Origin: Thermodesulfobacteriota bacterium
GTDB taxonomy: Bacteria; Desulfobacterota; Binatia; Bin18
DNA: 64,000 nucleotides
Assembly (NCBI GenBank): GCA_964291405.2
Contig: OZ219926.1
Coordinates: 1,536,001-1,600,000 of the forward strand
Reading direction: 5' to 3'
The notes beneath the pieces are model-generated. The model was not told the origin of the DNA and did not search any database. It worked only from the letters and a program-made list of their open reading frames with translations. The position numbers and the translations under genes were made by a program. Below, one piece after another: positions 1 to 64,000 of this stretch (position 1 is its first letter; every line of letters begins with the position of its first letter).

Positions 1-825
1 GACGCTGGCATCAAAACGGGTGGTCGTCATACTGACTTTGGGATGACACACGACATGGCCACGAGCCATCTCCGCCTTATCCAGTCCGACCAGATTCAGC
101 GCAACCCGCTGCCCCCAATGCGCTTCGGACATGTCCTCCCCATGGACTTGGAGCGAACGCACGCGCGCTTCGCTCTGCGTCGGAAGCACGCGGACGGTCT
201 CACCTTCTCGGACGGTTCCGGCCAGCGCGGTTCCGGTCACAACAACCCCGTGCCCTTTGAGCGTAAAGACCCGATCGACCGGCAGCCGAAAGTATCCGGG
301 CTGGGAGGGCCGGCTATAGGCTTCAAGCTGCCGCGCAATCTCCTGTTGCAGGCTGTCCAAACCTTGACCGGTAATAGAGGAGACCGGCAGGATGGGTGCA
401 TCTTCAAAAATGGTGTCAATCGTCAGAATTTCGATTTCTTCCCGGACCTCTTCAATCCGCTCGGGACCCACCATATCGGCTTTTGTAATAACGAAGAGAC
501 CTTTTTGGACGCCCAGCAAGTGGAGAAAATCGAAATGCTCTTCGGTTTGGGGCATCACGCCATCGTCCGCGGCAACGGTAAACAGCACCAAGTCTATCCC
601 TTGGGCGCCGGCCAGCATATTGCGGATAAAACGCTCGTGACCAGGCACATCAACGATCCCGGCCCGTTCACCATTGGGCAAATCCAGATAGGCAAAGCCG
701 AGATCAATGGAGATGCCCCGTTCCTTTTCCTCTTTGAGCCGGTCAGTGTCGTGTCCGGTCAGAGCCTTGAGCAAGGAGGTCTTGCCGTGGTCAATATGTC
801 CGGCAGTGCCAATAATATGCGGCAT
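1..825 (-). CDS. selB: Selenocysteine-specific translation elongation factor SelB (5' part; runs off window start)
   Basis: Not in the ORF track; manual minus-strand translation from ATG at 825 gives [47 protein letters not shown], the SelB G1/G2 signature. Confidence 0.93.
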
Positions 826-956
826 AACGCGCCCCTGAGACAGGAGCGCATTGTGTCAAAAAGAAGGGTGGAAAGAAATCCCTCAAAAGCAAATAGTGAT
901 CCAGACGGCCAAGACGAGACACCGAGACTTGTGCTATCAAGCGTGCTTGACCCTGT

Positions 957-1601
957 ATGAAACAACTCGCACACCTGAGCCCTGAAGAAGTCAGGCAGAC
1001 CGCTCGCACGACCCTCGCTTTCTATGACCGGTTTGCAGAAGCGTTCTGGCACGGGACGCAGGACCACGACGTCAGTCAGAACCGGGCCGCCCTGCTCGAT
1101 CATGTAGCGGGAGACGGCCCGTATTCCATCCTCGACTTCGGCTGCGGTCCGGGCCGTGACCTGGCAGCCTTTCGCGACCTGGGCCACGAGGCCGTTGGCC
1201 TGGACGGTGCGGAACGCTTTGTTGAAATGGCCAGACGACAGACGGGCTGCGAGGTGTGGCATCAGGATTTTCTTGATCTGAGATTACCGCCTGAGCGCTT
1301 TGACGGCATCTTTGCCAATGCCTCCCTCTTTCATATTCCGAGCCAGGAGTTGCCGCGAATTCTCAGGCAGCTTTGGGACACGCTTAAACCAAACGGAATT
1401 CTGTTCAGCTCAAACCCGCGCGGGCATGACCAAGAAGGCTGGCAAGACCATCGCTATAGCAGTTTCTACACGTTTGAGACCTGGCGACAGCTCCTCACGC
1501 AGACACAGTTTCAAGAAGTCATGCATTACTACCGTCCACCCGGAAAACCGCGCCAGCAGCAGCCCTGGCTGGCCACCGTGTGGCGCAAGGCCGTTGCCTA
1601 G
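957..1601 (+). CDS. Class I SAM-dependent methyltransferase
   Basis: ILDFGCGPGRD motif I, FDGIFANASLFH, LKPNG. Confidence 0.9.
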   Translation: MKQLAHLSPEEVRQTARTTLAFYDRFAEAFWHGTQDHDVSQNRAALLDHVAGDGPYSILDFGCGPGRDLAAFRDLGHEAVGLDGAERFVEMARRQTGCEVWHQDFLDLRLPPERFDGIFANASLFHIPSQELPRILRQLWDTLKPNGILFSSNPRGHDQEGWQDHRYSSFYTFETWRQLLTQTQFQEVMHYYRPPGKPRQQQPWLATVWRKAVA

Positions 1602-1681
1602 GCGGCCGTTCCGCCGCACGGCGGAGAACTACTCCTACCGTCTGTTCTCTGCTATGTGTCGCACACGAAAGGAGCACGACG

Positions 1682-2161
1682 ATGCGGAACAATGCGTACA
1701 GGACCATCGTATGGGGGGCCATCCTTACCCTCAGCCTGACCGGCGTGGTGTGGGCTGAGGGGGACAAACGGACGGTTGAGAGCTTTCTGGCCGAAAGTCG
1801 GAATGCCACCATGGCCACGATTCGAGCCAATGGCACTCCCCAGCTCACCCCGGTCTGGTTTGTATGGGATGGTGAGCAATTTATCATCTCCATTACCACC
1901 GAGCGCGCCAAATATAAAAACCTGGTCCGCGACGCCCGCATGAGCCTGTGCATCGACGACGTCACCGGCTTTGGCTATGTCACGGCTGAGGGCAAGGTCG
2001 AAATCCGCGAGCAGGATATTTGGGAGGATACCCGAAAAATCCTGGTGAAATATCAGGGCGAGGAAGGCGGCGCGGAATATCTGGAACGCATGAAAACGGA
2101 ACCCCGGGTTCTGGTTGTCATGAAGCCCACCCGGATGGAGACCATGGGGTTGGCAAAATAA
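1682..2161 (+). CDS. PPOX-class (pyridoxamine 5'-phosphate oxidase-like) F420-dependent oxidoreductase with N-terminal signal-peptide-like segment
   Basis: ATMATIRANGTPQLTPVWF and RAKYKNLVRDARMSLCI motifs; SD AAGGAG upstream of ATG 1682. Confidence 0.82.
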   Translation: MRNNAYRTIVWGAILTLSLTGVVWAEGDKRTVESFLAESRNATMATIRANGTPQLTPVWFVWDGEQFIISITTERAKYKNLVRDARMSLCIDDVTGFGYVTAEGKVEIREQDIWEDTRKILVKYQGEEGGAEYLERMKTEPRVLVVMKPTRMETMGLAK

Positions 2162-2175
2162 CGTCGGCCCCTGTG

Positions 2176-2505
2176 CTACGCCGGGGACCGAGTTGTTCCA
2201 CATTTCCAGCAGGCGGTAAACTGGCCTTCCAGATTCTCCCCGCAGCGTAGACAGCGCCAGGGGGGCGCGCCTTCCTGGTCGGCCCGAGCACCGTGATCAT
2301 AGGCTTGGGCGATCGTCCGGCCCTGGTCAAAGTCCATGTCGTTCGCCACCCACACGGAAGGATTGGTATCAGCGGTGACCGGCAGGCTGCCACGGAGAGG
2401 AAATAGATGCTCGCCCTGGACAATGGCTTCGATGCCCTCGGCTTCGAGCAGTCCCTTGACCAGATGCGCTTCGGTCGGGTCGTGAGCGGTGTAGACACGC
2501 TTCAT
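2176..2505 (-). CDS. DUF2007-like (PII-fold) protein with C-terminal zinc ribbon
   Basis: EAHLVKGLLEAEGIEA N-domain; WRCLRCGE...FTACWKCG zinc finger. Confidence 0.8.
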   Translation of the reverse strand: MKRVYTAHDPTEAHLVKGLLEAEGIEAIVQGEHLFPLRGSLPVTADTNPSVWVANDMDFDQGRTIAQAYDHGARADQEGAPPWRCLRCGENLEGQFTACWKCGTTRSPA

Positions 2506-2524
2506 AGCGGTTGACCGGCTCTCT

Positions 2525-3946
2525 TTAGGGAAAAATACCGAGTTCCATATACGAGACGGCAATTTTTTTCATCGCGCTGATAAAGGCTGCCGTGCGCAGG
2601 TCGGGCACCCGTGAATCCCCTTTCCACTCTTCATAGATCTGATGATAGGCGGTAATCATGGTTTCCTCCAGCCCCGAATTCACCAGATCGATTTCATCCG
2701 CACCATGCACAATTGCCCGGCGCTCCGCCTCCGGCAGCCAGGTGTCCGTCAGGCGCTCAATCGTGTGAAGAATCTTATCAAAGGCGGATTGCTCAAAGCG
2801 CTTGCCCATCCGACCCAGTTGGACATGAGACAGATTCTTCAGCCACTCAAAATACGAGACCGTCACCCCACCGGCGTTCAGATACACATCGGGAATGATC
2901 CACACGCCCCTGGCGGATAAGATGTCCTCAGCCTGGGCGGTGACCGGGCCGTTGGCGGCCTCGGCAACGATCTTGGCCTGGATGCGGGGAGCATTCGTCT
3001 CGGTAATTTGGTTTTCGAGTGCGGCCGGAATCAGGATGTCACACTCCCGTTCTAAAACAGCAGAGGATGGGGCGATGTTCTCCGCCCCCGGGAAATCAAG
3101 AATGGAACGCGTCTCTCGCCGGTGGGCGAGGACCGCGGCAACATCGAGTCCCCGCGGGTTATAAATCCCGCCTTCATATTCGGCAATACCGACAATCCGA
3201 CAGCCTCCCTCCTGGCAGAATTTCGCCGTATGAGAACCTACATTGCCAAGCCCCTGCACAACGACCGTCTTGTCCTCCAGCCCGGGGCTCAGGCCGATCC
3301 GTTTCATATCTTCAGCCTGTTCACACGCTTCGCGCAGCCCGAAATACACTCCGCGCCCGGTTGCCTCGACCCGGCCTTGTATCCCACCTTGGGTGATGGG
3401 CTTTCCGGTCACACAGGCCGCGGCGTCAATCTGGCCCGGATAAAACGAGGCATAGGTATCAAAAATCCAGGCCATCTCACGGCCGCCGGTGCCATAATCG
3501 GGAGCCGGGACGTCAACGCCGGGACCAATGAAATTCTTCTTGATCAGTTCGGCCGTATAGCGTCGCGTGATCCGCTCTATTTCGTCAGGCGTATAGCGAT
3601 TCGGATCGATCTGGACCCCACCCTTTGCGCCCCCGAATGGGACGTCAACCAGAGCGCATTTATACGTCATCAATGCCGCCAGCGCCTTGACCTCATGTTC
3701 GCTCACCTCTGGCGCATACCGAATGCCGCCCTTACACGGCGCTTTGTGGTGGCTGTGTTGCACCCGCCAGCCGGAGATGACCTCGTAGCCGTGCTGCGTT
3801 TTTATGGGGAAATGCACGGTATACACGCTGTTACAGGTGCGTATCTGCGCGAGCAGGCCCTCCGGATAGGTCAGGAATCGGGCCGCCCTATCGAAACTCC
3901 GGTTCACGTTCTCAAAAAAACCGAGTGTTCCGTTTGTCTTTGGCAT
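2525..3946 (-). CDS. gdhA: Glutamate dehydrogenase (Glu/Leu/Phe/Val dehydrogenase family)
   Basis: [54 protein letters not shown]. Confidence 0.9.
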
Positions 3947-4060
3947 GAGACTCCCCTCCCCTCCATGTTCGTTGACTTCGTTTATTGTATCAGAACATAA
4001 AAGAGGTTTTGGGCACCCCAGCGTTATATTTATTCGCCCCATTGACCTAGACGGAGAGGC

Positions 4061-5230
4061 ATGAAACCTCGGGCCATTATGCACCCGCACCCATCATTGC
4101 CCTTCTCCCGGTATCAGGATGCGACGGGCCCGGAACGGATTCTCTCCTTTTATGATCCGGCCAGTCAGATGCGAGCGGTGATTGTCATTGATACGACCGC
4201 TTTCGGCATGAGCGCGGGTGGCGTGCGGATGCTGCCCGACCTGTCGGTTGAAGAGATGATCCGCCTGGCTCGGGCTATGACGTATAAATATCTGATGCTC
4301 GAATTCCCGGCCGGGGGTGCAAAAGCCGGCATCTGGTACGACCCGGCTACCCAGGACCGCCAGGCAGTTCTGGACGCGTTTCTCCAGGTTCTTCAGCCCC
4401 TGTACGAAAAACGGACCTATTATCCTGGCGCGGACATGGGGACATCGGACGATGACTTTCTGCCGTTACGGAACGCGGCGGGGAAGCGGCGCTATAGTGG
4501 GTTGCGGACCAAACAGTTTGAGGGATTGCCACTTGAAGACCAATTGACAGGCTTTGGCGTGGTTGAGTCAGCCCTGGTGGCGGCCAAGGCCTTTCAACTG
4601 CCCGTACACGGCGCAACGGTTGCCATTGAGGGGTTCGGCAAGGTTGGGGGCGGGGCGGCCCGTTTCTTTATCCGTGCGGGAGCCCAGGCGGTGGCCGTCT
4701 CAACTCTGGCCGGCACCCGTTACGACCCGAAGGGTCTGGATGTCGAGAGGCTCTTGGAACTGCGCCAAGAGTATGGAGATGAGGTCGTCCGTCACTATCG
4801 AGGCGGGAGGCTGCTCTCTCGGCGCACACTCTTCACGCTGCCGGTTGATATCCTCATTCCCGGCGCCCGCCCGGATGTTATCCATGCCAAGAATGTTGAG
4901 CGGATTCAGGCCAAACTGGTTGTCCCGGCCGCGAACATTCCGTTTCGGCCGTCGATTGCGAACCGCCTGTCCCAGCGCGGGGTCGGCGTCGTGCCCGATT
5001 TTGTCTCAAACGGCGGCGGGGTCCTGGCCGCGCTGGCCGATATCAAGGGACTCGGGACCGAGAAATCCTTTACCTTTGTCAGTGAACATATTCGGAAGAA
5101 TACCAAACTGGTACTTTCGCGGAGCAAACGCTCGCGCTGTACGCCGTTTGAGGCGGCACTCAGGATTGTTCGAGAGCGCTGGAAAAAGACCGCGCAGACA
5201 CGTCAGCCGCTTGTTGCCGATGACGCGTAA
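4061..5230 (+). CDS. Glu/Leu/Phe/Val dehydrogenase family protein, probably not glutamate-specific
   Basis: [39 protein letters not shown]. Confidence 0.85.
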
Positions 5231-5287
5231 CGGCATGTTGCTTTTTCCTCAAGCGGGAGCCCAGAATCGTAGAACGGAGAGAAAAGT

Positions 5288-6160
5288 ATGGAGTTTCACA
5301 CACGCACAGTCACGGCAAACGGCATCCACTTTCACTGCCTCGAAGTTGGTCGCGGGCCGCTCGTCCTGTGTTTGCACGGCTTTCCGGATAATGCCTATAC
5401 CTATCGCACCCTCCTACCGGTCCTGGCCGAGGCGGGTTTTCATGCGGTCGCGCCGTTCATGCGCGGCTATGCCCCGACGTCTGCCCCAGCGGACGGACGC
5501 TATCAATCGGTCCTGCTCGCGCAAGACGCCGTCGCGTTGATTACGGCTTTAGGAGCTGAGCAGGCGAGTGTCGTTGGACATGACTGGGGCGCGTTTGCGA
5601 CCTTTGGAGCGGCCGCCCTCGCGCCGGAACAGATACAAAAAATTGTCGTCCTTGCAGTCGCGCATCCGGGGGCCATGCTGGGCGCATTAGCCTCGGACTA
5701 CGACATGATCAAAGGCGGCTGGCACGCCTACTTTTTTCAGATGCCGTTTGCCGAACAAGCGGTCTCAGCCCACGATCTCGCCTTTATCGAGCGCTGGTGG
5801 CAGGACGCCTCGCCCGAGTATGATATTCCGACAGAGATCATAGCCAGTGTGAAAGAGACTTTTCGGCAGCCGGGAGTGGTGACCGCCGCGCTCAATTACT
5901 ACCGGCATACGTTTCACCCTGATAATCGAGACCCGGCCTTACAGGCCCTCCAGGAAAAGATGGCCGCCCCCACCACGGTTCCGACGCTTGCCCTGCATGG
6001 GACACGAGACCGGCCAGGCCGTCTTACGGCGTTCAACGCCATGGACCATTTGTTCACCCAGGGCCTGGAAAAAGAAATCTATCCGGGGCTTGGACATTTC
6101 CTGCATCTGGAAAAGCCAGACGAAATCAACCCACGGGTTGTTGAATTCCTCACATCGTGA
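5288..6160 (+). CDS. Alpha/beta hydrolase, epoxide hydrolase-like
   Basis: LHGFPD, VGHDWGA (Asp nucleophile), ALNYYR, GHFLHLEKP. Confidence 0.9.
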   Translation: MEFHTRTVTANGIHFHCLEVGRGPLVLCLHGFPDNAYTYRTLLPVLAEAGFHAVAPFMRGYAPTSAPADGRYQSVLLAQDAVALITALGAEQASVVGHDWGAFATFGAAALAPEQIQKIVVLAVAHPGAMLGALASDYDMIKGGWHAYFFQMPFAEQAVSAHDLAFIERWWQDASPEYDIPTEIIASVKETFRQPGVVTAALNYYRHTFHPDNRDPALQALQEKMAAPTTVPTLALHGTRDRPGRLTAFNAMDHLFTQGLEKEIYPGLGHFLHLEKPDEINPRVVEFLTS

Positions 6161-6217
6161 ATGTGCGTGAGAAGAATCTTCTGGGCTTACCAGGAGAACC
6201 GCTGCTTACTCCACCCT

Positions 6218-7126
6218 CTACCGAAACGCCTCGATCACTTCCTGCAAGGCGACCATTTGGTTGCCGTTGGCTGACGAGGGCACCAGAATGGGCGTTTTGA
6301 GGCCGGTATCATACCAGGCTTCCACGCCGGCTCTGACCTCGGACACACTGCCGTACAGGGTGACCTGACTCAGCCAGCGGTCAGACATGAGAGACGGGAT
6401 TTTCTCGTCTTCCTTATTGGCCATGGCCTGCTGGATGGCCCGCATTTCCTCTTCATAGCCGGCTTCGATCCAATACTGCTGGTAGTTGGGTAAGCGGACA
6501 TAGGTGCTGAGTGTCCGTCGGTGGACTTTCGCGGCTGCCTCTTTATCGTCCGAGATAACAGTCGGAATCATATTGCCAACAAAAAAATCATCGTCCTGCA
6601 TTTTCTCCTGCGGCAGAAAGCCCAGCGACGTGACCATATGCGACCGGGCCGCATTGGCCCATACCGCGCCCTGAGAAATCTCGGCCGACAGTTTGACCAT
6701 GGCCTTGCGTAAGGTGGCCAGGACAATGGGCGGCAGCGCATCCTTTCGGCCAACGCTGCCGTGCAGATCGGAGACAAATTGACGCATATCGGCCAGTGGC
6801 TTGCCGGCCTTCACCTTCAGGCGGTTCAGCATCGGGCCGTGGCTCACGCCCACGCCAAACCGGAAGCGTCCGCCCGAGACCTCATGAATAAGGGCCGCAG
6901 TTTGGGCAAAATCATACGGATGGCGGGTATACATATTGGCAATGCTGGTCCCGAACGGAATCTCGTTGGTGGCAAAGGCCAGGGCCTCGCACAGGCCAAT
7001 ACAGTCGCCCACACTCTGACAGTAAATGCCGCTGAAGCCTTCCTGCTCGATTTGGGTTGCCACTTCCAGGGTTTGTTTTCTTCGTCCAGCAACGGCGACT
7101 AAGGCGATGGCCGGTTTCTGCGTCAT
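6218..7126 (-). CDS. LLM-class flavin/F420-dependent oxidoreductase
   Basis: FGTSIANMYTRHP, SGGRFRFGVGVSH. Confidence 0.88.
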   Translation of the reverse strand: MTQKPAIALVAVAGRRKQTLEVATQIEQEGFSGIYCQSVGDCIGLCEALAFATNEIPFGTSIANMYTRHPYDFAQTAALIHEVSGGRFRFGVGVSHGPMLNRLKVKAGKPLADMRQFVSDLHGSVGRKDALPPIVLATLRKAMVKLSAEISQGAVWANAARSHMVTSLGFLPQEKMQDDDFFVGNMIPTVISDDKEAAAKVHRRTLSTYVRLPNYQQYWIEAGYEEEMRAIQQAMANKEDEKIPSLMSDRWLSQVTLYGSVSEVRAGVEAWYDTGLKTPILVPSSANGNQMVALQEVIEAFR

Positions 7127-7227
7127 AGAGCCTCCTTCTTAAGTTTCAAAGCCGCCGGATTGTAGCTGGTGTGAGCGGAAGTTGCTATCGAGTACGGGGA
7201 CAAGCCGGTCCCCGCATGTGGCTGAAC

Positions 7228-7251
7228 AAAAAAGGCCGGCAAAGCCGGCCT
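7228..7251 (-). terminator. Rho-independent terminator downstream of the ABM gene
   Basis: AGGCCGGC-AAA-GCCGGCCT stem next to an A6 run (U-tract on the minus strand). Confidence 0.7.
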
Positions 7252-7280
7252 GTCCAAAATCCAAATCAGAGCGGAATGTG

Positions 7281-7577
7281 CTACACGTCAATGCGGTCGT
7301 AATATCGAATACTCGCCGGACTGGCCAACTTTGAGCTGAGATTCTCAAAATCGCCTCTCTCGGTCCGCCAGTTCAGATATTTCTGATAGTGCTCGCGAGA
7401 ATCCCAGAGTTCGTAGAACACGAGGTTGGTCGACTCGTCGAGATTGCCGTAGATATCAATGCCCTGGCAGCCGTCGTAGGCCCGCGTATCCGGTAATGCC
7501 TCTCTCAGATAATCTTTCACCTCTTCCACGCATTCGGGTTTGACTTGTATTTCCAGCAGAACAACCGTTGTACCCAT
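7281..7577 (-). CDS. Antibiotic biosynthesis monooxygenase (ABM) domain protein
   Basis: LPDTRAYDGC, YELWDSREHYQKYLNWR; SD AGGAGG. Confidence 0.85.
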   Translation of the reverse strand: MGTTVVLLEIQVKPECVEEVKDYLREALPDTRAYDGCQGIDIYGNLDESTNLVFYELWDSREHYQKYLNWRTERGDFENLSSKLASPASIRYYDRIDV

Positions 7578-7699
7578 TCTGGTCTCCTCCTTTATGAATA
7601 TGTCTCTGCGTATTGAGTTGCACGGCCTTGCCAGGATATCAACCCCTGGACCTGACAATAGGTCTTGCGCTATAAGAAAAGAAAAAACAGGAGGTGATT

Positions 7700-7906
7700 A
7701 TGCCACAAGTAATTGGTGGAGAAATCGGTGAGATTAAAGAGGACCTTTGGTCCTGCGGTCCCTGTCAGGACACCACTGGCGTCGAGCATAAGGACACCCT
7801 GGCCAGGGTGCTGATGTGCTGTGCCACCAAGCACGATGCCTGGGAAACCACTCAGGACGCAGAGAAAAAGATCGTCACAATTAAGTCCCGAAAGGCGGAC
7901 CGTTAA
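7700..7906 (+). CDS. Small (68 aa) Cys-containing hypothetical protein
   Basis: Strong SD GGAGGTG just upstream of the ATG, followed by a strong terminator; CGPC and CC motifs. Confidence 0.7.
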   Translation: MPQVIGGEIGEIKEDLWSCGPCQDTTGVEHKDTLARVLMCCATKHDAWETTQDAEKKIVTIKSRKADR

Positions 7907-7948
7907 GCGCCGGCGCTGGCCAGCGATATTCGCGTTGATACAGCATAC

Positions 7949-7980
7949 GAGCCCACCGCACCCCGGTGGGCTCTTTTTTT
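7949..7980 (+). terminator. Rho-independent terminator
   Basis: GAGCCCACCG-CACCC-CGGTGGGCTC followed by T7. Confidence 0.85.
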
Positions 7981-8066
7981 CTTTCCCGTGCAGGCCAGCC
8001 CTTGCCGTCCGGTGACGACTCGCATATGCAACCAGAAAAATCCATACGGACGAAGGAGGGCCAGGC

Positions 8067-8888
8067 ATGAGTTATTGGCAGACTGAACAGAGTGACGGAG
8101 TCGTGATCGCAAAATACCATAACCCGCCGATGAATTATTTCTGTGCGGAAGGCACCCAGGAGTTGTGGAAACTGATCGAGGACTGGCGCGACCCCGCTAT
8201 CCGGGCCGTCGTGTTAACCGGCGCGATGGAAGGCAAGTTCATTACCCACTACAGCGTGGAAGAGTTGGTTGATCTGGCCAAGGACCGGGAAGCCATGCGG
8301 CTGGCTGGCACCTCGCTGACCACCGCCTATCATGCCATGCTGAAGAATTTGAGCGACCTGCCCAAGGCTATCATCGTTGCCATGAACGGGGACACCATGG
8401 GCGGGGGGTTTGAACTGAGCCTGTCGTGCGACCTGCGTATCGGTCAAAAAGGTGACTATCGCTACGGGTTTCCGGAAGTCAAACTCGGCATTCTGCCTGG
8501 CGGCAGCGGCACCCAGCGTCTGTCGCGGCTGATCGGGATCGGACGCGCGCTTGAGTTTGTGATTCGCTCTCGCGTGGTCCCGCCCGACGAAGCGCTCCAT
8601 TTCGGTCTGGTCCACGAAGTAGCCGACGACGCGCTCGCCCGCGCCACGGAAATCGCCCACGAGATTGCCAACTTCCCGCCGATTGCCGTCGCCCGCGCCA
8701 AGCACGCGGTCTATGCCGGCAACGATACTCACCTCGCCGCCGGGCTCGATATTGAAAGCTCGGCCTTTCTGGAAACTATGTTGTCCGAGGACGGCCTGCT
8801 GGCCATGCAGACCTATATCGATCTGCCGTACGAGAAACGGCGCGACTGGCTCGATAACCCAACCAACCCCGGCTATACAGGCAAGTAA
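8067..8888 (+). CDS. Enoyl-CoA hydratase/isomerase family protein
   Basis: GGGFELSLSCDLRI, PEVKLGILPGGSGTQRL. Confidence 0.92.
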   Translation: MSYWQTEQSDGVVIAKYHNPPMNYFCAEGTQELWKLIEDWRDPAIRAVVLTGAMEGKFITHYSVEELVDLAKDREAMRLAGTSLTTAYHAMLKNLSDLPKAIIVAMNGDTMGGGFELSLSCDLRIGQKGDYRYGFPEVKLGILPGGSGTQRLSRLIGIGRALEFVIRSRVVPPDEALHFGLVHEVADDALARATEIAHEIANFPPIAVARAKHAVYAGNDTHLAAGLDIESSAFLETMLSEDGLLAMQTYIDLPYEKRRDWLDNPTNPGYTGK

Positions 8889-8992
8889 CCGCTCTCTTCT
8901 CTCGGAAACCCTCTATTGGTTTCCGAGAGATATTCCTTTTTCATAAAGACTATCGTCCTCGAAAGACACCATAGAGAGCGAGAAGAATCATT

Positions 8993-9451
8993 ATGCACAT
9001 CTCGGGAATGATGCACGTCAATGTCAACTGTCGTGACTATGAGCGTTCGCGTCAGTTTTACGAGTTGCTCGGGTTCAAGGTCATGTGGGAAGTACCGGAG
9101 CGGAACACCCCGGAAGTGGCGGCCGCGGTCGGCATGCCACCGTATCTTGTACGGGGTGCCTTGCTCCAGCTAGAGAGCTCACCCACCACACCGCTTATCG
9201 ATCTCTTGGAATGGAAAGAGCCCCGGGACAACGACCCGCCATACCCGCATCTGTACCACCTCGGTATCGCTCGGATTGCTCTGCTCACCACAAATCTTGA
9301 TGCTGATGTTCAAACTCTGAAAGAGCACGGAGTCGAGTTTATCTCCAAGCCCGTCCTGCTCGATCCCCCTGACGCTCCGAGTGCGCGCTTTGTGTGCTTC
9401 AAAGACCCGGACGGCACCGTGCTGGAGCTGGTTGAGATGGAAGGACCCTAG
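8993..9451 (+). CDS. VOC (glyoxalase-like) family protein
   Basis: HVNVNCRDYERSRQFY, FKDPDGTVLELVE. Confidence 0.88.
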   Translation: MHISGMMHVNVNCRDYERSRQFYELLGFKVMWEVPERNTPEVAAAVGMPPYLVRGALLQLESSPTTPLIDLLEWKEPRDNDPPYPHLYHLGIARIALLTTNLDADVQTLKEHGVEFISKPVLLDPPDAPSARFVCFKDPDGTVLELVEMEGP

Positions 9452-9452
9452 A

Positions 9453-9953
9453 TTACCACGGTCGCCGGAACTCGCACTTGGGCAGCTTTGCCTGAAGCGC
9501 ATCTATGCCGCCGCGACTGGCCAGCGTGCTGCGCAGATTGAGCACGCGCAGCCCGCTCAGGCTTTGCAGGTGAACCAAGCCGGCGTCGCTGATCCGAGTG
9601 TCGTACAGCCACAGCACGCGCAGCCCGGTCAAATGGGCCAGATGGGCCAGACTGTCGTTATTTACCCGCGAGGCCGAGAGTTGCAGATATTGAATAGCGT
9701 GGGCGGGAATAGCGCGAAACGGCGAAAGATCGGTGGATGCCTGCGGGTTGACGTTGAGCCGGAGTTCTTTGCCGGCGGGAATGGCAAGACCCCCCTGTGC
9801 CCGACCAATCGGCTCCCAGAAGGCATAATCATCCGCGCGATGCACGCCATCCCGAACGAACAGCTCTCCCATGGAGCGGCCGGTGGGGAAGTGGAGGTCG
9901 CGGGCTGGTAGGCTGAGATGTTCTTCGGCGCTACCGTTGTTCATATCGGTCAT
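9453..9953 (-). CDS. Leucine-rich-repeat-containing hypothetical protein
   Basis: Repeats LAHLTGLRVLWLYDTRISDAGL / LQSLSGLRVLNLRST; start uncertain (9953 or 9962). Confidence 0.72.
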   Translation of the reverse strand: MTDMNNGSAEEHLSLPARDLHFPTGRSMGELFVRDGVHRADDYAFWEPIGRAQGGLAIPAGKELRLNVNPQASTDLSPFRAIPAHAIQYLQLSASRVNNDSLAHLAHLTGLRVLWLYDTRISDAGLVHLQSLSGLRVLNLRSTLASRGGIDALQAKLPKCEFRRPW

Positions 9954-9992
9954 GCCCGTCACGGCCGGAATACTCTCTGTCTCAAGGCCCGG

Positions 9993-10988
9993 TCAGGCAT
10001 TCACATCAATGACAACACGGCCACGGACCTGCCCACGTAAAATCTGCGGGGCCAGCTCCAACACCTTTGACATGGGTTCCACCATGGTCATGGCGTCCAG
10101 CTTGTCTAGCGGCAGGTCCTGGGCGAGACGATCCCAGGCCGTTTGCCGTTTGGGGTTGGGACACATTACGGAGTCCACCCCGATCAAACTGACGTTCCGC
10201 AAAATGAACGGCAGAACCGAGGTCGGCAGATCAGCCCCCCCGGCCAGACCACAGGCCGCCACCGCCCCACCATAACAGGTCCCTCGCAGGACCGAGGCCA
10301 AAGTCTGCCCGCCCACGGAATCGACGCCGCCCGCCCAACGTTCGGCGTCCAAAGGGCGGCCCGAGGGCTCGGCGAGTTCTGCCCGTTCAACAATGGTCGA
10401 GGCGCCCAGACCGGTGAGATAGTCGCTCAGTTCCGGCCGGCCAGTTGACGCGGCCACTGTATAGCCAAGCTTGGATAACACGGCGACCGCTACGCTACCG
10501 ACGCCGCCTGCGGCACCGGTCACAATTACTTCTTCCTCTCCGGGTGTTACGCCCATGCGTTCCAGGTCCAGGATGCAGAGCATGGCGGTATAGCCGGCCG
10601 TACCCACGGCCATGGCTTGTTTGAGGCTGAAGGCGTCAGGCACGCGCGTCAGCCATTCGGATTTGACCCGCTGTTTCTGAGCATAGCCGCCGCCGTGGCT
10701 CATGCTGAGTTCCCAGCCGGTGATCAGGACCCTATCTCCGGGCTGATAAGCCGGCGAACTGGAAGACTCGACCGTCCCGGCCAGGTCGATCCCGCCAATC
10801 ATGGGATAGGTACGCGCAATGGGCGCGGTCCCGGTGACGGCCAGGCCGTCTTTGTAGTTCAGCGTGGAATAGGCAACGTTGACGGTCACATCTCCGGCTG
10901 GCAGATCGTCCAGCGTGATTTCCTTCAGCTCGGACGAGATTTTTTTCTCAACCCTGTTGATAACAATCGCGTGTATGGCTTCCCCCAT
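9993..10988 (-). CDS. acuI: MDR-family oxidoreductase, YhdH/AcuI (acrylyl-CoA reductase) type
   Basis: YSTLNYKDGLA, GTAGYTAMLC, TGAAGGVGS, PFILRNVSLIGVDS, GQVRGRVVID. Confidence 0.85.
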   Translation of the reverse strand: MGEAIHAIVINRVEKKISSELKEITLDDLPAGDVTVNVAYSTLNYKDGLAVTGTAPIARTYPMIGGIDLAGTVESSSSPAYQPGDRVLITGWELSMSHGGGYAQKQRVKSEWLTRVPDAFSLKQAMAVGTAGYTAMLCILDLERMGVTPGEEEVIVTGAAGGVGSVAVAVLSKLGYTVAASTGRPELSDYLTGLGASTIVERAELAEPSGRPLDAERWAGGVDSVGGQTLASVLRGTCYGGAVAACGLAGGADLPTSVLPFILRNVSLIGVDSVMCPNPKRQTAWDRLAQDLPLDKLDAMTMVEPMSKVLELAPQILRGQVRGRVVIDVNA

Positions 10989-11100
10989 GCGTTTCAACTC
11001 CTCACGATGGCTATTTATGAATACAGAGGGGCAGGATAGCCAGCCTGCGGAGAAAAGGCTACACCCCGTATCCGGCAGAGGCGCCAAGGAAGGCAATAGC

Positions 11101-11679
11101 CTAGAATGAGGAGCCGAACTGCTTGAGAAACTCCAACTCCGCCGGTGTTGAAGCCCGGCCCAGAACAGTGTTGCGGTGGGGAAACCGCCCGAAGCGATCA
11201 ATCACCTCCTGATGTCTGACCGCATAGGAAGTATCAAAATAGGCGCGCACTTCGGCGAGCTGCTGAAAGAGCATGACCGAGCGCTGCTGATGGGCGCGAT
11301 CCTCGCTATGCATAAAGGGAACGTACACGAAATAGCGCTCGACCAGACGCAACTGCCGGTCAAGCCCCGCGTCGATCATTTGCTCCGCTATCTGCCGTGC
11401 CAACGGGTCGGTCGCAAAGGCGCGCGGGTCGTTGCGGAACATGTTGCGGGGAAACTGATCCAGGACCAGGATAAGTGCCACACCGCCCCGCGCCGTCTCC
11501 GTCCAGTGGGTCAGTTGACCTTGAGCGGCCAGCTCATAGTCGGCCTGGAAACGCTGGACGATCTCCCGGTCGAAGTCGGCATTCTGAACAAACCAGCGCG
11601 GGGCGTATTCTTCAAAATAAGACGGCTCGTCCCGGACTTCGCCAAACCAGAAGGTCAGGATTTCTTCGATATCGGCCAT
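11101..11679 (-). CDS. DUF924 family protein
   Basis: LDQFPRNMFR, PFMHSED, RFGRFPHRN. Confidence 0.92.
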   Translation of the reverse strand: MADIEEILTFWFGEVRDEPSYFEEYAPRWFVQNADFDREIVQRFQADYELAAQGQLTHWTETARGGVALILVLDQFPRNMFRNDPRAFATDPLARQIAEQMIDAGLDRQLRLVERYFVYVPFMHSEDRAHQQRSVMLFQQLAEVRAYFDTSYAVRHQEVIDRFGRFPHRNTVLGRASTPAELEFLKQFGSSF

Positions 11680-11746
11680 GCGCGGACCGTCCCGGCAAGG
11701 AGTGCAGACCGGGGCGAGCCCGAACGGCCCGCCCCAGTTCTAAGGG

Positions 11747-13381
11747 TTAAATTGCCCGGTAAGCGGCAAACGACTGCGTTGACGACCGCGCGTTGGGGTC
11801 GGTTATCACATTGATCACCGCCGGCTTGCCCGAGGCAATGGCACGCTCAAGTGCCGGCCGAATGTCTTCCGGCCTTTCGACAAACTCACCGTGCGCTCCG
11901 AACACCTTGGCCATCTCATCATACCGGCTGAAGCCCAGGTCGCGTCCGGCGTTCATCACCCCCGCGCCGGCCCAGCCGCCATTATTGCTGATGACGATGA
12001 TGGCCGGGATGTTCTTGCGGACCATGGTGTCGATTTCCATGCCGTTCATGCCAAACGAACCGTCTCCGCTGAGGACAATGACCTGCGTGTCCGGTTTGGC
12101 CACTTTTGCGCCGAGTCCGAACGGCACGGCCACGCCCATACAGCCGTTCGGGCCGGCGTTGACCCGGTGGCCGGGAGCGTTGGTCGGCACCGACTGGCGC
12201 GCAAAATTGAGAATCTCGTGGCCGTCGACGACAATAATGGCGTCGCGGTCCATAAAGTCACGGACCTCTTTGCACAGCCGTAGGGGGTGCATGGGAGACG
12301 ATTCCGCCTGCATGATGGCGCTCATCTTTTCCTGGGAACGTTGGTCATGGCCGCGCAGCGTATCGATCCAGGCCAGCTCGTCCCGGCCCCGGAAAGAGTC
12401 GCTGGCCTCGTCTATCAGTTGACGTAAGACCATCTTGGCGTCACCCACGATACCGACATCAACCGCGCGGTTGCGACCGATCTCTTCATCCGCGATATCG
12501 ACCTGGATCATTTTGACATCTTCCGCAAAACGCGGCGCCTGCCCGAAACCCAGAATGAAGTTGAGGCGCGTGCCCACAATCAGCACCACGTCGGCCTCTT
12601 TCCAGGCCCGGTTACGCGCGCCCAGAAAGCTCAGGGCATGGTCCTCAGGAATAACACCACGACCCTGTGGGGTGGTGTAAAAGGGGATGCCGGTCGTTTC
12701 CACAAACTCCTGGAGTTCCTGCATCGCTCCCGACCACATGATACCGGTCCCGGTAATGACCAAGGGCCGCTCGGCCGCCTTCAGCAGCGCCACTGCCTCC
12801 TTGACCAAGGCCGGATCACCGGCCACCCGCGGGACTTGGTGAGGACGCTTGGGAAACGTGACTTCCTCTTCTTCAACCACCCGGTAGAGGACGTCGCCCG
12901 GCAGGTCGACATAGACCGGACCCGGCTGACCGCTGGTGGCCACACGAAAGGCTTTATTGATGATTTCCGGAATGCGACGCGCGTCTTTGACCCGCTCGGA
13001 CATTTTGGTGATCGGCTTGAACATGCCGACCTGATCCATCTCCTGGAATGCGCCCATGCCGTCCTGGGAAATGGCACTCGCTCCGCCCAGAGCAACGACC
13101 GGAACGGCGTCCAGATACGCATTGCCCACACCTGTAATCAGATTCGTGACACCGGGGCCGGAGGCGGCAAAGCACACTCCCGGCTTGCCCAGCACCCGAC
13201 TATAGGCGTGGGCCGCCATGGAAGCCCCTTGCTCGTGACGCACATCGACCGAGTTAAATCCAATCTCAATACATTTGGAGGCCACATCGACCATCGGCCC
13301 GCCGGTGATGTAGAAAACGGTATCCACGCCTTCGTCTTTGAGCGACTTGACGACCAATGAGTTGCCATCAACTTTTGCCAT
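11747..13381 (-). CDS. Thiamine diphosphate-dependent enzyme, 2-hydroxyacyl-CoA lyase/oxalyl-CoA decarboxylase-like
   Basis: DVRHEQGA, SGPGVTN, GAFQEMDQ, GDGSFG...NNGGW ThDP motif; SD AAGGAGG. Confidence 0.88.
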   Translation of the reverse strand: MAKVDGNSLVVKSLKDEGVDTVFYITGGPMVDVASKCIEIGFNSVDVRHEQGASMAAHAYSRVLGKPGVCFAASGPGVTNLITGVGNAYLDAVPVVALGGASAISQDGMGAFQEMDQVGMFKPITKMSERVKDARRIPEIINKAFRVATSGQPGPVYVDLPGDVLYRVVEEEEVTFPKRPHQVPRVAGDPALVKEAVALLKAAERPLVITGTGIMWSGAMQELQEFVETTGIPFYTTPQGRGVIPEDHALSFLGARNRAWKEADVVLIVGTRLNFILGFGQAPRFAEDVKMIQVDIADEEIGRNRAVDVGIVGDAKMVLRQLIDEASDSFRGRDELAWIDTLRGHDQRSQEKMSAIMQAESSPMHPLRLCKEVRDFMDRDAIIVVDGHEILNFARQSVPTNAPGHRVNAGPNGCMGVAVPFGLGAKVAKPDTQVIVLSGDGSFGMNGMEIDTMVRKNIPAIIVISNNGGWAGAGVMNAGRDLGFSRYDEMAKVFGAHGEFVERPEDIRPALERAIASGKPAVINVITDPNARSSTQSFAAYRAI

Positions 13382-13481
13382 ACTTTCCTCCCTTTTCTTC
13401 TGATTTTTTCTAGGTTCATCCCGTGTGACCGGGCATATTATCCTTAGTGCGTACGAAAATGCCAGAGGCAGGCTCTGCATA

Positions 13482-14348
13482 TCACACTCGCACCACAAGC
13501 CGCCCCTCAGCCCGCAAGGCCACACTCATCGATTTCGTATTATAGACAACACCACTCCGGCCAAAGGGATCGAGCAGAATCAGACCGGCCTCTCCCCGTG
13601 TCTGTCGTGTAAGGCGAGCCAGAGCAGCGCGAGCGGCTTGCGCGGTATCCTTCCCACCGCGCAGCAATTCCACCGCCGTGCGGGCGAGAGTCGCCCGAAT
13701 AATGTCCTCGCCATCGCCTGTTGCCGAGCACGCGCCAATTGCACTGTCCGCATACGTCCCGGCCCCAATGACGGCAGAGTCGCCCACACGGCCGGAGCGC
13801 TTGCCCATCAAGCCGCCGGTTGAGGTTGCCGCCGCCAGCCCGCCAGACGAATCCAGGGCAACCGCGCCAACCGTCCCAGGTTCGCCTGTGGTTTGTCGCG
13901 CCTGCCAGCGCTGGTACTGGCGGGTGGTAATCAATTCGTCCCCCGTGGCGGGCGGCAGCCCGTGCTCTCGTGCGAATCGTTCGGCCCCATCGCCGACCAG
14001 AAATACGTGTCGCCCGTCCTTCATGACAGCCCGAGCAAGTTGGATGGTATTCTTGATATTCCTGACCGCCCCCACAGCGCCAGTCTGAAATGTGGAGCCG
14101 TCCATGAGGGAAGCGTCAACTTCAACGGTCCCATCTTCCGTCAGGCAGGAGCCAAGGCCGGCGTTGAAGAGAGGGTGGTCTTCGAGGGTCACGGTGGCTT
14201 GCACAACCGTATCGAGGGCAGTCCCGCCCCGAACAAGAATATCCCAACCTGCGGCAAAGGCAGCCTCCAGCCCTGATCGGCGCTCGGCTTGTAGTGCAGG
14301 TGGCGTCGCAGCTCCGGCGCCACCGTGGACGATCAGAGCGGGGGTCAT
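13482..14348 (-). CDS. iaaA: Isoaspartyl peptidase/L-asparaginase (Ntn hydrolase)
   Basis: VHGGAG, LEDHPLFNAG, GTVGAVA, ATSTGG, GRVGDS. Confidence 0.88.
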   Translation of the reverse strand: MTPALIVHGGAGAATPPALQAERRSGLEAAFAAGWDILVRGGTALDTVVQATVTLEDHPLFNAGLGSCLTEDGTVEVDASLMDGSTFQTGAVGAVRNIKNTIQLARAVMKDGRHVFLVGDGAERFAREHGLPPATGDELITTRQYQRWQARQTTGEPGTVGAVALDSSGGLAAATSTGGLMGKRSGRVGDSAVIGAGTYADSAIGACSATGDGEDIIRATLARTAVELLRGGKDTAQAARAALARLTRQTRGEAGLILLDPFGRSGVVYNTKSMSVALRAEGRLVVRV

Positions 14349-14380
14349 GGCAGAAAAGGGCGAACGCTACGGGCAGCCGC

Positions 14381-15523
14381 CTACAAGTCCAGCGTCTGGG
14401 CCACTACTTCACGGTGGGTCGGGGCGCTGCCGAAGGCGGCTTCGGATGCCAGGCCGCGGCGATAAAAGAGGTGCATATCGTGCTCCCAGGTAAACCCGAT
14501 GCCGCCATGAACCTGAATGGCCTCACTGGTCACCGTCTTGCACATATCGCTGCAATACGCCTTGGCCATGGGTACGGCCTGGGATGCTTCGTCCACATTC
14601 TCATCGACCGTCCAGGCCGCGTAATAGGTCAGTGAGCGCGCGTTTTCGACCTGGACCATCATATCCACACATTTGTGCTTGACGGCTTGAAAACTGCCTA
14701 TGGGTTTCCCGAACTGCACCCGCTCCTTGGCGTATTCAACGGCCATATCCAGCGCCTGCTGTCCGGTCCCGACCATCTCGGTACACAGTCCGGCGATGGC
14801 TTGATCGAGGACGCGCTTGAGAATCGACCAGCCCTGGCCCACCTCGCCAAGAACTTGCGAGCCGGCCACCGCAACATCCTGGAAAGCGACGTGACACTGG
14901 CGGCGGGTCATGTCCACGGTTTTCAGTTGAGTGATCTCGACCCCCGGCGACTTGGCATCGACCAGAAAGAGCGTAATGCCCTCTTCTGCTGGAGTACCGG
15001 GTGAGCCGGTACGTGCAGCAACCACCATCTGATCGGCAACATGCGCATCCGGCACAAAGAGTTTTTCCCCGGACAGCACAAAGTCACTGCCCCGCGCCGT
15101 GGCCGGCATACCAATGCCGCCAGCGTCATAGCGGCCGCTCTTTTCGGCCTGGGCCAAGGTCATGACTAATTCACCAGCCGCGACCTGGGGAAGAACGGCA
15201 GCCTTTTGCTCGTCTGAGCCGCCGGCCAGCACGGCCGTGCCGCCCAGGAGCACGGTCGCCAAGAACGGCCCAGGCATCAGAGACCTGCCCATCTCTTCCA
15301 TCACGACAACCAGATCGAGAAAACTCCCGCCAATACCGCCGTGCTCCTCGGGAATCAGAATGCCCACCCAGCCCAACTCGGCGGCTTTTTTCCAGAGTTC
15401 CGTAGCGTGGGCGCTGTCATCTTCCATCATCTTACGCACGAAGGTGGTCGGACACTCCGCGTCCAGGAATTTTCGAGCCGAGTCGCGCAGCAATTCTTGA
15501 TCTTCACTGAAACCGAAATCCAT
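14381..15523 (-). CDS. Acyl-CoA dehydrogenase family protein (partner subunit)
   Basis: RVQFGKPIGSFQAVKH, QVHGGIGFTWEHD. Confidence 0.92.
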   Translation of the reverse strand: MDFGFSEDQELLRDSARKFLDAECPTTFVRKMMEDDSAHATELWKKAAELGWVGILIPEEHGGIGGSFLDLVVVMEEMGRSLMPGPFLATVLLGGTAVLAGGSDEQKAAVLPQVAAGELVMTLAQAEKSGRYDAGGIGMPATARGSDFVLSGEKLFVPDAHVADQMVVAARTGSPGTPAEEGITLFLVDAKSPGVEITQLKTVDMTRRQCHVAFQDVAVAGSQVLGEVGQGWSILKRVLDQAIAGLCTEMVGTGQQALDMAVEYAKERVQFGKPIGSFQAVKHKCVDMMVQVENARSLTYYAAWTVDENVDEASQAVPMAKAYCSDMCKTVTSEAIQVHGGIGFTWEHDMHLFYRRGLASEAAFGSAPTHREVVAQTLDL

Positions 15524-15532
15524 GCTTCCCCC

Positions 15533-16717
15533 TTATCCCTTTGGTAACCGCAGGACGCGCTCGCCAACGATGTTGCGCATGATCTCTGAGGTCCCACCGG
15601 CAATCGTGTACAGGCGGGAGCCTAAGGCGCGGCGCGCCCAAAAACCGTTATCGATACCCTGAGATTCCCCCAAGGCGCACTGACTGTACGGACCCAACAG
15701 CTCCATCGCAAAATGCGCCATACGGATATACAGCTCACTCCCGGCCAGCTTGCTGATCGATCCTTCCGGTCCCGGCGGGTTGCCGCGTAACTGTTGGGTC
15801 AGTTGCCGATAGCCGTTGAACTTGAGCGCCTGGATTTCAACATGAAAGGCTGCCAGCTTTTGGCGTACATCCGGGTCATCGATTGCCGGTTGGCCGTTGA
15901 CTTCCAGGTCTTTGAGACCCGCCTTCAATCTGTCCAGCATGGGCTCCAGGTTGTAGACCATGCCAAAGTTCGCCCGCTCGAACATAAGCGTGGTAATCGC
16001 GACCTGCCAGCCGTTATTCCGTTCGCCGACCAGATTGGCTTTGGGCACCCGGACATCCTCGAAGAAGACCTCGTTGAATTCCGCATCGCCGGAGATTTGG
16101 ACCAAGGGCCGGACCGTCACCCCAGGCGAATGCATATCCACCAGGAGATAGGACAACCCTTTGTGCTTGGGGGCGTCTGGGTCGGTCCGCGCCACAAGAA
16201 TGCAGTAGTCGGCTTTGTGGGCAAAGCTCGTCCAGACTTTCTGGCCGTTCACGACAAAGTCGTCACCATCATCCACCGCCCGCGTCTGGAGGGAGGCCAG
16301 GTCCGAGCCGGAGCCCGGTTCGGAATAGCCCTGACACCATAATTCCTCAGCGCTGAGTATCCTGGGGACAAAACGCTCTTTCTGCTCCTCCGTTCCCCAG
16401 TGCATCAAGGTCGGGCCGACCAGCGAGATACCAAGCGGATTGGCTAGTCCGGGCGCGTGCACCCGGGCCATCTCCTGCTGGTAGATGGTCTGCTCCATGA
16501 TCGTAGCGCCCCGACCGCCATACTCCTTGGGCCAATGAATGCCGACCCAGCCCGCGCCATGCAGCTTCTTCTGCCAGTCGAACTTGATCTGAAAGCGCTC
16601 TTCCTGGTCGATAATCTCAAAGGTCTCCGGGTCGTAGTTGTCCGCCGGATTAGCTTCGAGCCACGAGCGTAGCTCCTGCCGAAACGCGTCTTCTTGCGGA
16701 GAATAGTCAAAGTCCAC
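15533..16717 (-). CDS. Acyl-CoA dehydrogenase family protein
   Basis: WCQGYSEPGSGSDLA, NGQKVWTS, TIAGGTSEIMRN. Confidence 0.92.
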   Translation of the reverse strand: MDFDYSPQEDAFRQELRSWLEANPADNYDPETFEIIDQEERFQIKFDWQKKLHGAGWVGIHWPKEYGGRGATIMEQTIYQQEMARVHAPGLANPLGISLVGPTLMHWGTEEQKERFVPRILSAEELWCQGYSEPGSGSDLASLQTRAVDDGDDFVVNGQKVWTSFAHKADYCILVARTDPDAPKHKGLSYLLVDMHSPGVTVRPLVQISGDAEFNEVFFEDVRVPKANLVGERNNGWQVAITTLMFERANFGMVYNLEPMLDRLKAGLKDLEVNGQPAIDDPDVRQKLAAFHVEIQALKFNGYRQLTQQLRGNPPGPEGSISKLAGSELYIRMAHFAMELLGPYSQCALGESQGIDNGFWARRALGSRLYTIAGGTSEIMRNIVGERVLRLPKG

Positions 16718-16875
16718 GCCGTACTCCTGTCGCGGAAAAGTATCGCGCGCGAATTATAGTTTTTGGTCAGGAGAAAGGAAAGGGGTCAAGGCGAAAGGCT
16801 GCGCCCGGCTTGACACCCGGCCCGTGTGCTGACTAATTGAGCCCGACATCTTTCTCTAGCTGATCGGGGGTTCGG

Positions 16876-18594
16876 GTGCGCTATCGCCAAACATTCATCC
16901 CAACATTACGTGAAGACCCGACTGAGGCCGAAGTCATCAGCCACAAGCTCTTACTGCGCGCCGGTATGATGCGCCAGGTGGCGCGCGGCGTGTATGACTT
17001 TCTGCCGCTCGGGTTGCGCGTTGTGCGGAAAGTCGAAAACATTGTACGCGAAGAAATGAACCGCGCGGGGGCCCAGGAAATCCTCATGCCGGCCGTCTGT
17101 CCGGCGGAACTCTGGCAGGAGAGTGGTCGCTGGGATGTATACGGCAGAGAGCTGCTGCGCATCAAAGATCGGCACGACCGGGATTTTTGCTTTGGGCCGA
17201 CCCATGAGGAGGTCGTGACCGATATCGTCCGGCGGGAGGTCCGGTCGTACCGAGACCTGCCACTCAATTTGTATCAGATTCAGACCAAGTTTCGAGATGA
17301 AGTCCGGCCTCGCTTTGGCTTGATGCGCGGCCGCGAATTTATCATGAAAGACGCCTATTCCTTTCATACCGATCTGGAGGACTGCCAGCGCGAATACCGC
17401 AATATGTACGACGCCTACCGGCGGGTCTTTGATCGGTGTGGGCTAACCTCCCGTCCGGTGGAGGCGGATACTGGAGCCATCGGGGGCAGTCTGTCGCATG
17501 AGTTCCAGGTGCTGGCGGAGTCCGGCGAAGACGCCATTGTCAGTTGTGACTCGTGTGATTATGCCGCCAATGTGGAAAAAGCCGAACTCGCCCCACCGCC
17601 GCCTCCATCAGATACGCGCGAAGCGGCGCTCACCCGAGTCGAGACGCCAGACCAACGGACCATCGAGGAAGTCTCGACCTTCCTGGGCGAGCCCCCAGAG
17701 CGCTTCGTCAAGACCCTGCTCTACGAGACCGATACGGGCGCGGTGGTCGCCGCCCTGGTACGGGGAGACCACGAGCTCAGCGAGCCTAAGCTGAAAAACC
17801 TGCTCGGCTGTGAGTGGGTCGCGCTCGCGGATGAAGAAACCGTCCAAAAGGTGACCGGTGCTCCAACCGGTTTTGCCGGACCAATACAGCTCAAGGCCAA
17901 GCTTATCAGCGACCAGACTCTGCGGGGTGCAAGAGGCCTGGTGTGTGGTGCAAACGAGCGGGATATGCATATGACCGGGCTTGATATCGAGCGCGACCTG
18001 CCCTCCCTCCAGTTCGCCGACCTGCGCCGGGCAATAGCGGGCGACACCTGCCCGCGCTGTGAGAAAGGGCGGTTTACCGATCATCGCGGTATTGAGGTCG
18101 GTCAGACGTTTTATCTTGGCACGAAGTATAGCCAGGCAATGAATGCAACCTATCTAGATGCCAAAGGCGAACAGCATCCCATGGAAATGGGCTGTTATGG
18201 CATCGGTATCACCCGGACCGTCGCGGCCGCCATTGAGCAGAACCATGATGATGCCGGCATTGTCTGGCCCAAACCGCTCGCTCCCGCAGATATTCATATC
18301 GTGCCGGTCAATTGGAATGACGACACGACCCGGAAGGCGGCGGAAGATGTCTATGCCAAACTCCGGCAGTCCGGGACGGATGTCTTATTTGACGATCGGG
18401 AAGAGCGGCCGGGCGTAAAATTTAAGGACGCTGACCTGCTAGGCATTCCGCTCCGGGCCACTATTGGTGGCAAGTCCTTAGCCCGCGGGGTGATTGAACT
18501 AAAGGACCGCGCGGATGGAGCAATGACGGAAGTCCCGACAGACCGGGCGGTCGAAACCATCCAGCAGGCGCTCAGCAATACGGAGACCGCCTGA
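16876..18594 (+). CDS. proS: Proline--tRNA ligase with INS editing domain
   Basis: GPTHEE, QTKFRDEVRPRFGLMRGREF, GCYGIG, GVKFKDADLLG. Confidence 0.97.
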   Translation: MRYRQTFIPTLREDPTEAEVISHKLLLRAGMMRQVARGVYDFLPLGLRVVRKVENIVREEMNRAGAQEILMPAVCPAELWQESGRWDVYGRELLRIKDRHDRDFCFGPTHEEVVTDIVRREVRSYRDLPLNLYQIQTKFRDEVRPRFGLMRGREFIMKDAYSFHTDLEDCQREYRNMYDAYRRVFDRCGLTSRPVEADTGAIGGSLSHEFQVLAESGEDAIVSCDSCDYAANVEKAELAPPPPPSDTREAALTRVETPDQRTIEEVSTFLGEPPERFVKTLLYETDTGAVVAALVRGDHELSEPKLKNLLGCEWVALADEETVQKVTGAPTGFAGPIQLKAKLISDQTLRGARGLVCGANERDMHMTGLDIERDLPSLQFADLRRAIAGDTCPRCEKGRFTDHRGIEVGQTFYLGTKYSQAMNATYLDAKGEQHPMEMGCYGIGITRTVAAAIEQNHDDAGIVWPKPLAPADIHIVPVNWNDDTTRKAAEDVYAKLRQSGTDVLFDDREERPGVKFKDADLLGIPLRATIGGKSLARGVIELKDRADGAMTEVPTDRAVETIQQALSNTETA

Positions 18595-18595
18595 G

Positions 18596-18625
18596 TCTGA
18601 GCCTGTCCTGAGCCGAGTCGAAGGG
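18596..18625. repeat. Short intergenic repeat of the CCTGAGC..GTCGAAGG type
   Basis: CTGAGCCTGTCCTGAGCCGAGTCGAAGGG resembles a widespread small palindromic intergenic repeat; one copy in this window. Confidence 0.45.
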
Positions 18626-18639
18626 AAGCGCGCAACACG

Positions 18640-19467
18640 ATGGCTCCTCGTTCCGTCAATCAGGCAAAGAACACGCAGGTCCGCCCTCGGGTTTCCCGGA
18701 AAACGAGCCACCCGCGCGCACGCCGCCGACTGATCTTTGCGCTCGATGTTGCTTCACTGAAAGAAGTCGATCACTACGTTGCCCTGCTTGCCGACGAGGT
18801 CGGCCTGTTCAAGGTCGGTAAGCAACTGTTCGTGCACGCCGGTCCCGAGGTTGTCCGCCGCATTCACACCAAGGGCGGTTCGGTCTTCCTCGACCTCAAA
18901 TTCCACGACATTCCCCAGACAGTGGCTTCCGCCTCAGTGGAAGCCGCCCGTCTAGGGGTGAAGATGCTCACCCTGCACGCCTCTGGTGGTGTCGATATGT
19001 TACAGCAGGCCCACCGGGCAGTCCGTTCCGTGTGTCGCGCCGAACAGCTCACCCGCCCCACCCTTCTGGCTGTTACCGTGTTGACGAGTCTGGGCCGGGA
19101 CGACCTCAAGCAGGTCGGGGTTAGCGCTGGTCCGGCGACGCAAGTCGTTCGGCTCGCCCGGCTTGCCCAACAAGCAGGTATTGAAGGTCTGGTAGCTTCT
19201 CCTCGAGAAATTACCGCAGTCCGTCGCGCCTGTGGAGACAAACTGACCCTGGTCATTCCAGGCGTTCGTCCGCAGGGCAGCACAGCCGACGATCAGAAGC
19301 GAATTCTAACGCCTCCCCAAGCCATGCAGGCCGGAGCAAATTATCTGGTTGTTGGCAGACCTATTCGAGATGCCATAGACCCACGCCAGGCCGCACGTGA
19401 TATTGTCACAGACATGGCACGGGGGCTGAGCAAACGACCTCAAGCAGTGATACGCTCACGGCAATAG
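18640..19467 (+). CDS. pyrF: Orotidine-5'-phosphate decarboxylase
   Basis: IFALD, FLDLKFHDIPQTV, AVTVLTS, PGVRP, DDQKR, VVGRPI. Confidence 0.96.
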   Translation: MAPRSVNQAKNTQVRPRVSRKTSHPRARRRLIFALDVASLKEVDHYVALLADEVGLFKVGKQLFVHAGPEVVRRIHTKGGSVFLDLKFHDIPQTVASASVEAARLGVKMLTLHASGGVDMLQQAHRAVRSVCRAEQLTRPTLLAVTVLTSLGRDDLKQVGVSAGPATQVVRLARLAQQAGIEGLVASPREITAVRRACGDKLTLVIPGVRPQGSTADDQKRILTPPQAMQAGANYLVVGRPIRDAIDPRQAARDIVTDMARGLSKRPQAVIRSRQ

Positions 19468-19535
19468 GGCAAAGAGTAAGGGAGGAAAAGGGTCTGTCGC
19501 CCGATGGGCAAGACGACAGACATGAGGTCATTCGT

Positions 19536-19853
19536 CTACTGGGTTAACGAGGGCTGTGTTGGATGGAATCGATAGACAATATCGTGCTCGCGCACGAGGA
19601 CGAGCCTGTCGCGAGCGAGTTGTTCCAAAAAGAGGTCGTCCGTGTGCAAACGCCGAATGCGTTCCTTGAGATCGTCATTCTCGCGCAACAGCGTCCGGAC
19701 TTGCGTTTCCAATGCGCGCTGCTCTTCGGTCAGGTGGAAGAGATGCAGAAGCCCGCGCTCGCTCCACACGGTTGAATACCCGAGCAGGGCGTACAGCGCC
19801 AGAATCGATGGGAACCACACCCAGCCGCACCGCCGCACTACCGTTCGTCCCAT
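19536..19853 (-). CDS. ftsB: Septum formation initiator FtsB/DivIC family protein
   Basis: Single TM helix, GLLHL, coiled coil, LEQLARDRLVLVREHDIVY. Confidence 0.72.
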   Translation of the reverse strand: MGRTVVRRCGWVWFPSILALYALLGYSTVWSERGLLHLFHLTEEQRALETQVRTLLRENDDLKERIRRLHTDDLFLEQLARDRLVLVREHDIVYRFHPTQPSLTQ

Positions 19854-19870
19854 ACAGAACATTCTACTGA

Positions 19871-21229
<1,359 letters not shown>

Positions 21230-21361
21230 CACCTTGTTCTTGTGCATTTTTGTTGCAGCAAAGAGGCCAATCTGATAAAAGATAATGAAAAGCCCTTCCG
21301 CCTTACATATATGATTTTTATGGACTAAGGGGTTCCCACACTCATACCGAAGGAGGTCACT

Positions 21362-21619
21362 ATGCCTGCGAAGAAGAAAGCGGCCAAGAAAACCGTCAAG
21401 AAGGCGGCCAAGAAGGCCCCAGCCAAGAAAGCGGCCAAGAAAGCTCCGGCCAAGAAGAAAGCGGCCAAGAAAACCGTCAAGAAGGCGGCCAAGAAAGCTC
21501 CGGCCAAGAAGAAAGCGGCCAAGAAAACCGTAAAGAAGGCGGCCAAGAAAGCTCCGGCCAAGAAAGCTCCGGCCAAGAAAGCTCCGGCCAAGAAGAGAGC
21601 GGCTAAGAAGAGAGCGTAA
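21362..21619 (+). CDS. Histone H1-like Lys/Ala/Pro-rich nucleoid protein
   Basis: Tandem [17 protein letters not shown] / APAKK repeats; SD AAGGAGGT; downstream terminator. Confidence 0.85.
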
Positions 21620-21662
21620 CGTCGCTCAGTGCGGCAGCAAGATACGAGGCGGAGGATTTCCA

Positions 21663-21689
21663 AGAAAAGGCCCCAAGCGGGCCTTTTCT
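21663..21689 (+). terminator. Rho-independent terminator
   Basis: AGAAAAGGCCC-CAAGC-GGGCCTTTTCT. Confidence 0.75.
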
Positions 21690-21699
21690 CTTTGTGCAC

Positions 21700-22521
21700 A
21701 TGAAACAGCGACTCGCCGCGTACACCGCTGAGGTGCTCTTCCCGGAACGAGAGAAATTTACCGCTCCACTGCTCCTACTTCCGGGTTTATGGACGGGAAG
21801 CTGGATATGGCAGGAAGTCGCATGGGGCTTTTCTCAGCGGGGTTGGTCGTGCTGGGCGCTTGATCTGTACGAGCAGTCCGCAGCCCGCCGGCGTGGGGCT
21901 ATCTCTTTTGACGATCATCTCACGACCGTTACCACAGCCATTGCTGCGTTCGATTGCCCGCCCGTTGTAATCGGTTTTGATCTGGGCAGTCTCCTCGCGC
22001 TCCTCGTCGCCACCCGCACACAACCGCGCGCCCTCGTCTGTATCTCTCCCCTGCTCCCCTGTCACTGGCAGGCTGACCTGCGTCCGGCTCTCCCTCTGGT
22101 ACGACTCGCCGCCCTGCCCGCACTCCTGTGGAACCGCATCCATCCTCCTCCGTCTCGTCGGCTTGCCCGCGATTTCCTTTTCCACACGCTTCCGGCAGGG
22201 CTGCACGACCAGTTATACGCCCAGCTTGAGCCGGACTCGGGCAGAGTCGTCCGCACCCTCACCCAAGGCCAGACCGATTTTCCGGCAGCTCCCCTACCCT
22301 GTCCCAGTTTGGTTGTCTGGGGACATGAAGACCGTATGGTGCCTGCTCCGACCGTACGTTGGCTCGCAGACGCCCTGCAGGCCACCAGCCTGAGCTACCC
22401 GGACCAAGGTCACTGGCTTCTGGCTGGTCCACAGGCGGCATCCCTTGTCGGGGATGTTCATCGCTGGTTGATCCGCTCGCTGGGAGAAGCGTTGTTATTA
22501 CCCCCAGAAGAAGGCGAATAG
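21700..22521 (+). CDS. Alpha/beta fold hydrolase
   Basis: LLLPGLWTG, VIGFDLG elbow, WGHEDRMV, QGHWL. Confidence 0.8.
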   Translation: MKQRLAAYTAEVLFPEREKFTAPLLLLPGLWTGSWIWQEVAWGFSQRGWSCWALDLYEQSAARRRGAISFDDHLTTVTTAIAAFDCPPVVIGFDLGSLLALLVATRTQPRALVCISPLLPCHWQADLRPALPLVRLAALPALLWNRIHPPPSRRLARDFLFHTLPAGLHDQLYAQLEPDSGRVVRTLTQGQTDFPAAPLPCPSLVVWGHEDRMVPAPTVRWLADALQATSLSYPDQGHWLLAGPQAASLVGDVHRWLIRSLGEALLLPPEEGE

Positions 22522-22633
22522 GCATAGCCGTCCAAGCGCCCGAGTTGACCCGGCCTGGATCATTCCCTATCGCCGCTGATATAGAAAGAGTGGGTTCTGT
22601 CCCCAACGATTATCTCAAGGTCTATCCAGCTCC

Positions 22634-24640
22634 ATGCTCCAGCTTATCAATCTGTCCCTCGCCTTTGGCGGACAGGAACTGTTTCGCAATCTCAACTGGC
22701 ATATTCGGAGAGGTGACCGGGTGGGTCTGGTCGGCCCTAACGGTGCGGGTAAGACGACCCTCTTCCGCCTCTTAACCGGACAGCTTGAGCCCGATGCGGG
22801 CCGAGTTCAGCGCGATCGGAACCTCAGCATTGGCTATCTGCCCCAGGAGGGAATCGAAATTTCCGGACGGGATCTCTTCGCCGAGACGCGTTCCGCTCTG
22901 CCGGAGCTGACCGCGCTACAGCAGGAACTGGAGGCGATTCACGCCGCGCTCGATAGCACGAATGGATCGGCCTCCGATGCGTTGGTACAAGCGGAACTGA
23001 TCACACGCTACGGAGACCTCCAGCACCGAATCGAAGAACTCGACGGGTTTCAGGCTGATGCTCAGGTCGCCAAAGTCTTGACCGGTCTGGGCTTTGACGA
23101 AGCGCAGTTTACGGCGCGCACCGAGACGTTCAGCGGGGGCTGGCAGATGCGGATCGCGCTGGCCAAGCTCCTGCTCCGGCAGCCCGATGTCTTGCTGCTT
23201 GACGAGCCGACCAATCACCTCGATCTCGACTCGCTGCTATGGCTTGAGGCCTATCTGCACAATTATCGCGGCAGCATTGTTATCGTTTCCCACGACCGGA
23301 CCTTTCTGGACCGGATGGTCAATCGGGTGGTTGCCCTGCACCGCTCTGCCCTGACCGAATATACGGGCAATTACTCGACCTTTGAGCGCGTATTTGAAGA
23401 ACACCTGGAGTCGTATCGAAAAGCCTATGACACGCAGCAGGAAGAGATTGAACGTCTGACCCGCTTTATCAATACGTTTCGCTATAACGCTCGGAAGGCC
23501 CCGCAGGTCCAGAGTCGGGTCAAACAACTTGAGAAGATGGAAAAGCTCGACCCGCCCCAAACCGTGCCCAAGGGTGTCCGCTTCCATTTTCCTCAGGCCC
23601 CTCGGAGCGGACGGCGGGTGATTGAGTTGCAGGGGGTCAGCAAACGCTACGACAGCGTACAGGTGTTTGAGAATCTGAACCTGGTGATTGAGCGTGGAGA
23701 CCGGGTTGCGGTGGTCGGCGTCAACGGGGCGGGCAAGTCCACCCTCAGCCGCCTCCTGTCCGGGGTTGAAAAGCCCACCTCAGGCAGCCGTCAGCTTGGC
23801 CACCAGGTCGTCCTCGATTACTATGCCCAGCAGCAGGCCGAACGCTTACAGACCGACAACACCGTGTATGAAGAGATCATCCGGGAAGCCGCAACCGACA
23901 TCGTCCCCCAACTCCGCACCCTGCTGGGAGCCTTTCTCTTTTCCGGGGACGCAATTGAAAAGCGGGTCGCCGTGCTCAGCGGCGGTGAAAAGAGCCGCCT
24001 GGCGTTGGCAAAAATGCTGTTGCAGGCCTCGAACCTGCTCATTCTGGATGAGCCCACCAACCATCTCGATATCCGCACCAAAGACATTGTGAAAGAAGCC
24101 CTGCTGCAGTATGCGGGAACTTTTGTCGTTGTGTCGCACGACCGCTATTTTCTCAGCGGTCTGGTAACAAAGGTGCTCGAACTCCAGGACGGGCGCTGCA
24201 CCACCTACCCCGGAACGTTTGAGGAGTTTCTGGAGCGGAAAGAACGACAGACAGACCCGTCTCCACACCAGGAACGGGTCCACCTTCAGAGAGTAGTCCA
24301 GCGAACAGCCGTCTCTTCGCCTACGGCAAGCGCGGCTGGCATTGAAGGCACGCTGGCCGCCATTCGCGAGGCCAAGCACGGCAAGCTCTCCTATCAACAG
24401 CAAAAAGCCGTCCGGGCCGAACGGCAAAAACGGGCCAGACGGTTGGCCGCACTGGAGCAGCATATCGCCACGCTGGAGGACCACAAAGAAAAGCTCGAAC
24501 GCTGCCTCGCGGATGAGAAGACATTTCAGGATCAGGCAAAGGCCCGTGAGGTGGCGAGTCAGTATGAGCAGGTCAAACAGCAACTCGACGAGCAGTATGC
24601 GGAGTGGACGACATTAGCCGAAGAACACGAAAGCCGTTAG
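22634..24640 (+). CDS. ABC-F family ATP-binding protein
   Basis: Two NBDs (GPNGAGKT, FSGGWQMR, LDEPTNHLD; GVNGAGKS, LSGGEK), no TM segments, C-terminal coiled coil. Confidence 0.95.
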   Translation: MLQLINLSLAFGGQELFRNLNWHIRRGDRVGLVGPNGAGKTTLFRLLTGQLEPDAGRVQRDRNLSIGYLPQEGIEISGRDLFAETRSALPELTALQQELEAIHAALDSTNGSASDALVQAELITRYGDLQHRIEELDGFQADAQVAKVLTGLGFDEAQFTARTETFSGGWQMRIALAKLLLRQPDVLLLDEPTNHLDLDSLLWLEAYLHNYRGSIVIVSHDRTFLDRMVNRVVALHRSALTEYTGNYSTFERVFEEHLESYRKAYDTQQEEIERLTRFINTFRYNARKAPQVQSRVKQLEKMEKLDPPQTVPKGVRFHFPQAPRSGRRVIELQGVSKRYDSVQVFENLNLVIERGDRVAVVGVNGAGKSTLSRLLSGVEKPTSGSRQLGHQVVLDYYAQQQAERLQTDNTVYEEIIREAATDIVPQLRTLLGAFLFSGDAIEKRVAVLSGGEKSRLALAKMLLQASNLLILDEPTNHLDIRTKDIVKEALLQYAGTFVVVSHDRYFLSGLVTKVLELQDGRCTTYPGTFEEFLERKERQTDPSPHQERVHLQRVVQRTAVSSPTASAAGIEGTLAAIREAKHGKLSYQQQKAVRAERQKRARRLAALEQHIATLEDHKEKLERCLADEKTFQDQAKAREVASQYEQVKQQLDEQYAEWTTLAEEHESR

Positions 24641-24675
24641 ACCCGGAACAAGACTCTGGAAAAGGGAGAGACCGT

Positions 24676-25659
24676 ATGCGCATAGGATTGGGCCTGCCGC
24701 CGACCGGACATCACTTCGAGGTGTATCAGCAGGTCGCGCGCAAGGCCGAGGAACACGGCTTCGAGAGCCTGTGGGTCGGCGAGGCCTGGGGCACGGAGAC
24801 GAGTACGCTGGTCACCGCCTTTCTGGCCGCTACACAGCGCATTCATGTCGGTACGGGCATCATCTCGCTCTACCTCCGCCCGCCAACGCTCACCGCCATG
24901 CAGGCCGCCAGCATGGACCTGGTCGCACCGGGTCGGGCGCGGCTGGGTATCGGCGTGAGCACGCGCAACATCAACACCTTTCACGGTATTGCCTGGGACC
25001 GGCCCGTGACCCGCACGCGCGAGTATGTGGATATTGTCCGCCGCGTGCTGGCCGGCGAGCGAGTCACGCGTACCGACGGGTTTTATCGGCCGCGGGGCTT
25101 TCGTCTCAGCCTGCGTCTGTCGGGGGCCATGCCGATCTATCTGGCGGCCGTGAACCCGCGCATGCTCCAGTTAGCCGGAGAGATCGCGGACGGCGTGCTG
25201 TTAGCCTGGCTGCCGGCGCGTCAGATTCCCCATTCGCTGGCCGAGATTGCAAAAGGAGCGGAGCGTGCCGGGCGCAGTCTGAGCGATATCGATATCGGCT
25301 GCTATGTGCATACGCTGGTCAGACAGGACCGGGAACAGGCCCTACGACAACTGCGTCATGTGTTGGTGGGCTACTGCCAGGCCAACACGTATATCCAGGG
25401 TTTCCGCCGCTTTGGCTATAGCGATATTCTGGATGAAGTGCATGCCCGCTGGCAGGCCGGCGACCGCAAGGGAGCGGAGGAGTCCATTCCGGATTCCATG
25501 GTCGAAGAGTTGTTTATATTCGGTCCGCCCGAAGACTGCCGCACTCAACTCGGTCATTTTACCGACGCCGGCGTGCAGCACCCCATCGTCGCCTCTCCAC
25601 CGACGAGCCAAATCACCAGGGAAGACCTGCATACGCTGGTTGAGACGTTTGGGCAGTAG
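24676..25659 (+). CDS. LLM-class (Mer-like) flavin/F420-dependent oxidoreductase
   Basis: GFESLWVGEAWG, PIYLAAVNPRMLQLAGEIADG. Confidence 0.9.
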   Translation: MRIGLGLPPTGHHFEVYQQVARKAEEHGFESLWVGEAWGTETSTLVTAFLAATQRIHVGTGIISLYLRPPTLTAMQAASMDLVAPGRARLGIGVSTRNINTFHGIAWDRPVTRTREYVDIVRRVLAGERVTRTDGFYRPRGFRLSLRLSGAMPIYLAAVNPRMLQLAGEIADGVLLAWLPARQIPHSLAEIAKGAERAGRSLSDIDIGCYVHTLVRQDREQALRQLRHVLVGYCQANTYIQGFRRFGYSDILDEVHARWQAGDRKGAEESIPDSMVEELFIFGPPEDCRTQLGHFTDAGVQHPIVASPPTSQITREDLHTLVETFGQ

Positions 25660-25895
25660 TGCAGAGAGGGCCCGGTAAAGTGAGACACTCCTTATGAGAG
25701 TCGTTTATGCTGACTAAGAACCCCGTAGATATACTGAAGAGGATTTGATTCCCGTGAAGTTTGTACAGTACTCTGGCGAAACCCGTTTCGTCACACAGAG
25801 GTAGTATGGGTAATCCGCCCCCTACCAGTACACCAACGCAAGCAACTACAGAAAAGAGCGGAATAAGGATTCGAATCATTAATTCTTCGGAAATG

Positions 25896-26273
25896 CTAAA
25901 GAAACACTCCAGGATCAATCTTAAAAAAATCTCCCAGCTTTCTCACCTGCATCCTGCTGATAGCTTGCTCCCCCTTGAGCACCGCTGAGGCTATGTCCTG
26001 AGAGCCGAAGAGTTGCCAGATGTCCTGATGGCCTAGACCGTTATCATCCATGAGAGAAGATAGCATCTCATGCGGTGGCAGGTCTTTGATCGGATAGTGT
26101 TCCTCGTCATACTGCTGAATCAGGTCACTTAGGAGGTCTACAAGCCGTTCTTCTTCAGGCGAAAGCCGCTCTTCGTCCCGGTCAACAAGTTCGCGGATAG
26201 TGGCATTCAGCCGGTCGTACTCGGCCTCTGTACGAATTTTGACCGGAAGCGCCTTACGACTGATGACTTTCAC
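25896..26273 (-). CDS. HigA-type HTH antitoxin (orphan, with HigB-like first 9 residues)
   Basis: IRTEAEYD, LSPEE..LVDLLSDLIQQYDEEHYP, PHEML, C-terminal HTH ending LGDFFKIDPGVFL. Confidence 0.8.
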   Translation of the reverse strand: MKVISRKALPVKIRTEAEYDRLNATIRELVDRDEERLSPEEERLVDLLSDLIQQYDEEHYPIKDLPPHEMLSSLMDDNGLGHQDIWQLFGSQDIASAVLKGEQAISRMQVRKLGDFFKIDPGVFL

Positions 26274-26284
26274 TGCGTGTCATC

Positions 26285-26317
26285 TTCTCAATTTAGTGAG
26301 AAAAGGGCAATCCTTTT
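26285..26317. promoter_or_regulatory. Putative operator palindromes upstream of the higA-like gene
   Basis: TTCTCA-N6-TGAGAA and AAAAGG-N5-CCTTTT inverted repeats just upstream of the GTG start. Confidence 0.45.
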
Positions 26318-26387
26318 CAGGCGTTCCGTCCCTTCCAAGAGGGAACCAAGAATATGTCAGAGCAATCACAAGGGTCGCCCCGCCACA

Positions 26388-27383
26388 TCACCCGACCAAC
26401 TTCGCCAAAATCTGCTCATACTCTCTATTATTCTCTGCCTGCACATTGACGTGATGCAGGTCCACTCCGCACTCTGCCTGGGCTTGCAGGCGGTCGATAC
26501 CTGCCTCCACTGATCCCACACAGCCGGTTGCATCGACCAACTGAGCGGGTACGGCTTCACCGGCGGCGCGCGAGCCACCGGCCCAGGCTTCCTTGATGGT
26601 CTCAACCGCTTCCCCATAGCCCAGCCGGGTGAGTTGGGCGGCGTAGAACATGCCCATACGGCCGATGTAAAAGGCCAGCGTACTGGCTGAGGCGGCGCGG
26701 GCTTTGTCAACCTGTGGAGTCACTGTGATGGTGCCTGGCGAACGGACGGCGACCGCATTGGCTGGACGTCCGGCAGCCACACTGGCCTGGCGCAGATTGT
26801 CAATTTCGCTTTTGAGATGTTCGAGGGGGATCATGATCGGCAGCCAGCCGTCTGCCAGTTCTGCGGTCATTTTCACGCTCTTGGCATTCAGCGTTGCCAG
26901 ATAAATCGGAATGTGGTCACGAACGGGCTGGAAGCGCAATGTAAAGCCGCGTTGCAGGTCGAACACCTTGCCTGAGTATTTGAGCGGCTCGCCTTTCATA
27001 AGGGTGTTGATGATCTCCACATACTCACGCATGCGCTGGAGGGGCGGTTGGAACGCGACTCCATGAAAGTGCTCAATCACCTGCGGACCACTCGTTCCCA
27101 GGCCGAGCAGCATACGCCCCCCAGAGACCTCGTCCAGGGTGGCAAAATGCTGGGCCAGCGCGGCAGGCGTGCGTGAGTAGGTATTCACAATCGCCGTGCC
27201 GAGATTGATACGCTTCGTCTTGTCGGCCAGCAGGGTCAAAATGGTGAATGCATCCCGCCCCCAGGCTTCCGGCACCCAGGCCGAATGCACCCCGGCCGCC
27301 TCCGCGATTTGCACCCTTTCACACAGCACCTGGTAGTCGAGCTTGCCCTGCCAATCGATACCAATGGAAATTTTGTAGGCCAT
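26388..27383 (-). CDS. LLM-class flavin/F420-dependent oxidoreductase
   Basis: WVPEAWGRDAF, SGGRMLLGLGTSGPQVIE, AELADGW. Confidence 0.9.
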   Translation of the reverse strand: MAYKISIGIDWQGKLDYQVLCERVQIAEAAGVHSAWVPEAWGRDAFTILTLLADKTKRINLGTAIVNTYSRTPAALAQHFATLDEVSGGRMLLGLGTSGPQVIEHFHGVAFQPPLQRMREYVEIINTLMKGEPLKYSGKVFDLQRGFTLRFQPVRDHIPIYLATLNAKSVKMTAELADGWLPIMIPLEHLKSEIDNLRQASVAAGRPANAVAVRSPGTITVTPQVDKARAASASTLAFYIGRMGMFYAAQLTRLGYGEAVETIKEAWAGGSRAAGEAVPAQLVDATGCVGSVEAGIDRLQAQAECGVDLHHVNVQAENNREYEQILAKLVG

Positions 27384-27540
27384 CTTTCTCCGTGTCCTTT
27401 CTTGGGCTCTGTTTGATCGCGCGACTGTAGCACGTCCCCTTTTGACCGTCAGCTATTCACCGTGTCTGTTCTGCTGGGCTAGTGCTTGACAACCGCACGC
27501 GCTTCTGGCGAGAAGGGGGACCTGTCAAAAAGAGGAACGT

Positions 27541-28869
27541 ATGCCACCTGTCTCATCAGAAGAGACGCTTGACCGGAACAACCCTGCGTCTCAGCCCCAC
27601 GACGCGCCCATTGAGGTCGGGGGACCGTATGCCTATTACGTCCTGGCCGTCCTCTTTGTAGTGTATGTGTTTAATTTTATTGACCGGCAAATCCTGTCCA
27701 TCTTGCTCCAGCCGATTAAGGAGGACCTGCAAGTCTCGGACACGGCCATGGGATTTCTGACCGGCTTTGCCTTTGCGGTTTTTTATGCGATTGCCGGCCT
27801 GCCGCTCGCCCGTGTTGCCGACCGTTGGGTCCGGCGGAGCCTCATTGCCCTGAGCATTGCGACCTGGAGCCTGATGACCGCAGCCTCGGGCTTGGCACGG
27901 AATTTTACCGATCTGGCATTAGCCCGGGTGGGCGTCGGCATAGGTGAGGCAGGCTGCACCCCGCCGGCGCACTCCCTGCTGTCCGACTATTTCCCCCCGG
28001 AAAAGCGCGCGACCGTACTCGCCGTGTATGCGTGCGGCATTTATATGGGCGTAGGTCTGGGCTTCTGGTTGGGTGGCTGGCTGAATGACGCCTTTGGCTG
28101 GCGGGTGGCGTTTATGGTCATTGGTCTTCCCGGCGTCGCCATGGCCCTCGTGGTTCGTTTCACGGTCCGGGAGCCTCCGCGCGGCATGAGTGAACGGACG
28201 GCAGCCGCGAGTCGTTCCTACAGCTTGGGGGAAACCTGGCGGTTTCTGACCCGACTACCCAGCGGGCGTCGCATCAGTTTGGGGGCGGCCTTTCAAGCCT
28301 TTGTGGGCTACGGACTCGGGGCCTGGATTCCCGCCTTTTTTATTCGACTGCACGGCATGACCCCCGGAGAACTGGGATTGTGGCTGTCCTGGATTACCGG
28401 CCTAGGCGGCGCGATTGGCGCCTTTTCCGGCGGCTGGCTTGCGGACCGCTGGGTCAGGGACCAGCCCAAGGCACGGGCCTATATCAGTCTGGTTGGCGCG
28501 CTCTGTTCGACACCCTTTATCGTTGCAGCCTTGGTACTCGAGAATACCACGCTGGCGTTATTAAGCTTCTTCCCGGCGAATATCTTTGGCACAATGTGGA
28601 TAGGACCGGCCGGCTCGATTGTGCAGGACCTTGCTCCGCCGGCCATGCGGGCAACGGCTTCAGCGGTCTTTATTTTTATCCTGACGATGATCGGCCTGGG
28701 TGCCGGCCCTCAGACGGTCGGTATTCTCAACGATCTGATCGGGACGCCGGATGCCATTCGCTACTCCCTGCTCGGAGTGGCAGTCAGCACCAGTCTTCTG
28801 TCCGCCGTCTTTTTCTGGCTGACCGGTAAGACCTTGGAACGGGACATCACCGCCAAGCAACAATTATAG
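27541..28869 (+). CDS. MFS transporter (spinster-like)
   Basis: FNFIDRQILSIL, ARVADRWVRR, GVGIGEAG, SDYFPPEKRA; multiple TM helices. Confidence 0.92.
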   Translation: MPPVSSEETLDRNNPASQPHDAPIEVGGPYAYYVLAVLFVVYVFNFIDRQILSILLQPIKEDLQVSDTAMGFLTGFAFAVFYAIAGLPLARVADRWVRRSLIALSIATWSLMTAASGLARNFTDLALARVGVGIGEAGCTPPAHSLLSDYFPPEKRATVLAVYACGIYMGVGLGFWLGGWLNDAFGWRVAFMVIGLPGVAMALVVRFTVREPPRGMSERTAAASRSYSLGETWRFLTRLPSGRRISLGAAFQAFVGYGLGAWIPAFFIRLHGMTPGELGLWLSWITGLGGAIGAFSGGWLADRWVRDQPKARAYISLVGALCSTPFIVAALVLENTTLALLSFFPANIFGTMWIGPAGSIVQDLAPPAMRATASAVFIFILTMIGLGAGPQTVGILNDLIGTPDAIRYSLLGVAVSTSLLSAVFFWLTGKTLERDITAKQQL

Positions 28870-28927
28870 GAGTACGGGCTTCCAGCCCGCAATAATGACA
28901 GGCTGCGGCCAAGATGGCCGCGCTCCC
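28869..28927. repeat. REP-like palindrome doublet between convergent genes
   Basis: Hairpins CGGGCT-TCC-AGCCCG and GCGGCCA-AGA-TGGCCGC in inverted arrangement bounded by GGAG...CTCC. Confidence 0.6.
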
Positions 28928-28965
28928 AGGCTAAAAATGACAAAAGCAGGATGAGCGGATACTAA

Positions 28966-29568
28966 CTATACTTGGACCTCAACAGCGTAATAGCCCCGCT
29001 CGGTAGGGGCGGAAAAATATTCCGCCAAGCGAGATAAGACCCGAGGAAAAATTTCGTTCTCCCGGTCGGCAGCCTGCATCTGTTCCCGGCTGGTCCAGAA
29101 GCTCAGCCCCCGTCCGCTGCCGTGCGAGCGATTGGCCAGCCACAGCACACCGTGAAAGCCGGATTGCTGTCTAAGGATGGGCAGATACTCTTTCTCATAA
29201 ATGGCCCGTGCCGGGGCAAGCTGCTCTCCCGGAACGGGCAGGGTAATCATCCGGGCGAACAGCCCACCAACATGCTGGCCGGCTCGGACCAGGACTTCAT
29301 AGTGTTCCGGCTGTGGGTGTACAGTCAAAAACGGCAACAGCATGGCGGCAACAGCCTTACGGCTCTTCGGCTCGGAGCGGGCCAGCGCGACCTCGGAATT
29401 CCATAAGGTGACGATGAAGCCGGTATGCGCCTCCGGGTCGGACAGCACCAAGGTCCCACTGAATCCGGACTCCTGAACCAGGGTGGGCATCACCGCGCTC
29501 CGGTAGACGGAAAGGAAGTCTGTCAGGAGTCCCGGTCTGCATTGGATGGGAGTAACACGCGCGTACAT
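28966..29568 (-). CDS. Tandem ABM-like (dimeric alpha-beta barrel) domain protein
   Basis: Two ~95-aa repeats: MYARV...QESGFSG...TLWNS and FARM...QQSGFHG...SFWTS. Confidence 0.75.
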   Translation of the reverse strand: MYARVTPIQCRPGLLTDFLSVYRSAVMPTLVQESGFSGTLVLSDPEAHTGFIVTLWNSEVALARSEPKSRKAVAAMLLPFLTVHPQPEHYEVLVRAGQHVGGLFARMITLPVPGEQLAPARAIYEKEYLPILRQQSGFHGVLWLANRSHGSGRGLSFWTSREQMQAADRENEIFPRVLSRLAEYFSAPTERGYYAVEVQV

Positions 29569-29583
29569 GGGAAGGTGTCCCTT

Positions 29584-31374
29584 TTAGAGTGTGGCCCGGA
29601 GGTCGGTCAGGAAGCCCTGAATGACCTGAAAGCCTCGATCCCAGAATTCAGGCTGATTGATATCTATACGCATCTGCGCCAAGGCGTGTTCCGGCCGCTG
29701 TGAGCCGCCGCTTTCCAAGAGATGTAAATAACCAGGCACAAAGTCTTCCCCCTGGTCGAGATAGCGCTGATACAGGGCCAGGGTGAGTAGCTCGCCGAAC
29801 GGGTAGGAATAACAGTAAAATCGGCTGTGAATAAAATGCGGAATATACGACCAGCCCCAGCGATAGACGGGCAACAGCTCAACGCTCTCGCCAAAGAGCT
29901 TGCCCTGTTCGGTCAGCCACAGCTCGCACAGATCGTCGGCGCTGAGTGGCCCGTCCCGGCGCTTGGTATGCGCCGCCATCTCGAAGCGGGTCAGGGCGGT
30001 TTGTCGGAAGACCGTGCCGTACATTTCCTCCAAGACCTCGCACAGCAGGGCGCGACGCGTGTCCGGCTGCTCGGCCTTATCCAGCAGATGCCGGGTCAAA
30101 ACGATTTCCGCGAAGACCGAGGCTGTCTCCGCAAGCACCAGGGGAGCGTCGTAGTGCAGGAATTTCTGACGTCGCGCCAAAAGGTCATGAATACCGTGGC
30201 CCAACTCATGGGCCAGCGTCGAGACGGCGCGTCCGGTGCCGGTATAGCTGCACAACACATACGGGTGGTGGGCAGGTGACAGGGCGGCACAAAAAGCGCC
30301 GCCGCGTTTCCCCGCCCGGACTTCGGCATCAATCCACCTGTTCTGGAAAAACTCCTCGGCCAGGGCTGCAAACTGTTCGTTAAAATTCCCGAAGGCCGTC
30401 AGGATCAAATCCCGAGCTTCCGCGAAGGAGATTTCCTCTGCCTCGGTTTCAATCGGCGCGTACAAGTCCGTATTCTTGAGGCGTTGAACTCCAAGCAATT
30501 CCGCCTTCAGCCGAAAATATTCCTGGACCAATGGATAATGGCGTTCGACTGCCTGCATCATCGCCTCGACCGTTGGAGGGGCAATCTCATTCGACAAGTG
30601 GGTAGGTAGAGTCACATCGTCGTACTGACGCTGCTCGCACTCAATTTTATGATCGAGCAGCAGATTGTTAAAAATCGAAGTCAGGACGAGCGCGTGCTGA
30701 GCATAGGTTTCTAAGAATATGGTCAGAGCCCGCTCACGCAGCTCGCCGTCCGGATGGCGCAGCAGCGCCATGATCTCACCGTCGGTGAGTAGGTGTTCTT
30801 CGCCGTCCCGTCTGAGCGGAAACCGGAGCGAGCCGCTGAGTTCGTCGAAGAGCTGCCGGAAGGCCTGTTTGCCCGACAGATTTTTACGGTTCAGGAGTTG
30901 CTCCTCTTTTTCACTCAACGTATGCGGCTTAAAGCGCCGGACCACTTCCAGATAGTGTTGATAGTCTTGCAACTCCGGGACGGTGAGGAGCTGGGCAAGC
31001 TGCTCGTCCGGTAACGCAATGAGTTCCAGAGAGAAGAAGACCAACAGGTTCTCAATACTGGTGGCGGCTTCGCGCGTGTGCTGAACAAGCTGCTGGGCCG
31101 ATTGGTTCTGGGTGTCAGCCGCAAACAGGAGCGAAGCATAAAAGGTGGGGCGGTGGCGGAGCTCGGTAATAGCTTCATACTCGACCAACGCCTGGGCAAG
31201 GGTCATCCCATCGATCTGTCCGCTTTCAATCCTACCCCGGTAGGTCTCGGCAAAGACTTCCGCCTGCCGGCGCGCCTCTACCAAGTCAGCCTCAAGCTGC
31301 GGATCGTCCGGGCTGGCATACAGTCCTCCCAGGTCCCAGCGTACGCCTTCTGCTTTGAGTCCGGATTGCTGCAT
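29584..31374 (-). CDS. M3 family oligoendopeptidase (PepF-like)
   Basis: WDL N-terminus, GKRGGAFC, TLAHELGHGIH, LAETAS, FYCYSY. Confidence 0.93.
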   Translation of the reverse strand: MQQSGLKAEGVRWDLGGLYASPDDPQLEADLVEARRQAEVFAETYRGRIESGQIDGMTLAQALVEYEAITELRHRPTFYASLLFAADTQNQSAQQLVQHTREAATSIENLLVFFSLELIALPDEQLAQLLTVPELQDYQHYLEVVRRFKPHTLSEKEEQLLNRKNLSGKQAFRQLFDELSGSLRFPLRRDGEEHLLTDGEIMALLRHPDGELRERALTIFLETYAQHALVLTSIFNNLLLDHKIECEQRQYDDVTLPTHLSNEIAPPTVEAMMQAVERHYPLVQEYFRLKAELLGVQRLKNTDLYAPIETEAEEISFAEARDLILTAFGNFNEQFAALAEEFFQNRWIDAEVRAGKRGGAFCAALSPAHHPYVLCSYTGTGRAVSTLAHELGHGIHDLLARRQKFLHYDAPLVLAETASVFAEIVLTRHLLDKAEQPDTRRALLCEVLEEMYGTVFRQTALTRFEMAAHTKRRDGPLSADDLCELWLTEQGKLFGESVELLPVYRWGWSYIPHFIHSRFYCYSYPFGELLTLALYQRYLDQGEDFVPGYLHLLESGGSQRPEHALAQMRIDINQPEFWDRGFQVIQGFLTDLRATL

Positions 31375-31487
31375 ATCCCATCCTTTTTTCGGCTCACGCC
31401 TGTGGAGTGCGTCTACTCTTTCTCTGTCTTCTTGTATGTCTCCTCCAGACCTGTCAAGAATAGGGCAGGCATAAGGAGGGATGATTC

Positions 31488-31946
31488 ATGGTGACAAACG
31501 GTGTGTCCCATATTGCAGTTGGCGTGCGTGACATGGACGCCTCGTTGCGGTTTTATCGCGATCTGCTCGGCTTTGAGGTAGTCCGGGACGAAGTACAAGC
31601 AACCCAGGGAACGGTTCTGCCGGCCTTGTATAAAGAGCCGCACGACCAGCGGCGGGTGGCGACACTGTATTGGAAGAAAGGCCCACACGAGGCATTTTTG
31701 GTCTTATCCGAACATTCAGATAAGCCGGTCAGCGGTGAGCCGATTAAACTCGATCAGATTGGTATCCATCACTACGCCTTTTGGGTGGAGAATCTCCCCC
31801 AGGTCTATGAAGAATTGAAGGCCAAGGGCGCCGACTTTGTCGTGCCGCCGACTGTCACGAAAACAAAAGACGGTAACTTTAACAGTACCTTCCTGCGTGA
31901 CCCGGATGGCATTCTGGTTCAGCTTGACGAGTTGGTGGCAGACTAA
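31488..31946 (+). CDS. VOC family protein
   Basis: SHIAVGVRDMDASLRFY, GIHHYAF, RDPDGILVQL. Confidence 0.88.
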   Translation: MVTNGVSHIAVGVRDMDASLRFYRDLLGFEVVRDEVQATQGTVLPALYKEPHDQRRVATLYWKKGPHEAFLVLSEHSDKPVSGEPIKLDQIGIHHYAFWVENLPQVYEELKAKGADFVVPPTVTKTKDGNFNSTFLRDPDGILVQLDELVAD

Positions 31947-31968
31947 TCGACAACCGTAAGAGGTCCGC

Positions 31969-33327
31969 ATGACACAACCATACGCGCTCACTATCGCCAC
32001 AGCCGCCGAACGTATTCGTACCCAGCAGCTCTCCCCCGTGACCCTGGTCCAGTCCTGTTTGGACCGCCTGGACCAACTTGATCCGCAGCTTCGTGCCTGG
32101 GTGACGGTTGACGGTGAGGGCGCCTTAGCCACTGCTCAACAGTACGAAAAGGAAATCAACAGCGGACAATACCGGGGTCCGCTGCACGGCATCCCGCTCG
32201 GCCTCAAAGACATTTTCTTTACTGCGGGGATGAAGACAACGATGGGATCGCCTATCTATGCGGACTATGTTCCAGACTATGACGCCACCACCGTGCGCCT
32301 CCTCAAGGAAGCCGGAGCCATCATTCTGGGTAAAGTCCAGACCACGGAATTCGCCGCCTTGGCTCCGTCGCCAACCCGTAATCCCTGGAATCTGGAACAC
32401 ACGCCGGGCGGCTCCAGCAGCGGATCCGCGGCTGCGGTGGCCGCGCAGATGTGCTTTGGTGCCCTGGGCTCTCAGACCTATGGCTCAACCATACGCCCGG
32501 CCGCCTACTGCGGCTGCGTCGGCCTCAAGCCGACCTTTGGTCGGATTAGCGCCTACGGCGTCTATCCCCTAGCCGGCAGTCTGGACCATGTGGGAATTTT
32601 TTCCCGTACCGTGGCAGATACGGCCCTGCTGCTTCAGGCCCTGGCCGGCGAGGACGCTAACGACCCGATGAGTGCGGCGCAACCGATCCCGGACTACACT
32701 GCCGCTCTGGCCGACCCGCAGCCGCCTCGCATCGGTCTGGTCCGGGAGTTCTTTCTTGAAAAAGCCGATGCGGAAACCCAGCAGCATATTGCAGCAGTGG
32801 TGGAGCAACTGACCCAGGCCGGGGCCCATATCACCGAGGTTGCACTCCCGGAGAGCTTCAAAGGCGAGCCCGAAGCCCACTTCAGGATGATGTTCGTTGA
32901 ATCGGCCTATTCACACAGTGAGGTCTACAACCAGTATAAAAAGCAGTACAGCCCGCAGATGAAGGACTTGATCGAGAAGGGCCTCCAAGTCTCCGGTGTG
33001 GAGTATATGGAGGCCCAACGCCACCAACACACGTTTCGGAATGAGATGGACGCACTCTGCCGGACGGTTGACGCCCTGCTGACTCCGGCAACTCCAGCCC
33101 CCGCTCCCAAAGGCTTCGCCACCACCGGTGATCCGACCTTTAACGGTCCGGCAACCTTTTCCGGCCTACCGAGCCTGGCCTTGCCCTCAGGGCTGAGTCA
33201 AACCGGCCTGCCCTTGGGTCTGCAACTCATGGGAGCGGCCTTTCGCGAAGACAAGCTGCTGGCGGTGGGTGAGTGGTGTGCGGACGTGCTGGCCTTCTCG
33301 GAGACGCCGGCTTTCTCTTCCTCGTAG
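31969..33327 (+). CDS. Amidase-signature family protein
   Basis: GPLHGIPLGLKD, PGGSSSGSAAAV, GSTIRPAAYCG. Confidence 0.93.
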   Translation: MTQPYALTIATAAERIRTQQLSPVTLVQSCLDRLDQLDPQLRAWVTVDGEGALATAQQYEKEINSGQYRGPLHGIPLGLKDIFFTAGMKTTMGSPIYADYVPDYDATTVRLLKEAGAIILGKVQTTEFAALAPSPTRNPWNLEHTPGGSSSGSAAAVAAQMCFGALGSQTYGSTIRPAAYCGCVGLKPTFGRISAYGVYPLAGSLDHVGIFSRTVADTALLLQALAGEDANDPMSAAQPIPDYTAALADPQPPRIGLVREFFLEKADAETQQHIAAVVEQLTQAGAHITEVALPESFKGEPEAHFRMMFVESAYSHSEVYNQYKKQYSPQMKDLIEKGLQVSGVEYMEAQRHQHTFRNEMDALCRTVDALLTPATPAPAPKGFATTGDPTFNGPATFSGLPSLALPSGLSQTGLPLGLQLMGAAFREDKLLAVGEWCADVLAFSETPAFSSS

Positions 33328-33351
33328 GGGCAATTCATGAATTGCCCCTAC
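33324..33351. repeat. Perfect 28-bp REP-like palindrome
   Basis: GTAGGGGCAATTCA|TGAATTGCCCCTAC with GTAG end, between convergent genes. Confidence 0.75.
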
Positions 33352-33358
33352 ACCAAGC

Positions 33359-33790
33359 TTAACTGACCAACAGCACTATCCCTCCGACAATGAAAATCGT
33401 CCCGGCCACGTCGGCCTTGGTGATGCGTTCACTATCGTGCAGTACCAGATGGCTCAGAACGAGCGTGACGAGCGGTACGGCTGAGGTGAAGGGAGCAACA
33501 ACCACGGCGGGCAGATATTCCAGCGCAAAAAACAGCGAAAAGATAGCCAGAGTTGAGGCCAGACCGGCCAGACCAAAATAGACGCCCGCCCGACGCGGTA
33601 AGGAGAATAGCTGGCCTGCCTGTCCACTCGCAAAAAAATAGGCCGCATACACCACCACGCCGGCAATAATGCCGATACACGCCCCAAACACCGGCTCATT
33701 ACTCGACTGCAAACCGAGTTTGGCGAGAATGGGATTCATCCCGTAACAAAAGGCGGCAAGAAACGGATAGAGGATATGGCTCGTCCTCAT
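33359..33790 (-). CDS. EamA/DMT family transporter (single-domain half)
   Basis: About 5 TM helices, VVAPFTSAVPL, ERIT. Confidence 0.82.
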   Translation of the reverse strand: MRTSHILYPFLAAFCYGMNPILAKLGLQSSNEPVFGACIGIIAGVVVYAAYFFASGQAGQLFSLPRRAGVYFGLAGLASTLAIFSLFFALEYLPAVVVAPFTSAVPLVTLVLSHLVLHDSERITKADVAGTIFIVGGIVLLVS

Positions 33791-34230
33791 CCTCGACCTT
33801 CCCAGCGGTTTTGTCCGGTCAGAATCACCACCCCGGCCACGACGCTCAGAATGCCGCTCAGAATCTTGAGGCTGATATCCTCCTGTAAAAAGAGCAACGC
33901 AAAGACCGTCGTAAAAAGCGGTGCGGTATTCACCAGGGGCGTGCTCTTGGCCGCCCCCAGATGAGCAACCCCCAAGTAGTTACACATCCGGCCTAAACAC
34001 GGACCAACGATGCCCGCGGCGATAAACCACAGCGCAGCCTGGGGCGTAATCACCTGCGTCACCGAACGCGGATGAAGTGCAAAGACCAGGGCCATCAACG
34101 GCAGGCTGGCACCCAACCCGCACAGCAGCCCGACCGAGACACTCGCATACGGCAGCCCCTTGCGGATGAAGATGGGCGACACCCCCCACAGGCACGCCGC
34201 GGCGAGGGCAAAAAATTCACCGTAGAACAC
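33787..34230 (-). CDS. EamA/DMT family transporter (single-domain half)
   Basis: ALAAACLWG, LGAAKSTPLVNTAPLF, LQEDI; ATGA overlap with the next gene. Confidence 0.82.
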   Translation of the reverse strand: MFYGEFFALAAACLWGVSPIFIRKGLPYASVSVGLLCGLGASLPLMALVFALHPRSVTQVITPQAALWFIAAGIVGPCLGRMCNYLGVAHLGAAKSTPLVNTAPLFTTVFALLFLQEDISLKILSGILSVVAGVVILTGQNRWEGRG

Positions 34231-34475
34231 ACCGCCTCCGAGCCTTAATCACCCTCACAAACGGAACAAAGAAATGATTGCAGAAAATTTCACCTGAGGG
34301 TCTCCCGCAGGGATAAAAACAGGAAATGGAGCTGAGGACAACTCGGCCCAGTCCCTCTCTATATCGTTCAGACTGAGGAGGGGTGTTGCGTTGTAGTTCA
34401 GTTGACACCACGGACCAGACAGGCGTACACGCAAAGAACGAAGGTATAGACGAAGGAAGTACGGAGGAGAGACTC

Positions 34476-35006
34476 ATGTCAACAATCAGACGTGTTGTTA
34501 CAGGTCACCGAGCGGACGGCAAATCCATTATTGCGAGCGATGGAGAAGTGGCAGGCATTCAGGTACCCGGCTTGCCCGGCGCGACGTTGGCCACCCTGTG
34601 GGGCGCGGACGAAACACTCACGTATCCTGACGACGGGGGCGAACCGCGTCATCACGACTGGTTTCCGCCAGTCGGTGGTTTCCGCTTTGTCTCATTTGTT
34701 TTAGCTCCGGACAGCACCCCGCCCGTGGACACCGACCCGGAAGCGGCCACTGCCGAAGTCGAGCGCCTGTTTCCGGGGCTGCTGGCAACCATGGAACCGG
34801 ACGATCCGGGTATGCATCGCTCGGAGACCGTCGATACGCTGTATATCGTGTCTGGGCGCTGCGTCCTCGAACTCGACGACGGCTCAAAAACCGAGCTTGG
34901 CGCGGGAGATGTGATCGTTCAGAGCGGGACCATGCACCGTTGGCACAACCCCTGGGATGAGCCTTGCCACGTCATCGCCTTTCTGGCTGGCGCGCATATG
35001 AAGTAG
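34476..35006 (+). CDS. Cupin domain protein
   Basis: RRVVTGH, GMHRSETVD, GDVIVQSGTMHRWHN. Confidence 0.9.
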   Translation: MSTIRRVVTGHRADGKSIIASDGEVAGIQVPGLPGATLATLWGADETLTYPDDGGEPRHHDWFPPVGGFRFVSFVLAPDSTPPVDTDPEAATAEVERLFPGLLATMEPDDPGMHRSETVDTLYIVSGRCVLELDDGSKTELGAGDVIVQSGTMHRWHNPWDEPCHVIAFLAGAHMK

Positions 35007-35169
35007 AAGGAGCATATCGATTCTTCCATGGCTGGCATGGCCTTTCCCGTCCGCTATCGGCTGGTCGGTTTGCTGACCACCGGGAGCATGATCAACCATC
35101 TTGATCGGGGTTTCGGATTGTAGCGTCGGACCCTGGCAGCCATACCGCAGGCGTGACATGATGCCGGGC

Positions 35170-36354
35170 ATGAATAAAAAAGCGCTCGCCTTGTTGGGAC
35201 TGGGCCATTTGATGGTTGACCTGAATACCGGCGCCCTGCCCGCCCTGCTGCCCTTTCTCAAAACAAGCTTTGGGTTGTCCTATACGATGATAGGAGCCCT
35301 CGTCTTGGTCGCGAATATGACGTCTTCCATTATTCAACCGCTCTTCGGCTATCTGTCTGACCGAAGTGCCCAAGCCTGGCTGCTGCCGTTTGGAGTCGTG
35401 GCTGCGACTTGCGGGATGGCCAGCGTCGGGCTGGTGACAAGCTACCCCGCCCTGCTCGCAGTTGTTTTCATCAGTGGGATCGGCATTGCCAGCTATCACC
35501 CCGAAGCCTATAAAACCGCCTACCTGTCTACCGGTGAGAAAAAAGCAACCGGGATCTCGCTCTTTTCCGTGGGCGGCAACCTCGGCTTGGGGCTGGGCCC
35601 GCTGGCCGTTGCCTTTTGTCTGGCCGCTTTCGGCCAAAGTGGTCTCTTACTGTTCTGGATACCGGGGATTCTGGTTGGCGCGCTCTTTATGCGATCCCTT
35701 CCCTGGCTGTCGCAAACCCGGCCGGCGCTCACCAACGCGGCTACGGCCGCAGTGGCCATTCCGCGTTCTGCTCTGGCCCTGGTGTTGAGTATTGTGACCC
35801 TCGGGGCCTGCGTCCACGCGGGTATGTCAACCTATGTTCCGCTCTATCTGGCCGACCAGGGCGGGGACACGCTCAAGGTCAGCTCGGTACTGTCCTTATT
35901 CCTGATCGCCGGGGCGGTCGGCACGCTGCTGGGTGGGCCGCTGGCCGACCATATCGGCCACAAACGCTTCCTGGTCTATTGCACCGGACTGTTATGCCCG
36001 TTGATCTTCCTCTTTCTGCAGACACACGGAACGACCAGTATCGTGATCTTGGGGTTGGCCGGGATGTGTCTGGCTCCAATGTTCTCTGTCACCCTAGTCA
36101 TTGCTCAGGGTCTCATGCGCGGCCGGCTGGGTATCACCGCCGGCCTCATGACCGGCCTTGGCATTGGGGTGGGCGGTCTGGGTGTCGCCGTCCTCGGAGC
36201 TGCGGCCGATATGTGGGGGCTTGCAACCACCATGCAGCTCATCGCGCTCTTGCCTCTCCTGCCCTGGATATTGGTCTGGTTCCTCCCCAGTGATGCCCCC
36301 CAAGCAGTGGAGCCCAGTCCTTCGCTCCAGCCGGCGACGGGCAAGAGTGCCTAG
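35170..36354 (+). CDS. MFS transporter, Fsr (fosmidomycin resistance)-like
   Basis: GHLMVD, IIQPLFGYLSDR, YHPEA, SLFSVGGNLG; start uncertain (35158-35170). Confidence 0.88.
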   Translation: MNKKALALLGLGHLMVDLNTGALPALLPFLKTSFGLSYTMIGALVLVANMTSSIIQPLFGYLSDRSAQAWLLPFGVVAATCGMASVGLVTSYPALLAVVFISGIGIASYHPEAYKTAYLSTGEKKATGISLFSVGGNLGLGLGPLAVAFCLAAFGQSGLLLFWIPGILVGALFMRSLPWLSQTRPALTNAATAAVAIPRSALALVLSIVTLGACVHAGMSTYVPLYLADQGGDTLKVSSVLSLFLIAGAVGTLLGGPLADHIGHKRFLVYCTGLLCPLIFLFLQTHGTTSIVILGLAGMCLAPMFSVTLVIAQGLMRGRLGITAGLMTGLGIGVGGLGVAVLGAAADMWGLATTMQLIALLPLLPWILVWFLPSDAPQAVEPSPSLQPATGKSA

Positions 36355-36451
36355 CGTCCACCGGAAGCCGAGGGAATATTCAGGTTGTCTTCACCGGAGT
36401 GATCTGCTAGTTTTCCGCTACTATTACTGGGATTTTTTTGTCTGAGCCGAT

Positions 36452-36546
36452 GCGTGCAGACAGCAAATTGATTGTGTCATATCTACTTGGGGGCCGGGAT
36501 GGGGGCTATGCCTATGAGTTCATGCAGGATGTGGCCCAGCGCTTGC
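36452..36546 (+). pseudogene. IS1-family transposase internal fragment
   Basis: [30 protein letters not shown] resembles the internal segment (DADTKLIVSYxVGxRDxxxAxxFMxDLAxRL) of single-ORF IS1-family transposases. Confidence 0.65.
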
Positions 36547-36617
36547 GAAGAACGCAACCCCGGAGGCCGTGTACGCGTCACCCGGGGTTTCTTTTTAGTG
36601 TGTACAGAGGAGGTTTT

Positions 36618-36905
36618 ATGGCTGGACCACGTCGAAGAGGCGGCGGTGGTGGCAAGCGGAAGCGGAAGGAGCGGAATACCGAACCCGCAGTTGAAAAAGA
36701 TGTGATTGAAATGAACGGGACCGTCACCGAGGTGTTGCCCAACGCTTTCTTCCGCGTTGAGCTTGAGAACGGCCACTCCATTCTCGCCCATGTTGCGGGC
36801 AAGATGCGCAAGTTTTTTATTAAAATCATTCAGGGTGACAGCGTCACGGTTCAGCTCTCCCCGTACGACCTCGAACGTGGCCGGATCACCTTCCGCCATC
36901 GCTAG
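36618..36905 (+). CDS. infA: Translation initiation factor IF-1 with basic N-terminal extension
   Basis: [27 protein letters not shown]...GKMRK...[21 protein letters not shown]; SD GGAGG. Confidence 0.93.
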
Positions 36906-36914
36906 CGCGCCGCT

Positions 36915-38264
36915 CTAGCCGAAGTGTCGCAGCAGATGGCACAGGACGCGAAAGCCGTCCTGCATATGGGACAGTTCGGCAAATTCGTTCGGCGCGTGGT
37001 AGGCTTCATTTCTGCCGAAACCGGTAATTTGCACGTCAAAGTCGTGTTCCTGCAAAAAGCGGACATAGGGCAGACTGCCCGTCAGGGCGAAGGGCCGAGC
37101 GTCGGGCCGCACTGCCGCAACCGCTTGGGCGAGGGCCGCATAGCCGGCTGAGGTCCGGTCACACGCCATTCCGCCGGACGGCGTTCCCAACATCTCAAAC
37201 CGTGCCGTCCCGACCTGCCCGTTACAGGCATAGCGGCCCGGGCCAAAGACCGGCAGTTGGCTGACGTCCAGCGTTTCAAGAAAGGCCGCCAGCCCTTTCT
37301 TCACCTCGTCAGGGTCATACCACGGCGTCAGGCGAATATCGCCTTCAATACGGGCCGTGGACGGAATTTTCGTCAGCGTATCGTTCTCAACCTGCACCCG
37401 CGTCGGTTTGAGCGACGAGGGCGATCGAAAACCGTACTCGTGTTCTTTTGGGTGAGCGGGATAGTGGGCGTAAAACCACTGCTGGAGGGCGCGGGTCACT
37501 TCCGAGGCCAGTTCCGCGGCATTGATCCCGTTCTGTGGAAACCCGGAGTGGCTGCCCTTGCCTTCAATAACCAGTCGCCAGAGGGCCATCCCGGCAGTCG
37601 CCGTTGTTGGCCCGAAGTCAGCACTATCGATCCAGTACAGCGGTCCGTTCTTGAGGTGATCGAGCCGTCCGTCTTTGACCAGCCGGCCAATCCCGACGCC
37701 GTGCGTGTTGGAAAGTTCCTCGTCGGCAATAATGACTCCGACAATACTATGGTCGAGCTCCATTTCAGATTCGGCGAGCTGGGCAAAGAGGTCGGTCAGA
37801 ACGGCGACATGGCCAAGGCAGTCGGTGACGCCCCGTCCGTACAACCGGTCTCCCTCGACCTGCAACGCAAAGGGCGGGCGCTGCCAGTCTTTTGGGTCGG
37901 CCGGTACCACATCAAGATGAGCACCCACAAAAGCAATGGTTTGATGGGGGTGTCCAACAGAGCGGCCCGGATAGCTCAGGATGAGATTCCCGCGGCCTTT
38001 GGCATAACTCACCCGTTCCACCTGCAAACGACCGCAGGCGGTATGGGCCGCCAATTCGTCGAGCACGATGTCTCCGGCGAGGTCCTCCTGTGGGGGCGGC
38101 TGCTCCTGAGACGGGGAATTCTGCAAGCGCTCACCAACAGCAACCAGAGCCCGCAGGACCCGCAGAAAACGGTCCGTATTCAGTCGCCACTGACTGAGGT
38201 CTCTGGACTGACCACCTGTAGGAACGGAGCGCTGCCGGCGCAAGCGCTTCCAGGGCCACGCCAT
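36915..38264 (-). CDS. M20 family metallopeptidase, acetylornithine deacetylase-like (plant/amoebozoan-type motifs)
   Basis: GAHLDVV, LYGRGVTDCLGH, ADEE, GPLYWIDSAD, YHAPNE; start uncertain. Confidence 0.85.
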   Translation of the reverse strand: MAWPWKRLRRQRSVPTGGQSRDLSQWRLNTDRFLRVLRALVAVGERLQNSPSQEQPPPQEDLAGDIVLDELAAHTACGRLQVERVSYAKGRGNLILSYPGRSVGHPHQTIAFVGAHLDVVPADPKDWQRPPFALQVEGDRLYGRGVTDCLGHVAVLTDLFAQLAESEMELDHSIVGVIIADEELSNTHGVGIGRLVKDGRLDHLKNGPLYWIDSADFGPTTATAGMALWRLVIEGKGSHSGFPQNGINAAELASEVTRALQQWFYAHYPAHPKEHEYGFRSPSSLKPTRVQVENDTLTKIPSTARIEGDIRLTPWYDPDEVKKGLAAFLETLDVSQLPVFGPGRYACNGQVGTARFEMLGTPSGGMACDRTSAGYAALAQAVAAVRPDARPFALTGSLPYVRFLQEHDFDVQITGFGRNEAYHAPNEFAELSHMQDGFRVLCHLLRHFG

Positions 38265-38280
38265 ACCGGGATGTTGCTCC

Positions 38281-38658
38281 TTACACGCCCTCTGCTTCAA
38301 AGACTTCCTTGGCGACCTGGAACGCGTTAACCGCAGTGGGCGCACCGGCATAAAAGGCCATCTGGATTAGAATCTCGATGATTTCCTCCTTGGTCAGACC
38401 GGCATTCAGCCCGTTCGCGATATGGCTCTTGAGTTGGGGCAACCGCTGCATGGCGGTCAGGGCCGCAATTACGGCCACACTGCGCATTTTGAGTTCAAGC
38501 CCCGGTCTGGTCCAGACTCGTCCGAAGACGACTTCGTTCAACATCTCATCAAGGTCCGGGGCGAGTTCGGCCAGCGCGCTGGCCGAGGTCCCGAAGCGGT
38601 CTCCGCTCAACTTTTTTCGGATTTCGATTCCCTTTTCCAGGTCGCTCTGATTCGCCAT
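38281..38658 (-). CDS. Carboxymuconolactone decarboxylase family protein
   Basis: FGRVWTRPGLELKMRS, QLKSHI, EILIQMAFYAGAP. Confidence 0.9.
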   Translation of the reverse strand: MANQSDLEKGIEIRKKLSGDRFGTSASALAELAPDLDEMLNEVVFGRVWTRPGLELKMRSVAVIAALTAMQRLPQLKSHIANGLNAGLTKEEIIEILIQMAFYAGAPTAVNAFQVAKEVFEAEGV

Positions 38659-38859
38659 ACTGTCCCTCCTGAGCTGTAAAATATGTGGCCTGGGGACTAT
38701 ACCGCAGGGCAAGCGGCGGCAACAAGGGCGGCTCCGAACAGCGCATCTTCTCAGTTCCTCCTCCCTGCGCTGACCGTGTCCTTGTTCTTGACAGACCCAC
38801 TCCGGGCATGTTCAACACAAACGATAGACTCTGCACCTGTGGAGTAGAGGAGGGAATAC

Positions 38860-39945
38860 GTGAGATTTGGTCTTTTCTACCAGCTGCCGTGCGCAGATAC
38901 CCAGACCCAGACAACGCGTTATCAAGAAACCATTGAACAGATCATTCATGCTGAGCAACTCGGGTTCGATTGTGCCTGGCTGGCGGAACTGCACTTTTAT
39001 AAGCACTTCTCGATTATGTCGTCGCCGCTGATTGTTGCCACGGCTATTGCCCAGCGGACGCAGCGCATCCGCCTGGGCATTGCCGTCAACCTCCTGCCGC
39101 TCTGGCACCCGGTCCGCAACGCTGAAGAGGGCGCAACGGTCGATCTGTTGAGTAACGGCCGTTTGGAGTTTGGCGTTGGACGCGGGACGATTCCGCTCCA
39201 TTTTGCGGGCTTTGATCGCTCGCGGGAGGAGAGCCGCGAACGCTTTGAAGAAAGCCTGGAGATCATCAAACAAGCCTGGACGAATGAGTCGTTTTCCTAC
39301 GACGGCAGTTATTACACAATCCCGGAAACCAGCGTCGTGCCCAAACCGTTGCAACAGCCTCATCCGCCCATCAGGATTGCCGCCAACAGCCCGGAGACGG
39401 CGGTATTTGCGGGAAAGGTCGGCCATCCGATATTTGTGGCATCGGTGACTAATCCCCTGCCCAAGATGTTTGAGCAAGTCGCGACCTATCGCCAATCCTG
39501 GGACGACCACGCCCCTCATAATGGACAGGCCACTCATCCCATGTACGCGCCGCAGGATGTCTCCACCATGTTTTTCATGCACCCGGGCGCAAGCCTGGAT
39601 CAGGTACGCCAGACAGTAGAACCGAGCATTCAACATTACTTCGGGAGCGTCCTGGGCATGATGACGAGCGGCACCGCAAAACAAGAGGACATGGAGTCGT
39701 ATCGTTATACCGCAGAGATCCGTAAAAATCTGGAGAGCATTACTTTCGAGAAAGTCGTTGACAGCATGGCTATTTTCGGCCCCTCCCAGGCATGTGTAGA
39801 CCGGATTCGTCAGCTCCATAAAGAGCTCAATATGAACGAGTTGATCTGTTGGTTTAATCCGGGCGGCATGGTGCCGCATGAGCAGGTCAAGGCAGCCATG
39901 ACCCGTTTTGCCCAGACCGTCATCCCCGAGGTCAAAGATCTCTAG
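38860..39945 (+). CDS. LLM-class flavin-dependent oxidoreductase (luciferase-like)
   Basis: GFDCAWLAELHF, SNGRLEFGVGRG, PKPLQQPHPP. Confidence 0.92.
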   Translation: MRFGLFYQLPCADTQTQTTRYQETIEQIIHAEQLGFDCAWLAELHFYKHFSIMSSPLIVATAIAQRTQRIRLGIAVNLLPLWHPVRNAEEGATVDLLSNGRLEFGVGRGTIPLHFAGFDRSREESRERFEESLEIIKQAWTNESFSYDGSYYTIPETSVVPKPLQQPHPPIRIAANSPETAVFAGKVGHPIFVASVTNPLPKMFEQVATYRQSWDDHAPHNGQATHPMYAPQDVSTMFFMHPGASLDQVRQTVEPSIQHYFGSVLGMMTSGTAKQEDMESYRYTAEIRKNLESITFEKVVDSMAIFGPSQACVDRIRQLHKELNMNELICWFNPGGMVPHEQVKAAMTRFAQTVIPEVKDL

Positions 39946-40044
39946 GACAAAAATCCGTTTGGTCTCAGGCCAGAAATACGCTAGATAAGAGCAGTACTGC
40001 TTAAATGCCAGACTTGAGAACATTCTATACACAGGAGGGTCGCT

Positions 40045-41319
40045 ATGGGACGTATATTTTTTCGTGGTGTGAATCTGATTGACGGTGAGCATAAGCCGCA
40101 ACCCAACTCCACCGTTGTGGTACAGGGACAGCGCATCAAGGCGGTCGGGAAAAATGGTGATATGCCCAAACCCAACGCCAGGGATGTCGTGTATGATCTG
40201 AGTGGGAAATCCCTCATGCCGGGCATGGTGCAGTGCCACTACCATGTCGCCTACGCCAATGTCGGCGACATGAACGATATCGACATGAAGTATCCGCCGA
40301 CCTATCTGACGCTCATCGCGGCCAAGAATGCCGAGCTGCTGCTGAGTTGCGGCTACACGGGTGCGGCCGGCGCGGGCACGATGCATAACATCGATGTTAC
40401 GCTGAAAAAGGCCATCAACACGGGCATGATTCCGGGCCCGCGATTTCTGGCCTGCGGCCGGGACGTGGTGACTACCGGCGATTCGGTGGACTGTCATCCC
40501 AACTTCTGGAAGATGGGCATGGAAGGCTTGGCCCGCATTTGCGACGGACCGGACGATTTCCGCAAAGCCGTGCGTGAAGAAATCAAGCTGGGCGTGGACA
40601 TCATTAAACTCTACCCGACCGGCGGACATGGCCTGATGTGGGACGAGGACACGATGACCATGAGCCAGGACGAAATCGATGCGGCGACCATAGCCGCCCA
40701 TGAACGGGGCCGAAAAATTCGGGGCCACATCATTTCCAAGAAGGGTATCCTGGCCGCCCTCCAAGCCGGCATGGACGTGATCGACCACGGTGACCGGATG
40801 GACGACGAGTGCATAGAGGGCATGCTCGAACAGGGCACCTTTGTGGTGCCGAGCCTGTACTTCCCATGGAAGGTCGTCGAAGAGAAACGTCGCACAGGTT
40901 CGAGCGAGTGGGGCGGCGTCGACAGCATGGAACGCAATCTGGAGCACTCGTATAAAGTTCTGCCTAAGGCCAATAAGGCTGGGGTGAAACTGGTTATTGG
41001 TGACGATTTCGGTATCGCTGCCATGCCCCACGGCGAATATACGCACGAGCTTGAAGCCTATGTCAAAGGCGCCGGCATCCCAGCCAACGAAGTCCTGCGC
41101 TGGGCCACCAAGAACGGCGCGGAGTTGCTCGGCATGGGCGATGAGCTGGGGACCATCGAGCCGGGTAAAATCGCCGATCTCCTCATCGTCAAGGGCAATC
41201 CGGCCAGAGACATCACCATCCTGCAGGATAGAAAGAACCTGCACGCCATCATGAAGGATGGGGAGTTTTACCGGAACGAGCTGACCCCGAGCAGAGCCAG
41301 ACTCCAGAGAGCTGCGTAG
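40045..41319 (+). CDS. Metal-dependent amidohydrolase (Xaa-Pro dipeptidase-like)
   Basis: MPGMVQCHYH, IKLYPTGG, RGH, IDHG, GTIEPGKIADL. Confidence 0.9.
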   Translation: MGRIFFRGVNLIDGEHKPQPNSTVVVQGQRIKAVGKNGDMPKPNARDVVYDLSGKSLMPGMVQCHYHVAYANVGDMNDIDMKYPPTYLTLIAAKNAELLLSCGYTGAAGAGTMHNIDVTLKKAINTGMIPGPRFLACGRDVVTTGDSVDCHPNFWKMGMEGLARICDGPDDFRKAVREEIKLGVDIIKLYPTGGHGLMWDEDTMTMSQDEIDAATIAAHERGRKIRGHIISKKGILAALQAGMDVIDHGDRMDDECIEGMLEQGTFVVPSLYFPWKVVEEKRRTGSSEWGGVDSMERNLEHSYKVLPKANKAGVKLVIGDDFGIAAMPHGEYTHELEAYVKGAGIPANEVLRWATKNGAELLGMGDELGTIEPGKIADLLIVKGNPARDITILQDRKNLHAIMKDGEFYRNELTPSRARLQRAA

Positions 41320-41343
41320 TCACACGCAACCCGTACAATGATG

Positions 41344-41372
41344 AAGGGGCACGGCCGACCGTGCCCCTTTTT
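41344..41372 (+). terminator. Rho-independent terminator / REP-like hairpin
   Basis: AAGGGGCACGG-CCGA-CCGTGCCCCTT followed by a T-run. Confidence 0.72.
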
Positions 41373-41435
41373 GTTTGCGCCCAGGCTTTTCAAGTCGTCC
41401 GTCTTTCGCTACGAGAGGAGGAGGGAAGGAAATGG

Positions 41436-42578
41436 ATGAGCCGGATTATTGACGCGGACAGCCACTTCATGGAACCGCTCGATTTATGGGAGCGCTATAT
41501 TGAACCGGAGTTTCGAGAGCGTTGCCTGCGCTTCACTCAGGACCCGCAGACCGGCACGCATGCCATGCTCATCAACGAATCGAAACGGATTCGGGGGGTG
41601 GGTGAGTTCAGCATGGAAGACCTGCTCGGCGTGGGCGTAGGATACGGTCAGAAGGAGGATGGCTCGGGGCTGGGGTCTTTCGACTTTTCCAGCGCGTTTA
41701 ATAATACCCTCGAAGACATGGACCAGCGTATCGCCTATCTGGATAACGAGGGCTTTGAGTGCCAGTTCATCTATCCGACCCTGGGTCTGATGTGGGAGGG
41801 TCAGGTGACCGACCCGGATTTGGCGGCCGCCCATTGTCGCGCCTATAACACCTGGACGCTGGAGGTGTGCGCCAATCACCGCACCCGGCTGTATCCGGTC
41901 GGACATATTTCTCTGCGCCATCCCACACAGGCTGTACGTGAGATCGAGCGTCTGGCCGATGCGGGCATGCGAACAATCTTTGTTGGGGCCCTGCCGGTTG
42001 ACGGCAAGAGTTTCGGCTGTCCTGATTTTGACCCGGTCTGGGACGCCGCCCAGTACCACGACATGGCGGTCGGTCTCCATCTGGTCGTGCATCGCAACTA
42101 CCTGGGTCACGATTGGTATGCGGACCGCCGGCCCGGCTTCATGTTTCTGAGCATGAACGGCATTCAAGACCCCCGCATGGCCCTCACCACCATGGTCTAC
42201 GACGGGGTGTTTGAGCGCTTTCCCAAGCTGCGCGTCGCCACCATTGAATCCGCCAGCGGTTGGGTCGTGGAATGGCTCGACCGCCTCGATTATCGCTACA
42301 GCTATATGGGGCACTCGTGTCAGATGGAGCGCCCGGCCAGCGAGTATTTTGAGCGGAATATCTGGATTGCGGCTGACCCGGATGAGCGCCTGCTGCCCTA
42401 TATGGTCGAGCTGCTGGGCGACCACAAGTTTTTTATCGGTTCGGACTATCCGCATGCCGAAGGCTTTACCGACCCAGTTGCCAAAGCGCGCAGCGCCCTA
42501 CACACCCTGCCGGAGGTATCGGTCAACAAAATATTGGGAGAAAACGCGGTTAAATTTTTCGGGCTCTCAACCAAGTAA
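41436..42578 (+). CDS. Amidohydrolase 2 family protein
   Basis: IIDADSHFMEP, YPTLG, GVFERFPKLR, GSDYPHAE. Confidence 0.9.
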   Translation: MSRIIDADSHFMEPLDLWERYIEPEFRERCLRFTQDPQTGTHAMLINESKRIRGVGEFSMEDLLGVGVGYGQKEDGSGLGSFDFSSAFNNTLEDMDQRIAYLDNEGFECQFIYPTLGLMWEGQVTDPDLAAAHCRAYNTWTLEVCANHRTRLYPVGHISLRHPTQAVREIERLADAGMRTIFVGALPVDGKSFGCPDFDPVWDAAQYHDMAVGLHLVVHRNYLGHDWYADRRPGFMFLSMNGIQDPRMALTTMVYDGVFERFPKLRVATIESASGWVVEWLDRLDYRYSYMGHSCQMERPASEYFERNIWIAADPDERLLPYMVELLGDHKFFIGSDYPHAEGFTDPVAKARSALHTLPEVSVNKILGENAVKFFGLSTK

Positions 42579-42588
42579 GGAGGAAGTC

Positions 42589-43059
42589 ATGAATCTTGAA
42601 GATATCGCTCAACGCGTCCAAACGCTCGAAGACGTCGAGGCCATCAAAAAGCTCAAGGCCCGCTACTGTGCCGGGGCGGACGAGCGTGATGAAGAAAAGT
42701 TTGTCGGCTGCTTCACGGAAGATGCCGTCTGGGACGGCGGCAATTTCGGACACTTCGAGGGGAAAGCTGCCATTCGGGAATTTTTTGGCACTATTCCTCA
42801 GGTCCTGTCATTTGCCATCCACTACGTGATGAATCCGCGTATTGAGGTCAACGGAGACACGGCCACCGGCTATTGGTATCTGCTGGAGCCCTGCACCATG
42901 CTCGAAGGCGGCGAGCAGGCGGTCTGGGGTGTAGCCAAATACGAAGAAGAATACGTCCGAGAGGATGGGGAGTGGAAAATACGCAACCTGATCCTCGCTC
43001 CGGAGTGCTGGACCCCGTTTGAGCAAGGCTGGGTCAATCAGCAGTTTATCGGCCAATAA
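42589..43059 (+). CDS. NTF2/SnoaL-like (LinA/BaiE-type) protein
   Basis: LEDVEAIKKLKARYC, FTEDAVWD, HYVMNPRI, DGEWKI; SD AAGGAGG. Confidence 0.88.
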   Translation: MNLEDIAQRVQTLEDVEAIKKLKARYCAGADERDEEKFVGCFTEDAVWDGGNFGHFEGKAAIREFFGTIPQVLSFAIHYVMNPRIEVNGDTATGYWYLLEPCTMLEGGEQAVWGVAKYEEEYVREDGEWKIRNLILAPECWTPFEQGWVNQQFIGQ

Positions 43060-43132
43060 GTCTCATCGGCGGGCTGCGGACGAGGCGACCCGCCGGCTGA
43101 GTTTCTGACCGGGTGCCACCGCTACGTCATAT

Positions 43133-45208
43133 ATGACTACCTATAGCTTAGGTGTTGACGTCGGAGGGACTTTCACCGACCTCGTGTGTGCGGACGAGGC
43201 TGGACAGACACAGACCGAGAAAGTCCTGACGACCCCAGAGAACCAAGCCCTGGGCGTGCTCAACGGTGTCGGCAAACTGGCCCGCACATACGGGCTGGCC
43301 GAGCGGGATTTTCTCAGCCGGATAGCGGTTGTGGTCCACGGTACGACGGTCGCAACCAACACCATGTTGGAATACACTGGCGCTACCACCGGCCTGATCA
43401 CCACCGCCGGCTTTCGCGACACCATAGAGATCCGCCGCAACTATAAAGAAGCCGCTTTTGATATTCGCCTCTCGGCTCCGTATCAGATCGTCCCGCGCCG
43501 CCGCCGCCTCGGCGTGACCGAGCGGATTGATTATGCCGGTCAGGTCGTCAAACCCTTGGCGGAAGCCGAGGTCCGCGCGGCCGTACAGCGGCTGGCGGAG
43601 ATACAGGTCGAAGCCATAGCCGTGTGTTATCTGTTTGCGTTTTTGAATCCTGTCCACGAACTCCGGACGCGCGAGATTATTCGCGAACTCCTGCCCGATG
43701 TCCATATCTCGCTGTCGTCAGAGGTTCTGCCCCAAGTCCGTGAATTCGAGCGCTTGAGCACAACCTTGGTCGATGCCTATGTTACTCCTCGCTTACAGAG
43801 ATATTTGGAGCGGCTGGACACGGAGTTTCGTCAGCGTGGATTTCAGGGCGACATTTTCATTATGCAGGGCAATGGTGGTGTCGTGGGCCTGGAACAGGCT
43901 CAGACCCACGGCGTCCAAGCCCTCCTGTCCGGACCGGCCAGCGGCGTGGTGGCTGGCGCGTATCTGGGCGAGGCATCCGGATTCAAGGACGTCATCACCA
44001 TTGATATGGGGGGCACGAGCTTCGACGTCTGCCTGGTGCAGGATGGTCGGCCCAAGACCGGAACCGATCAGTGGATGAGCCGGTATCGGATTGCGGTTCC
44101 ATTTATTGATATTCACACCATTGGCGCTGGTGGTGGCAGTATCGCCTGGGTCGACGAGGGGGGGGCGTTACGCGTTGGCCCCCAGAGCGCGGGTGCTTAT
44201 CCGGGCCCGGCGTGTTATGGCTTTGGCGGCCAGGAGGCCACGGTCACGGATGCGGATGTGGTGCTGGGCTATATCAGCCCCGATTCCTTCTTGGGCGGCG
44301 AAATGCGGCTGGACGCCGAGGCCGCCCGACAGGCAATCGAAACCAAGGTGGCCCAGCCGCTGGAGATGAGCCTCCTGGAAGCGGCCAGCGGTATTTTTCG
44401 TATTGTCAATAATGGTATGAGCAATAGCGTTCGGCGGGTTTCTCTGGCAAAAGGCTACGACCCGCGGGACTTCGCACTGACCGCGTTCGGCGGTGCCGGT
44501 GCAATTCATGCCGGCGCACTGGTCGAAGACCTCGGCATTCAGACCATCCTGATTCCCAAAGGCACGGCCCCCGTCCTGTGCGCCCTGGGTGATCTCTTGT
44601 CCGACCTGCGGATGAGTCGGGTCCGCAGTTTCTATGCGCGTGGGAGTGAACTTGATCTGGAGGCCATGAACACTCAGTTCCGGCGCATGCGCGAGGAAGC
44701 TCTGGAATTGTTCGGGAGTCAGCAGCATCACCTGGGGCAAACCTTCGCCCAATTCTCGTTGGAGATGCGCTATATTGGCCAGACACATGAAGTGACGGTT
44801 CCGGTTATAATGCAGACGGAGCAGCTCAATGCCACGGATATGGCGACGACGATCCAGGGCTTTCACGATCTGCACGAGCAGTTATACACCTTCCAGAAGC
44901 CCGAGGACGAGGTCGAAATTCTCAATATCCACCTCGACCTCGTCGGACAGAGAGCGAAACCGAGCTTGCAAACAGCCATCCGAGGCAGTCAGGAGGCTCG
45001 AACTGCACTCCAGGGTACCCGGCCCGCTTATTCAGCCTCGGCCCAGGATTATGTGGAGACGGATATTTACAACGGAGAGCAGCTTGTGCCAGGGCATTGC
45101 GTTGTCGGCCCGGCCATTATCGAAGAGGCTCGCACCTCCATCGTCCTTTTTGCCGGCCAGCGGGCGACCCTCGACGAGCACCTCACCTATATGATTGAGG
45201 TCGAGTGA
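43133..45208 (+). CDS. Hydantoinase/oxoprolinase A subunit (ATP-binding)
   Basis: GVDVGGTFTD, HGTTVATN, SGPASG, DMGGTSFD, GAGGGS, FGGAG. Confidence 0.93.
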   Translation: MTTYSLGVDVGGTFTDLVCADEAGQTQTEKVLTTPENQALGVLNGVGKLARTYGLAERDFLSRIAVVVHGTTVATNTMLEYTGATTGLITTAGFRDTIEIRRNYKEAAFDIRLSAPYQIVPRRRRLGVTERIDYAGQVVKPLAEAEVRAAVQRLAEIQVEAIAVCYLFAFLNPVHELRTREIIRELLPDVHISLSSEVLPQVREFERLSTTLVDAYVTPRLQRYLERLDTEFRQRGFQGDIFIMQGNGGVVGLEQAQTHGVQALLSGPASGVVAGAYLGEASGFKDVITIDMGGTSFDVCLVQDGRPKTGTDQWMSRYRIAVPFIDIHTIGAGGGSIAWVDEGGALRVGPQSAGAYPGPACYGFGGQEATVTDADVVLGYISPDSFLGGEMRLDAEAARQAIETKVAQPLEMSLLEAASGIFRIVNNGMSNSVRRVSLAKGYDPRDFALTAFGGAGAIHAGALVEDLGIQTILIPKGTAPVLCALGDLLSDLRMSRVRSFYARGSELDLEAMNTQFRRMREEALELFGSQQHHLGQTFAQFSLEMRYIGQTHEVTVPVIMQTEQLNATDMATTIQGFHDLHEQLYTFQKPEDEVEILNIHLDLVGQRAKPSLQTAIRGSQEARTALQGTRPAYSASAQDYVETDIYNGEQLVPGHCVVGPAIIEEARTSIVLFAGQRATLDEHLTYMIEVE

Positions 45209-45209
45209 T

Positions 45210-46406
45210 ATGACACATCCTCTCGACCCAGGCAAAGAAGCGAGCGCGACCATGGGGGCGACCCTTGGACGGGCGCGACCGACTCTCCTGCGCCGTCTGG
45301 CCTCTTTAGCCTTAATCGACCGCCGGCACGTCACCGTCGCCCTCGCCACCGCAGACGGCCGCGTGGTTGGGATAGACCCAGCGGCGCGCCTGGGAATTGT
45401 CCGGGCGGTGGCCCGAGCGGTCTGTGACGCCTTTTGTGACAACGTCGCTGAGGGTGACATTATCCTCACCAACGATCCGTTTTCGGGCGGGACGCATATT
45501 CAGGACCTGACGCTGCTGCGTCCGCTCTTTGTCGCCGAGCAGCTCGCCGGCTGGGCCATTGTCCAGACTCCCCTGCCCGACCTGGGTGGTATGGCCCTGG
45601 GCGGGTATTATCCTTTTGCCCTCGAAATTTGGGCGGAGGGTATTCGGGTCACACCGGCCAAGCTCTACCGGCAGGGCGTCCTGCAACGTGACGCGCTCAC
45701 CATGCTGACCCTTAACAGCCGGCTGCCTCATCTGGTCGAAAAAGACGTGCAGAGTATGGTTGAGATTCTAGACTTGGCCAATACGGCCGTTGCCGGTCTA
45801 GCCGCCCGCCAGACCCCAGCGGTCTACACACAGGCCCTCGACCAGATCATCACTGACACCGCTACCCAGACTCAGGCGGCCCTGTCTGAACTGCCGTACG
45901 GGGAGTGGCAGGCGGAGAGTGCGCCCATACACTGTTGTTTGGAAGAAGCGGATTTGCAGGTCGCAGTCCGTCTGACCGTTTCAGACGAAGCCGTCGGACT
46001 TGATTTCTCCGGCAGTTCTCCTGCGGCCAAAGGTTTTGTGAATACCACCGTAGCCACCGCTCAGGCCGCGGCAGCGCTGCCCTTTTTCTCCCTCTGGCCC
46101 ACGCTGCCTGTTAATGACGGTATGTTCCATCACCTACACATATCGATTCCTGACGACACTTTTTTACACGCCAAGCTGCCGATGTCGGTAGGCTGGTCGC
46201 CCTACCAGCCGAGCCAGGCAGTTGTTCAGGCCGTTGCGGCCGCCCTCAATAAAGCGCGCCGGCCCCTGCCGTCCGCAAAGCAGTTGACCGCACCGGTCAC
46301 CGCACCGCCTCTGCCTTTTACTGTCACCGGGTGCGGCCGTCCCGGCTGTCCCTTCCCTCTCCCCCAACCCCCAACCCCTAACCCCCACAAAGGAGATCCC
46401 GCATGA
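45210..46406 (+). CDS. Truncated/degenerate hydantoinase B-like subunit
   Basis: GDIILTNDPFSGGTHIQD, DLGG, EGIR, DFSGSS; lacks the C-terminal region of full-length B. Confidence 0.78.
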   Translation: MTHPLDPGKEASATMGATLGRARPTLLRRLASLALIDRRHVTVALATADGRVVGIDPAARLGIVRAVARAVCDAFCDNVAEGDIILTNDPFSGGTHIQDLTLLRPLFVAEQLAGWAIVQTPLPDLGGMALGGYYPFALEIWAEGIRVTPAKLYRQGVLQRDALTMLTLNSRLPHLVEKDVQSMVEILDLANTAVAGLAARQTPAVYTQALDQIITDTATQTQAALSELPYGEWQAESAPIHCCLEEADLQVAVRLTVSDEAVGLDFSGSSPAAKGFVNTTVATAQAAAALPFFSLWPTLPVNDGMFHHLHISIPDDTFLHAKLPMSVGWSPYQPSQAVVQAVAAALNKARRPLPSAKQLTAPVTAPPLPFTVTGCGRPGCPFPLPQPPTPNPHKGDPA

Positions 46407-48142
46407 TCGACCGCATTACCGCCCTGGTGATCAAGGATTCCTTAGAGGCCATCTCTGAAGAAATGAGTAAAACGGTTGAGCGTACGGCCGTGCACCCGCT
46501 GTTCAACGAAGTGCACGACTACTCGACCGGGGTGTTCTTTTATGATGGCAGCGATGTGCGCCTGGTCGCCCGAGCGACGGCGATTCCCGTCCATATCTTT
46601 GCCTCCATCCTGTCGGTTGAAGCCCTGATGGAGTCGTTTCAGGACGACCTGCACGAGGGCGATATCGTCATGCTGAACGACCCGTATTACGGTGGTACGC
46701 ATCACGCCGACTGGACCGTGATGAAACCCGTCTTCTTTGACGGTAAGCCGGTGCTGTTTCCCTCGGTCCGCGCCCACATGGCCGATTTTGGTGGGCCGGT
46801 GGCTGGTGGCTATAACCCCGAAGCCAAAGACATTTGGCAGGAAGCCCTGCGTATTCCGCCGATCAAACTCTTCGAGAAGGGTGTCCTGCGCCAGGATGTG
46901 CTCGACTGGATTCTGGCCAACTCCCGTATTCCCAATGTGTTGCGTGGCGATCTGGCCGCCATGTTCGGGGCGTGTAATCTGGCCGAGCAGCGCATCCACG
47001 CCCTGTTCGCCAAGTATGGTGGGGATGTGGTCAATGAAAGCATTGAATACACGCTCGACTATGCGGAAAAACGCTTTCGAGCTGAGGTCGCCAAGTGGCC
47101 GGACGGAGAATACCGGGGCAGCGCGACCTTGGATCACGACAGTCTGGGCAACTATGACGTCGAGGTGAAAACAACCGTCACCATCAAGGGCTCTGATCTG
47201 AGCGTTGACCTGAGCGGCTCAAGCCCGGAAACACCGGGCTTTGTGAACAGTCCGTTTGGCAATACAGCCTCGTGGGTCTATACCGCCCTGTGTTCGGTCC
47301 TGCCCGAAGACATCCCGATCAACTCCGGCGTGTTTCGAGCCGTGACCATCACCGCACCGGAGGGGACCGTCGTGAACCCCCTCCCGCCTGCTCCGTGTAT
47401 GTTCAGCACGGTCGTGATTGGCGGAGATGTCGGCACGGCCACCATGCAGGCCTTGGAGCAGGCCATTCCCGACAAAGTCGGCTCGGTGTCGCTCAACTAC
47501 TGTCTGTGCACCACTTATGGGCATGACTCTCGCTATGGCGAAATGTTTGTGACCATTGAGTACGGGAATACGCTCGTGGCGGCTGGCGGGACCCAGGGTC
47601 AGGATGGCTGGGGCGGCTGGCCGGCTCCCATGTGCGGACTGATTTACTCCACGGTTGAGATGAGCGAGATTCAATTCCCCTTTTTCTACCATCAGTATGA
47701 ATACGTTGGCGATACGGCCGCTCCGGGACAGTGGCGCGGGGTGCCGGGCTTTGCCATGAAGCGCGAAAGCGTCCGGGACACCTCCATCATCAACGTGGCG
47801 CTGACAGGCGTGCGCCACTCCTCGCCCGGCTTTGCCGGCGGAAAGAACGGGGCGAGCAGCCGCTATGTCCTGAACTGGGGCACGGAGCATGAGGAAGAAG
47901 TCCTGGAGTCAGCCGCGAATCGCCCCTCGCCACCGGGCTCGATTATCTCCACCTTTAAGGGCGGCGGTGGCGGTTGGGGCAATCCCTTTGCCCGTGACCC
48001 GCAAAAAGTTCTCAATGACGTGCTGGATGAGTTTATCACCATAGACAGTGCCGAGCGGGACTACGGTGTCGTGATCCAGCCTGACAGCATGACCATCGAT
48101 ACCGACGAAACCCTGCGACGCCGCGCGCTTGTCGCAAAATAA
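46403..48142 (+). CDS. Hydantoinase B/oxoprolinase family subunit
   Basis: EVHDYS, NDPYYGGTHHAD, AHMADFGG, GQWRG, GGGGGWGNP. Confidence 0.93.
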   Translation: MIDRITALVIKDSLEAISEEMSKTVERTAVHPLFNEVHDYSTGVFFYDGSDVRLVARATAIPVHIFASILSVEALMESFQDDLHEGDIVMLNDPYYGGTHHADWTVMKPVFFDGKPVLFPSVRAHMADFGGPVAGGYNPEAKDIWQEALRIPPIKLFEKGVLRQDVLDWILANSRIPNVLRGDLAAMFGACNLAEQRIHALFAKYGGDVVNESIEYTLDYAEKRFRAEVAKWPDGEYRGSATLDHDSLGNYDVEVKTTVTIKGSDLSVDLSGSSPETPGFVNSPFGNTASWVYTALCSVLPEDIPINSGVFRAVTITAPEGTVVNPLPPAPCMFSTVVIGGDVGTATMQALEQAIPDKVGSVSLNYCLCTTYGHDSRYGEMFVTIEYGNTLVAAGGTQGQDGWGGWPAPMCGLIYSTVEMSEIQFPFFYHQYEYVGDTAAPGQWRGVPGFAMKRESVRDTSIINVALTGVRHSSPGFAGGKNGASSRYVLNWGTEHEEEVLESAANRPSPPGSIISTFKGGGGGWGNPFARDPQKVLNDVLDEFITIDSAERDYGVVIQPDSMTIDTDETLRRRALVAK

Positions 48143-48157
48143 GTAGGGAGCAGCCTG

Positions 48158-49699
48158 ATGCGACGCCTCCGTTCAACCGGAAAGATCAGACGGCCGACCG
48201 CCGAAGAACTGTCTGATTTAGCCGAGCTATCCTTTCTCCGCCTCACCCCTCAGGAAGCGCTCGACCTTGAGGAACTCAGTGAAGGCCTGCTCAGCACCTT
48301 GGATCGTCTGGACGACCTCCCGCAGCCACGCTGGCCGATTCGATACACCGACCGCGACCCCGGTTATCGGCCGACACCGGAAGAGGACCCGTATAATATT
48401 TTCATTCGCAAGTGTCGGGTCACCGGCGCGCCTGACGGTATGCTCGCCGGCAAGAGAATCGGCCTGAAAGACAACATCGCCGTGGCCGGCATTCCGCTGA
48501 CGAACGGCTCCCGGCTTGTGGAAGGCTATGTGCCGGATTGTGATGCAACCGTAGTTGAGCGGCTGTTGGACGCGGGCGCTGAAATCGTCGGCAAGCTCAA
48601 TATGGACAGTTTCGCGCTCTCCCCTTCGGCGGAAACCAGCGAGTTCGGATATGCCCGCAATCCTCGCAACCCCGACCATTCGCCGGGTGGCTCGTCCGGG
48701 GGCAGCGGCGCCGCGGTGGCCAACGGTGATGTCGATATTGCCTTGGGTGTGGATGAAGGCGGCAGCGGCCGCATTCCGGCGGCCTGGTGTGGGATCACCA
48801 GCATCAAAGCAACGCATGGCCTGGTGCCCTCCTTTGGCTTGACCTATATGGACCATACCCTGGATTTCATTTGTCCCATGGCGCGGACCGTCCAGGAGGT
48901 GGCCCAAACACTGGAGGTGATTGCCGGCGACGACCCGCGTGACCCCCAGTGGGTCCGCGGCCCCATTCAGACTGAGCCGTATACCCAAGCGCTGACAACC
49001 GACATCCACGGTCTCCGTATCGGCCTGGTCAAAGAAGGGCTGGCAGGTCGGGCGGTCGAACCGGAAGTTGTTGACGCCTTTCAAAAAGGAATAGCCCAGC
49101 TCAGTATCCTGGGTGCCGATTGCAGTGAGATTTCCCTCCCACTGTTCAAAAGCGCCTGGGCCATTTGGACGGGCATTGCCAGCCATTCGATCCCCGCACT
49201 GGTCGAGTCTGACGGGGAAGGCTACGGTCATGGCGGCGCGAGCAATGTCGGCTGGGTCGAAACCTTTGGTCGCGCCCGCCGCGCCCGGGCCAACGATCTG
49301 CCACCGTTTCTAAAACTCATTCTGCCGGTCGGAAATTATCTCCGCCGCGAATACAATAATCGCTATTACGCTTTGGCCCAGAATCTCCGCCTCAGCTTCA
49401 CCCAGCAGATCGAACATGCCCTCCAGGAAGTCGATATTCTGGCCCTGCCGACCACACCCATGCGGGCCCCAAGGCTCGAAGCGGGGCTGACCCTCAAAGA
49501 TTTGGTCCGACGCAGTGCCGCGGCTGGTCAGAATACCAGCGCGTTTAATTTATCAGGCCACCCGGCGCTGAATCTGCCCTGCGGCCTACGCGACGGCCTA
49601 CCGGTCGGCCTGCAACTCGTTGGCCGGCGTTGGCAGGAGAGCACGCTCCTGCGCGTTGCGTACGCGTTTGAGCAGAGTGTGGATTGGGAACAGTTGTAA
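48158..49699 (+). CDS. Amidase-signature family protein
   Basis: LKDNIAVAG, PGGSSGGS, DEGGSGRIPAAWCG. Confidence 0.92.
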   Translation: MRRLRSTGKIRRPTAEELSDLAELSFLRLTPQEALDLEELSEGLLSTLDRLDDLPQPRWPIRYTDRDPGYRPTPEEDPYNIFIRKCRVTGAPDGMLAGKRIGLKDNIAVAGIPLTNGSRLVEGYVPDCDATVVERLLDAGAEIVGKLNMDSFALSPSAETSEFGYARNPRNPDHSPGGSSGGSGAAVANGDVDIALGVDEGGSGRIPAAWCGITSIKATHGLVPSFGLTYMDHTLDFICPMARTVQEVAQTLEVIAGDDPRDPQWVRGPIQTEPYTQALTTDIHGLRIGLVKEGLAGRAVEPEVVDAFQKGIAQLSILGADCSEISLPLFKSAWAIWTGIASHSIPALVESDGEGYGHGGASNVGWVETFGRARRARANDLPPFLKLILPVGNYLRREYNNRYYALAQNLRLSFTQQIEHALQEVDILALPTTPMRAPRLEAGLTLKDLVRRSAAAGQNTSAFNLSGHPALNLPCGLRDGLPVGLQLVGRRWQESTLLRVAYAFEQSVDWEQL

Positions 49700-49730
49700 A
49701 GAATTGTGCACAGGATCGCACGGGGGAATT

Positions 49731-50210
49731 ATGACCAACCTCAACACCTATCAAACACGTCGAGAAACGCTCAGACAAAAATATCTCTCAGATGACAGAC
49801 CAGCAGCGCCGCCCCAGTATACCGGCGGAGTTGACCATCTGGCGCTGATCAGTCTGGACCTCGAGAAGACGATTCAGTTCTATACCGAGGTCATCGGCAT
49901 GCGGCTGACCAAGATCGTAACGAATCGTGACGAGCCAACGTCCACCCATATCTTTCTGGATATGGGCGGTGGGAACCAACTCGCGTTCTTCGACTTTCCG
50001 CAGAAAGACACCGAGCCGACCGTGCGGGGCGTGGGCAGCATGCATCATGTTGCGCTCAAGGCCACGTCCGAGCAGTTTCAAGCACTATTAGCTAACCTGG
50101 ACGAAAAGGACCTGCCCTACTCTCTGCACGGCTCGCATGAGAAAGGCTCGGTGTATGTGCGTGACCCGGATAATATCCAGGTGGAAGTCACGACGGGCTA
50201 TGGATCGTAA
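49731..50210 (+). CDS. VOC family protein
   Basis: GVDHLAL, MHHVAL, YVRDPDNIQVEV. Confidence 0.88.
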   Translation: MTNLNTYQTRRETLRQKYLSDDRPAAPPQYTGGVDHLALISLDLEKTIQFYTEVIGMRLTKIVTNRDEPTSTHIFLDMGGGNQLAFFDFPQKDTEPTVRGVGSMHHVALKATSEQFQALLANLDEKDLPYSLHGSHEKGSVYVRDPDNIQVEVTTGYGS

Positions 50211-50346
50211 GCCCTAAGGCACGAGACAGAACAATCGTCGCCCGCCTCTCCCATTATGTAAGCGAGCTGTGCTAGGAACAAAGAAATCTACACTGGCGCT
50301 CTGCGCCAATCCCCTGACAGGGGAATAGGATAAGGAGGGAGCCATT

Positions 50347-50808
50347 ATGCTCGGAGCTGTTGCACACGTTGGTATTACGGTTCGGGATATGGACCGGGCC
50401 GTCGAGTTTTATCGGGACATGCTGGGGCTCAAGGTCATTGGCGATGTGACCATTGAGGGAGAAGAGGCGAGTACGGTCACCCAGGTGCCGGAGACAAAAC
50501 TGCGCGCCGTCTACCTGCGTTACGAGGATGACCCCAAAGGCCCGCCGATCGAGCTCCTGCACTTCATTGAGCCCGGCGACACGGGCAACCCGTATCCGGG
50601 CCTGGCCAACCCCGGCATCACAGAGGTCGCGTTTTGGGTCAAAGACATTGAAAAGACCTACCAGGACCTGAGTGCCAAGGGCGTTGAGTTTTATTCGCGT
50701 CCACAAATGTTCGATCTGGAGGGGGAAGGCTACGGGAAAGTCAAGGCCGTATACTTCCGCGACCCGGACGGCACGACCCTGGAGTTAATGCAGGACTGTT
50801 CGGCTTGA
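50347..50808 (+). CDS. VOC family protein
   Basis: AHVGITVRDMDRAVEFY, IELL, YFRDPDGTTLEL. Confidence 0.9.
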   Translation: MLGAVAHVGITVRDMDRAVEFYRDMLGLKVIGDVTIEGEEASTVTQVPETKLRAVYLRYEDDPKGPPIELLHFIEPGDTGNPYPGLANPGITEVAFWVKDIEKTYQDLSAKGVEFYSRPQMFDLEGEGYGKVKAVYFRDPDGTTLELMQDCSA

Positions 50809-50870
50809 CCGGCTGGTCTCGGCGAGGCAGACCGGGGGGCAGCATTGGACGCCGCCCCTACACTTATCCT

Positions 50871-52049
50871 CTACTTCCCCTCAAACCAGGCTGTGCCGTC
50901 CAGATATTTTTGAGGCACCAGGACCGCTCCTTCCATAATCCGTCGCGCCGTCCGCTTCGTTGTCACCCGTTCGGCGTACCACTCTCCGCCTCGACGTGAG
51001 ACTGTGGCCCCGACCTCCATGAACCCGGCAGGATGTCCTATCCTGATGTCGTGCGTGGTCGCCCGCCGGGCGACTTCATGCACGACGGTCCCTTCAACCT
51101 GAGCGGCAAGAGCGGTACATATCGCGACCGTCCCCGGCACGGTCCGGTGGGTGTTCCGCATGGAAATCGCGCGGGCCAGCAGGTCAATACTTTCTGCCTC
51201 CACCCTCTTGCCACTACTTGCCAGATAGGCTGCCGGTGGGGCAATCAGCACGACTTTGGGCGTGTGTTGAAACTTCTCGTGAGCCTCCTCAAGACTCGGG
51301 GTGAGGCCAAGTAGAATAGCAGCTTTGCATCGAATCTCTTCCAAGGTCTGCTGCAAGGCTCGCGCTGCATCTAGCGCGGGCGCGAGTTGAGTGGCATCAG
51401 CACCCAATTCGCTGGCACGAACGAACACCGTCGGAATTGCGGCGTCCACAACCGAGATCGTCACAACACGGGAGTCCGCGAGATCACACCGCTGGCGAGG
51501 CAGACCGGTGGGCAACAGGCTTCCGCCGAGCGAGCCACCAGGGTCCGCGTATTCCAGGGTAATACACGCCCCCGGAGCCGGGACGCCATCAATCATATAC
51601 TCGCCCTCAACCACAGCCTGGCCGGCACAGACCGGGACACGGGCGACATAGCGTTTACCCGTATTCGTCGAGAACACACGGATTGTGGTCACCGGCTCTA
51701 CTGCGGGAACAATACCCTCATCAATGGCAAACGGGCCGACCGCCGCCGACATATTGCCGCAGGTACCGCTCCAGTCGATGTGTGGTGTGCGCACGTCAAC
51801 CTGGCCAAAGGTAAAGGTAACGTCGCTGTCCGCCTCCGGACTGCGACCCACAATCACGACTTTGCTGAGAGAAGAAATCCCACCGCCGAGGCCGTCTATC
51901 TGCCGGCCATGGACATCGGGGCTGCCCAGGGCGGCCAGGATGATGCGTTCACGCACGGGCGGCGGATAGGGAGCCAATACATCTTCTCGGAAGCAGACCG
52001 CCCGGCTGGTCCCGCCCCGCATAAAAACAGCGGGTATTTTCGTTTGCAT
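50871..52049 (-). CDS. PrpF family isomerase (2-methylaconitate cis-trans isomerase-like)
   Basis: FMRGGTSR, QIDGLGGG.SSLSK, GTCGNMSAAVG, GHPAG, RTARRIMEG. Confidence 0.9.
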   Translation of the reverse strand: MQTKIPAVFMRGGTSRAVCFREDVLAPYPPPVRERIILAALGSPDVHGRQIDGLGGGISSLSKVVIVGRSPEADSDVTFTFGQVDVRTPHIDWSGTCGNMSAAVGPFAIDEGIVPAVEPVTTIRVFSTNTGKRYVARVPVCAGQAVVEGEYMIDGVPAPGACITLEYADPGGSLGGSLLPTGLPRQRCDLADSRVVTISVVDAAIPTVFVRASELGADATQLAPALDAARALQQTLEEIRCKAAILLGLTPSLEEAHEKFQHTPKVVLIAPPAAYLASSGKRVEAESIDLLARAISMRNTHRTVPGTVAICTALAAQVEGTVVHEVARRATTHDIRIGHPAGFMEVGATVSRRGGEWYAERVTTKRTARRIMEGAVLVPQKYLDGTAWFEGK

Positions 52050-52055
52050 ACGCTC

Positions 52056-53033
52056 CTACGCCTGACGGAATGCCGGCATCACTTCTTTGGCAAAGCGCCG
52101 GAAGGACGCCATATCGTAGTCGGGATACATCGACACAATGAAATACTGCACTCCAGCATCCGCATATGCCTGGACCGCTGCTCTGACAGCGTCAGGCGGC
52201 TGCTTGAGTTGCTCAAGGCTGAGCGATGTAGACTTCTGTATCTCGGCGGGGTCGCGGCCGACCTCTTTGCAGATGGCGTCAAATTTTACCGCGATCCTTC
52301 TGGCCGCTTCAGCTCCTCCTTTACGGACAAAGAAATGCCAGATGTCGGCATGTCGAGCGACCAGCGGCTGGACTACCTTGGGTCCCATTCCACCAATCAA
52401 AATCGGTGGATGGGGTTTCTGGAGCGGCTTAGGCTCAAATGGGGCATCTTTGACCTGATAGTATTTGCCCTCATACGTTGTCTTTTCCTGAGTGAATAGC
52501 ATCTTGATGAGTTCGACAGCTTCGACAAGCCGTCGTGCCCGCCCGCCCGGCGTGTAAAACGGGATGCCAAACGCGTCGTGTTCCAGTTTGAACCAGCCCG
52601 CGCCCATCCCCAGAATCAGGCGGCCGTCACTCACATGATCGACCGTTGCCGCCATTTTGGCGAGCAACGCCGGATTACGATACGTGTTGCCAGTGACGAG
52701 CAGGCCGGTTTTCAACCGCTTCGTCTGAGCGGCAAGGGCCGCGAGCAAGGTCCAGCCTTCTAAACACGGGCCGGCTGGATCGGAAAAGATCGGCAGAAAG
52801 TGATCAAAACCAAAAGCGCTATCATAACCGAGTTCATCAGCCTCCAGCCATATGTCCTGCACTTGGCTGTAGGGCACATGCTGCGGCGGGGTTTGCACTC
52901 CGAACCGGAGCCGACCAGTCGATTCCGCCGAAGCCTGTTGGGGCTGAGAAAGATTGCCGGCTAATGCGGCTGCGGTCACCACTGCGCCGGTATTCTTGAG
53001 AAAGGTCCGACGGGATATCTGCTCTTTCGCCAT
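52056..53033 (-). CDS. LLM-class F420-dependent oxidoreductase with twin-arginine signal peptide
   Basis: ISRRTFLK + hydrophobic stretch + ASA; FDHFLP, LEGWTLL, GNTYRNPALLAKMAATVD, GAGWF. Confidence 0.9.
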   Translation of the reverse strand: MAKEQISRRTFLKNTGAVVTAAALAGNLSQPQQASAESTGRLRFGVQTPPQHVPYSQVQDIWLEADELGYDSAFGFDHFLPIFSDPAGPCLEGWTLLAALAAQTKRLKTGLLVTGNTYRNPALLAKMAATVDHVSDGRLILGMGAGWFKLEHDAFGIPFYTPGGRARRLVEAVELIKMLFTQEKTTYEGKYYQVKDAPFEPKPLQKPHPPILIGGMGPKVVQPLVARHADIWHFFVRKGGAEAARRIAVKFDAICKEVGRDPAEIQKSTSLSLEQLKQPPDAVRAAVQAYADAGVQYFIVSMYPDYDMASFRRFAKEVMPAFRQA

Positions 53034-53076
53034 ACGGTATCCTCCACTTGGTATCATGGCCGCGTTGAACCGTCGG

Positions 53077-53964
53077 TCACGCCTTGGCCATCACGTCGTT
53101 GGCAAAGGCTTCCATCTGCGGATATAGGTCGGTCTGAAATTTTCGACGCGGTACCCAGCCTGGGGCAAACACGAACAGGCGGTGCACCCCGGCGTCTTCA
53201 AACTGTTTCACCGTATCCAATGTCGGCTGGACACCAGGCTCAAGCCCAACGGTAATCTCAAATTGGGAGAAATCCCGACCGGCCTGTTGGGTCAATTCCT
53301 TGAGTTGGCTCACATACGGTTGGACACTCTCGGGGGTATAGCGGATGCCGCACCAGCCGTCCGCCAACTCAGCCGCGCGCTTGAGGGCGGTCCGACTCTC
53401 CCCGCCAAAAACGAGCGGCGGGTAAGGGCTCTGAACCGGCTTGGGGTTAAACCCCACCGGCTTGAAATCGTGAAATTTCCCGGAAAACTGCGGGGTCTCT
53501 TCAGTCCACAAGGTCCGCATGACGCGCACTGCTTCTCGCGTCCGTGCGGCCCGGTCACGAAACGGCATGCCCACCGCCGCAAACTCTTCTTCACACCAGC
53601 CCACGCCAACCCCAAAGATCACCCGGCCCTGCGACAGGACATCCAGGCTGGCCACCGCCTTGGCCACCGCCAGTGTATTCCGCAGGGGAAGCACAAAGAC
53701 GCCGGTTCCGAGCTTAATCGTGGTGGTATGGGCCGCCACAAAGGACAGCGCCACAAATGGGTCATGCAAATTGACGCCCGGCCCGCCGGGAAATTTGCCG
53801 TCCGCAGAACCCGGATAGCGCGCCTGCATCTCAACCGGCACGGCCAAATGTTCGGGAATCCAGACCGATTCATAGCCGAGGGTTTCCGCTTGTTGGGCCA
53901 CTTGGGTCAAGGGCTCGGGCCGCACGGTTGACCCGCTCCCAACGCCGACTAACGCGAATTTCAT
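53077..53964 (-). CDS. LLM-class F420-dependent oxidoreductase (Rv2161c-like)
   Basis: GYESVWIPEH, DPFVALSF, GVGVGWCEEEF, GGES..ALKRAA. Confidence 0.9.
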   Translation of the reverse strand: MKFALVGVGSGSTVRPEPLTQVAQQAETLGYESVWIPEHLAVPVEMQARYPGSADGKFPGGPGVNLHDPFVALSFVAAHTTTIKLGTGVFVLPLRNTLAVAKAVASLDVLSQGRVIFGVGVGWCEEEFAAVGMPFRDRAARTREAVRVMRTLWTEETPQFSGKFHDFKPVGFNPKPVQSPYPPLVFGGESRTALKRAAELADGWCGIRYTPESVQPYVSQLKELTQQAGRDFSQFEITVGLEPGVQPTLDTVKQFEDAGVHRLFVFAPGWVPRRKFQTDLYPQMEAFANDVMAKA

Positions 53965-54003
53965 GTGTTTTTCCTTCCTCTTATCGTCACGCCCGGTCTG
54001 ACT

Positions 54004-54639
54004 TTAGCCGCCATGCGGCGTTCCGAAAATCCGATCACCCGCATCGCCAAGGCCGGGGACGATATAGCCGATGTCGTTGAGGCGGTCGTCAACGGCGGCC
54101 GTATACACGTCAACGTCCGGGTGGGTTGACGCCAGGCGGGTCAGCCCTTCCGGGACCGCCACCAGGCAAATCGCTCGTATGGACCGACAGCCGGCTCTTT
54201 TTAATATGTCAACCGTCGCGCTACAGGTGCCGCCGGTCCCCAACATCGGGTCAATAATCAGCGCGGTCCGCTCGGGCAGGCGGTCAACCAGTTTTTCAAA
54301 ATAGGGTACGGGATCCAGGGTTTCTTCGTTCCGATACAGCCCGACCAGACTGACCTCGATATGCGGCAGAATCTGAAGCACGCCGGGTAAAAGGCCCAAT
54401 CCGGCCCGGACGATCGGGACAACCGTCAACAGGTCCACTCTGAGATGATCCGCCTCAACCGCTCCGGCCCAACCCTGGATCGTTTTCCTTTCAGTCGCCA
54501 AGTCATGTAACGCTTCATAGGTGAGCAGCGTCGCCAGCTCTGCGCTCAATTCGCGAAAGAGCTTGGGCCCGGTTTCAGCCTCTCGGAGCAAATCGATTTT
54601 ATGCCGCACCAAAGGATGGCGTATCTCATGTACTGACAT
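54004..54639 (-). CDS. upp: Uracil phosphoribosyltransferase
   Basis: [50 protein letters not shown]. Confidence 0.96.
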
Positions 54640-54648
54640 CGTTCGCTC

Positions 54649-55842
54649 CTAAGACTGCTCAGCCATACATAATTTTTCAATCACGGATAGAATCCGGCCC
54701 GGCCCGTTTTCGAAGGTCTCCCGCCGGATGCTCTCATTGGGCTGATGGGCCTGGTCAAGATCGCCGGGCCCGCAGATCAGAGACGCGATACCGCCTGAGG
54801 CAAACTGACAACCGTCGGTCGCAAACGGCGCCCCGCCGCTGGTCTGTTGGCCGGCCACCTCAAATAATGCGCCTTCGAGGGGGGTTTCCCGAGGTGAAAA
54901 CAACGGCGGCACCACGAGCGGCTTCGAGAATTCGACACTGGCCTGATGGGAGGAGCCACTGAAATCGATCAGGTCAAGGGCTCGGATCCGACGGGTAATC
55001 TCGTGCAGGCAGTCGAGCGGATCGGCCTTGGGCAGGGGCCGGTAGCTGACTTGAATCGTACACTGCTCGGCAATCATATTACCCGCGGTCCCACCGCGAA
55101 CCAATCCGAAGTTCAGCGTCGGATAGGGTGATTCCGGGAACAGCTCGGCAAATTCGGCAGACGGGGCGGCGCGTAATTCGGCCTGATATTGGCCAATTAT
55201 GTTTATGACCTTTGCGGCAACCGCAATCGCGTTCACGCCCGTCTCAGGCGTACTGCTGTGGCCGCCCATGCCGCGGACGCTAATCGAGAAAACCGCCACC
55301 CCCTTATGGGTATGAAAGACTTTGTACGAGGTCGGCTCACCGATCCAGGCCAGGCGAGGCCGAGGGATATCGCCCAACAGGTCAGACAACTCGGGCACGA
55401 GGCGTTCCGCGCCCAGACAGCCCACTTCCTCATCCGCGGTAAACAGAAAGACGACCGGTCGTGTGAGCCGCTTGAGGTCGAGAGCTGCCGCGGCGTCCAC
55501 ACACTGCGCCAAAAAGATTTTCATATCCGAGGTGCCGCGTCCGTAGACGCGATCATCCTCCACGCCAAGGGTCAGCGGATCGCGTGTCCAACCGGGCTGA
55601 TCGAGAAACGGGACCGTATCCACATGGCCGGAGAGGATCAGGCCGTCCGGCTCGGGCGGGCCGGCAAACGCAATCAGATTGGCTTTGGGCACCCCGGCGA
55701 CCTCTGCGCGCTGCAGGGCAACGTCGAAGCCATGCTCCTCCAAATGATTGCCAAGATAGGCCATGGCTTCTACATTACTCTTTTGACTCACGGTGTCATA
55801 ACCAACCAAACGGCCGGCAATTTCTTGCAGATAGTCACCCAT
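54649..55842 (-). CDS. argE: Acetylornithine deacetylase (ArgE-like M20)
   Basis: LSGHVDTVP, YGRGTSDMK, DEEVGCLG, IGEPT, AHQPNE. Confidence 0.82.
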   Translation of the reverse strand: MGDYLQEIAGRLVGYDTVSQKSNVEAMAYLGNHLEEHGFDVALQRAEVAGVPKANLIAFAGPPEPDGLILSGHVDTVPFLDQPGWTRDPLTLGVEDDRVYGRGTSDMKIFLAQCVDAAAALDLKRLTRPVVFLFTADEEVGCLGAERLVPELSDLLGDIPRPRLAWIGEPTSYKVFHTHKGVAVFSISVRGMGGHSSTPETGVNAIAVAAKVINIIGQYQAELRAAPSAEFAELFPESPYPTLNFGLVRGGTAGNMIAEQCTIQVSYRPLPKADPLDCLHEITRRIRALDLIDFSGSSHQASVEFSKPLVVPPLFSPRETPLEGALFEVAGQQTSGGAPFATDGCQFASGGIASLICGPGDLDQAHQPNESIRRETFENGPGRILSVIEKLCMAEQS

Positions 55843-55944
55843 AGCGTTCTGGCCCCTTCCAGTTTAATGCAGGTAACATCATACTAGAAAAATCGGGACG
55901 ACCCGTACAGTCCTGTGAATTGAGCAATAGCGATCGGAAACGCC

Positions 55945-56676
55945 ATGATCAAACTCAGCGTCAACGTCAATAAAATCGCTACTCTGCGCAACGCCCGGGG
56001 CGGCGACCAGCCGAATGTCGTCCGGGCCGCCCAAACCTGCATCGATGCCGGTTGTCACGGCATCACCGTGCATCCACGCCCGGACGGTCGCCATATTCGC
56101 TATCAGGACGTGAGAGATCTGGCCGCCCTGCTCGCAGACCACAGCGGTATTGAATTCAATATCGAGGGCTATCCTTCGACTGAGTTTCTGGACCTGGTCT
56201 GCCAAGTGCGACCGATCCAGTGCACCCTGGTGCCCGACCCGCCGGACGTACTGACCTCAAACGCCGGCTGGGACCTCAGCAGCGATGTTGCCGGGCTCGG
56301 TCAGGTCTTGCAGCGTTTACACGACAACAGCATACGGACCAGTCTTTTTCTCGATCCGGATAACGACCAAGTCAGACGCGCAAAAGAGGTCGGCACGGAC
56401 CGGATTGAACTCTATACGGAACGCTACGCCCGTCTCTTTGGCAGCGCCGAGCAAGACCAAGTCTATGCCGCGTATCACACCGCGGCCCAAACGGCGCAAG
56501 AAGCCGGCCTGGGTCTGAATGCGGGGCACGATCTTAATCTGGAGAACCTGCCTTACTTTGCAGAGCATTTACCCGGTCTGCTCGAAGTGTCCATCGGCCA
56601 CGCCCTGATTTGCGACGCGCTCTACATGGGGCTGGTAGCAAGCGTGAAAGCCTACCTGAACGCGCTTGGGGATTAA
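55945..56676 (+). CDS. pdxJ: Pyridoxine 5'-phosphate synthase
   Basis: LSVNVNKIATLRNARG, GITVHPRPD, NIEG, IELYT, NAGHDL, EVSIGHA. Confidence 0.96.
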   Translation: MIKLSVNVNKIATLRNARGGDQPNVVRAAQTCIDAGCHGITVHPRPDGRHIRYQDVRDLAALLADHSGIEFNIEGYPSTEFLDLVCQVRPIQCTLVPDPPDVLTSNAGWDLSSDVAGLGQVLQRLHDNSIRTSLFLDPDNDQVRRAKEVGTDRIELYTERYARLFGSAEQDQVYAAYHTAAQTAQEAGLGLNAGHDLNLENLPYFAEHLPGLLEVSIGHALICDALYMGLVASVKAYLNALGD

Positions 56677-56718
56677 GGCGGAGTCCTAAGTTGCCTTTCC
56701 TCCCAACACCCAACAAGA

Positions 56719-56758
56719 TTGACGCGCCATGAGGACGGTAATAGATTGTCCTCATGGC
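56719..56758 (+). promoter_or_regulatory. Sigma70-type leaderless promoter with overlapping palindromic operator for the vapBC-like operon
   Basis: TTGACG-17 nt-TAGATT, ATG 6 nt downstream without SD; perfect inverted repeat GCCATGAGGAC-N11-GTCCTCATGGC straddling the -10 box and start codon. Confidence 0.7.
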
Positions 56759-57038
56759 TGCACAGACCATCAAATCGACGTATTCGCTGGATGTCGAATC
56801 CGTAAACACATTAGAGGCGTTGGCACAACGCTGGAAGGTGTCGAAGTCCGAAGTGCTACGGCGTGCTATTCGGAGAGTCGCGATGGAGTGGGAGCCGGAG
56901 AGTAGTACGGCGCTCAGCGCTCTCGACCAATTGCAGGCTTCTCTACGTAAGCGTAAGGTCAATGTCACACAGTGGGCACGGACTCTCAATGCTGAGCGCC
57001 AAGCGGCTGCTCCGCGGCTATCTTCCAAGTCTCAATGA
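56754..57038 (+). CDS. Ribbon-helix-helix (CopG-like) antitoxin
   Basis: STYSLD...LEALAQRWKVSKSEVLRRAI RHH pattern; ATGA overlap with the PIN gene. Confidence 0.85.
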   Translation: MAAQTIKSTYSLDVESVNTLEALAQRWKVSKSEVLRRAIRRVAMEWEPESSTALSALDQLQASLRKRKVNVTQWARTLNAERQAAAPRLSSKSQ

Positions 57039-57406
57039 TCCACTTGGACACGAGCTTTCTGATCCAAGCTCTGAAACCGGGATCCCCTGAAGATCGCAAA
57101 CTGCGAATCTGGATTGAAGAGGGCGAAACCCTGGTAATGAGTACAGTCGCCTGGTCAGAGTTCCTGTGCGGCCCACTTGACCTCTCCGAGATGGAATTGG
57201 CCACTGAAATCGTCGGACAGCGCCGAGACTTCACGCCGGAGCACGCTACGATTGCCGCCCATTTATTTAATGAGTCGGGCAGGCGGCGGGGCTCATTGAT
57301 TGACTGCATGATTGCCGCAACGGCGCTCGTCGATGGTGCACCCATTGCGACTGCGAATGTAGCGGACTTTCGCCGATTTGAGGATTCCGGCCTGACGATG
57401 GCATAA
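57035..57406 (+). CDS. vapC: PIN-domain VapC-type toxin
   Basis: HLDTSFLI, WSEF, IDCMIAATA, TANVADF: conserved PIN acidic residues present. Confidence 0.9.
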   Translation: MIHLDTSFLIQALKPGSPEDRKLRIWIEEGETLVMSTVAWSEFLCGPLDLSEMELATEIVGQRRDFTPEHATIAAHLFNESGRRRGSLIDCMIAATALVDGAPIATANVADFRRFEDSGLTMA

Positions 57407-57419
57407 GGGAAAATCTACG

Positions 57420-57461
57420 ATACCAGCCACTCTAAGCATTGACGACGACCTGCTCATCTGA
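57420..57461 (+). pseudogene. Decayed N-terminus of a second VapB-type RHH antitoxin
   Basis: Reads I-P-A-T-L-S-I-D-D-D-L-L-I-stop after AAGGGA; resembles the MRTTLxIDDDLL VapB start. Confidence 0.45.
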
Positions 57462-57519
57462 GGCTGACCAAGAGCCGAGTAAATGGCTTTCCTAAGAGTC
57501 CAATTCTTTACCGCTGGAT

Positions 57520-59256
57520 ATGAGTCAAGAAACAAGTAGGCCCCAAATCCCGGCCGATGACTTCGCCCGACGCTTTTCGTTACGGGCTAGGAATCTCATG
57601 TGGTTTCTTGGTGCCGGCGCATCGGCCTCTGCCGGCCTCCCGACTGCTATGGACATGATTTGGGAATTCAAACAAATTCTATTCGCCAGCCAGAATCGCA
57701 GTTGGAGCCAAACATCCGTAGACCTTTTCCAGCCAGGTGTACGCCATCGTATTGACGCTCATATCGAATCCCTGGGAAGTATGCCGTCACCCGGCGCACC
57801 GGATGAATACGCCGCGCTGTTTGAAGCGGCGTATCCGGCAGAGTCGGACCGTCGTGCATTCCTAGATGGGAAACTGACAGGCGCTAAGCCATCATACGGC
57901 CACATAGCACTCGCGACGCTGATGCGCCACGAGCAAACGCGCATAGTGTGGACCACGAACTTCGACGCTCTGGTCGCAGATGCCTGCGCCAAGGTATACG
58001 ACACGACAAGCACACTGACTACTATAGATCTTGACTCGACGGACCAAGTTCAGCAGTCACTAGCCGACGAACGCTGGCCCATAGAAGTCAAGCTCCACGG
58101 CGACTTCCGTTCTCGTCGCCTGAAAAATACAGACGATGAACTGCGTCAGCAAGATGCCCATTTGAGGAGTGCACTGGTCGAATCATGTAAGCGTTTTGGT
58201 CTTGTCGTATGCGGATACAGCGGACGTGACGATTCCATCATGGACGCACTTGAGGAGGCGATGGAGCACGAGGGAGCCTTCCCTGTCGGGTTTTTCTGGT
58301 TACACCGAGGGGAAGACTCACCACTACCGCGCGTCGTGCGACTGTTGGAGCGTGGTATCGCTAACAACATTGAAGCAGCATTGGTGCCTATCGAGAACTT
58401 CGACGAGACCCTGCGTGACTTAGTTCGCCTCACTAAAGATATCGACGAGACCGCGCTCAACCAGTTCGCGTCGCAACGCCGGCCTTGGAGCCCAGTGCCC
58501 CTTCAGAGGACTGTTCGCCGCGGTTGGCCCGTCGTACGGTTCAACGCCTTGCCTGTCATCAATGCACCGACTCAGTGCCGCCGGCTAGTTTGCGATATCG
58601 GTGGCACAGCCGAAGTACGTGAAGCCATACAGAAATCCAGCGCGGACGTTCTTGCTGTTCGTTCTCAAGTTGGCGTATTGGCCTTTGGGGCAGACTCTGA
58701 CTTGCGAAATGTTTTCGACTCCTATGGCGTCACTGAATTCGACCTTCACGCATTCGACGTTAAGCGTCAAAGATATGAATCTACGGAACGCGGACTCTTA
58801 GGCGAAGCCCTCAATCGCGCGATTAGTCGACACGGTGGTCTGAACATCATAGGTCACCGACGCTTCGTGCCCGCAGACCCGAAAGATGCAATCTGGAGCC
58901 ACTTGCGGGACTTGGTTGGGATACTGACAGGCGTCGTCAACGGTAACCCCGATCTCCAGTGGTGGGAAGGCATCACCGCTCGATTGGATTGGGCCAATGA
59001 CCGCCTTTGGCTACTCATCGAACCCTGTACGGTATTTGAAGGCATTACCGACGCCAACAAGGGAGCGGCGACCGATTTTGCCCGTGAGCGGACTATCGGA
59101 CGATATAATCATGTGCTCAACGATCTGATCGACTTCTGGGCACGTCACTTATCTCAAGATGAACAGGAGATATGTGCATTAAACACAGGATATGGTGTCG
59201 ACGCTGTTTTTCAAATCTCACCGGTTACCTGTTTCTCCACTAGGATAGTGTCGTGA
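57520..59256 (+). CDS. SIR2-APAZ effector of a short prokaryotic Argonaute system (NADase)
   Basis: WFLGAGASASAG, WTTNFD, KLHGDF, GYSGRDDS SIR2 motifs plus a ~300-aa C-terminal region in the APAZ position; coupled to the pAgo gene. Confidence 0.92.
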   Translation: MSQETSRPQIPADDFARRFSLRARNLMWFLGAGASASAGLPTAMDMIWEFKQILFASQNRSWSQTSVDLFQPGVRHRIDAHIESLGSMPSPGAPDEYAALFEAAYPAESDRRAFLDGKLTGAKPSYGHIALATLMRHEQTRIVWTTNFDALVADACAKVYDTTSTLTTIDLDSTDQVQQSLADERWPIEVKLHGDFRSRRLKNTDDELRQQDAHLRSALVESCKRFGLVVCGYSGRDDSIMDALEEAMEHEGAFPVGFFWLHRGEDSPLPRVVRLLERGIANNIEAALVPIENFDETLRDLVRLTKDIDETALNQFASQRRPWSPVPLQRTVRRGWPVVRFNALPVINAPTQCRRLVCDIGGTAEVREAIQKSSADVLAVRSQVGVLAFGADSDLRNVFDSYGVTEFDLHAFDVKRQRYESTERGLLGEALNRAISRHGGLNIIGHRRFVPADPKDAIWSHLRDLVGILTGVVNGNPDLQWWEGITARLDWANDRLWLLIEPCTVFEGITDANKGAATDFARERTIGRYNHVLNDLIDFWARHLSQDEQEICALNTGYGVDAVFQISPVTCFSTRIVS

Positions 59257-60671
59257 CCTCCCAGATCTCCTCTCATATATGGCTCCCAGAGCCCATGTTG
59301 GCTTTTCATCCCAACCGCTCCTCGGACCGAGAGCGACATCCGCTACGCGGGTTACTGGAATACGGGCCATATTCAGCAGGATTCGTTCCCGACCCCATCC
59401 GTGTAGCCACCCTTGCACCACACGGCGAGAGTCAGCGCCTCTATGACTTCATGAGAAACCTGAACTCGGCTTTCAATCCAAGAGAGCGCAGGGATTATCT
59501 CCCTCGATGGCCGGGTTTCCAACGTGTCTTCGGTTTGCATATGAGCGCCGCCGGTAAAGGTTGCCACGAGGAGGTCGACCATCAGCTTGATACAAACTTA
59601 CAAAAATCTCCTCAGCCGCACGTTACGATTGCGGAATACTTAGTGAGAGCCATTCAGCGTCTTGAAGCGCGTCGAAGCGACTTTGACGTTCTATTTGTCT
59701 ACATTCCCATACGGTGGGAGTCTGGTTTTGTTGGCGGACCCAACGACGACTTCGACCTGCATGATCATTTGAAGGCATATACGGCTGCTCGGGGAGTGCC
59801 TATCCAATTAGTGCGAGAAGACAGTGCTATCGCCTATCACTGCAAAGCCAGCGTCATGTGGCGCATCGGATTAGCGCTGTATGCCAAAGCAGGTGGAGTC
59901 CCGTGGAAACTAGCCGAGGCTGATCCAGAAACGGCCTATATCGGCATCTCCTATGCCGTACGTCCCGCCGACTCGGACAGACCACGCTTCGTAACGTGTT
60001 GTAGCCAAGTGTTCGATGCAGATGGGGCAGGCCTCGAATTCGTGGCTTACGACACTCAAGAAATCGAAATGCAGCGCGATAACCCCTTCCTCTCCCGAAC
60101 CGAGATGTTCCGTGTGATGACACGATCAATGGATCTGTATCGTCGTCGTCATGCCGGTCGGTCGCCACGTCGCGTGATGGTTCACAAGACCACGGAATTC
60201 AAACCTGATGAAGTTGACGGTTGTATGGAAGCCCTGCACCTATGCGAAGCCGTTGACCTTGTCCAAGTTGTCGAAAATGTCGGCTGGCGAGGCGTCCGCA
60301 TAGACCAGAACCCGAACGACAGGAAGGGGAGACCGGCCAATTTCCCGGTTCCGCGTGGAACCGTTGTTGGGCTTGGACCCCGGGAGGCTTTGCTGTGGAC
60401 TCATGGTGACGTGAAGGGTGTCGCGCGACGTTCCTTCTTTCAAGGCAGCCGCAGTACGCCTCGCCCCATTCGCCTCGTCCGCCATGCTGGCCACGGCACC
60501 TGGGATGATACAGCCCGCGCCATACTCGGGCTTTCCAAGATGAACTGGAATAACGACTCGCTCTATGACCCTCTGCCGGTCACCCTGGCTTACGCGAAGG
60601 TATTGGCGAGAGTTGTCAAACGCATACCGAACCTAGGAGCTACGCCGTACCAATTCCGATTCTTCATGTAG
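59253..60671 (+). CDS. Short prokaryotic Argonaute (MID-PIWI, catalytically inactive)
   Basis: EPMLAF, HPLRGL..YGPYS, DLHDHLKA, LYAKAGGVPWKL, AYIGISYA, VHKT, LSKMNWN, PVTLAYA, PYQFRFFM; GTGA overlap with the SIR2 gene. Confidence 0.93.
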   Translation: MTSQISSHIWLPEPMLAFHPNRSSDRERHPLRGLLEYGPYSAGFVPDPIRVATLAPHGESQRLYDFMRNLNSAFNPRERRDYLPRWPGFQRVFGLHMSAAGKGCHEEVDHQLDTNLQKSPQPHVTIAEYLVRAIQRLEARRSDFDVLFVYIPIRWESGFVGGPNDDFDLHDHLKAYTAARGVPIQLVREDSAIAYHCKASVMWRIGLALYAKAGGVPWKLAEADPETAYIGISYAVRPADSDRPRFVTCCSQVFDADGAGLEFVAYDTQEIEMQRDNPFLSRTEMFRVMTRSMDLYRRRHAGRSPRRVMVHKTTEFKPDEVDGCMEALHLCEAVDLVQVVENVGWRGVRIDQNPNDRKGRPANFPVPRGTVVGLGPREALLWTHGDVKGVARRSFFQGSRSTPRPIRLVRHAGHGTWDDTARAILGLSKMNWNNDSLYDPLPVTLAYAKVLARVVKRIPNLGATPYQFRFFM

Positions 60672-60813
60672 GTCGAAAGTAATTGGGATCATGAAACTCC
60701 ACCTTTGAGCTTAGCCTTGACTTCCGACTCCAGGTGATTGAAGCATGGATTGATCGACTGCAACGTGCGACATCATAGGCAATGATGGACACACCTATAA
60801 AGGAGGACTCGAC

Positions 60814-61821
60814 ATGCCAGAGCATAAGACTTTTTCGTTAGGGGATTTTTCGCTCGAATGTGGCCTCATTCTGCGCAAGGCACAGCTCGCCTATCAGGTC
60901 TATGGCGAACTCAACAGCCGCAAAGATAACGCCATCCTGCTGTGCTCGTGGTATTCCGGCGATCATACCGGCTATGAGTTTTTGATCCGGGAAGGCAAGT
61001 GTTTCGACCCAACCAAATATTGTGTGATCGGCGTCAATATGTTCACCAACGGGCTGTCTTCCTCTCCCAGCACGACACCCATTCCCATGAATGGCCCGCA
61101 TTTTCCGGCAACGACTATCCGCGACAATGTACGGGCACAGCACGCGCTTGTTCAGAGCCTTGGCATTGAGTCACTCGCCCTGGTCTCCGGCTACTCGATG
61201 GGCGCGCAGCAGTGCTTTCAGTGGGCGGTCAGTCATCCGGATATGGTCGAGCGGATTGCACCGTGGTGCGGTGCGGCGCGGACCACTCCGCATACCCATG
61301 TCTTTATCGAAGGCTTTACTTCCGCGCTCCGTGCGGACGCGGCCTGGAACCACGGCCATTACGCCCAACCGCCAGCCACGGGTGTGCGCGCCATGGCCCG
61401 GGTGTATGCCGGCTGGGGTCTGTCGCAGGCCTGGTATCGCGAAGAGCTGTACAAGCAGCTCGGCCATCCGAGCGTCGAAGATTTCCTGGTCTATTTTTGG
61501 GAGAACTTTTTTCTCCAGTGTGACGCGAATAATCTGCTGGCCCAGGCAAAGACGTGGCAGGATCATAATGTCGGTGACTCGCCGGGATTTGACGGAGACT
61601 GGCGAAAGGCGCTGGCCACAGTTTCTGCCAAGGCCATGATTATGCCGGGTCATACCGATCTCTACTTTCCACCGGAAGACAGCCAAGCGGAGACAGACTG
61701 CATGCCGAACGCCGTGTATCGACCGATCCCGTCGATTTGGGGACATTTGGCGGGAATTGGTATGAATCCGGAGGATAACGATTTTATTGACGCGGCGGTT
61801 CAGGAGTGTTTGGCGTCGTAG
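60814..61821 (+). CDS. Alpha/beta hydrolase of the homoserine O-acetyltransferase-like family
   Basis: LAYQVYGELN, NGLSSSPS, GYSMGAQQ, TDLYFPP, SIWGH; lacks the canonical MetX HALTG. Confidence 0.85.
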   Translation: MPEHKTFSLGDFSLECGLILRKAQLAYQVYGELNSRKDNAILLCSWYSGDHTGYEFLIREGKCFDPTKYCVIGVNMFTNGLSSSPSTTPIPMNGPHFPATTIRDNVRAQHALVQSLGIESLALVSGYSMGAQQCFQWAVSHPDMVERIAPWCGAARTTPHTHVFIEGFTSALRADAAWNHGHYAQPPATGVRAMARVYAGWGLSQAWYREELYKQLGHPSVEDFLVYFWENFFLQCDANNLLAQAKTWQDHNVGDSPGFDGDWRKALATVSAKAMIMPGHTDLYFPPEDSQAETDCMPNAVYRPIPSIWGHLAGIGMNPEDNDFIDAAVQECLAS

Positions 61822-61847
61822 GACGGGCCTTATCGTCCGCTGTCAAG

Positions 61848-61880
61848 GAAAAGCCAGCCGACGTGGTTGGCTGGCTTTTC
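61848..61880. terminator. Bidirectional terminator between convergent genes
   Basis: GAAAAGCCAGCCGAC-GTG-GTTGGCTGGCTTTTC. Confidence 0.8.
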
Positions 61881-61885
61881 GAGGA

Positions 61886-62335
61886 CTATCCCCCCACCCC
61901 GGCCTTCTGGGCTAAAGACGCATAACTTACCCCGTCTCCATTGTCGGTATTCACCGGCAGGCCAGCTTCCTGCCAACCGGCGACGGCTTGGCCCTGCTGG
62001 TCTTGTCCTCCGCCAAAGCCGCCCATCATATTCGAGACCTGCGTATACCCGGCCTGTTGCATGATCTCGGCGGCGCGTTGCGAACGACCGCCGGCCTGAC
62101 AGCCGACCACGACAGTGGACTCTTTGGGTATGGTCGCTTCGACAACGGCTAAGAAGTGTGGGTTCGGAACCGGACGGCCAGCGGATTGATCAAAAAAGAC
62201 TACGGGAATGTTGATGGCGCGCTCGGGGTGGCCGGCCTGGAATTCCGCCTCGGTGCGGACATCCAGATAGACGACGGCGGCGTCCTGGCTCAGTGTCTGG
62301 TGAGCCTCTGGTGGGGTTATTTGCACAATAGGCAT
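61886..62335 (-). CDS. Rhodanese-like domain protein
   Basis: YLDVRTEAEFQAGHP, VVGCQAGGRS, GWQEAGLP; SD AGGGAGG. Confidence 0.9.
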   Translation of the reverse strand: MPIVQITPPEAHQTLSQDAAVVYLDVRTEAEFQAGHPERAINIPVVFFDQSAGRPVPNPHFLAVVEATIPKESTVVVGCQAGGRSQRAAEIMQQAGYTQVSNMMGGFGGGQDQQGQAVAGWQEAGLPVNTDNGDGVSYASLAQKAGVGG

Positions 62336-62480
62336 GAGTGTCACCTCCCTTTTGTTGCTGCGGGTGGGTCTGATATGGAAATACCCGCGTACGAAGTCAG
62401 CATATTCGTGGACCCCTGGCAATACGTCAAGCAAGGCAGGAACAAGAGAGCAAGAAACAAAGAAGAAAGAGGAGAACGCG

Positions 62481-63272
62481 ATGGAAGAAGCCGTCTATTG
62501 GAGTCGTGAAGGCAGTATTGCAACTATTACCCTCAACCGTCCAGCCCAGTTTAACGTAATGAACAATGAACTCTCAGCAGGCCTGCGCAAAGCCCTGATG
62601 GAATGCTGGGATGACGACGAGGTGCGGGCGGTGATTCTCACCGGGAATGGCCGGGCGTTTAGCGGGGGCGGCGATATCAAGTTCTTTGTCGGAGCGCTGG
62701 CACAGCAGAATATTATTCCGAGCCTGGAGAAAATGATGCCTGTCCTGCACGCGGCCATTGCCATGATTCGCGAAATTCCCAAACCTGTCATTGCCGCGCT
62801 CAACGGCGTGGCCGCAGGCGGCGGGTTCGGTTTGGCACTCGCCTGCGATTTCCGTATTGCCTCACCTCAGGTCAATCTTGTCACCGCTTTTCTGGGCATC
62901 GGTGCCAGCCCAGACTCCAGCTCAACTTTTTTCCTGCCGCGTCACGTTGGCTTGGCCAAGGCGACCGAAATGTTTTTGCGTAACAAACCTGTTCCGGCCG
63001 AAGAGGCGTTGAACCTGGGGCTACTGACTGCCGTGGTCGAGCCCGACCAAGTGATGGCTGAGGCGAAAAAGCTAGCTGAAGAATTGGCCCAGGGTCCGAC
63101 CGCCGCCTTTGGACGGACCAAACTGCTGCTCAATCAAAGCCTCGGCAACTCCTTACACGAACAACTGCACAGCGAAGCCCGCTCGATCACCCTGTCGATG
63201 GGAACGCCCGATTTCGCGGAGGGAATTACGGCCTTTGTCGAGAAACGCAAGGCCCGGTTTACAGGCAAGTAA
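62481..63272 (+). CDS. Enoyl-CoA hydratase/isomerase family protein (PaaG-like)
   Basis: ITLNRP, AAGGGFGLALACD, GASPD, EGITAFVEKR. Confidence 0.9.
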   Translation: MEEAVYWSREGSIATITLNRPAQFNVMNNELSAGLRKALMECWDDDEVRAVILTGNGRAFSGGGDIKFFVGALAQQNIIPSLEKMMPVLHAAIAMIREIPKPVIAALNGVAAGGGFGLALACDFRIASPQVNLVTAFLGIGASPDSSSTFFLPRHVGLAKATEMFLRNKPVPAEEALNLGLLTAVVEPDQVMAEAKKLAEELAQGPTAAFGRTKLLLNQSLGNSLHEQLHSEARSITLSMGTPDFAEGITAFVEKRKARFTGK

Positions 63273-63309
63273 CCAAGCGATGACATGGTGGGTTGCAGAC
63301 GATTCAGGA

Positions 63310-63347
63310 ACCCACCTCGGCCTACGGCCACCTCTCCAAGGAGGGGA
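63310..63347. repeat. Short intergenic palindromic repeat (CCCACC...CCTCTCCAAGGAGGGGA)
   Basis: Two small hairpins GGCC-TAC-GGCC and CCTCTCC/GGAGGGG; a weaker relative CCCTTCCAAGAGGGAA lies near 26330-26346. Confidence 0.4.
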
Positions 63348-63367
63348 CAGAACAAGGAATAGCCCGT

Positions 63368-64000
63368 ATGCAAGCCATTACCATCACAGCGCCGGGCGGC
63401 CCGGACGTGCTCAAGCTGGATACCGTCCCTGATCCGATACCCAGCCCTGAACAGATTCTTGTGCGGGTGCGTGCAACCGCGCTCAACCGGGCGGATACGC
63501 TCCAGCGCCAGGGCCAATACCCACCGCCGCCGGGCGAGTCCGCTATCCTCGGGCTCGAACTTGCCGGAGAAGTGGAAGCCGTGGGCTCGGCAGTGACCAC
63601 GATTGCCGTGGGCGAGCGTGTCTTCGGCTTGGTCGGCGGGGGCGGCTATGCGGAAAAGGCGGTCATTGATGCCCGCATGGCCATGCCGATTCCCGAGGGT
63701 TGGAGCTTCGCCCAGGCTGCAGCCGTGCCGGAGGTGTATTTCACCGCTCAGGAAACGATGTTTACCCTGGCCGGCCTGAAGCGGGGTGAAACCATTCTGA
63801 TCCACGCCGGGGCGAGCGGAGTGGGAACGGCCGGCATTCAGATGGCCCGCGAGACTGGCGCAACCGTACTGGTCACAGCCGGCTCGGCCGAAAAGATTCA
63901 ACGCTGTGTGGACCTCGGGGCGACCGCCGGCTGCAACTACAAAGAGCAGGACTTCGCCGAGTGGGTGCAACACACCACCGATGAAAAAGGCGTTGATGTC
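63368..64000 (+). CDS. NAD(P)H-quinone oxidoreductase, PIG3/zeta-crystallin family (5' part; runs off window end)
   Basis: Manual translation: MQAITITAPGGPDVL, ALNRADTLQRQGQYPPPPG, LGLELAG, GGGYAE, IHAGASGVGTA. Confidence 0.9.
   Translation, partial: MQAITITAPGGPDVLKLDTVPDPIPSPEQILVRVRATALNRADTLQRQGQYPPPPGESAILGLELAGEVEAVGSAVTTIAVGERVFGLVGGGGYAEKAVIDARMAMPIPEGWSFAQAAAVPEVYFTAQETMFTLAGLKRGETILIHAGASGVGTAGIQMARETGATVLVTAGSAEKIQRCVDLGATAGCNYKEQDFAEWVQHTTDEKGVDV

Follow-up and report, generated by a model that had tools for sequence, protein, structure and literature searches.

Between pdxJ and a MetX-like hydrolase gene in the window, by which we mean the whole stretch of 64,000 nucleotides that was analyzed, lie a predicted vapBC toxin-antitoxin (TA) pair and, directly behind it, a predicted SPARSA pair of SIR2-APAZ and short Argonaute (pAgo) genes. 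The features are given here by position in the window.

55945 to 56676, + strand: pdxJ, pyridoxine 5'-phosphate synthase, left core flank (NCBIfam NF003626, E 7e-104)
56719 to 56747, + strand: vapB promoter-like site, TTGACG-17-TAGATT (sigma-70-like scan)
56728 to 56758, no strand: perfect 10-bp inverted repeat CCATGAGGAC-N11-GTCCTCATGG, spanning the -10 element and the vapB start codon
56754 to 57038, + strand: vapB, predicted ribbon-helix-helix (RHH) antitoxin, 94 aa (Pfam RHH_1, 24.7 bits against a cut-off of 20.5)
57035 to 57406, + strand: vapC, predicted PIN-domain toxin, 123 aa (Pfam PIN PF01850, 53 bits against a cut-off of 23.6)
57407 to 57459, + strand: tail of the vapBC cassette, common to genomes with vapBC and without SPARSA
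57460 to 57519, + strand: private 60-nt leader of the SPARSA insert (alignment edges)
57520 to 59256, + strand: predicted SIR2-APAZ NADase subunit, 578 aa (PADLOC Aga_SIR2-PNTD1-PNTD2, PDLC02419, E 1.7e-179)
59253 to 60671, + strand: predicted short pAgo, MID-PIWI only, 472 aa, GTG start (PADLOC pAgo_I, E 1.8e-198)
60691 to 60799, + strand: remnant intergenic tail that marks the right-hand limit of the SPARSA insert and follows the MNT-HepT TA cassette in other genomes
60814 to 61821, + strand: MetX-like alpha/beta hydrolase, right core flank (NCBIfam NF005757, E 3.3e-140)

The first-pass annotation had described four co-oriented RHH, PIN, SIR2-APAZ, and short pAgo genes, with a 4-nt overlap in each pair and about 113 bp between vapC and sir2, and the open reading frames (ORFs) and profile matches confirm this arrangement. 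The overlaps are ATGA at 57035 to 57038 (vapB/vapC) and GTGA at 59253 to 59256 (SIR2-APAZ/pAgo), and the gap between vapC and sir2 is 113 nt (57407 to 57519). GC3 of both cassettes, at 0.56 to 0.62, is lower than that of the flanking genes, at 0.66 to 0.68. The four-gene block is also found in a second species, G017, at 91 to 92% nucleotide identity.

The first pair is predicted to be a type II TA module. It carries RHH and PIN domains, its acidic residues are intact, its promoter is conserved, and it is widely distributed in its own right. A small antitoxin gene, encoding the 94-aa RHH protein, lies upstream of and is coupled to the gene for the 123-aa PIN protein. Among VapC relatives, the acidic residues are kept at D5 in 79 of 79, at E42 in 80 of 80, at D90 in 78 of 80, and at D111 in 77 of 80. 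An RHH homolog adjoins the VapC relative in 51 of 80 metagenome loci (56 to 79% identity), 74 of the 80 having at least 300 nt of upstream sequence, and this genome contains 29 PF01850 matches. The proteins score below the cut-offs of two narrow NCBIfam equivalogs (32.2 versus 80 bits for VapC NF047959; 18.5 versus 60 bits for VapB NF050181), and the name VapBC is given from Pfam domains and architecture only. No solved-structure relative of the pair was found at E ≤ 0.01.

Between 55800 and 61900, the + strand has a single sigma-70-like site, the one before vapB, in agreement with the earlier proposal that the clearest promoter stands ahead of the antitoxin. Its -35 hexamer, TTGACG, is invariant in 12/12 aligned vapB-bearing genomes, its -10 element reads TA[G/C]NTT, and it is the only recurring coding-strand match in L100, L106, and L110; as a class, promoter-like sites are not more frequent than chance (5 found versus 3.1 ± 1.5 expected). 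The -10 element ends 6 nt ahead of the vapB ATG, a spacing that suggests a leaderless mRNA. The inverted repeat is a weak candidate for a VapB operator; it is perfect in G000 and G004, whereas the 10 further genomes aligned have it in degenerate form, and a second half-site does not occur in the vapC-sir2 gap.

That gap had been described as lacking a terminator or convincing promoter, and the description held up in both the site scan and RNA folding. The scan detected neither a promoter-like nor a terminator-like site there, its E. coli-type consensus and crude threshold being such that a promoter in 57407 to 57519 may have gone unrecognized, and the gap RNA folded no better than shuffled sequences (z +1.68). 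Homology of the vapBC tail with G021 and G005 extends to about 57458 and 57453, respectively, and then breaks; in run X5, one contig parts from the window sequence after 57453. The private leader that follows contains no sigma-70-like promoter, terminator, or clear Shine-Dalgarno sequence and has no conserved counterpart ahead of sir2 in the 80 SPARSA loci compared from elsewhere. RNA contigs were available from a single run from a relative of this genome, and none of them spans 57079 to 57555.

The second pair is predicted to be an ordinary clade S1B SPARSA operon, given full-length homology to a solved Sir2/Piwi heterodimer and the retention of SIR2 motifs. Residues 19 to 575 of the SIR2-APAZ protein match PDLC02419 end to end (profile positions 1 to 556 of 558), and the protein matches the "Sir2 superfamily protein" of PDB 8jkz and 8in8 at E 1.1e-66, with 8jkz_A aligned over residues 13 to 544. 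The alignment to the solved chain shows the NAD-binding and catalytic motifs GAGxSxSAGxPT, TTNFD, HGDF, and GYSGRD intact and pairs D237 with D230. A D230A variant is named in the accessible text of bioRxiv 10.1101/2021.12.14.472599. The pAgo matches its profile end to end (residues 2 to 472) and PDB 8in8_C, "Piwi domain protein," over residues 3 to 472 at E 8.1e-117, with the C-terminal RFFM kept. Gene order and overlap, a full-length SIR2-APAZ profile match, a MID-PIWI pAgo of ∼470 aa, and intact SIR2 motifs are thus all present. Loss of the PIWI catalytic tetrad, which would make the protein an inactive slicer, is predicted solely because the solved short pAgo is a close homolog.

The site between pdxJ and the MetX-like gene is a hypervariable TA/defense integration hotspot. 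Of the 27 other genomes in the genus comparison, 26 could be assessed, and in all 26 the MetX-like gene lies beside pdxJ. The site is empty in four genus genomes and elsewhere holds mixtures of four TA cassette types (vapBC and three others) and cargo, comprising type III restriction-modification (RM), a PD-(D/E)XK protein, a sulfatase-like protein, a HIRAN protein, and SPARSA, all co-oriented. A complete orthologous vapBC occupies the site in seven other genomes, and SPARSA stands behind it in only one of these, G017. By alignment, the SPARSA insert extends from about 57460 to 60690 (∼3.2 kb). Beyond it, homology resumes at about 60691 in G010, G023, G011, G018, G001, and G019 and at about 60800 in the empty-site genomes. 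The last ∼62 to 66 nt of pdxJ (56605 to 56670) are duplicated after TA cassettes in G001, G002, G005, G011, and G042.

The first-pass annotation had raised the four genes as a candidate defense system in which VapC might take part or make the guides. In such a system, VapC would produce 5'-phosphorylated guides or serve as a second abortive effector triggered together with SPARSA. Tight co-oriented spacing behind a single visible promoter, the keeping of the block in G017, and the intact PIN active-site residues all speak for it. The comparisons across loci point the other way. We examined the best 80 of 97 SIR2-APAZ relatives, at 34 to 68% identity and from other species in many phyla. A pAgo gene follows in 79 of the 80, the remaining locus ending at a contig edge, and in none of them did tblastn place the window's RHH, PIN, pdxJ, or hydrolase within 4 kb (E ≤ 0.01). 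A Pfam scan of 296 ORFs from 75 loci found no PF01850 or RHH_1 within 900 nt upstream of sir2; an ORF was left out of this set when another, at least 1.8 times its length, overlapped more than half of it. A PIN profile made from 27 of the 29 PF01850 matches in this genome was also searched against 8,508 frames of the 80 loci. It returned three PINs, none adjacent to SPARSA: two lie upstream, at 2.1 and 2.5 kb, and one lies 0.5 kb downstream. The sensitivity of these searches is imperfect, given the ORF filter and one Pfam-detectable PIN (G007) that the profile missed. From the other side, SIR2-APAZ or pAgo was found at 0/80 metagenome VapC loci, 62 of them with downstream sequence of 600 nt or more, and six of the seven sister genomes with orthologous vapBC are without SPARSA. 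The same RHH-PIN clade, then, does not recur upstream of SPARSA in the 80 loci compared from other species, which was the first check proposed in the first-pass annotation, and co-occurrence is limited to two sister genomes.

Published work on SPARSA also counts against a role for VapC. As described in the accessible text of bioRxiv 10.1101/2021.12.14.472599, GsSir2/Ago picks up guides of 21 nt and is active in defense in E. coli with no TA present, and the portion of PMC9097488 available gives the APAZ protein as the only specific, conserved partner of pAgo. A literature search pairing "short prokaryotic Argonaute" with "VapC" found nothing, consistent with the earlier remark that a PIN-TA is not a described SPARSA component. 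The VapC toxins characterized so far are known to cleave either the 23S sarcin-ricin loop or a single tRNA species or a small number of them, a specificity that would give tRNA halves and not a broad pool of 21-nt guides. We consider a true four-gene system highly improbable, and nothing in the sequence comparisons would support VapC as a SPARSA component. A narrow SPARSA clade always carrying vapBC is possible, G017 being the only source of a SPARSA homolog above 68% identity with context.

The upstream neighbors of SPARSA elsewhere include type I RM subunits, methylases, AAA_21 with DUF4276, RES, and HEPN, as well as Fic, TacA with GNAT, UvrD, and transposases. Genes standing ahead of tightly packed SPARSA encode, for example, HsdR, a methylase, Fic, and a symporter. 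In at least 15 of 75 loci, an unrelated gene with a Pfam match and the same orientation ends no more than about 170 nt ahead of SPARSA, which indicates that tight packing is a general habit of the SPARSA cassette.

This habit bears on the possibility, which we hold only tentatively, that SPARSA in G000 and G017 is mainly the distal part of a vapBC transcript. Its expression would then follow VapB autorepression and rise upon VapB degradation, and more generally TA cassettes would supply a promoter and retention for swapped, promoter-less cargo. The 60 private nucleotides before sir2, a leader not conserved in other SPARSA loci, and the lack of a promoter-like site in the gap or vapC and of a terminator would fit such a capture, as would the recurrence of the vapB promoter as the only coding-strand site in L100, L106, and L110. 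Likewise, the PD-(D/E)XK, sulfatase-like, and type III Mod genes begin 33 to 74 nt behind TA genes in the same orientation, distances that are minima since ORF starts were taken as the longest possible. Against it stand that limit on the distances, the tight packing of SPARSA behind unrelated genes elsewhere, and the crudeness of the promoter scan within the gap. Alternatively, and we hold this just as tentatively, the SPARSA insert may carry or use a gap promoter that is weak and off-consensus, its transcription being fully independent of vapBC and insulated from it. Defense genes are often weakly expressed from weak promoters, and a TTGACG hexamer does occur at 57439 to 57444, in the shared cassette tail; however, no acceptable -10 lies 16 to 18 nt from it, and there is no terminator after vapC.

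We find it probable that the locus comprises two independent, known modules side by side in a hypervariable hotspot and not a conserved four-gene machine. In this reading, a compact 3.2-kb SPARSA insert would have come in directly to the right of a vapBC cassette that already occupied the site. VapB would neutralize the PIN RNase and repress its own, probably leaderless, promoter, the pair behaving as an addiction or stabilizing element. By analogy with its family, the SPARSA heterodimer would load small RNA guides from the transcriptome, recognize complementary invader DNA, and switch on NAD+ hydrolysis, whereupon the infected or plasmid-bearing cell would stop growing. Because SPARSA shows no promoter of its own and is not preceded by a terminator, it may plausibly receive some read-through from the vapB promoter, which would be an incidental result of hotspot packing and not a sign of VapC in the SPARSA mechanism. 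Counted against the two-module reading are the short, unstructured gap with its 60 private nucleotides and no promoter- or terminator-like site, the retention of the block in G017, and the finding that other hotspot cargo is likewise co-oriented and begins 33 to 58 nt past a TA toxin gene. Such packing could mean that TA modules serve the cargo, in expression or retention.

Compared with known systems, the first pair resembles VapBC type II modules in its antitoxin-first order, 4-nt overlap, RHH_1 and PIN matches over cut-off, four conserved acidic PIN residues, promoter directly before the antitoxin, and many copies per genome. It differs in falling under the NCBIfam VapC and VapB cut-offs, in having no solved relative at E ≤ 0.01, and in a promoter palindrome that is not kept among orthologs. 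The closest system to the second pair is the solved Sir2/Piwi heterodimer (PDB 8in8, 8jkz, 8jl0, 8k87, 8k88, 8y7z, 8y80, and 8y82), which we take to be Geobacter sulfurreducens GsSir2/Ago. The two share gene order and overlap, similar lengths (578 and 472 aa here versus 584 to 587 and 473 aa), the SIR2 motifs including the residue aligning with GsSir2 D230, and the pAgo C terminus. The pair in the window differs in being a distant sequence relative only (E 1e-66 for SIR2-APAZ and 8e-117 for pAgo) and in forming a 3.2-kb insert without a visible promoter behind vapBC.

The site itself recalls integron arrays, in which co-oriented, tight, apparently promoter-less cassettes, including TA cassettes, follow one promoter-bearing element; TA cassettes are abundant in sedentary chromosomal integrons. 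An integron cassette array was considered and rejected: there are no attC-like hairpins at the junctions, and single-stranded DNA at three junction regions, one of them folded on both strands, was no more stable than shuffles (z +0.3 to +1.4). The site further differs from integrons in having no integrase in or beside it and in repeats that are copies of a gene's 3' end. The likeness to defense islands and hotspots lies in a variable segment between two core genes, empty in some species, and in a mosaic of RM, TA, nuclease, and Argonaute systems. TA systems are enriched near GsAgo and CcAgo as defense-island context, according to the accessible parts of bioRxiv 10.1101/2021.12.14.472599, including Supplementary Note 1. 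Unlike those of the usual defense islands, the cassettes at the pdxJ-MetX site are very small (0.7 to 3.2 kb), without an integrase, and co-oriented with the flanks, and several of them have copies of the pdxJ 3' end at their borders.

The locus is an ordinary SPARSA operon of clade S1B (SIR2-APAZ plus short pAgo) inserted beside an independent VapBC cassette (RHH antitoxin plus PIN toxin) in a toxin-antitoxin (TA)/defence hotspot. The first-pass annotation had placed vapB, vapC, sir2 and ago here in one orientation, with a 4-nt overlap giving each of the two pairs the spacing of translational coupling and a gap of 113 nt between vapC and sir2, and all of this was confirmed, positions included. 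The four genes, all on the same strand, are as follows.

56754-57038, ORF 1, vapB (RHH), 94 aa; Pfam RHH_1, 24.7 bits (cut-off 20.5)
57035-57406, ORF 2, vapC (PIN), 123 aa; Pfam PIN, 53 bits (cut-off 23.6)
57520-59256, ORF 3, SIR2-APAZ, 578 aa; PADLOC Aga_SIR2-PNTD1-PNTD2 end to end, E 1.7e-179
59253-60671, ORF 4, short pAgo, 472 aa; PADLOC pAgo_I end to end, E 1.8e-198

The SIR2-APAZ protein aligned over nearly its full length with the solved Sir2/Piwi heterodimer (PDB 8jkz and 8in8; E 1.1e-66), as did the pAgo with 8in8_C (E 8.1e-117); we take this heterodimer to be GsSir2/Ago of Geobacter sulfurreducens. The SIR2 motifs are retained, and in the alignment D237 falls on D230 of the solved chain. 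A D230A mutant, altered at that residue, is named in the preprint of Zaremba et al. (10.1101/2021.12.14.472599). The VapC acidic residues D5, E42, D90 and D111 are conserved in 77 to 80 of 80 relatives, the protein scores under the NCBIfam VapC equivalog cut-off, and a PDB search gave no solved relative of it at E <= 0.01. Judged by sequence, both modules look intact. Elsewhere in the window, at 52056-53964 on the minus strand, there are two adjacent ORFs of 333 and 295 aa that, from their translations alone, look like luciferase-like (F420/FMN-dependent) oxidoreductases.

It had also been proposed that the four genes form one VapBC-SPARSA defence system. Prokaryotes were scanned at one genome per species; of the 160 matching stretches, 97 had a SIR2-APAZ relative, and the best 80 of those 97 (34 to 68% identity, many phyla) were kept. 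The pAgo lies 3' of SIR2-APAZ in 79 of the 80 loci, and the remaining locus ends at a contig end. The window's RHH, PIN, pdxJ and hydrolase were found by tblastn in 0 of the 80 (within 4 kb, E <= 0.01). Upstream ORFs were collected as those of >=55 aa in the 900 nt 5' of sir2, leaving out five loci with <400 nt upstream and any ORF more than half covered by one >=1.8 times longer, and among the resulting 296 ORFs of 75 loci Pfam found neither PF01850 nor RHH_1. The expected recurrence of this RHH-PIN clade upstream of SPARSA at unrelated loci thus failed to appear (0/80 loci, 0/296 ORFs). A PIN profile independent of the ORF filter was built from 27 of the 29 PF01850 hits in the window's own genome, setting aside one that contains a stop codon and one that is partial, and was run on 8,508 stop-to-stop frames of >=45 aa from the 80 loci. 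It detected three PINs, none of them adjacent: two lie upstream, at 2.1 and 2.5 kb, and one lies 0.5 kb downstream. At the hotspot it recovered PINs in 13 sequences and missed the Pfam-detectable PIN of one genome of the genus (G007). A 353-aa PIN_12 protein lies ~850 nt 5' of SPARSA in seven near-identical loci (L009-L014, L025).

Type I HsdR is a recurring SPARSA context, whereas vapBC is not. HsdR is found upstream in five SPARSA loci (L022, L023, L026, L028 and L031), and another type I restriction-modification subunit, HsdS, in L048. Further upstream neighbors are methylases, transposases, AAA_21 with DUF4276 (L003, L051), RES (L002), HEPN (L027), Fic (L032), TacA with GNAT (L076), DUF433 (L048) and UvrD (L049, L052, L053). 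The five HsdR loci come from three Dehalococcoidia MAGs and two Poribacteria MAGs, and in them SPARSA stands 40 to 170 nt behind the co-oriented HsdR. At 4001-6718 of one of the Poribacteria loci (L026), the SIR2-APAZ match spans ~2.7 kb rather than the usual 1.7 kb, which suggests a ~1-kb insertion inside the gene. The tblastn scores of SIR2-APAZ and pAgo are identical or nearly so across nine loci (L008-L015, L025), among them the seven that share the PIN_12 protein. Their labels name different alphaproteobacterial genera and, in one case, a Fimbriimonadaceae MAG; a mobile element that spread recently could account for this likeness, as could contamination between bins. No SIR2-APAZ relative was found in viral contigs, where all six pattern matches were unrelated.

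From the VapC side, a search of 400 further genomes from the phylum found the window's protein in none (E <= 1e-8); since the genus contributed only one of them, the main message is that the VapC clade is sparse. A metagenome scan matched 398 stretches containing 195 relatives, and the best 80 were kept (56 to 79% identity). An RHH homolog adjoins the VapC relative in 51 of these 80 loci, 74 of which have >=300 nt upstream. Neither SIR2-APAZ nor pAgo was found in any of the 80 (E <= 1e-3, up to 5 kb; 62 loci with >=600 nt downstream), so this vapBC clade moves on its own. With 0/80 SPARSA loci, 0/80 VapC loci and six genomes of the genus carrying vapBC but no SPARSA, a four-gene system is unsupported.

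Those six genomes belong to a series at one variable site, between pdxJ and a MetX-like hydrolase gene. Both flanking genes are present in 28 of 28 genomes of the genus, and the interval was assessable in 26 of the 27 genomes other than the window's own (G000). Its contents include the following.

Whole four-gene block: G017 (91-92% nucleotide identity; SIR2-APAZ 93% at the amino acid level)
Complete orthologous vapBC without SPARSA: G004, G002, G043, G021, G005, G011
vapB and the first 26-30 vapC codons only: G018, G010, G015
vapB remnants: G022, G013
Empty site, 30-70 nt between the core genes: G041, G006, G016, G012

Other TA contents of the hotspot are VapB(PF09957) with PIN136, RHH86 with PIN145, and MNT with HepT. 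The cargo genes encode a PD-(D/E)XK protein (398-404 aa), a type III Mod+Res pair (PADLOC E 1.6e-205 and E 0), a sulfatase-like protein (712-747 aa) and a HIRAN protein; in more distant species, the site holds a GST gene. All Pfam-supported genes of the interval in the 26 genomes (L099-L124) share the orientation of the flanks, and the cargo begins 33 to 74 nt after the TA genes. TA types and cargo types occur in changing combinations: the PD-(D/E)XK gene lies behind vapC in G004 and behind PIN145 in G015, and the sulfatase-like gene behind vapC in G011 and behind a PIN remnant in G018. A copy of the last 62-66 nt of pdxJ (3' end, 56605-56670) directly follows the VapB(PF09957)+PIN136 cassette in G001, G002, G005, G011 and G042 (loci for the copies: L101, L109, L110, L115, L116, L103), and these copies look like serial insertion into the pdxJ 3' end by small integrase-less cassettes. 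More distant SPARSA operons occur elsewhere in three other genomes of the genus, and their neighbors, read from ORF translations alone, are different ones: either a 482-aa protein or an HsdS accompanied by zeta-like and HI0074-like genes. Read in the same way, the distant operon of G018 (L127) has MNT, HI0074-like and zeta-like genes upstream and, ~1 kb downstream (8240-8874), a Phd-like gene and a 126-aa VapC-like ORF.

The homology breaks mapped on the left and right make the interval in G000 a mosaic of three parts.

56677-57459, vapBC cassette
57460-60690, SPARSA insert
60691-60799, remnant tail of another TA cassette

Against the genomes with vapBC only, homology ends 2-5 nt past the vapC stop in G004, G043 and G002, and at 57429, 57453 and 57458 in G011, G005 and G021, respectively; a metagenome contig from sequencing run X5 also diverges after 57453. 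G021, G005 and G002 carry a degenerate pdxJ 3'-end copy right behind their vapBC cassette, and it is at the site of this copy that SPARSA-specific sequence begins in G000 and G017. On the right, homology returns ~20 nt past the ago stop (about 60691), with sequence found behind a HepT gene elsewhere; for the empty-site genomes, the match starts only at about 60800. GC3 of both cassettes is below that of the flanking genes. Only chance-size repeats flank the SPARSA insert. A reading of the parts as integron cassettes was rejected, the junction regions not folding as attC-like hairpins.

The first-pass annotation had named the site ahead of vapB as the clearest promoter and had seen no terminator and no convincing promoter in the vapC-sir2 gap, and our scans agree on both. 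The vapB site (TTGACG-17-TAGATT, 56719-56747) is the only sigma-70-like one on the coding strand in 55800-61900, and RNA of the gap is, if anything, less structured than shuffled sequences (z +1.68). The vapB promoter is conserved: all 12 aligned genomes share the same -35 element. The -10 element ends 6 nt ahead of the ATG, which suggests a leaderless mRNA. A palindrome over this promoter is perfect in G000 and G004 only, and the gap contains no half-site of a second VapB operator. The SPARSA insert brings only 60 nt of its own 5' of sir2, in which neither a promoter-like site nor a clear ribosome-binding site is present. A promoter borne by the SPARSA cassette was considered and rejected, as the 100 nt round the sir2 start gave only chance-level short matches across 80 other SPARSA loci. 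At three TA-plus-cargo loci of the hotspot, no coding-strand site other than the vapB promoter recurs. This recurrence, the close TA-cargo spacing and the promoterless 60-nt leader make read-through from vapBC into SPARSA plausible. However, the promoter scan used an E. coli-type consensus, and close packing behind unrelated co-oriented genes is also seen for SPARSA elsewhere, in at least 15 of 75 loci. In the single RNA run found (X1), metatranscriptome contigs contain pieces of a relative, 90 to 97% identical, on vapB, sir2 and ago; no piece spans 57079-57555, and the vapB contig continues into dissimilar sequence after 57084. A more general proposal, which we regard as improbable, is that the hotspot TA cassettes are portable heads that give promoterless, swappable defence cargo both an addiction function and a promoter that is autoregulated and leaderless; SPARSA would then be kept low here under repression by VapB-VapC and induced on loss of the labile antitoxin, as might happen when an infection halts host expression.

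A literature search found no paper that treats a short prokaryotic Argonaute together with VapC. Koopal et al. 2022 (PMC9097488) examined five genes on either side of short pAgos. According to the preprint 10.1101/2021.12.14.472599 (Zaremba et al.), GsSir2/Ago defends E. coli without any TA and co-purifies there with ~21-nt 5'-AU small RNAs. Its authors also note an enrichment of restriction enzymes, toxin-antitoxin systems and mobile elements around GsAgo and CcAgo, as part of a defence-island setting. The present genome has a second defence island ~420 kb upstream of the region that holds the window (L209, contig C3:1167500-1176500), with HsdM, HsdS, a SIR2-like protein (579 aa, PADLOC PDC-S65, E 2.9e-215), a ThsB-like TIR protein (129 aa), an 8xMP membrane protein (167 aa) and then a Phd/YefM+PIN pair. 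The printed TA enrichment, the 29 PF01850 hits of this genome and this island together indicate that TA genes beside defence genes are the rule here.

The negative result is useful in that VapC should be kept out of SPARSA models, both as a generator of guides and as an effector subunit. The hotspot offers a clean natural series in 26 related genomes (empty, TA only, and TA with differing cargo), usable for asking how small integrase-less cassettes are exchanged at a core-gene 3' end and whether TA promoters drive adjoining defence genes. Both modules are of known kinds, one further SPARSA S1B operon and one further VapBC pair, and the locus confirms the printed remark that TA modules gather round Sir2/Ago genes as defence-island context.
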